Source of the DNA: Psammoneis japonica
Taxonomy: Eukaryota
NCBI GenBank assembly: GCA_008632985.1
Contig: QPGO01000176.1
Location: 133,970 to 153,969 of the forward strand
DNA length: 20,000 nucleotides
Reading direction: 5' to 3'
Made by a program: the position numbers and the translations under genes
In this document: positions 1-20,000 of the stretch, in pieces
How the letters are laid out: every line of letters begins with the position of its first letter
Position numbering within the stretch: position 1 is the first letter of the stretch
Notes under the pieces: model-generated
The model's input: only the letters and a program-made list of their open reading frames with translations
Told to the model about the DNA's origin: nothing
The model's database searches: none

Positions 1-59
1 CGCTTTGGCGGCTGGAGACTGCAAAACAAGCGGAGTGGCGAGGGAGCGCTCGATGTCAG

Positions 60-2553
60 ACAACCCGGAATGGAGAATATCCGGTCGAAAAAAGGTAATA
101 TCGGCACTAGGGTCAGTTGGCTGTTCTGGACTATCTGTTGCGGCGTCTCCAACAGCTCCACAAACCGCCGCGACAGCTCCGCATTCCAAAAGGTGAGCTG
201 CCCGCCTTCCGTCATCGCTACGGGAAATAACATGGAGCACCTCAATCGCTCGCAACATTACCTCCACTATCGTCGTCGTTCTTTCTGTGTGACGCAATGA
301 TATTGGCCAACGGCTCGGCGATTCCACATTGGGCAGCAGAAAGAGTCTGCGAAGGAAGTTGGATGATTCGTTGCACCGCTTTGAGTGCGGCCATAAGCGC
401 TTTTCACGTTGACATTGATTTGCCAATCCCATCTCACCACTGTGGAGGTATGATAGTTGACAACAGACGGGAGGGCGTCCTTGGAAATGGAATTCCACAA
501 GGAAGCATTCTTGCTGAGAGCCTCGAGAGCACTAGTGCATTCCGACTTGAGCGACTCGTGAGTCTCAATCTATACTGGCGTTAGGATCCACCGGAAGCAT
601 AAGCACATTGGTCGCAACCCGAATAGTTTCTCTCCGGACTAAAGGCCGTTGCCTTCTCCAGCGGCAATATGTGGACCATAGAATCGGATAACCACAAACG
701 ATGCCGAGAATTTGAACAAATCGCCATGTGTAGACAAAAGTAGGATGGGGCAGGTGAGCAACAATACTCTCTACGCTGTCCAGTGGAATCGATTAATGTA
801 GATAAAAACACACCCGTGAGAGAAACACGAAACAAGTCGTTGATAGGAGTTAGAATTCCACTCATGACAAGCTTGGCGTGTTCCTTCTCAGTTCTGTTCT
901 GAGCTACTGCCAAAGCCAGACGCAAGGCAGCGGAGACAGATCTTTCTCAAAAGCCACCCACAAGAAGTGATAGTGGGCAACACAGCTTGTCGCTGTCTGG
1001 TTCCATATACGAGAACGTCACACGCAATGGAACAGGATTATTGTTCTCGCCTCTTTAAGTCTTCATTGTCTGTGGGAACATCATCCTGCAATAACCAGCA
1101 TTTACATTTTAAAATATGAGAATTCCATCCAACCCTTCATTTCCAAATCAAACATTACAAAGCTACTCACAATTTTAACCAAAGATCCCTTTCCACTTCC
1201 CGGAGTCACGGAAGAACCACAAAAACTGCCGGCCTCAAGCAAGGCAGCCTCCACCAAGTCCACAAGAGCCGCATAATGAGGACCCTTGTTACCAATCGCA
1301 AACTCAGTCTTGGCTTGAGCACACGCCGCCTGCAAAATCCACAGCGCCGTGTTGTTACGTCTCGTGGAGCATTGCGGGCCTGCTTTCCCTTGTTCTTGTA
1401 GGTATACGAGTCGGTATCGACCATTTGATAGAGTCTCGTCAAACCAATTCCCGTCTCGTCGATACGAGCAATCCAGACAAGGCACAGAGAATCCGACAAC
1501 ACGCGTCTCGCGCCTTCATGGCTCCTACCGACTTGTCTTGGGATTCAAAGTCCAGTGGAGAAGCCAAGATGCGTGACACGGTCGAGACGGCATCCGCGTC
1601 AATAGCTTCGAGCAATCGATCCAAGAGTTTGGTAGAGCGGTTCTTCCATTCATACACTATAATGGCAGCCGACATTTCCAACATGCCAGAGCAACGCACG
1701 GCACCATCACCGCGCAAGGTGGACGGTGTCGCCGCACCGGCATCACTCGAAGCTGCCAGCATGGCGGAAACTGCATTCATGGATTGCAACGTCTCGATTC
1801 CTTCCGAGGAATATCCAAGGCATCGTCAACACTGACTTCATTCTCATCTTGTTGGGAAACCTCGACGCCAGTGTCTACACAACGGACGACTCGGTAAGAT
1901 AGAAACGTGCACGCGCCGCTTGTTCTTGAACAAAGAGTGTTCTTCGATTGCTCTCACTCCGTTCCAAGAGTGCCAAAATGGCTTCCAACACGGGCTTGCC
2001 ATCCGTCGTGTAAGCCAAGTTTGCAAACTCCGTATTCATGACAATGCTCCCCAACGCCAAGACTCGAAAATACCGATCCGATGTGCTGGCCAATTGCAAG
2101 TGCCTCGTAATGGCAGGTACCAATACATCGGGAGGAATGGTGATATGAGTTCGTCAGAAGCGAACCCAAATCCGACGAGAGCGAACACAGCGCCGCCTCG
2201 ACATGTTTGGCCGTCGCCACTCCATTTTCGTCTTCTTCCTCGTTATTGTTGGGATCAAACAATTGAAGAGGAGTCAAGTACCGTCGCATGAAAAAGAAAT
2301 TTCACTTGTCGATATCATTAAAACCCAAGTCACAGACCCGAACAGTCTTTTCAAACTCGGCACCCTCCAGAGGCGATTCGACACGATGCGACGAACACGA
2401 ATCACAAAAGACATCTCCACACAAGCAGCAATGATGACGGCGTAGCGAGTACGGAAAGAGGACATTGCAATTGAGACACTTGGGATGCAAGTGATCCGGG
2501 ACTTTCTTCACTTTGAAATTAAGCGTGGGGAGTGCGTCGGAAAAAGTCGTCAT
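60..2553 (-). pseudogene. Fragmented FYVE zinc-finger + ARM-like helical protein (pseudogene or very error-rich consensus); boundaries approximate, may run off the window start
   Basis: 2302-2553 encodes a recognisable FYVE (VPD..C..C...F...RRHHC..CG.VFC..CS......VRVCD). It is followed by an in-frame TGA (2302-2304), and the same frame continues (1954-2289). Helical protein-like pieces then hop between frames (1875-2123 VLEAILALLE..QEQAARA, 1439-1789, 1102-1485, 581-925). Conserved residues are altered (RRHHCR->RRHHCC, VCDxC->VCDLG). Confidence 0.65.
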
Positions 2554-2902
2554 CGTGTGCGTGGGAATGACTGAAGTAGACTTGATGGTGTTCTTGTTGC
2601 CAGCTGTTTTGATAGGAAGCAGCAGATGATGACGTTGAATAGGATCGCTGTGGAGCGGGAGCCAAAGCTACAGCCGTGGGTTGGCAAGTACCGAAGACTG
2701 CGAGTGCTACCTCTTTCTTTATTGTAACACCCCACACATCCCCATGCAGTGAAGCGAACAGACACCATAAGCACTTAGCACCTAGTGTCACCCCCAATAG
2801 CGTGACAAACTAGCGCACAGTGGTATGACAAGTGGCAAGTCCTCTCCTTCAAGGTTTACCCCCAACGGCAGCGTCGGCGCATTCTAATAAAACGTTCGAT
2901 GC

Positions 2903-4702
2903 TTACTCCCCCAACTCTCCGAGAGTATTACTTTCCGATACCAGAAAAAGTCTGGGCATGAGATCTACAATTCGTTCATAATCTCGTCGAAAGGCGCGAG
3001 CGTCATGGTTCACCAGGTGGATCCACCCAGCGTCAGTACGAATATCAACTGTGGGTGCGATATGATGTCCCAGATCCATAAAGTGTGGGTATATTTCTAA
3101 TGCTGCAACGCTCTCCATCCTTTCAATTTCATCCAAAGCCGCTTCATTCAAGCCCATCAATATTCCATCAGCATGATTGACCAAGTGAACAATGGCCCCA
3201 TGGACTCGCGGCGAAGCCAAATCTGGCAGCGAGTCCCATTGGAGCCGAATTGGCGGAGGTTGACCTTCATCGAGTACGGCATCATCACTGACCTCATTGA
3301 AACTATTTTCTAGATAGGCAGAAAGAAGCATATCAAGAACATTGTAACCAATACAAAACATGGTAAGGGGCGCAAAGTCAGTATTGTGTTGACGGCAATT
3401 GACTTCGACCAACCGCGGCTTCCCGGTGGAATCTACAATGACTTCGCAGTGAGTCATACCCCATCGGATCCCAAGAGCATCCAGAGTCTTTGCAATGTAA
3501 TCGTACACCGCTCTCCCAATTTCCGTGTCGGCATCCACCAATTCTGTTGCATGATAAACAAAGTGAGCTCCATTGGCACGGCGCTTGTCATACTGCCAGA
3601 GAGCTCCAATCTTATGATGCCCATTTTTGCTAACAACATCAATGGCATATTCTGTGCCAGACGCAAACTCTTGGACCAAAACCGTATCGTGCTTTTCTCG
3701 AGGGGACCCGAAAACCGTGGAGCCATGAACCGTGTCGAATGCTGATTCTACCTCGTGGATATCACGACACAAGAACACATTGTCCGAAGCGACCCCTCGA
3801 ACCGGCTTGACGACACAAATAGGCTTCCGTAGTGGCTGAGCAGTACTTGCTATTTTTTCCATTCCGAGTTTTCCGATTTTGTTTATGTCGTCACTTCCTC
3901 CGCGGTCAACAGCAATCCCCTCAATGCGGATTCTGAGTTCATTAGCAAACTCGACTGCTTGTTCTCTACTACGACACAGCTTTTGCTGTACAACATCCAG
4001 TCCATACTCTCCCACTGCTTTATTCATGAGAAACTTGTCACGTCGTGCTTCATTGATGCCATTGGTATGGGTGACATTGAGCCGATCTCCCCAACGCTCG
4101 GCATCTGGCAGTCCCGAATCTGTTTCACATATAATACCAACAATTTCATCAAAAGGTAATTGGTCCATCCACTCTTTTGTTTTGTTGAGAGAAGGCAGTT
4201 GCTTCATGAGTTCCACATTGACTCGTTCTACTTCTTCCATGGGCGCCGACTCATCAAGCTCTTGCTTCCGAATTTGAAAGTAGCCTTTCATGTAATCGCT
4301 CAAGACGTAAGCAACACCAACGCCATACGCCTCTCTCGCCATTTTTGACAAGTACCCCGAGTGATAAATGGAAAAAACGTCCATTAAAATCAATCCCCTT
4401 TTTATATTTTTGTCGTGTTTATTCCAAACTGAGGGTAAATCACAGCACGGCGACAACTCCCCTTCTGAAGGACTTACTCGTGAATGATCTGTTTCTTTAC
4501 CGCTCTTCTCGTTTTCCATGCCACCACCGCGAGCCAACAACGGTGACGAAGTAGGTTCATTCTTGTCGATCCTTCCACTTATCAATGCCGGAGGAACCGG
4601 GACAAAGGAAAGCGAATTCTTTGCTGCTACCACGCCAACATGCCGTGAAAGAAACAACATGAGGGAGACGGAGCTTAGGACGCATCGATTTCGCATCTTC
4701 AT
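2903..4702 (-). CDS. ATP-grasp domain protein (L-amino-acid ligase / carboxylate-amine ligase-like) with N-terminal signal-like peptide
   Basis: Intact ~599-aa frame from ATG 4702 (MKMRNRCVLSSVSLMLFL..VVAA). ATP-grasp motifs: ARRDKFLM, VVKPVRGVASDNV, VLVQEFASGTEYAID, THCEV, LVEVNCR. Confidence 0.85.
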   Translation of the reverse strand: MKMRNRCVLSSVSLMLFLSRHVGVVAAKNSLSFVPVPPALISGRIDKNEPTSSPLLARGGGMENEKSGKETDHSRVSPSEGELSPCCDLPSVWNKHDKNIKRGLILMDVFSIYHSGYLSKMAREAYGVGVAYVLSDYMKGYFQIRKQELDESAPMEEVERVNVELMKQLPSLNKTKEWMDQLPFDEIVGIICETDSGLPDAERWGDRLNVTHTNGINEARRDKFLMNKAVGEYGLDVVQQKLCRSREQAVEFANELRIRIEGIAVDRGGSDDINKIGKLGMEKIASTAQPLRKPICVVKPVRGVASDNVFLCRDIHEVESAFDTVHGSTVFGSPREKHDTVLVQEFASGTEYAIDVVSKNGHHKIGALWQYDKRRANGAHFVYHATELVDADTEIGRAVYDYIAKTLDALGIRWGMTHCEVIVDSTGKPRLVEVNCRQHNTDFAPLTMFCIGYNVLDMLLSAYLENSFNEVSDDAVLDEGQPPPIRLQWDSLPDLASPRVHGAIVHLVNHADGILMGLNEAALDEIERMESVAALEIYPHFMDLGHHIAPTVDIRTDAGWIHLVNHDARAFRRDYERIVDLMPRLFLVSESNTLGELGE

Positions 4703-5524
4703 CTTCGTCAAACAGATTGTTCTACTCTCTACTCTCTCTACTAGTAGAGTACAGAGAGAGCCTGTTCCTGCCCACCAAGCCAAAACCAGCAGTCAGCATT
4801 AGCATGTTGTTGTTCGGTACTTTTTTGTGGAGCTCGAAAAGCTCGTGTGTAATTGCCCCTGCCTGATGGGGTGAGAAAGCATACCATACTGTATTTTTTA
4901 TTCGTGCATGTTGATCTCAGTAATATTTATACGAATGTATTAAATTTATGTACAATTGTACACGAATGATAACGTATAACCACCCTATATATCAACGGGG
5001 CCGTTTGTATGTACGACCCCTGCCATTATCGGTAGTCGTATGCGTTATCCGTTGTGAAAATATTAGCCCGTTATTGAAACTGTTACTTCTATCATGGCTA
5101 CCAAAATTGATACAAAATTTTCATTATCACCTACATGTGATTCCAAATTTTATGGGGAGTCCCGGTGACGGTAGGGCCCTAAGTATTCGTCGAGTGCGCA
5201 ACATTACACGAACCAGCCAAAAATCCCGTGACCCTCTCACAATTTTACAATTTCATCAGCAAAATATTCTGATTCGAACTACCGGTAAACAGGTGAAAGG
5301 TAAGTAGCATCAATTGTTATTGCATGTACTCATCATCAAAGTGACTGCGCCTTCCTGATGAGTGTCGAGTCGTCCACGAAGCTGTCATGTCGCAGTTTTC
5401 CATCGCTCCCGATATCTCTTTCGTTGCCACTGTTGGCCTTTCGTCCCCCCGTGCCTCCAACTTTGTTCTGCTTTGCCCGCATGCGCTGAAGCCTTCCTCG
5501 TGACTGTGGCGTTCCAAGGCGTCC

Positions 5525-5816
5525 TAGCTCCTTGTGTCCTTGGAGACGTCGGTTCATGCCATTGTGCACAGTGCAGCGAAATACTTGTCGAACCGGCAGT
5601 AGTCCGGGATGAGAAAAAGATGTTTTTGGATGTTCGTATAGGTGGGCTCACCAGACTCCCATGTCGCACTTCCTGGAGAGTCTTACTATAGCTCCTTGTG
5701 TCGTTGGAGACGTCGTTCATGCCATTGTGCTCAGTGTTACGAAGTGCTTATCTTGCCGGCGGTGGTCCTGGATGAAAAGATACTTTTTGGATCTTCGAAT
5801 AGGTCGACTCACCAGA
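5525..5816. repeat. Diverged direct duplication, ~130-bp unit (5525-5655 and 5689-5816)
   Basis: Both copies start tagctccttgtgtc.ttggagacgtc.gttcatgccattgtgc.cagtg and end tttttggat.ttcg.ataggt.g.ctcaccaga. Confidence 0.85.
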
Positions 5817-5995
5817 TCGCGAGCCAAAAATGCGCGCTTCACCGTCCTCTGTCTGCGATGATTCGCGTTTTTTTTCTTCGACGCGAAAATCCATGATCAC
5901 CATGATGTGTCCGTTTGTCCCTTAAATACTGAGCCCATGTTCATATCTGTCACTCACGCTTTCGTTACATGTTTGCCGCTCCCTACAGAATCAAC

Positions 5996-8365
5996 ATGAA
6001 AGTGCTGGTTCAAAAGTTCGCGCTATTGGCGCTTTTGGCCGCCCCTTTGCAAGGCGCTGAGACAGGAGGCCTTCGTGGGCCTGGTCCGCAAAACGACATT
6101 CGCCAACTTCGCAATTTGAGCGTGGGCGGATCGATTCATGGCTGTGTTGCAAATAACAAGGATCTTCGCTTTGTCGGAAGCGGAGACGGCTGCAGCTCCT
6201 ACGAGCAGTACGTCCACTTGAGTGCCTCTGATCTTAGTGGAGAAGTCCAACAGCCTCAAGAGAAGGCAAGCATGCGTCGCCGTCATCTTGGAAAGTCGGA
6301 GACGAGGCTATCTCCGGAATCGCATTCTGGCTCGGGACCAGGAATGTACATGGGAGGTGTCGTTCATGTCTGTATGAAGATGGACAAGTACATCCGCTTG
6401 GTCGATGGCATGAGCATGTGCAGCAATTCGGAAACCTACGTCTACTGGAAAGTAAAGGGAGACCGAGGCAAAGACGGAAAGGATGGTAAAGATGGAAAGG
6501 ATGGTAAAGATGGGAAGGACGGTTCCGACGGAAAAGATGGTAAAGATGGAAAGAAGGGAGAAAAAGGAGCTGACGGCGTGAATGGGAAGGATGGCAAAGA
6601 TGGAAGGAACGGAGTCGACGGACAGGACGGCCACGATGGAAAGGACGGCAGAAACGGCAAGGACGGAAGGGATGGTCGAGACGGAAGACATGGAAAGGAC
6701 GGTATGGACGGCTCTAGTGGTGCCGACGGCAGAGATGGCAAGGACGGTGCCGACGGCAGGCACGGCAAAGATGGCAAGGACGGTGCCGACGGCTCAAGTG
6801 GCGCTGATGGCAAGGACGGTGCCGACGGCAAGGACGGGAAAGATGGCGAGGACGGTGCCGATGGAAAGGACGGGAAAGATGGCGATGACGGTGCCGACGG
6901 AAAGGACGGCTCTAGTGGCGATGACGGCAAGGATGGTGCCGACGGAAAGGACGGAGCCGACGGAAAGGACGGTGTCGACGGAAAGGACGGTGTCGACGGA
7001 AAGGATGGCGAGGACGGAAAGGACGGTGCCGACGGAAAGGACGGCAAAGATGGCGACGACGGAAAGGATGGTGCCGACGGAAAGGACGGCGCGGACGGAA
7101 AGGATGGCAAGGACGGTGCCGACGGCTCAAGTGGCGATGACGGCAAGGACGGTGAAGACGGCAAGGACGGAAAGGATGGCGAAGACGGCGAAGACGGAAA
7201 GGATGGCGTCGACGGAAAGGATGGCAAAGATGGCGATGACGGAAAGGACGGAAAGGATGGCGATGACGGAAAGGACGGCGCCGACGGAAAGGACGGAAAG
7301 GATGGCGATGACGGAAAGGACGGTGCCGACGGAAAGGACGGCTCAGACGGAGCGGATGGCAAAGATGGAATGGACGGCTCAAGTGGCGATGACGGAATGG
7401 ACGGCGCCGATGGAAAGGACGGCAAAGATGGCGAGGACGGCAAGGACGGAAAGGACGGCGCCGACGGAAAGGACGGAGAAGATGGCGATGACGGTGCCGA
7501 CGGAAAGGACGGCAAGGACGGCGATGACGGCAAGGACGGTGCCGACGGAAAGGACGGCAAGGACGGTGATGACGGCAAGGACGGTGCCGACGGAAAGAAT
7601 GGCGTCGACGGAAAGGATGGCAAAGACGGAATGGACGGTTCAAGTGGCGATGACGGCAAGGACGGTGCCGACGGCAAGGACGGTGCCGATGGTAAGGATG
7701 GTGTTGACGGCAAGGACGGAAAGGATGGCGAAGACGGCGATGACGGCAAGGATGGCAAGGACGGAAAGGACGGCGCCGACGGCTCCAGTGGCGATGATGG
7801 AAAGGACGGCGCCGACGGCAAGGATGGCGAAGATGGTGAGGACGGCAAGGACGGTGCCGACGGCAAGGATGGCGATGATGGCAAGGACGGTGCTGACGGC
7901 AAGGACGGCATGGACGGCAAGGATGGCGAAGATGGTGAGGACGGAAAGGACGGAAAGAACGGCGTCGACGGAAAGGACGGATCAAGTGGCGACGACGGAA
8001 AGGACGGCGTTGACGGCAAGGATGGCGAGGACGGCGAGGACGGCAAGGACGGCAAGAACGGCAAGAATGGCGAGGACGGAAAGGATGGCGTAGACGGCAA
8101 GGACGGAAAGGATGGTGAAGATGGCAAGGACGGCGTCGACGGCAAGGACGGTTCCAGCGGTGATGACGGCAAGGACGGCATGGATGGCAAGGACGGCAAG
8201 GACGGCGAGGATGGCAAGAACGGCAAGAACGGCAAGGACGGCGAGGATGGCAAGGACGGTGAGGACGGCAAGGACGGCAAGGATGGCAAGGACGCTGTCG
8301 CCTTTTCGCCCAGTATGGATTCGCCTGATGATTCGCACATGGCCTCCCCCAGTCATTCGCGTTAA
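5996..8365 (+). CDS. Secreted collagen-like (Gly-X-Y) protein with duplicated Cys-containing N-terminal module
   Basis: Signal peptide MKVLVQKFALLALLAAPLQGA, then GLRG and RxL motifs (RQL, RHL), two GG.[IV]H.C......R.V.....C...E.YV modules, and a long Gly-X-Y tract. Alternative in-frame ATG at 5969. Confidence 0.9.
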   Translation: MKVLVQKFALLALLAAPLQGAETGGLRGPGPQNDIRQLRNLSVGGSIHGCVANNKDLRFVGSGDGCSSYEQYVHLSASDLSGEVQQPQEKASMRRRHLGKSETRLSPESHSGSGPGMYMGGVVHVCMKMDKYIRLVDGMSMCSNSETYVYWKVKGDRGKDGKDGKDGKDGKDGKDGSDGKDGKDGKKGEKGADGVNGKDGKDGRNGVDGQDGHDGKDGRNGKDGRDGRDGRHGKDGMDGSSGADGRDGKDGADGRHGKDGKDGADGSSGADGKDGADGKDGKDGEDGADGKDGKDGDDGADGKDGSSGDDGKDGADGKDGADGKDGVDGKDGVDGKDGEDGKDGADGKDGKDGDDGKDGADGKDGADGKDGKDGADGSSGDDGKDGEDGKDGKDGEDGEDGKDGVDGKDGKDGDDGKDGKDGDDGKDGADGKDGKDGDDGKDGADGKDGSDGADGKDGMDGSSGDDGMDGADGKDGKDGEDGKDGKDGADGKDGEDGDDGADGKDGKDGDDGKDGADGKDGKDGDDGKDGADGKNGVDGKDGKDGMDGSSGDDGKDGADGKDGADGKDGVDGKDGKDGEDGDDGKDGKDGKDGADGSSGDDGKDGADGKDGEDGEDGKDGADGKDGDDGKDGADGKDGMDGKDGEDGEDGKDGKNGVDGKDGSSGDDGKDGVDGKDGEDGEDGKDGKNGKNGEDGKDGVDGKDGKDGEDGKDGVDGKDGSSGDDGKDGMDGKDGKDGEDGKNGKNGKDGEDGKDGEDGKDGKDGKDAVAFSPSMDSPDDSHMASPSHSR
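6458..8293 (+). repeat. Coding 9-bp tandem repeat: 204 uninterrupted Gly-X-Y triplets (GKD, GAD, GED, GDD, GSS, GVD, GMD)
   Basis: 1836 nt = 612 aa with Gly at every third residue and no Pro. Synonymous codon variation between units. Confidence 0.95.
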
Positions 8366-9495
8366 TTCCTCATGTTTTGGTGGTGTTATGGAGAATAAAG
8401 GGCCGCAATTCATGAAGACTGCCTGCTAGCTTAGAGACACATTAACAACAGAATTATATGCACGCTCTCCCCATTTATCCTCTAATGTCATAGAGTACAT
8501 GCATGTCTCGTGCGAGAATCTCTTCAGGAGGAGAGAAGCAGAGGTCACGTCGATCGCGTCAAACATCGGAGCGGCATGCACAAGTTGTTGGCAACCGGTA
8601 TCAAAGGAAGCTGTGTCTGTTTGGCATGAGATATGTTGCACAAATCTCTTCCGAAGACTGTGAATGAGTTAACCGATTCTGGTTTCAGTCAATTCGCCGC
8701 TTCACGCGCCACCGCCTCAACTGCCCCCAGCTCACATTGTAAATCGAAAACTTGCGAGTGTAGTTCATGCGCCGCCAATTCTGATCTTAATGGGTCGACC
8801 AAGGAGACTGCTGGCACTAACATCGACGAGCTCTTTTTTGCGCCTGCGAAGTTCTGCTTCCGTCGTGAACAAGGCAGTGGCCTGATAACTCATTTGCAGC
8901 AATGGGGAACTACAGTCTTTGCCATGCAGGCGCGATTCTAGCTTTCCACGGTTCTCATTGTATCACAGTTGTCCTTGCTTTCGTCTTGCAGCTTTTCAAT
9001 CCAACTTTCGAACTTCTGGCACCTCACAACACCACAGAAGTAGATCCTTTTCCAACTGAAAATTCAAGGTGGGTGTCTCTGGCGATGTTGGCTCAAGTCT
9101 TGGCTTCAGGCGACATGCACTGTGTTCTCCAGATGTGATTGTGAAGTCACTGTGGCGCTGTGCTTGTGGAATGAATGGGGGGCATCACTGGCTGGTGCAG
9201 CTGTTAGCCACAGACCGAGCTGTTGGGAGTGCTGCTCTCTGCTGCCAGCAGTGGCCAGCAGCTGCCAGCTGCCAGCTCCTCCAGCTGGCTGGCAGAGCCA
9301 TCTGGCAGCTGCAGACACTGCAAAACAAGCTCCGGTTCACAAAATCGTGACGTCTTTTCATGACTCACACAAAACTGAATCCGCCAAAACCATCAAAATT
9401 TTTCTTCAAAATTTCATTTCCAATGAAAACCAGTTGGCTCGCTGGATGTGGTTCAGCAAATTGCCCAAGACTTTGGGCCAAAAGTGGCAATCGAT

Positions 9496-9735
9496 GAGTC
9501 TGCCTTTAAAGGGAACATCAAAGATTGTCTTGTGGGGCTGAGATGCCAGTGCATGACAACATCCATGCAGAGGCTGTGTGGCTGGCCTGGCACAGTGTTG
9601 CGCTGCTGGGCACTGATGCACCAGCAAGACAATTGGAGAGTGTGCCTTTCAAGGGCACATCAAAGATTGTCATGTGGAGCTGCAGCATCAGCGCGAATGA
9701 CACCCATTTGGAGCAGTGGTTGGCGTGGCACAGTG
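9496..9735. repeat. Diverged direct repeat, ~142-bp period, inside island 1
   Basis: gagtctgcctttaaagggaacatcaaagattgtc (9496) vs gagtgtgcctttcaagggcacatcaaagattgtc (9638). Both are followed by tggc.tggcacagtg. Confidence 0.8.
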
Positions 9736-10513
9736 CAGCATTTTGCAAGGTGCTGCCGTGCCACCAGCATGGGAACTGCATTTCGACAAGGTCGCTGCTC
9801 TGCTCTTGATGAGTGTGCTCAGAGCTGGGATGATGAGCAGGTCATTGTGCAAAATGCCTTTTCCAAATGACGTGGCAAGTGCATTGTGTGTTGCTTGGCA
9901 GGCAGCACCTTTGCTGGCTCAAGTTTTTTCACACGGCAGGGAAGATCAAAGATCAAAGGGTGCTTGTTTTGCAAACAAAGCGGGGCTCACTCTCTGTCTG
10001 ATGCTGGGTGCCCATCTCTTTGTTGTGAAAGTGAGCTGCTGCCACCACTCTGCACACATGCACGCCATTGACATGAGCCAAAATGAGGCACGCCAGACTC
10101 AACAAACAAAGCTGGCAAGGTGCTGACATCACACCATCTTCTGGCTGCAAAGCCCAGCACAAAAAAGGATGCAGGCAGCAAACCAGACTTGTGGTTTCCT
10201 GCAAATGTTGAAGCACATGCACAAAACAGCAGCACCCCAGCCAAAAAGAAAATCTGCAAGAGGTGTGCTGCACACACAGGGCTGATTCTGTGGAAAAAAA
10301 AAACAACAATGTGTGTGTGTGGAGGTGCTTTTTGAAGAAGCCGTTGAATGGGGCCACACTCCAAGCACCTCGCTGTTGACAATTTTGAGCACACAGCTGT
10401 TCTGAGAATCTTTGTGTTTGCAATTTTGGCAGTGCAGGGGCTGGCTGCAGATGACAAAACAGTTGCCAGGGCAGCACCAGGTTGCAGCCAGATCTCATGA
10501 AACTGACACCCCC

Positions 10514-10639
10514 CTTTCCGATCTCAACTTGGGTGCAATGACAGCCTTCCCAGCCATTTTCATTTGGCCTGCACATGGCTGTTGCCCCGTGACCAAATCA
10601 GTTTGTCTTTCCGATCTTGACTTGGGTGCAATGACAGCC
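10514..10639. repeat. 33-bp direct repeat (10514-10546, 10607-10639)
   Basis: ctttccgatctCAacttgggtgcaatgacagcc vs ctttccgatctTGacttgggtgcaatgacagcc. Confidence 0.9.
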
Positions 10640-11165
10640 ATGACTGTCTGGGTGCTTTTTGTGCAAATCCAAGCACCTGCACTTGATCATTGCCACAGAT
10701 GTTTTCACTCATGGGAACATTTTCAAAATTGTCACTGAAATTGTTGTGTTCAATGTCTTCATGTTGAATGTTGACACATTTGGCTGTCTGGGCAATGATT
10801 TCCACGCCGATTTGTCCACTTGTCTTCACCCACCCTCACTGGCTCAATCCTTGTGTTTCCAGTCCAGTTCCAGACGTGCCAGAAGATCGCGCATGCCACC
10901 AATGAAACAGTGCGCGTTTCTCCACTCTACAGTAGAGTAGAGAGAGAACAGAGTCGCGAAAACGAATGCAGCACGAGTACACTGGACTACAATTATTGCT
11001 TGTAGCATTCCACCGTGGCGCTGTTTTCATATCATTATGTACAGACAACAGCAAAAGACTAGAAAGATAATCATGCCTTACAGACAACAGGAACACACTA
11101 GAAAACATCGCTACTACCGCGTTCAGCTACTCGACTGCGCCCATCAACTCAACATCGACAACACC

Positions 11166-13962
11166 TTACGGAGCACGAAGCAGATTCTCCAAGGCGGTCT
11201 TGGCCATGGTGGCATAGGGTGCAGCCTCCGTCTTGAGACAAATTTTGCAAGCATTCACACCCTCTTTAAATGTGAGTTCCGCCAAGAATTGCATCGCAGT
11301 CACGGTACGCATGGAAAAGTAGACAACCTCCTGTCCCTCGGCGTTCGGTACGGGACGACGGGCAATAAAAAAGACATTGTTAGTCTTGAATTTGGCTTGG
11401 ACCTCTTCAATATCCGTCGTGGGCAAGTCGGTCACGGTGCTGTACATTTCCTTTTGGTCGTCAATCGACTTCCACGCTTCGATAAAGGCGGATCGATCCA
11501 GGGCACCGTCTGGGCTAAAGAGTGCCTCTAATGCAAAGTTGGCGGCAAAGTAAAAGACGTTGCTCGTGGCCATGTTCTTAATGGCAACTTGAATCTGTGG
11601 AGACGCTTGCTGTCCGGCAGCAACAGGTGCCAGCATAGCGGGAGTCACGACAAGCTCTACTTGGGCCGCTCCCGACGAACCATGTGGAACGTGCGGGTTC
11701 AACATAATCTGCTGACTTGCAGGGCTCAACCCAAACGCGTTCTTGTTCAACTGAATAGCCAAGTTAGATACGGGCGTCTCGGAAGAGACGTTGCGAAATT
11801 CCATTTCCATCTTGATTGCCGAGTTGATTTGATGGAAGCCAGCAAGGATTTCAATGCCGCCAGACTTGTCGGGAGTACAAACCTGGTGCATGATGGGCTT
11901 GGACTAAAGCAGTAGAGCGCGGAAAAAATGTAAAGGGGTAAGAAGACAACAGTGACAAAATTATAACAGCAACATATGGAGCAGCACGTACCACAACTCC
12001 AAAAGCATCTGGCGCCGATCGGTCGTCCGTCACAGCGAGTCCTCCCATATCTAGCAAATCCACCTGTCCGTCTTCACCATCGTCTACATCATTCTCTCCT
12101 TCATACTCCACATCTTCCTCCTCGTCTTCTTCTTCGTAAGCCTCCTCTTCGACACCCCGTCCCGCGTGCCCACGCACCACAAAGGCTTCAGGTGGCTTGT
12201 GATATACCGAACTGAGAGTGGCAATCTGTCCAATGAGCGCGTTAAGCAGCGCCGGTTCCAGCCGAAAGGTGTCATCCTCAATAACGGGCTTGTCGCCAAG
12301 CACCACCATTTTGGCTGCTTCCGGATCCGTACTGAGCAATCGCCAGTAGATAAAGCCACGATCTCTTAGGTCTGGATTGTCCGATTCCTCCGTGGCCATA
12401 TCCAAAACGCGCTGTACCATGTCTTGGGTATCTTCGGGGTTTTTCAAAAAGCACTTGACGGTTGCCGTCAGTAGTTGCAGCTGCACTGCGGGGTCTTCTT
12501 CTTCAAAGGTTTCCAAAAAGGTATCGAGCAACTCATCGGCATTGTCAATCCGCTCTGCGTATTCTCCAATAATCCAAATCATACTCGCCTTGGCAAGTGG
12601 TTCGTCGAGCGTGTCAAGATTATCACAGAGAGTGGCAATTATGCTTTCATACCGATTGGGGTAACGACGGAAAATGTCCTTAATGACAATAACGGATTCC
12701 TGCACCACATAGTTGACCTTGGTTTGAATGAGTTCAAGCAAGACGCCAATGCACCGTTCCGCGGCGCGTTCCAACTTGACGGCGCACCGTCCAATAGCCG
12801 AGACCGACTTGCGGACAAAGTCAACATCAACCTCGGTGGCGTACTCCTTGAGTTCCAAAAGGACTTGATCGATATTCTTTTCGGAAACGAGTTTAATAAT
12901 AATCTCAAGCTTTTCCATCTTGACGTAGATCGGGTCATTGTACTTGCAGAAGAAGACCTTGATCTCGTTCTCCAAAATGCTGGGACGCTTCTGCACAATT
13001 AGGTTAATGTTTCGGAGTGCCACGTACTGAACTTCCGGCTCGCTATTCAAAAGAGTAACAAGCGGTGGAGCGAGTTTGCGTGTCAGGTTGCGAACCGCGT
13101 CCGAGTTTTGGTTTCCCATGTACTCCATGTAGCTGAGAATAACTTTGACAGCACTCATCACAACCGCCGAATTGGCATGCTGCAGTCGCGGAGTGACTCG
13201 TTCGATAATTCCCTCAGCTTCTCGTCCATCCGTAGGAGTGTACTTGGCGAGCGAATCCAAAATAAAAACTTGTCCCCACTCGGTACACTCGTTGAGTGCG
13301 GCCAATAGCTTCTGCAAGACACTGGCCGAAATCTTCATGACATCCCGTCCAGACGTTTCGGCAATTTCCGAAAGAGCCGCCACGCCATTGGCCACTACGG
13401 ATGGATTGGAATCGGAAATCAAATCATGCAACACTTCTAAAAAGCCTCGTTCTTGCACCAGCGCCGGAGCAATGTCGTACAACTTGGCAACACAAACAGC
13501 AGCTGTCTTGCGGACATAGGGATCGTCATCTCGCAAAGCACGCGAGAGAGGTTCGCAGAGATACTCCGTAATGCGATCGACACGAATACAGCCCATAGTA
13601 CGGACGGCAAGTGCTCGAATAAGCGGATTGGGATCGTTGGCGTCCTTCACAAAGGTGTTTACAGCCAACAGCGTTAGTTCCGGTTGGCTCTTGGCATAAT
13701 TGATCAAGTACAGGTACACGAGCTTTTTCAATTCGATATTTCCTGTTTGAACGCAGTTCAACACATCGGTAAACAGCATAGATACGTCCTTGCCGACCGT
13801 CATGCTGGCAATTACTTTCTTTACAGCGTCCACCTTGGTGTTGCGGTCTGTCGAGTGCAATTCCAACCGGAGCTCGTGCATCTCGCCTTTTTTCTGCGTC
13901 GTAAAGAAGCGAGAGTCGGAGCCAGCCGCTCCGCCCGGACCATGACCACTATCTTTGGGCAT
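11166..13962 (-). CDS. AP1B1: AP-1/AP-2 adaptor complex beta subunit (beta-adaptin), 2 exons: 13962-11992 and 11903-11166, ~902 aa
   Basis: Adaptin N-terminal trunk ([54 protein letters not shown]), an acidic hinge, and the beta appendage ([22 protein letters not shown]). Splicing joins DAFGVV|SKPIMHQ in frame. Confidence 0.95.
11904..11991 (-). other. 88-nt GT-AG spliceosomal intron in beta-adaptin
   Basis: Minus-strand donor GTACGT at 11991, pyrimidine-rich tract, acceptor TTTAG ending at 11904. Phase 0; removal restores the reading frame. Confidence 0.9.
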
Positions 13963-14583
13963 TGTTCTTGATGTTTAGCAGTAGTGCTGCGTTATGTTTC
14001 TGTCATGCAAAAGAGAGACAGAGCAGAGAGCAGCGAAGTCAGAAACGGTATGATTGACAAGAAAAAAGCATCGCGTATCCACGGCCGGCGTAGAAAGTGT
14101 ACTGTGTTCTACGTAGCATCACGCAATCACACAACCAAGCAGCGTTGGTCTCTGTTAAAGTTGCTCTCGATACACAGCGCAGTCCATCAACCGATGCGTT
14201 ACATTCAAACGTCGCTTTTGTTGCTCACCTCAAAATGATATCAATAGAGACAAAAACACGGCGTTTGGAGAGGCGCACAACGAACAAGTGCCGACCGGTT
14301 GTCTTTGGCTGCGAGTGGACAGTGTGAATGTTGAACAAAGACCGATTATCCTCGAATATAAAGCGCTGAATAATGTACAATATATGGGCTATTCATACAC
14401 GATTGTAAATAAATTTTCAATAAAAATATGTCTATCAGTCAGTGCGGCTGTGGAATGGGTGACGATGTTGCCTGGCTGTCGATGCGTTACCGTGCCAAAT
14501 GCGCGCAAGTCGCGCGAATTGACTGACGTGTGTTGTATTCTTCCCTCCGACCTCCGACCCGCCGACACCTACCGAACCCGACC
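13963..14583. promoter_or_regulatory. Divergent intergenic region (probable bidirectional promoter) between beta-adaptin and CysRS
   Basis: Head-to-head gene arrangement with an AT-rich core at ~14355-14430. No specific element verified. Confidence 0.45.
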
Positions 14584-16318
14584 ATGGCCATTTCCCTCCA
14601 AACACAAACCATCCTTTTGAAAAGCTTCGCGATATTCACCATGGCACGCTATTCCCTTATTGCTGTTTTTTTCGTTATCTATAATGACTCTCCCATCAAT
14701 GCGTGGTCACCCACTAATTGCATACCTTTTCAAAGAAACGGAGGAATACAACAACAACGACGCCACATCAAAACATCTTCATCTTCACTCCACGCCATTT
14801 CGCAAGACGATTTGATCCTCTACAATACAAAAACACGTCAAAAAGAACCCTTTCAAACTCTTGAAAAGAATAAAGTCAGTATGTACACGTGTGGTCCGAC
14901 CGTCTACGACAGTGCGCACGTTGGAAACTTTCGTGCATTCCTGACCTATGATGTACTCAAACGAGTCTTGCTGTATCTGGGATACTCGGTAGAGCACATT
15001 TGCAACCTAACCGACGTGGATGACAAGATTATTAAAAAATGTCAGGATACGAATACGGATCTTTATACCATTACGAGAAAATATGAACAAGCCTTTATGG
15101 ATGATTTGGACGCGCTCAACATTATCCGGGCGTCCAAGTACCCCCGTGCAACAGAACACATTGATGAAATGGTCGAGTTGGTACTCATGCTGAGGGACAA
15201 GGGACTTGCCTATCAAACTGATGAGGGATCGTGGTATTTTGCAGTAGACAAAAAAGAGGGCTATGGACAACAATTGGTGCAACTCAACTTTGACGAAATG
15301 GAAGCGTCTGAGCGAAATACAGAACAAGACAAGCGCGGTGCCTTTGACTTTTGTTTATGGAAAGCCTATAAGCCCGGTATTGATTTGGAGCAAGATGCCA
15401 CGTGGGATAGTAAGGAGTTGGGAAAGGGACGGCCAGGATGGCATCTGGAATGTTCCGCTATGGCTCGAAAGTACTTGGGTGACACTATTGACGTGCATTG
15501 CGGCGGAGTGGATTTGACCTTTCCCCATCACGAGAACGAAATCGCTCAATCTGAGGGAGCCACCGACAAGGTCTTTTGTAATTGCTGGGTCCATAATGGC
15601 TTTGTCAATATTAATGACGAGAAAATGTCGAAGAGTCTCGGCAACTTTCTGACTTTGCGAGCGGCGTGTCCCAAACCAAACGAAGTCCGTGCTTATCGTT
15701 ACTTGGTGTAAGCTCACAGTACAGGAATCCGCTCAGTTTCACTCCAAAGGCCATGAGTGCCGCCAAGGGAGCACTCAAGCGAATGGACAAGATTCGAAAT
15801 GAAATTGCAGACGCATTGAAGGAGACGGTGCAAGAGGATTCATGCAGTATGAATGCCAAGGACAGCGAGATTGCCTACAAGGTGGTTCGTGCACAGATTG
15901 ACAATTTTGAAGCCGCATTGGTGGATGATTTGAGTATGCCACGAGCAGCAGCATCTCTCTTTGCCTGTGTCAAGGCTGCCGAGAATGAATTCAAACGTGT
16001 CAAGAAAGCAAAAGACGAGGGTGACGTGCCTCCTTTGGATTTGGTTGGCTTGAAAGCCGTCCAGGACGCCATGGACCAAATGGATAAGGTTTTTGGTATC
16101 TTTTATCAAGTTCCTTTAACAGAAAAGGAGCAAGAGGAATAGAGGCAAAGACCGTAGTACCCGACCAAGTACTAGACTTGGTGGAACAGAGGACAGCCGC
16201 CAAAGAGGCCAAAGACTGGGAGCTGGCGGATTCTTTGCGAGCGAGAATTACCGAACTAGGCTTTGCCGTCAAAGACGTAAAGGGAGGCGATCCAATAGTT
16301 AGTCGAGTAACAGACTAG
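14584..16318 (+). CDS. cysS: Cysteinyl-tRNA synthetase, organellar/bacterial type, with two apparent -1 frameshifts (~15707, ~16140)
   Basis: MYTCGPTVYD, HVGN (HIGH motif), NLTDVDDKII, DFCLWK, GRPGWHLECSAM, FPHHENE, KMSKSLGNF. Continues in the next frame (SSQYRNPLSF, DDLSMPRA) and a third frame (R..AK..KDWELADSLR..I..LG..VKD) to TAG 16316-16318. In-frame ATGs at 14584 and 14641. Confidence 0.92.
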
Positions 16319-16797
16319 AGCGCGCTACTCCCGTTGAGAGTTGGCATGGTGTTTTGACGTGGGACCAGTCCTGTCGAATTGGTAGCGAGAGAGTCGTGCT
16401 GCGTCGTCATCGCTGCCTTGTTTGATCACTCTGCAGGTGTCGTGAGGAGCGTTATGTTTTTAAACAGCATGTCTTAGCAGAGTTGCGTGTGACAGGCAGA
16501 TGACACTGGTTGGCTGTATCCAGTTGTAAAAATCTTCCTCTCTAACTGCCACATACTACCGGTAGCAATGGCGATGTGAGAGAGGAAAAGTCGTACTTGA
16601 AAGCTTAAGGCACACTCTACTGTCACAATTCACGACAACTACAATGTCCACTACTACTGCTGCTGCTATTTATGAGCCAACTCGGCGTAAAAGAAGCATT
16701 CGGTACTTCAGTTCCGTGCGTAAAGGATGGATCTACGTGCTGCGGTAACAACAGCTCGCATTTCCCACACTTGTTGTTATTTTGACCTGCCTCGGAG

Positions 16798-16817
16798 CCC
16801 CCCCCCCCCCCCCCNCC
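16798..16817. other. Poly-C tract containing an N (probable contig/scaffold junction)
   Basis: C17-N-CC with N at 16815. Composition changes abruptly across it. Confidence 0.75.
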
Positions 16818-17006
16818 AAACACGCATGCACGTGTTCGTCAAGCCCTTGTCAGTGCCATTTGACCAATGTAAGAGCTGCACATCCGAAGCTTCAAATGCC
16901 ACTCATCAGCCTGTTGCCAGGTTGAAATCACCGCCAATCTTTGCCAAAATTGCACTGCTTGTGGCAGAAAGCCACAACTTTCCAGGAAATGCTGCTGACA
17001 GTTGGC

Positions 17007-17155
17007 ATTTGATTGTCCACAGAGACAAAGTCTGCAGCTGACAAGCTGAGCATCTTGCATGACCAGATCCATGGTCAACAATCCTTGAGGATTTGATTGT
17101 CCACAGAGACAAAGTCTGCAGCTGTTGCATGACCAGATCCGTGGTCAACAAATCC
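17007..17155. repeat. Tandem duplication, 84-bp period
   Basis: atttgattgtccacagagacaaagtctgcagctg...ttgcatgaccagatcc[a/g]tggtcaacaa at 17007 and 17091. Confidence 0.9.
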
Positions 17156-17517
17156 TCTCGAGGAGATTGGGGTCAAGCTTGTGTCCAGTGCACTTGAGAG
17201 CATCATTCTGAGCACAGCACAACACAGCACTTGCACTCCACATGGTGAAGCAAATCAATCATGCTCTCTTCTGTGACTGCACATTCTGCAACAACAGCTT
17301 CCATCCTGCGCCTGAGTCCAGGACAGCTGAGCCTGTCTAAAAGGTCAAGAAGGAGGGCTGGGATTTCTTGAGCAGAGAACTTTGACCAAAAAGTTTTTCA
17401 CAGCACAAGAGTTGGAGAAAGGATTGAAAGCAACATGGCTTTGTTCCATCAGCCACACTTGCATGATTCTTCTTGTGTTTGCACTTGGATTTGCACTGAG
17501 CTTGCTCTGCAAGAGCA

Positions 17518-17894
17518 CTCTTGAAATGTTCTTCCTCCAACAGCAAACAAGATGTTGGAAAATTTCATTGACTTGCAGACAAGGCCCAACATCCTTCTGG
17601 GAGCAGGTCTTGGCAGCATTCTTTGGAGGGCTCCAAATCTGAAACATTCCAGGATTTTTCAACGCAGAGCCAGAAGGAGCTGCAGCATGGTCAGCAAGTT
17701 GTTGCTCTTGAAATGCTCTTCCTCCAACAGCAAACAAAGCATTGTTGGAGAGTTTCATTGACTTGCAGACAAGGCTCTCCCAGTGTTCTTCTGGAGAAGG
17801 TCTTAGCAGCATTCTTGGGAGGGCTTTAAATCTGAAACATTCCAGAATTTTTGAATGCAAAGCCGGAAGGAGCTGCAGCATGGTCAGCAAGTTG
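17518..17894. repeat. Tandem duplication, ~187-bp period
   Basis: ctcttgaaatg.tcttcctccaacagcaaacaa ... gaaggagctgcagcatggtcagcaagttg at 17518 and 17705. Confidence 0.92.
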
Positions 17895-18813
17895 CGGCAT
17901 GTGGGCACTTGCCAAGTTGCTGCTGTGGTGGCTTTTGGTGTTTTGACATCATGGCACATCTTTTCAGCCCATGGAGCTGCAAACTGTTGTTGTCCACAGG
18001 TGTGTCTGCCACTCCAACCACCAGCACATCACACCTGTCATCTTCAGTCCACCTCATTTGCTTTTGCAGCCAAGACAGCAGGCCAAGCATGCCAGAAGAA
18101 GATGATCTCTTGTGGGCAGCTGAGCTCTCAGAGAAGTCACCACGCAGTGGAGCAGCATGCAAAAGGAGAAGATGGATGGAAAGATGATGGATGACAAGAA
18201 GAGGCTGCCCCAGCTCCCCCCGCTGTTCTTGGCAGATGATTGGTGTGGTGATGGGATCCATGGAGGCAACCTGACATGAGCCAAATTGCTGAAAACCCCA
18301 TTTCTGTTGACTGGCATGCTTCTCACAATTGTCTGCACATGTGCTTGGCACTGTTTTTTCCACAGTTTTGGCCAGATTGTTTGATCTGGTGCTGGCACAA
18401 ATCATGTGTCTTCAGTTGTCATGCTTGGTCTAGAGTCAGAGATCTGTGCAAGCCAGCCAGCTGCACATGATGCCTGCACTGTTTTGTTGACTTTGACACA
18501 TGGGATCACAGCATGGCAGTGCATCTTGGTGCTTTTGTCATTTTGGTTTGGCCGCTGGTCAGCCGTCACAATGCCTCTCAATCCAGGTAAAATTTGATCT
18601 GCCATTTTGTTTTTTTTGGGTTTCTCACACCAGAGCACAAGTGTGTTGTTCATGTGGCCTGCAACAAAATGTCTGCTGTTCTGCATTGTCAGGTTTTTTC
18701 TTCTTTGTGTTTGGCATGTTTGGTGTCATTTCTTTTTGTCTGCCATTGTGGTTGTCACACTTGATTTCTGTTGTTTGTCTGTCTTTTGTGAGCTTCTCTC
18801 TGAGTGACCACCA

Positions 18814-18976
18814 TTCCGACATTTTCAAATCTGTTGTCCTTTTGACCATTCGACCACACATCATGTGTGCTTTTGTGCCAGCGGAGAAATTGCTTTCTGA
18901 CATTTTCAAATCTGTTGTCCTTTTTGACCATGACACACATCATGTGTGCCTGTGTGCCAGTGGAGAAATTGCTTTC
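18814..18976. repeat. Tandem duplication, ~81-bp period
   Basis: gacattttcaaatctgttgtccttttgaccat...cacatcatgtgtgc...tgtgccag.ggagaaattgctttc occurs twice. Confidence 0.9.
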
Positions 18977-19703
18977 ACACAACCTTTTGTGATTTCAAAT
19001 CTTTGTTGCTCTGCTGCAAGAGCAAAATGTTCCTTTTCTGAAGCCTTGGACCTTTTTCCTTCTGAGTTGCAAGCCATGCAGCTGTGTTTCTCTCATCTTT
19101 GTCATGAAAGAATGCTGAAATCAAGGTCAATGCAGGATCTCAAGATGGGGCAAAGCGAGGGTCGGCAGGAGCAGCAAGAGGCGATGTGTGCGCCGGCAGC
19201 ATTGAGAGATCGACATTGTCAGATGCTGTGCTTTTTGTCCAGACGTGTGTCCCGCTTGACAGGGTCATTGGGGTTGCATGCAATTCCGTGACAAGTGATC
19301 ATGATGGCGTCTGCAGCATGAAATGTTGTTGCATGTCTGCTGCGTTCAACTGGCGATCCTTCGCAGGCACCTCCTCTGTTTGTGTCAGAAGGTGCAGGGT
19401 GGGCGGATGTCATCCCCGTGCGCCGGCGATTCTTCCGACAAAGCAACACAGGCCTGTCATGAAAGATCAGTGGCATGAATGCCCGCATTGCCCGCATGTC
19501 ACCGTCATCGCAAAACCTCTAAAGTTTCGGTCGTTGCCATCGCCCCAAAGTCAGAATCCACAGCCCCTGCCTGCATCGTCATCGAGGCCAGAAGAGCATT
19601 CCGCTTTGTGCATTGGAAAGATTCTGGGTTGGCACTGAGTGCAATCGTTTCAACAAAACAACAGAAGAATCTCGTTCCAAACAACGCAGCTGGGCAACGT
19701 GAC

Positions 19704-19902
19704 GTCGACGGCTTCCAACCCGAGGGCAAATGACGACGAATCACCGTGCTGACATTGCCCAGCGTTTTGCCAAACAAAAAGGACAACTGCGGTGACGTCA
19801 TGTCGACGGCTTCCGAACCCGAGGGCAAACGACCAAGAACAATCACCGTGCTGATGTTGCCGGATGCACCAAAATGAACATGCGTTTTGCCCAAACAAAA
19901 GG
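19704..19902. repeat. Diverged tandem duplication, ~98-bp period
   Basis: gtcgacggcttcc..acccgagggcaaa.gac...aatcaccgtgctga[ca/tg]ttgcc...gcgttttgcc.aaacaaaa occurs twice. Confidence 0.85.
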
Positions 19903-20000
19903 ATGGTTGCGCGACAGTGCAACTGCCACACACTCTCGCGCCATGGCTCCGAAATCAAATTTGCGCAAGAGCCACAGTGCAAGTTTCGGCGAAACACTCA

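Follow-up and report, generated by a model that had tools for sequence, protein, structure and literature searches.

Fungal RIP, which depends on RID/Dim-2, converts CpA/TpG to TpA in duplicated DNA, and very-short-patch repair in E. coli, by biased repair of T:G, leads to scarcity of CTAG. The described system closest to the one considered here is that of the chlorarachniophyte Bigelowiella natans, in which silent integrated NCLDV and virophage DNA is hypermutated only at TpA, which becomes TpG or CpA, as seen by mutation accumulation in the available part of a recent preprint (Mettrop et al., 2026, bioRxiv 10.64898/2026.01.13.699255). Of 231 mutations reported there for two silent viral regions, 230 are A>G or T>C changes, every one of which falls on TpA; the genome is reported to contain 124 clusters that are depleted of TpA and enriched for CpA+TpG. 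The same part of the preprint discusses ADAR hyper-editing and APOBEC3 hypermutation, both of which hit viral or retro-element nucleic acids. As far as that text goes, TpA-directed hypermutation of silent DNA is so far the subject of one preprint and is described in one species.

We analysed a window of 20,000 bp, the whole stretch of DNA under study, from the diatom Psammoneis japonica. An earlier note on this DNA had described a TpA-erased island, attributed to a conversion of TpA to TpG/CpA on both strands that was targeted to repeats or heterochromatin and for which the note knew of no described pathway. The last statement is outdated, since the same spectrum has been obtained by mutation accumulation in B. 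natans (bioRxiv 10.64898/2026.01.13.699255). Our search of the full-text literature found no report of TpA erasure in diatoms; only the B. natans preprint matched, and its supplements may list further taxa or regions. The window contains two islands of this kind, both situated between transcription units (Table 1).

Table 1. Features of the 20,000-bp window
Feature	Position	Strand	Remarks
FYVE zinc-finger ORF	2305-2667	-	E 1.5e-14
Collagen triple-helix repeat protein gene	5969..8365	+	PF01391, E 1e-99; 3' end toward island 1
Island 1	9043..10927	.	nearly TpA-free, TG/CA-rich, CpG-poor to ~10800
Leftover TpA	9205..9206	.	island 1, outside duplicates
Diverged tandem duplication	9488..9778	.	9488-9635 vs 9630-9778, 71% identity, 4 CA/TG doublets
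Leftover TpA	9507..9508	.	island 1; aligned with CpA of sister duplicate copy
33-bp direct repeat pair	10514..10639	.	10514-10546 vs 10607-10639, 94% identity
AP-1/2 beta-adaptin gene	11166..13962	-	3' end toward island 1
Adaptin intron	11904-11991		88 nt, GT..AG; 8 TpA vs 5.4 expected
Cysteinyl-tRNA synthetase gene	14530..16142	+	two frames; 3' side toward island 2
Poly-C run	16798..16817	.	17 C, one N, 2 C; exactly at island 2 left edge
Island 2, TpA-free and CpG-poor part	16818..19150	.	6 TpA, 18 CpG
193-bp tandem duplication	17499..17894	.	83-86% identity, 2 CA/TG doublets
Island 2, TpA-free but CpG-normal part	19151..20000	.	1 TpA, 59 CpG; continues past window end
~97-bp tandem duplication	19678..19861	.	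CpG-normal part; 2 CA/TG doublets, 5 shared CpG

TpA is nearly absent from two islands

The near-absence of TpA from island 1 is borne out, as the 1885 bp contain 2 TpA (at 9205 and 9507), compared to 116 predicted by base composition (observed/expected (o/e) 0.02) and 76 if TpA were as frequent as in the non-island DNA around it (Poisson P = 4e-30). Similarly, the strong excess of TG and CA claimed for this island is found on recalculation, with 226 TG and 212 CA (o/e 1.86 for each). ApA is kept (o/e 1.34). CpG is scarce (34, o/e 0.29), a feature that the first reading did not stress. The claim of sharp edges holds for the right edge, which can be placed to a few bases: a gap of 1421 bp without TpA (9508-10927) is followed by 6 TpA within 67 bp. 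On the left the boundary is less abrupt, with TpA at 9041, the next at 9205 and the next at 9507. The sharpness of the right edge is a property that an insertion boundary or selection explains better than a chromatin domain. At this edge, CpG is back from 10805 and TpA only from 10928, ~120 bp apart, and the hexamer AGTAGA is found at both edges of the island (9039-9044 and 10931-10936).

Although the earlier note was correct in calling 9043-10927 a TpA-erased island, it is not the only one in the window. A second, larger island with the same pattern extends from 16818 to the end of the window, with 7 TpA in 3184 bp compared to 128 expected at the local rate (P = 4e-45), and with TG and CA in nearly equal numbers (344 versus 345). 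CpG o/e is 0.0-0.29 over 17001-19000, but the TpA-free zone outruns the CpG-poor zone by 850 bp, in which CpG o/e is 0.73-1.12. The poly-C/N run at the left edge of this island may be an assembly join. The two islands have no similarity to each other or to the rest of the window; unrelated and single-copy within the window, they do not point to repeats or heterochromatin as the target.

The surrounding genes, promoters and intron retain TpA

The two genes that flank island 1 are convergent, each with its 3' end toward the island. The flanks contain TpA, as had been stated, with 540 in the 18,115 bp outside island 1 (o/e 0.48). One of the controls in the earlier note, the supposed decayed pseudogene at 60-2553, is not shown to be a pseudogene; this region contains the FYVE zinc-finger ORF and could be a multi-exon gene. 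In the three non-repeat flanking genes (four ORFs, as the adaptin gene is counted as two), TpA o/e is ~0.38-0.85 over all three codon junctions, with values of 0.62-0.85 across codons and 0.37-0.61 at codon positions 2-3; it is lower in the collagen-repeat gene (0.29-0.40 across codon junctions). Promoter gaps have an o/e of ~1 (67 TpA in a gap of 1185 bp), and the 677-bp spacer at 8366-9042 has 23 TpA. TpA depletion is regionally restricted: the genes, the promoter gaps, the adaptin intron and this spacer keep their TpA.

The 16 ORFs scored in the islands have codon scores of -0.03 to -0.36, whereas four segments of real coding sequence score +0.22 to +0.43. These non-coding scores and the location between transcription units are indirect hints that the islands may be transcriptionally silent. 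None of the 95 stop-free island frames (≥40 aa) reached a curated Pfam cutoff; four had E values of 0.019-0.049, all short of these cutoffs. (Pfam was also run on two further sets of ORFs from the window, of 11 and 9 ORFs.) Of two island ORFs, of 214 aa and 264 aa, one was taken through a word-indexed search and the other was compared with 1.84 billion representatives; each yielded 0 homologues. Thus, neither Pfam on the 95 frames nor the homologue searches with the two ORFs gave any sign of a foreign (virus or transposon) origin. Heavy decay would be able to hide such an origin. On either strand, two of the three stop codons are missing from the islands, which results in long false ORFs. The window has 0 Rfam matches to RNA genes.

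For comparison, we used 80 metagenome loci that encode beta-adaptin relatives, which by our own reading are diatom loci; 23 exceed 4 kb in length, and the set contains little intergenic DNA. No conserved synteny on the island side was found among the 23 loci, and no comparable TpA-free stretch in the 80, in which the longest gap is 629 bp. Among the top 30 loci listed, the 16 with 42-53% G+C have a longest TpA-free gap of 345 bp. Neither the 80 loci nor the homologue searches provided an outgroup or intact relative with which to polarise the islands.

Deficits of TpA and CpG are matched by an excess of CpA and TpG

We computed the balance of dinucleotides against a local baseline of 12,946 bp. 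The combined deficit of TA and CG is 153 in island 1, compared to a CA+TG excess of 162, and 210 in the CpG-poor part of island 2, compared to an excess of 182. In the CpG-normal part of island 2 (19151-20000), where CpG shows a surplus of 8, the CA+TG excess of 39 is roughly equal to the TpA deficit alone (33). CpG depletion with a gain of TpG/CpA is present, as predicted from decay of methylated CpG, but it accounts for no more than a part of the CA+TG excess. The share of pyrimidine-purine steps among all steps is 0.252 and 0.243 in the two islands, compared to 0.242-0.283 in five other regions; the step total is conserved, and within the islands nearly all of these steps are CA or TG. No longer motif was found behind the signature, since tri- and tetranucleotide o/e values, given the lower orders, are 0.51-1.42. 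Likewise, runs tests found no significant strand-coordinated runs of TG versus CA (z = -0.65 and 0.72), and when TG and CA are compared by 200-bp bins, island 1 is modestly patchy (P = 0.002), whereas patchiness in island 2 does not reach significance at 0.05 (P = 0.056).

The internal duplications attributed to island 1 exist (Table 1), and six internal duplicate pairs in all were compared. Among 29 adjacent double mismatches between copies, CA is aligned to TG in 9, while the next commonest type occurs 3 times; together, the CA/TG doublets make up 18 of the 81 mismatched positions. The sole two differences between the 33-bp repeats constitute one such doublet. Each doublet can be derived from an ancestral TA or CG by one transition per copy. 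Three leftover TpA lie within duplicates, and all are aligned with TG or CA of the sister; two of them are in one copy of the duplication at 17499-17894 and face TG and CA of the other. The changes postdate the local duplications. An ancestral CpG is also able to yield CA/TG doublets.

Divergence between the copies is 6-30%, and transitions outnumber transversions 54:27, which argues that constraint on the islands is weak. Nevertheless, the two islands together retain only 9 TpA among ~1130 CA/TG sites, each of which is one transition from TA, and removal of TpA must therefore be continuing. The match between TA/CG loss and CA/TG gain, the differences between duplicates and the leftover TpA all fit a combination, after duplication, of transitions at TpA and the usual decay of CpG. 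A regional change of TpA to TpG/CpA on both strands, as proposed in the earlier note, thus fits the balance, the step total, the doublets, the leftover TpA and the undepleted genes, promoters and intron, but it is unpolarised, as no intact relative or outgroup was found.

Comparison with described systems

We applied the 1-kb-window thresholds for Rho TpA and for Rho CpA+TpG given in the available part of the B. natans preprint (bioRxiv 10.64898/2026.01.13.699255). All five 1-kb island windows pass. The windows starting at 9001 and 10001 in island 1 have Rho TpA of 0.05 and 0.09 and Rho CpA+TpG of 1.81 and 1.83; those starting at 17001, 18001 and 19001 in island 2 have Rho TpA of 0.04, 0.03 and 0.02 and Rho CpA+TpG of 1.72, 1.93 and 1.55. 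The latter three are consecutive and form a ‘cluster’ (17001-20000), while island 1 yields two passing windows because it is only 1.9 kb long. Of 315 control windows from the 80 related loci, a single one passes, which is a (CTCA)n-type microsatellite.

The islands resemble the B. natans regions, as far as these are described in that text, in the dinucleotide pattern, TpA to TpG/CpA on both strands, in the occurrence of kilobase clusters depleted of TpA and enriched for CpA+TpG beside normal genes, and in that many affected regions in B. natans also have no annotation. They differ in several aspects. The host is a diatom (a stramenopile) rather than a chlorarachniophyte (a rhizarian). The NCLDV region in B. 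natans has a Rho TpA of 0.45, while depletion in the diatom islands is near-complete (0.02-0.09). The DNA is viral in B. natans, whereas no viral or transposon origin is detectable in the islands. The islands combine TpA loss with strong CpG decay, and CpG goes unmentioned in the part of the preprint available. Finally, B. natans provides a live mutation spectrum, whereas the diatom islands are known from the composition of assembled sequence.

Fungal RIP also produces regional, dinucleotide-specific transitions that ruin non-genic or duplicated DNA and leave sharp compositional islands, but its direction is the opposite. We rejected RIP as an explanation, given the TpA o/e of 0.02 and CA/TG o/e of 1.86 in island 1 and given that neither island is a copy of the other. 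Diatom transposons are methylated, and decay of methylated CpG would produce the gain of TG/CA and the CpG o/e of 0.1-0.3 seen over most of both islands; it is unable to remove TpA, and the TpA-free zone reaches into DNA with normal CpG. ADAR and APOBEC3 share with the process considered for the islands deaminase-type transitions with a preference for the 5' neighbour, and are used on invading sequences, but their substrates are RNA or single-stranded replication intermediates and the result is strand-biased, while TG and CA are balanced here. An ADAR-edited retrocopy, which would show A>G on one strand only and at UA and AA contexts, was rejected on the TG/CA counts of both islands (226/212 and 344/345), the non-significant runs tests and the ApA o/e of 1.34. 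Like the islands, very-short-patch repair in E. coli turns a TA-containing word into CA/TG-containing words; it is bacterial, tetranucleotide-specific and genome-wide, whereas the loss in the diatom affects every TpA context and is found in islands only.

A probable regional mutational process and its alternatives

We consider it moderately probable that the islands are silent non-coding intergenic DNA in which a regional mutational process has converted TpA to TpG/CpA to saturation, and the diatom is probably, by analogy, a second lineage with TpA-specific hypermutation after B. natans. TpA would be turned to TpG (A>G) or to CpA (T>C on the other strand), with decay of methylated CpG adding TpG/CpA in most of the same DNA. 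The most likely chemistry would be deamination of DNA adenine 3' of T, the resulting inosine being copied as G. The leading candidate for the enzyme may be of the ADAT2/TadA type, which is favoured because A34, its natural tRNA substrate, directly follows the invariant U33. We infer that TA was lost rather than never present, and that the targeting cue may be silent chromatin or lack of transcription. More tentatively, with a chance that we put somewhat short of even, diatoms might share the TpA-editing system of B. natans, which would then be old within SAR or widespread, would be saturated on silent intergenic DNA without recognisable viral or transposon content, and would act on a domain that does not depend on CpG methylation, since the erasure of TpA runs on into CpG-normal DNA.

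The lack of TpA might instead be intrinsic or selected: the islands could be inserted elements, or non-coding DNA with a function, in which TpA was absent from the outset or was selected out, or the DNA could have been edited before integration. Possible causes include avoidance of a TA-cutting nuclease, of TA-targeting transposons, of UA-containing poly(A) signals or of UA-specific RNases. The very sharp right edge of island 1, the AGTAGA at both of its edges, which could be a target-site duplication, and the start of island 2 at a poly-C junction count in favour of this reading. We consider this unlikely, because a passively inherited TA-free seed cannot explain so few TpA under such weak constraint, the CA/TG doublets are changes at self-complementary steps made after duplication, neither homologue search (word-indexed or with 1.8 billion representatives) found a homologue of the island ORF it was run with, and a 6-bp match within ~20 bp of two edges would occur by accident in ~10% of cases, by a rough estimate. 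It is less likely still that an untargeted, genome-wide bias from TpA to TpG/CpA has brought the only unconstrained DNA in the window to equilibrium while selection preserved the rest. TpA is scarce throughout the window, and the islands coincide with its only long gene-free stretches, but weakly constrained sites are unpurged, including the cross-codon and position 2-3 sites of the flanking genes, the adaptin intron, the 8366-9042 spacer and the promoter gaps.

A chemistry other than adenine deamination, either error-prone or biased repair following dense 5mC deamination or oxidation of the TpA thymine (to hmU or formyl-U, read as C), would account for the coincidence of CpG and TpA depletion over most of both islands. 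Polymerase-eta has its A:T mutagenesis hotspot at WA motifs, and both hmU and base J have a preference for TpA. This chemistry is nonetheless improbable, since the TpA-free zone outruns the CpG-poor zone in both islands and the undepleted ApA is unlike a WA signature. We regard as more improbable again an artefact, whether modification in silent DNA that was miscalled or an error of draft assembly or polishing. The assembly is of draft quality, with an N that interrupts the poly-C run beside island 2 and a frame break of 2 nt at 15709-15710 in an essential gene; no RNA run is listed for the stretch, which is found in one DNA run only: the contigs of this run contain 0.78 of 289 sampled 31-letter words of 8400-11200, while two sister runs have next to none. 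That run is possibly the assembly's own source. As island 1 makes up 67% of 8400-11200, at least about two thirds of the island words are present in these contigs, a share that noisy long reads seem unlikely to give; TpA is normal in the flanks, which come from the same data, and Illumina data show this signature to be real in B. natans, according to the available part of the preprint (bioRxiv 10.64898/2026.01.13.699255).

If a regional mutational process is indeed responsible, TpA-directed hypermutation would not be peculiar to chlorarachniophytes, and the diatom would provide a second genome for a comparative search for the deaminase or repair factor. With the footprint in two distant lineages, both the enzyme and its targeting cue might be found by phylogenetic profiling. 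The long false ORFs of TpA-free islands call for caution in annotation. The process would be linked to, yet partly separable from, the domains of CpG methylation and, as diatoms are transformable, its mechanism would be directly testable.

Two nearly TpA-free islands

A stretch erased of TpA had been reported at 9043-10927 (island 1) in an earlier note; indeed, we find that these 1885 bp (50% G+C) contain two TpA steps, at 9205 and 9507, compared to 116 expected from base composition and 76 expected from the surrounding non-island rate (Poisson P = 4e-30). TG (226) and CA (212) are each present at 1.86 times expectation, and CpG (n = 34) at 0.29 of expectation. The internal duplications described there are also present. 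The claim of sharp edges holds for the right edge, where zero TpA from 9508 to 10927 is followed by six in 67 bp, but the left edge is softer. The observation is widened by island 2, absent from that finding and seen in a 250-bp profile of the whole window, which has 7 TpA in 3184 bp compared to 128 expected at the local rate (P = 4e-45).

The loss of TpA is regional, not genome-wide. In three flanking non-repeat genes, with adaptin treated as two ORFs, observed/expected TpA ranges from 0.40 to 0.65 at codon positions 1-2, from 0.37 to 0.61 at positions 2-3 and from 0.62 to 0.85 across codon boundaries; the values at these junctions are lower in the collagen-repeat gene (0.29-0.40). Of the two divergent promoter gaps, the one of 1185 bp contains 67 TpA and the one of 567 bp contains 29; the 677 bp from the collagen stop codon to island 1 contain 23, and the adaptin intron contains 8 compared to 5.4 expected. 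The collagen repeat core (6751-8250), with only 3 TpA, is CpG-rich (observed/expected 1.4-1.7) with normal CA+TG; its low TpA is a codon and composition effect, separate from what is seen in the islands. This gene is also overlapped on both strands by several long false frames.

The islands and their surroundings

Features of the window surrounding the two islands
Feature	Position	Strand	Detail
FYVE zinc-finger ORF	2305-2667	-	E 1.5e-14; followed by more minus-strand frames
ATP-grasp protein	2903-4783	-	
Collagen triple-helix repeat protein	5969-8365	+	798 aa; Pfam E 1e-99
Island 1	9043-10927		
Beta-adaptin	11166-13962	-	
Adaptin intron	11904-11991		88 nt, GT..AG
Cysteinyl-tRNA synthetase	from 14530	+	
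Island 2	16818-20000		

The collagen and adaptin genes are convergent, and island 1 occupies the gap that separates their 3′ ends. With the 120 best relatives listed, the adaptin shares 84-96% identity, except for two at 58-59%; 17 of the 19 relatives with an organism name are diatoms (several of these names being truncated and completed here), and the others are an insect (59% identity) and a ciliate-labelled transcriptome. These relatives identify the host as a diatom. Island 2 lies 3′ of the synthetase gene, directly after 17 C, one N and 2 C (16798-16817), exactly at its left edge. This run may be an assembly join, in which case the adjacency of island 2 and the synthetase is uncertain. 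The synthetase frame is broken at 15709-15710 by 2 bases between ..YRYLV and SSQYRNPLSF.., where no intron of plausible length fits; the break reflects an indel in the assembly or else a true frameshift in an essential gene. The assembly is a draft and includes both this 2-nt break and the N within the poly-C run. The sequence is present in one sequencing run only, which may be the assembly's own source. The region called a decayed pseudogene in the earlier note (60-2553) includes the FYVE ORF, with further minus-strand frames within 1-2809, and could instead be a multi-exon gene.

The islands show no similarity to each other or elsewhere in the window, and match no Rfam family. None of the 95 stop-free island frames of at least 40 aa reached the Pfam cutoff, and the 214-aa and 264-aa frames have no relatives in two large protein collections; no foreign origin is visible in these searches. 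Codon-usage scores of 16 island frames range from -0.03 to -0.36, whereas four coding segments taken from real genes score +0.22 to +0.43, and no codon-position G+C pattern was seen in these 16 frames; long frames are open because TAA and TAG are missing on both strands. Tri- and tetranucleotide frequencies given lower orders are unremarkable (0.51-1.42), and the anomaly is confined to the dinucleotide level.

A probable transition process at TpA, with CpG decay

The share of pyrimidine-purine steps in the islands (0.252 and 0.243) is similar to that in five other regions (0.242-0.283), and nearly all such steps in the islands are CA or TG. Against a 12,946-bp local baseline, the TA+CG deficit and CA+TG excess are 153 and 162 in island 1, 210 and 182 in the CpG-poor part of island 2 (16818-19150), and 25 (a TpA deficit of 33 less a CpG surplus of 8) and 39 in its CpG-normal part (19151-20000). 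TG and CA are balanced, with modest patchiness in 200-bp bins (P = 0.002 for island 1, 0.056 for island 2), and strand-coordinated runs were not seen in the islands. A ~97-bp tandem duplication (19678-19861) with an abundance of ACGT-core motifs (GACGTC, TGACGTCA-like) lies in the CpG-normal tail; it may have a regulatory role for a gene past the window end.

Between the copies of six internal duplicate pairs (71-99% identity over aligned blocks) there are 81 mismatched positions, of which 54 are transitions and 27 transversions. Nine CA-versus-TG doublets cover 18 of these positions; among the 29 adjacent double mismatches, this type greatly outnumbers every other (next type, n = 3). Such doublets are what one transition per copy from ancestral TA or CG would give, which argues that erasure continued after duplication. 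All three leftover TpA within duplicates are aligned with TG or CA in their partner copy. Together, the islands hold ~1130 CA/TG sites one transition from TA, and the duplicates have diverged by 6-30%; a TA-free start would have regained many TA, yet there are only 9, and we infer that removal is continuing or very recent. These patterns are evidence, from sequence, that the islands were shaped by a transition process at TpA together with CpG decay.

TpA-free sequence extends past the CpG-poor zone. On the right of island 1, CpG returns from 10805 and TpA only from 10928, and in the final 850 bp of island 2 there is a single TpA at a CpG observed/expected of 0.73-1.12. Thus TpA loss is not a by-product of CpG methylation decay.

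Comparison with Bigelowiella natans

The earlier note knew of no described pathway for such a 'reverse RIP'; the process has in fact been described, though in another lineage than diatoms. The only relevant paper found by full-text search, a mutation-accumulation experiment in B. natans (Mettrop et al., bioRxiv 10.64898/2026.01.13.699255), reports that, of 302 nuclear mutations, 231 lay within two integrated regions of giant-virus and virophage DNA, at ~1000 times the background rate; 230 of the 231 were A>G or T>C, all at TpA. The larger of these two regions is transcriptionally silent, and an ADAT2-like adenosine deaminase is proposed as the putative enzyme. When the thresholds of that preprint were applied to 1-kb windows, all five windows inside the islands passed (three consecutive, at 17001-20000), as did none of the 15 others and one of 315 control windows from 80 related loci. 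The latter is microsatellite: it lies in a contig from a seawater metagenome whose adaptin is 71% identical, and (CTCA)n/(GTT)n/(GAAC)n arrays at the two ends of this contig (1-1000 and 5750-6100) alone reach the TpA-low, CA+TG-high thresholds, making such arrays a false-positive class for threshold scans. Erasure is far fuller in the diatom (Rho TpA 0.02-0.09, compared to 0.45 in the B. natans NCLDV region). CpG decay accompanies it, whereas neither CpG nor diatoms are mentioned in the preprint text, and the viral DNA of B. natans has no visible counterpart in the islands.

A candidate mechanism

The earlier interpretation is partly supported: the signature, its balance, its regional restriction and the timing after duplication are established for the diatom islands, and a TpA spectrum of this kind was demonstrated as genuine new mutation of silent DNA in B. 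natans only. The same process would act in this diatom, with TpA probably removed from the islands rather than absent from the start, as judged from unpolarised comparisons. Silent or untranscribed chromatin would be the targeting cue, and deamination of adenine after T the chemistry. The tRNA substrate of ADAT2/TadA-type enzymes is A34, directly after U33, which makes such an enzyme an attractive candidate.

Biased repair or thymine oxidation could possibly take the place of adenine deamination. There is also room for island 1 being an inserted element that was edited before insertion, consistent with its very sharp right edge and with the AGTAGA hexamer common to both edges (9039-9044 and 10931-10936); this pair could be a target-site duplication or could arise by chance. 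With a shared process as the preferred reading, the islands are probably a new instance, in a new branch among eukaryotic supergroups, of a process first described in 2026.

What the first reader, a model, noticed from the sequence alone, without database searches (positions are those of the whole stretch)
19141..20000. TpA loss is uncoupled from CpG decay
Seen: 19141-20000 has more than 50 CpG but only one TpA (19520). In contrast, 17161-19140 has lost both (about a dozen CpG in 2 kb). Inference: TpA erasure is a separate and apparently faster process than 5mC deamination, and the CpG-rich segment would be younger or less methylated. This argues against explaining the islands as ordinary methylation decay.
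Basis: partly seen in the sequence, partly recalled or inferred. Interest (0 to 1): 0.75.

Follow-up and report, generated by a model that had tools for sequence, protein, structure and literature searches.

The report
TpA erasure outruns CpG decay
In this diatom-like genome, a stretch of dead DNA beside a gene has had its TA steps rewritten to TG or CA about ten times faster than its CG steps decayed, so an adenine-mutating process, published so far only for one unrelated alga, acts in the same silenced regions as CG decay but runs ahead of it.

Summary
Counts confirmed: 59 CpG and 1 TpA in 19141-20000; 11 CpG and 5 TpA in 17161-19140. Paralogs that escaped show what happened. All 35 aligned ancestral TpA are gone (14 TG, 14 CA, 2 CG, 5 other), while about a quarter of CpG were lost. 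Another copy mutated the same sites independently (22 same, 21 opposite outcomes). TpA loss runs about 9-11 times faster than CpG loss at both loci.

The two are nested, not uncoupled. In a 600-kb sample, 0 of 372 TpA-normal windows are strongly CpG-poor, 40 of 281 TpA-free windows keep CpG, and CpG falls from island edges inward. The segment is not newly arrived DNA. It is old gene-fragment DNA, including a condensin CAP-H2 relic, next to a methionine aminopeptidase gene, at the edge of a 4-kb island. It most likely entered the silenced domain late.

Closest published case: TpA hypermutation in Bigelowiella natans (bioRxiv 2026). The enzyme is unknown; a TadA/ADAT-type deaminase is my best guess. 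The scan noted this process many times before on other pieces of this genome.

The parts
19141..20000 (.). The finding: TpA-erased, CpG-retaining part of the island. Continues 826 bases beyond the window in the C501 copy.
   Evidence: 59 CpG, 1 TpA; 0 of 35 ancestral TpA kept; island ends at C501:3716
19520..19521 (.). Sole surviving TpA, in CTAA, one of the most protected contexts
   Evidence: TA also present in paralog unit u1, so probably a true survivor, though the live C7 gene has CA here; CTAA/TTAG retention 0.23 against 0.004-0.025 for RTAY
19091..20000 (+). Low-copy mosaic shared with a non-autonomous Helitron-derived family (C22, C47, C116, C331). Its left end lies about 50 bases from the CpG step.
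   Evidence: 80% identity from 19184, weaker from 19091, nothing convincing further left; family carries a PIF1 C-terminal piece whose relatives lie about 3.3 kb downstream of Helitron_like_N
19478..19677 (-). Dead, frameshifted relic of the acidic region of a condensin II CAP-H2 gene
   Evidence: 79% over 165 bases (19478-19632) plus 86% over 35 bases (19643-19677) to a live ORF on C7, which bears CNDH2_N, E 1e-18, with CNDH2_C in the next ORF
19668..19911 (+). Two tandem units of about 100-120 bases; single in the TpA-retaining relative on C90 that served as outgroup
16779..19090 (.). Old core of the island, poor in both CpG and TpA: pieces of dispersed repeats (16780-17080 with 39 other listed matches; 18062-18492) and short tandem duplications
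   Evidence: CpG o/e 0.10 in 17161-19090 and 0.34 in 16779-17160; 16 of 19 paralog alignments differ by 6-12% transversions, three short ones by less or about the same
14584..16318 (+). Cysteinyl-tRNA synthetase gene flanking the island on the left, with normal TpA and CpG. A methionine aminopeptidase gene flanks it on the right (C501:1754-3265), convergent.
   Evidence: PF01406 E 1.9e-103; intact 597-aa frame in C501; PF00557 E 3.2e-38
8962..10926 (.). Second TpA-free island in the window, same nested pattern
7001..8000 (+). Control, not part of the process: TpA-free only because it encodes a Gly-Lys-Asp repeat; CpA is low (0.40-0.74), unlike the islands

Best explanation
The genome has silenced domains in which two clocks run. 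The fast clock converts A:T to G:C only at TpA, on either strand, best at 5'-TAY; TA becomes TG or CA and the site is then spent. The slow clock is CpG>TpG/CpA decay, as expected from CG methylation. Both are switched on inside the same domains, at roughly 10 to 1. DNA that entered a domain recently, or lies at its edge, has lost TpA but kept most CpG; DNA long inside has lost both. 19141-20000 is such an edge. It is gene-fragment DNA that lay beside the methionine aminopeptidase gene with normal TpA. A Helitron derivative copied it in that state, and it was then overtaken by the domain around the older repeats to its left. Erasure fades out about 450 bases short of the gene's stop codon. SHOWN: direction, strand symmetry, context, independence per locus, rate ratio, nesting, fading toward the gene. 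INFERRED: CG methylation as cause of the slow clock, spreading, the direction of capture, the order of events. GUESSED (about 0.4): the lesion is adenine deamination to hypoxanthine by a TadA/ADAT2-type enzyme recruited to silenced chromatin.
For: 0 of 35 TpA kept, 14 TG to 14 CA. With C90 as outgroup, A>G occurs after T in 9 of 11, after A in 2 of 91, after C in 2 of 97, after G in 1 of 69. This locus and C331 took the same outcome at 22 and the opposite outcome at 21 shared sites. C331 branch: 184 of 199 TpA hit, 72 of 299 CpG, 22 of 2,287 other A/T, 12 of 1,956 other C/G, 19 transversions in 5,239 sites. Rate ratios 9.4 (C331) and 10.5-11.5 (this locus). Polarised CpG loss here is 13 of 56 against 4 of 51 in the escaped family, P=0.036. 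Nesting. Fade: 3 of 27 TpA kept in the island part beyond the window, 13 of 17 kept next to and in the gene. Survivors: 0 of 65 where both strands read TAY, 8 of 32 where both read TAR. CG-methylated TE islands are described for diatoms (PMC9998398, passages); PF00145 has 27 matches here.
Against: No methylation data; DNMT5 was not identified. Unpolarised CpG changes within the finding's own coordinates are symmetric (16 lost, 15 gained); the excess appears only with outgroups, on small numbers (P=0.036) pooled from two partial alignments. The segment keeps more CpG (0.95) than is typical at its distance from an edge (about 0.38), and the CpG step lies at a junction between two repeats, so the core may have arrived already decayed. 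In the deep interior CpG rises again (0.36 beyond 5 kb against 0.26 at 3-5 kb), so distance from the edge is not the only factor. Ten of 62 ancestral TpA became TC, GA, AA or TT, which deamination alone does not predict. Against the live C7 gene only 2 of 9 sites where the paralog has TA also have TA, so that outgroup does not by itself polarise them. No deaminase with a chromatin domain was seen among 9 PF00383 matches. The data cannot tell a lesion on A from one on the paired T.
Confidence: 0.72

Rival explanations
1. Episodic burst: TpA is erased to near-saturation in rare RIP-like episodes, after which CpG decays slowly and steadily. The 10:1 ratio then reflects only time since the burst.
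For: In B. natans only 11 of 15 lines were hypermutated (preprint). TpA is flat at about 0.05 from the island edge inward while CpG is graded. Both measured loci are near saturation, so the ratios are closer to lower bounds.
Against: Within TpA-free windows residual TpA still tracks CpG (Spearman 0.42). TpA-retaining copies differ at 14 of 241 TpA sites against 9 other transitions in 5,945 sites (unpolarised), and one tandem unit is half-erased (5 of 20 kept); both suggest gradual loss.
Confidence: 0.3
2. One reading: TpA loss is independent of CpG methylation domains, and the segment is a younger insertion.
For: 40 of 281 TpA-free windows keep CpG o/e above 0.75. The segment and the core belong to different repeats, and the core's found relatives are more diverged.
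Against: 0 of 372 TpA-normal windows have CpG below 0.3 and 3 of 372 below 0.5. CpG is 0.95-1.01 right up to island borders. CpG change is about tenfold higher inside an island at equal age. The segment is colinear with the flanking gene's 3' end in four copies and split from its paralogs while TpA was intact.
Confidence: 0.12
3. TpA loss is a by-product of 5mC decay: repair of T:G mismatches by an error-prone polymerase (Pol eta type, A>G at WA; recalled) mutates nearby A:T pairs. A variant is N6-methyladenine at TpA followed by deamination.
For: It would explain why both losses share domains.
Against: ApA is untouched (5 of 988 against 115 of 148 for TpA), whereas the WA signature includes AA (recalled). 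TpA is exhausted when only a quarter of CpG have changed. In B. natans 230 of 231 mutations were A:T>G:C. No 6mA data; adenine methyltransferases were not searched.
Confidence: 0.1
4. The polarity is reversed: the paralogs gained TpA by fungal-type RIP (CpA>TpA).
For: Diatoms carry DNMT4 enzymes related to RID (PMC9998398, passages). At 2 sites the live C7 gene and this locus share CA where the paralog has TA.
Against: Paralog TpA o/e is 0.64, the genome background. The 21 opposite TG/CA outcomes need a TA ancestor. 13 of 13 TpA shared by the gene-side DNA of C501, C22 and C47 are TG or CA in C331.
Confidence: 0.02
5. GC content, coding constraint, or RNA editing fixed by reverse transcription.
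For: GC is 54%; the window holds a coding stretch with no TpA (7001-8000).
Against: The paralog is 48% GC with 35 TpA, so the GC rise follows the loss. All six frames have 3-7 stops. Pfam found nothing over the segment's homologous part in the C22 or C90 copies. Both strands are hit equally, and the loss fades in place toward a neighbouring gene.
Confidence: 0.02

Closest known systems
TpA hypermutation of integrated NCLDV and virophage DNA in Bigelowiella natans (bioRxiv 10.64898/2026.01.13.699255; parts 1-3 of 5 read)
   Same: A:T>G:C at TpA on both strands giving TpG/CpA; confined to defined regions; ADAT2-type deaminase proposed, not shown; TE domains enriched among TpA-poor genes.
   Different: There: measured de novo, two viral regions, TpA still present (Rho 0.45), almost no GC>AT change; the text never mentions CpG or diatoms. 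Here: near-saturated (o/e about 0.05), 46% of a 600-kb sample, Helitron cargo and gene-flanking DNA hit, CpG decay nested inside at about one tenth the rate, 5'-TAY preference.
Repeat-induced point mutation (RIP) of ascomycetes (recalled)
   Same: Dinucleotide-specific transition hypermutation of repeats on both strands, locus by locus.
   Different: Opposite direction: RIP makes TpA from CpA. Copies 98-99% identical over kilobases (C22, C47, C116) have mostly escaped here, so duplication alone does not trigger it.
CG methylation of TE islands in diatoms by DNMT5 (PMC9998398; passages)
   Same: Isolated islands in an otherwise normal genome; fits the CpG decay seen only inside islands.
   Different: Cannot produce TpA loss; 'TpA' occurs 0 times in that paper.
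TadA/ADAT2-Tad3 adenosine deaminases: fungal mRNA editing with U at -1 (PMC11156358, PMC11087585) and amphioxus ADAT2 acting on DNA (PMC10354150); search listings and abstract starts only
   Same: A read as G after U/T; the UAC anticodon-loop target of TadA (recalled) matches TAY.
   Different: Those act on RNA, or on DNA in the amphioxus assays; none is shown to erase TpA from chromosomal domains.
Helitron gene-fragment capture (recalled)
   Same: The family holding the unmutated copies ends in a Helitron-type PIF1 piece and carries fragments of at least two host genes.
   Different: It is only the vehicle that preserved the earlier state; termini and target site were not checked.

Membership tests
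B. natans-type TpA hypermutation | A:T>G:C transitions restricted to TpA, both strands | tested here: met
B. natans-type TpA hypermutation | Confined to delimited regions, genes spared | tested here: met
   45 islands in 600 kb; TpA o/e about 0.05 inside, 0.6 outside
B. natans-type TpA hypermutation | Target is integrated viral DNA | tested here: not met
   Segment holds a host CAP-H2 relic and adjoins a host gene; the preprint itself extends the idea to transposons
B. natans-type TpA hypermutation | Almost no GC>AT change in the region | tested here: not met
   CpG loss is about one tenth of TpA loss, against a bias of 0.006 there
B. natans-type TpA hypermutation | Ongoing at about 1000 times the base rate, in a subset of lines | not testable with these tools
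   Needs mutation-accumulation lines
B. natans-type TpA hypermutation | ADAT2-type enzyme responsible | tested here: inconclusive
   TadA/ADAT2-like frames exist on C38 and C26 (naming from motif recall), as in most eukaryotes; no activity shown
RIP | C>T at CpA, raising TpA | tested here: not met
RIP | Triggered by near-identical duplication | tested here: not met
   C22/C47/C116 copies at 98-99% keep most TpA (164 of 170; 51 of 56)
5mC deamination decay | CpG>TpG/CpA excess over other C>T | tested here: met
   72 of 598 C in CpG against 12 of 1,956 other C; accounts for the slow clock only
5mC deamination decay | CpG actually methylated | not testable with these tools
   No methylome
Pol eta WA signature | A>G at both TA and AA | tested here: not met
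   AA 5 of 988
Helitron derivative (carrier family) | Rep plus PIF1 helicase in the parent family | tested here: met
   5 PIF1 relatives have Helitron_like_N about 3.3 kb upstream on the same strand
Helitron derivative (carrier family) | 5'-TC, 3' hairpin and CTRR ends, AT target | not tested
   Element ends not mapped

The most novel reading that the evidence does not exclude
This lineage has a natural chromosomal adenine base editor: a TadA/ADAT-type deaminase preferring 5'-TAY, tethered to the same silencing mark as CG methylation or acting ahead of it. It spreads from old repeats into host-derived DNA and stops a few hundred bases from expressed genes. Its roughly fixed 10:1 lead over CpG decay would give a two-hand clock for dating when any sequence was silenced. 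Its presence in both a rhizarian and a stramenopile would point to an old SAR genome-defence pathway.
Probability: 0.3. Interest if true: 0.9.

Novelty: new variant of a known kind. Interest (0 to 1): 0.62.

Why it matters
A process that has rewritten nearly every TpA in close to half of the sampled DNA would be a major and, in my searches, unreported force in this group's genome evolution. This locus adds what raw counts cannot: an unmutated copy of the same DNA, two independent mutated copies, a rate ratio to CpG decay, and evidence that the mutation shares silenced domains and reaches non-repeat host DNA. That makes the targeting question testable (methyltransferase knockouts, methylomes, mutation accumulation). 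It also narrows the search for a natural DNA adenine deaminase to one with a TAY preference. Practically, TpA loss removes TAA/TAG stops and Tyr codons, so dead elements keep long open frames and mislead annotation and dating.

Tried and rejected
Literature: five searches found no paper on TpA erasure in diatoms; the library lacks most subscription journals. The preprint's methods (parts 4-5) were not read and its supplements were not seen; its supplementary mutation tables could hold the flanking-base preference and CpG counts that bear on my comparison.

Enzyme search: PF00383 gave 9 matches (dCMP deaminase-like, TadA-like, ADAT2-like, RibD-like, a deaminase fused to a 2OG-Fe oxygenase, one nucleoside-deaminase-like). 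PF02137 gave 4 exon matches at two loci, not examined further. None is a convincing dedicated candidate; other deaminase families and adenine methyltransferases were not searched.

Extending the carrier family's homology left of 19091 with a transition-tolerant alignment gave nothing convincing: only the bin holding the known junction stood well above shuffles, and two other bins exceeded the shuffle maximum slightly.

Whether the mutator also makes CpG from CpA: 17 single-copy CpG with matching partners against 3 discordant, but shared ancestry explains this, and A>G after C is 2 of 97 here; inconclusive.

The family's upstream frame gave only unnamed Atlas clusters at 0.93-0.94, a lead only. 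No RNA holder listed. Pfam found nothing in the translated C22/C90 paralog frames over the segment except one weak hit below cut-off.

'Diatom' is taken from earlier notes and general gene character; I did not test the taxon.

Full report
1. Observation. The counts are right. 19141-20000 has 59 CpG (o/e 0.95) and one TpA at 19520 (o/e 0.02); 17161-19140 has 11 CpG (0.10) and 5 TpA (0.04). TpG and CpA are high in both. With the outside-island TpA level of about 0.6, 27 are expected, P(<=1) = 4e-11. The window is G000:C173:133970-153969 and appears to end at the contig end. Contig C501 is 99.0% identical over window 10635-20000, probably the other haplotype (inference), and continues beyond. Contigs of run X1 match 19046-19277 and 19249-19459 with no substitutions (possibly the same sample).

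2. Anatomy. A two-state segmentation on TpA gives islands at 8962-10926 and 16779-20000; in C501 the second spans 3716-7721, about 4 kb. It lies between convergent genes: cysteinyl-tRNA synthetase on the left and methionine aminopeptidase on the right (C501:1754-3265). The CpG-poor core is made of dispersed repeats. 16780-17080 has 39 other listed matches at 68-87% (40 of 133 candidates scored), and a piece at 18062-18492 has 16 others; most differ by 6-12% transversions. From about 19091 the sequence belongs to another, low-copy family. It holds a frameshifted relic of a condensin II CAP-H2 gene on the minus strand (19478-19677; live gene on C7) and a piece related to C90. The same mosaic, running on into the last codons of the aminopeptidase gene and then a PIF1 helicase fragment, occurs on C22, C47 and C331, and part of it on C116. 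Five relatives of that PIF1 piece have a Helitron_like_N domain about 3.3 kb upstream, so the carrier is a Helitron derivative. The gene is whole at C501 and only a fragment in the family, so I infer that this locus is the donor.

3. What happened to TpA. C22, C47 and C116 kept normal TpA (o/e 0.64 in the C22 paralog). Of 35 TpA shared by C22 and C47 within the finding, none survives: 14 TG, 14 CA, 2 CG, 5 other (using the C501 copy; the pairwise window count was 0 of 32). With C90 as outgroup, A>G occurs after T in 9 of 11 cases and after A, C, G in 2 of 91, 2 of 97, 1 of 69. C331 lost TpA too, independently: same outcome at 22 sites, opposite at 21. Opposite outcomes require a TA ancestor, which rules out RIP in the paralogs. 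Loss fades in place: 3 of 27 kept in the island beyond the window, 13 of 17 kept nearer to and inside the gene. Flanks matter. In C331 the changed strand had 3' C 78, T 56, G 32, A 13 times; survivors were 0 of 65 for TAY on both strands and 8 of 32 for TAR on both. In the genome sample, retention runs from 0.004 (ATAT) to 0.37 (TTAA). Earlier notes suggested this preference; I tested it here.

4. What happened to CpG. In the finding, 37 of 55 paralog CpG are kept, 16 became TG/CA and 15 changed the other way, so unpolarised counts show no excess. With outgroups (C90; tandem unit u1), this locus lost 13 of 56 and the escaped family 4 of 51 (P=0.036). The segment looks untouched because it began CpG-rich (1.23). 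On the C331 branch, which includes the stem to C22/C47, 184 of 199 TpA and 72 of 299 CpG changed, against 22 of 2,287 other A/T and 12 of 1,956 other C/G. Rate ratios are 9.4 for C331 and 10.5-11.5 here; both are near saturation. This locus differs from its paralogs by 31 transversions in 791 sites (3.9%), C331 by 19 in 5,239 (0.36%), yet both are at the same stage. Stage therefore follows time inside the domain, or methylation level, and not sequence age.

5. Coupling across the genome. I took twelve 50-kb blocks at positions chosen blind, from larger contigs (0.66% of the genome). Of 696 windows of 860 bases, 9 were dropped for N. Of the other 687, 281 have TpA o/e below 0.15; their CpG is <0.3 in 163, 0.3-0.5 in 39, 0.5-0.75 in 39 and >0.75 in 40 (a few of the 40 may be compositional; not screened). 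Of 372 windows with TpA above 0.3 the same classes hold 0, 3, 14 and 355; 34 windows are intermediate. Spearman is 0.75 overall and 0.42 within TpA-free windows. 45 islands cover 46% of the sample. Outside, CpG is 0.95-1.01 at every distance. Inside islands of 3 kb or more, TpA is 0.04-0.07 throughout, while CpG falls from 0.63 in the first 200 bases to 0.26 at 3-5 kb, and is 0.36 deeper (borders were defined on TpA, so TpA sharpness is partly by construction). Between C22 and C47, CpG changes are 46 of 136 inside a shared old island and 11 of 345 outside, with transversions alike (15 of 4,859; 15 of 5,945). So CpG decay is nested inside TpA-erased domains.

6. Mechanism. Best reading (0.72): one kind of silenced domain, two clocks, TpA about ten times faster; the finding is a late-entered or weakly methylated edge. 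Direction, context, independence, ratio and nesting are shown. Methylation, spreading and order are inferred. Diatoms are described as having isolated CG-methylated TE islands (PMC9998398, passages), and this genome has 27 PF00145 matches, one beside a chromodomain-like frame. For the lesion I favour adenine deamination by a TadA/ADAT2-type enzyme (about 0.4), because of the strict 5' T and the 3' pyrimidine preference. Homologues exist, but none looks dedicated, and a lesion on the paired T cannot be excluded. The main rival is episodic bursts (0.3), which can overlap with the best reading. Pol eta-type repair fails on ApA (5 of 988). Composition and coding fail on the paralog's GC, on stops in all six frames, and on the window's own coding control at 7001-8000, where CpA is low.

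7. Comparison and novelty. The process works like the TpA hypermutation measured in Bigelowiella natans (bioRxiv 10.64898/2026.01.13.699255; abstract to conclusion read). There, 230 of 231 mutations in two viral regions were A:T>G:C, all reported at TpA, and the text does not mention CpG or diatoms. Two features are not met here (viral target; absence of GC>AT change), so I file this as a variant and not a member. Searches found no report for diatoms. The scan has many earlier notes on this process in this genome, including elements with TpA gone and CpG kept; these are leads and not support.

8. Verdict. Observation confirmed; interpretation partly supported: separate and faster, but nested and not uncoupled, and the DNA is not young. 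New variant of a known kind; interest 0.62.

Noticed in passing
window 5933-8365 +: 810-codon frame with a predicted-secretory-looking start and about 600 residues of Gly-Lys-Asp triplet (collagen-like) repeats; TpA-free for coding reasons.
   Followed up: partly
window 15618-16142 and C501:8281-10071: The cysteinyl-tRNA synthetase frame is broken in the window but intact (597 aa) in C501; probably single-base assembly errors near the contig end.
   Followed up: partly
L106:313-1785 - (C79): Deaminase domain (PF00383) fused in one frame to a 2OG-Fe(II) oxygenase; probably nucleoside metabolism, but an unusual pairing.
   Followed up: no
L116-L118, L122 (C301, C297): Several C5-methyltransferase copies that are broken and rich in Cys/His, as if the methyltransferase genes were themselves TpA-mutated repeats.
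   Followed up: no
L119:2348-3508 - (C34): Chromodomain-like hit (just under cut-off) in a frame beside a C5-methyltransferase match; resembles chromodomain DNMT4 described for diatoms.
   Followed up: partly
C22:99851-105060 versus C47: Transitions outside CpG and TpA are also about fourfold higher inside the island (28 of 4,859 against 9 of 5,945) while transversions are not; unexplained.
   Followed up: partly
genome sample: CpG retention in islands depends on flanks: GCGC 0.74, CCGC/GCGG 0.55, ACGA/TCGT and TCGA 0.33.
   Followed up: partly
one search matches: All 49 Helitron_like_N matches have no stop inside, many in frames of 700-1,900 codons, as expected if TAA/TAG are being erased; their TpA content was not checked beyond the PIF1 loci.
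   Followed up: no
C22:95368-95812, C116:3561-3995: A tandem unit that was partly TpA-erased earlier and now sits in a TpA-retaining element, so mutated DNA can be remobilised.
   Followed up: partly
window 16797-16819: Poly-C run with an N at the left border of the island, just inside the start of the high-copy repeat.
   Followed up: no
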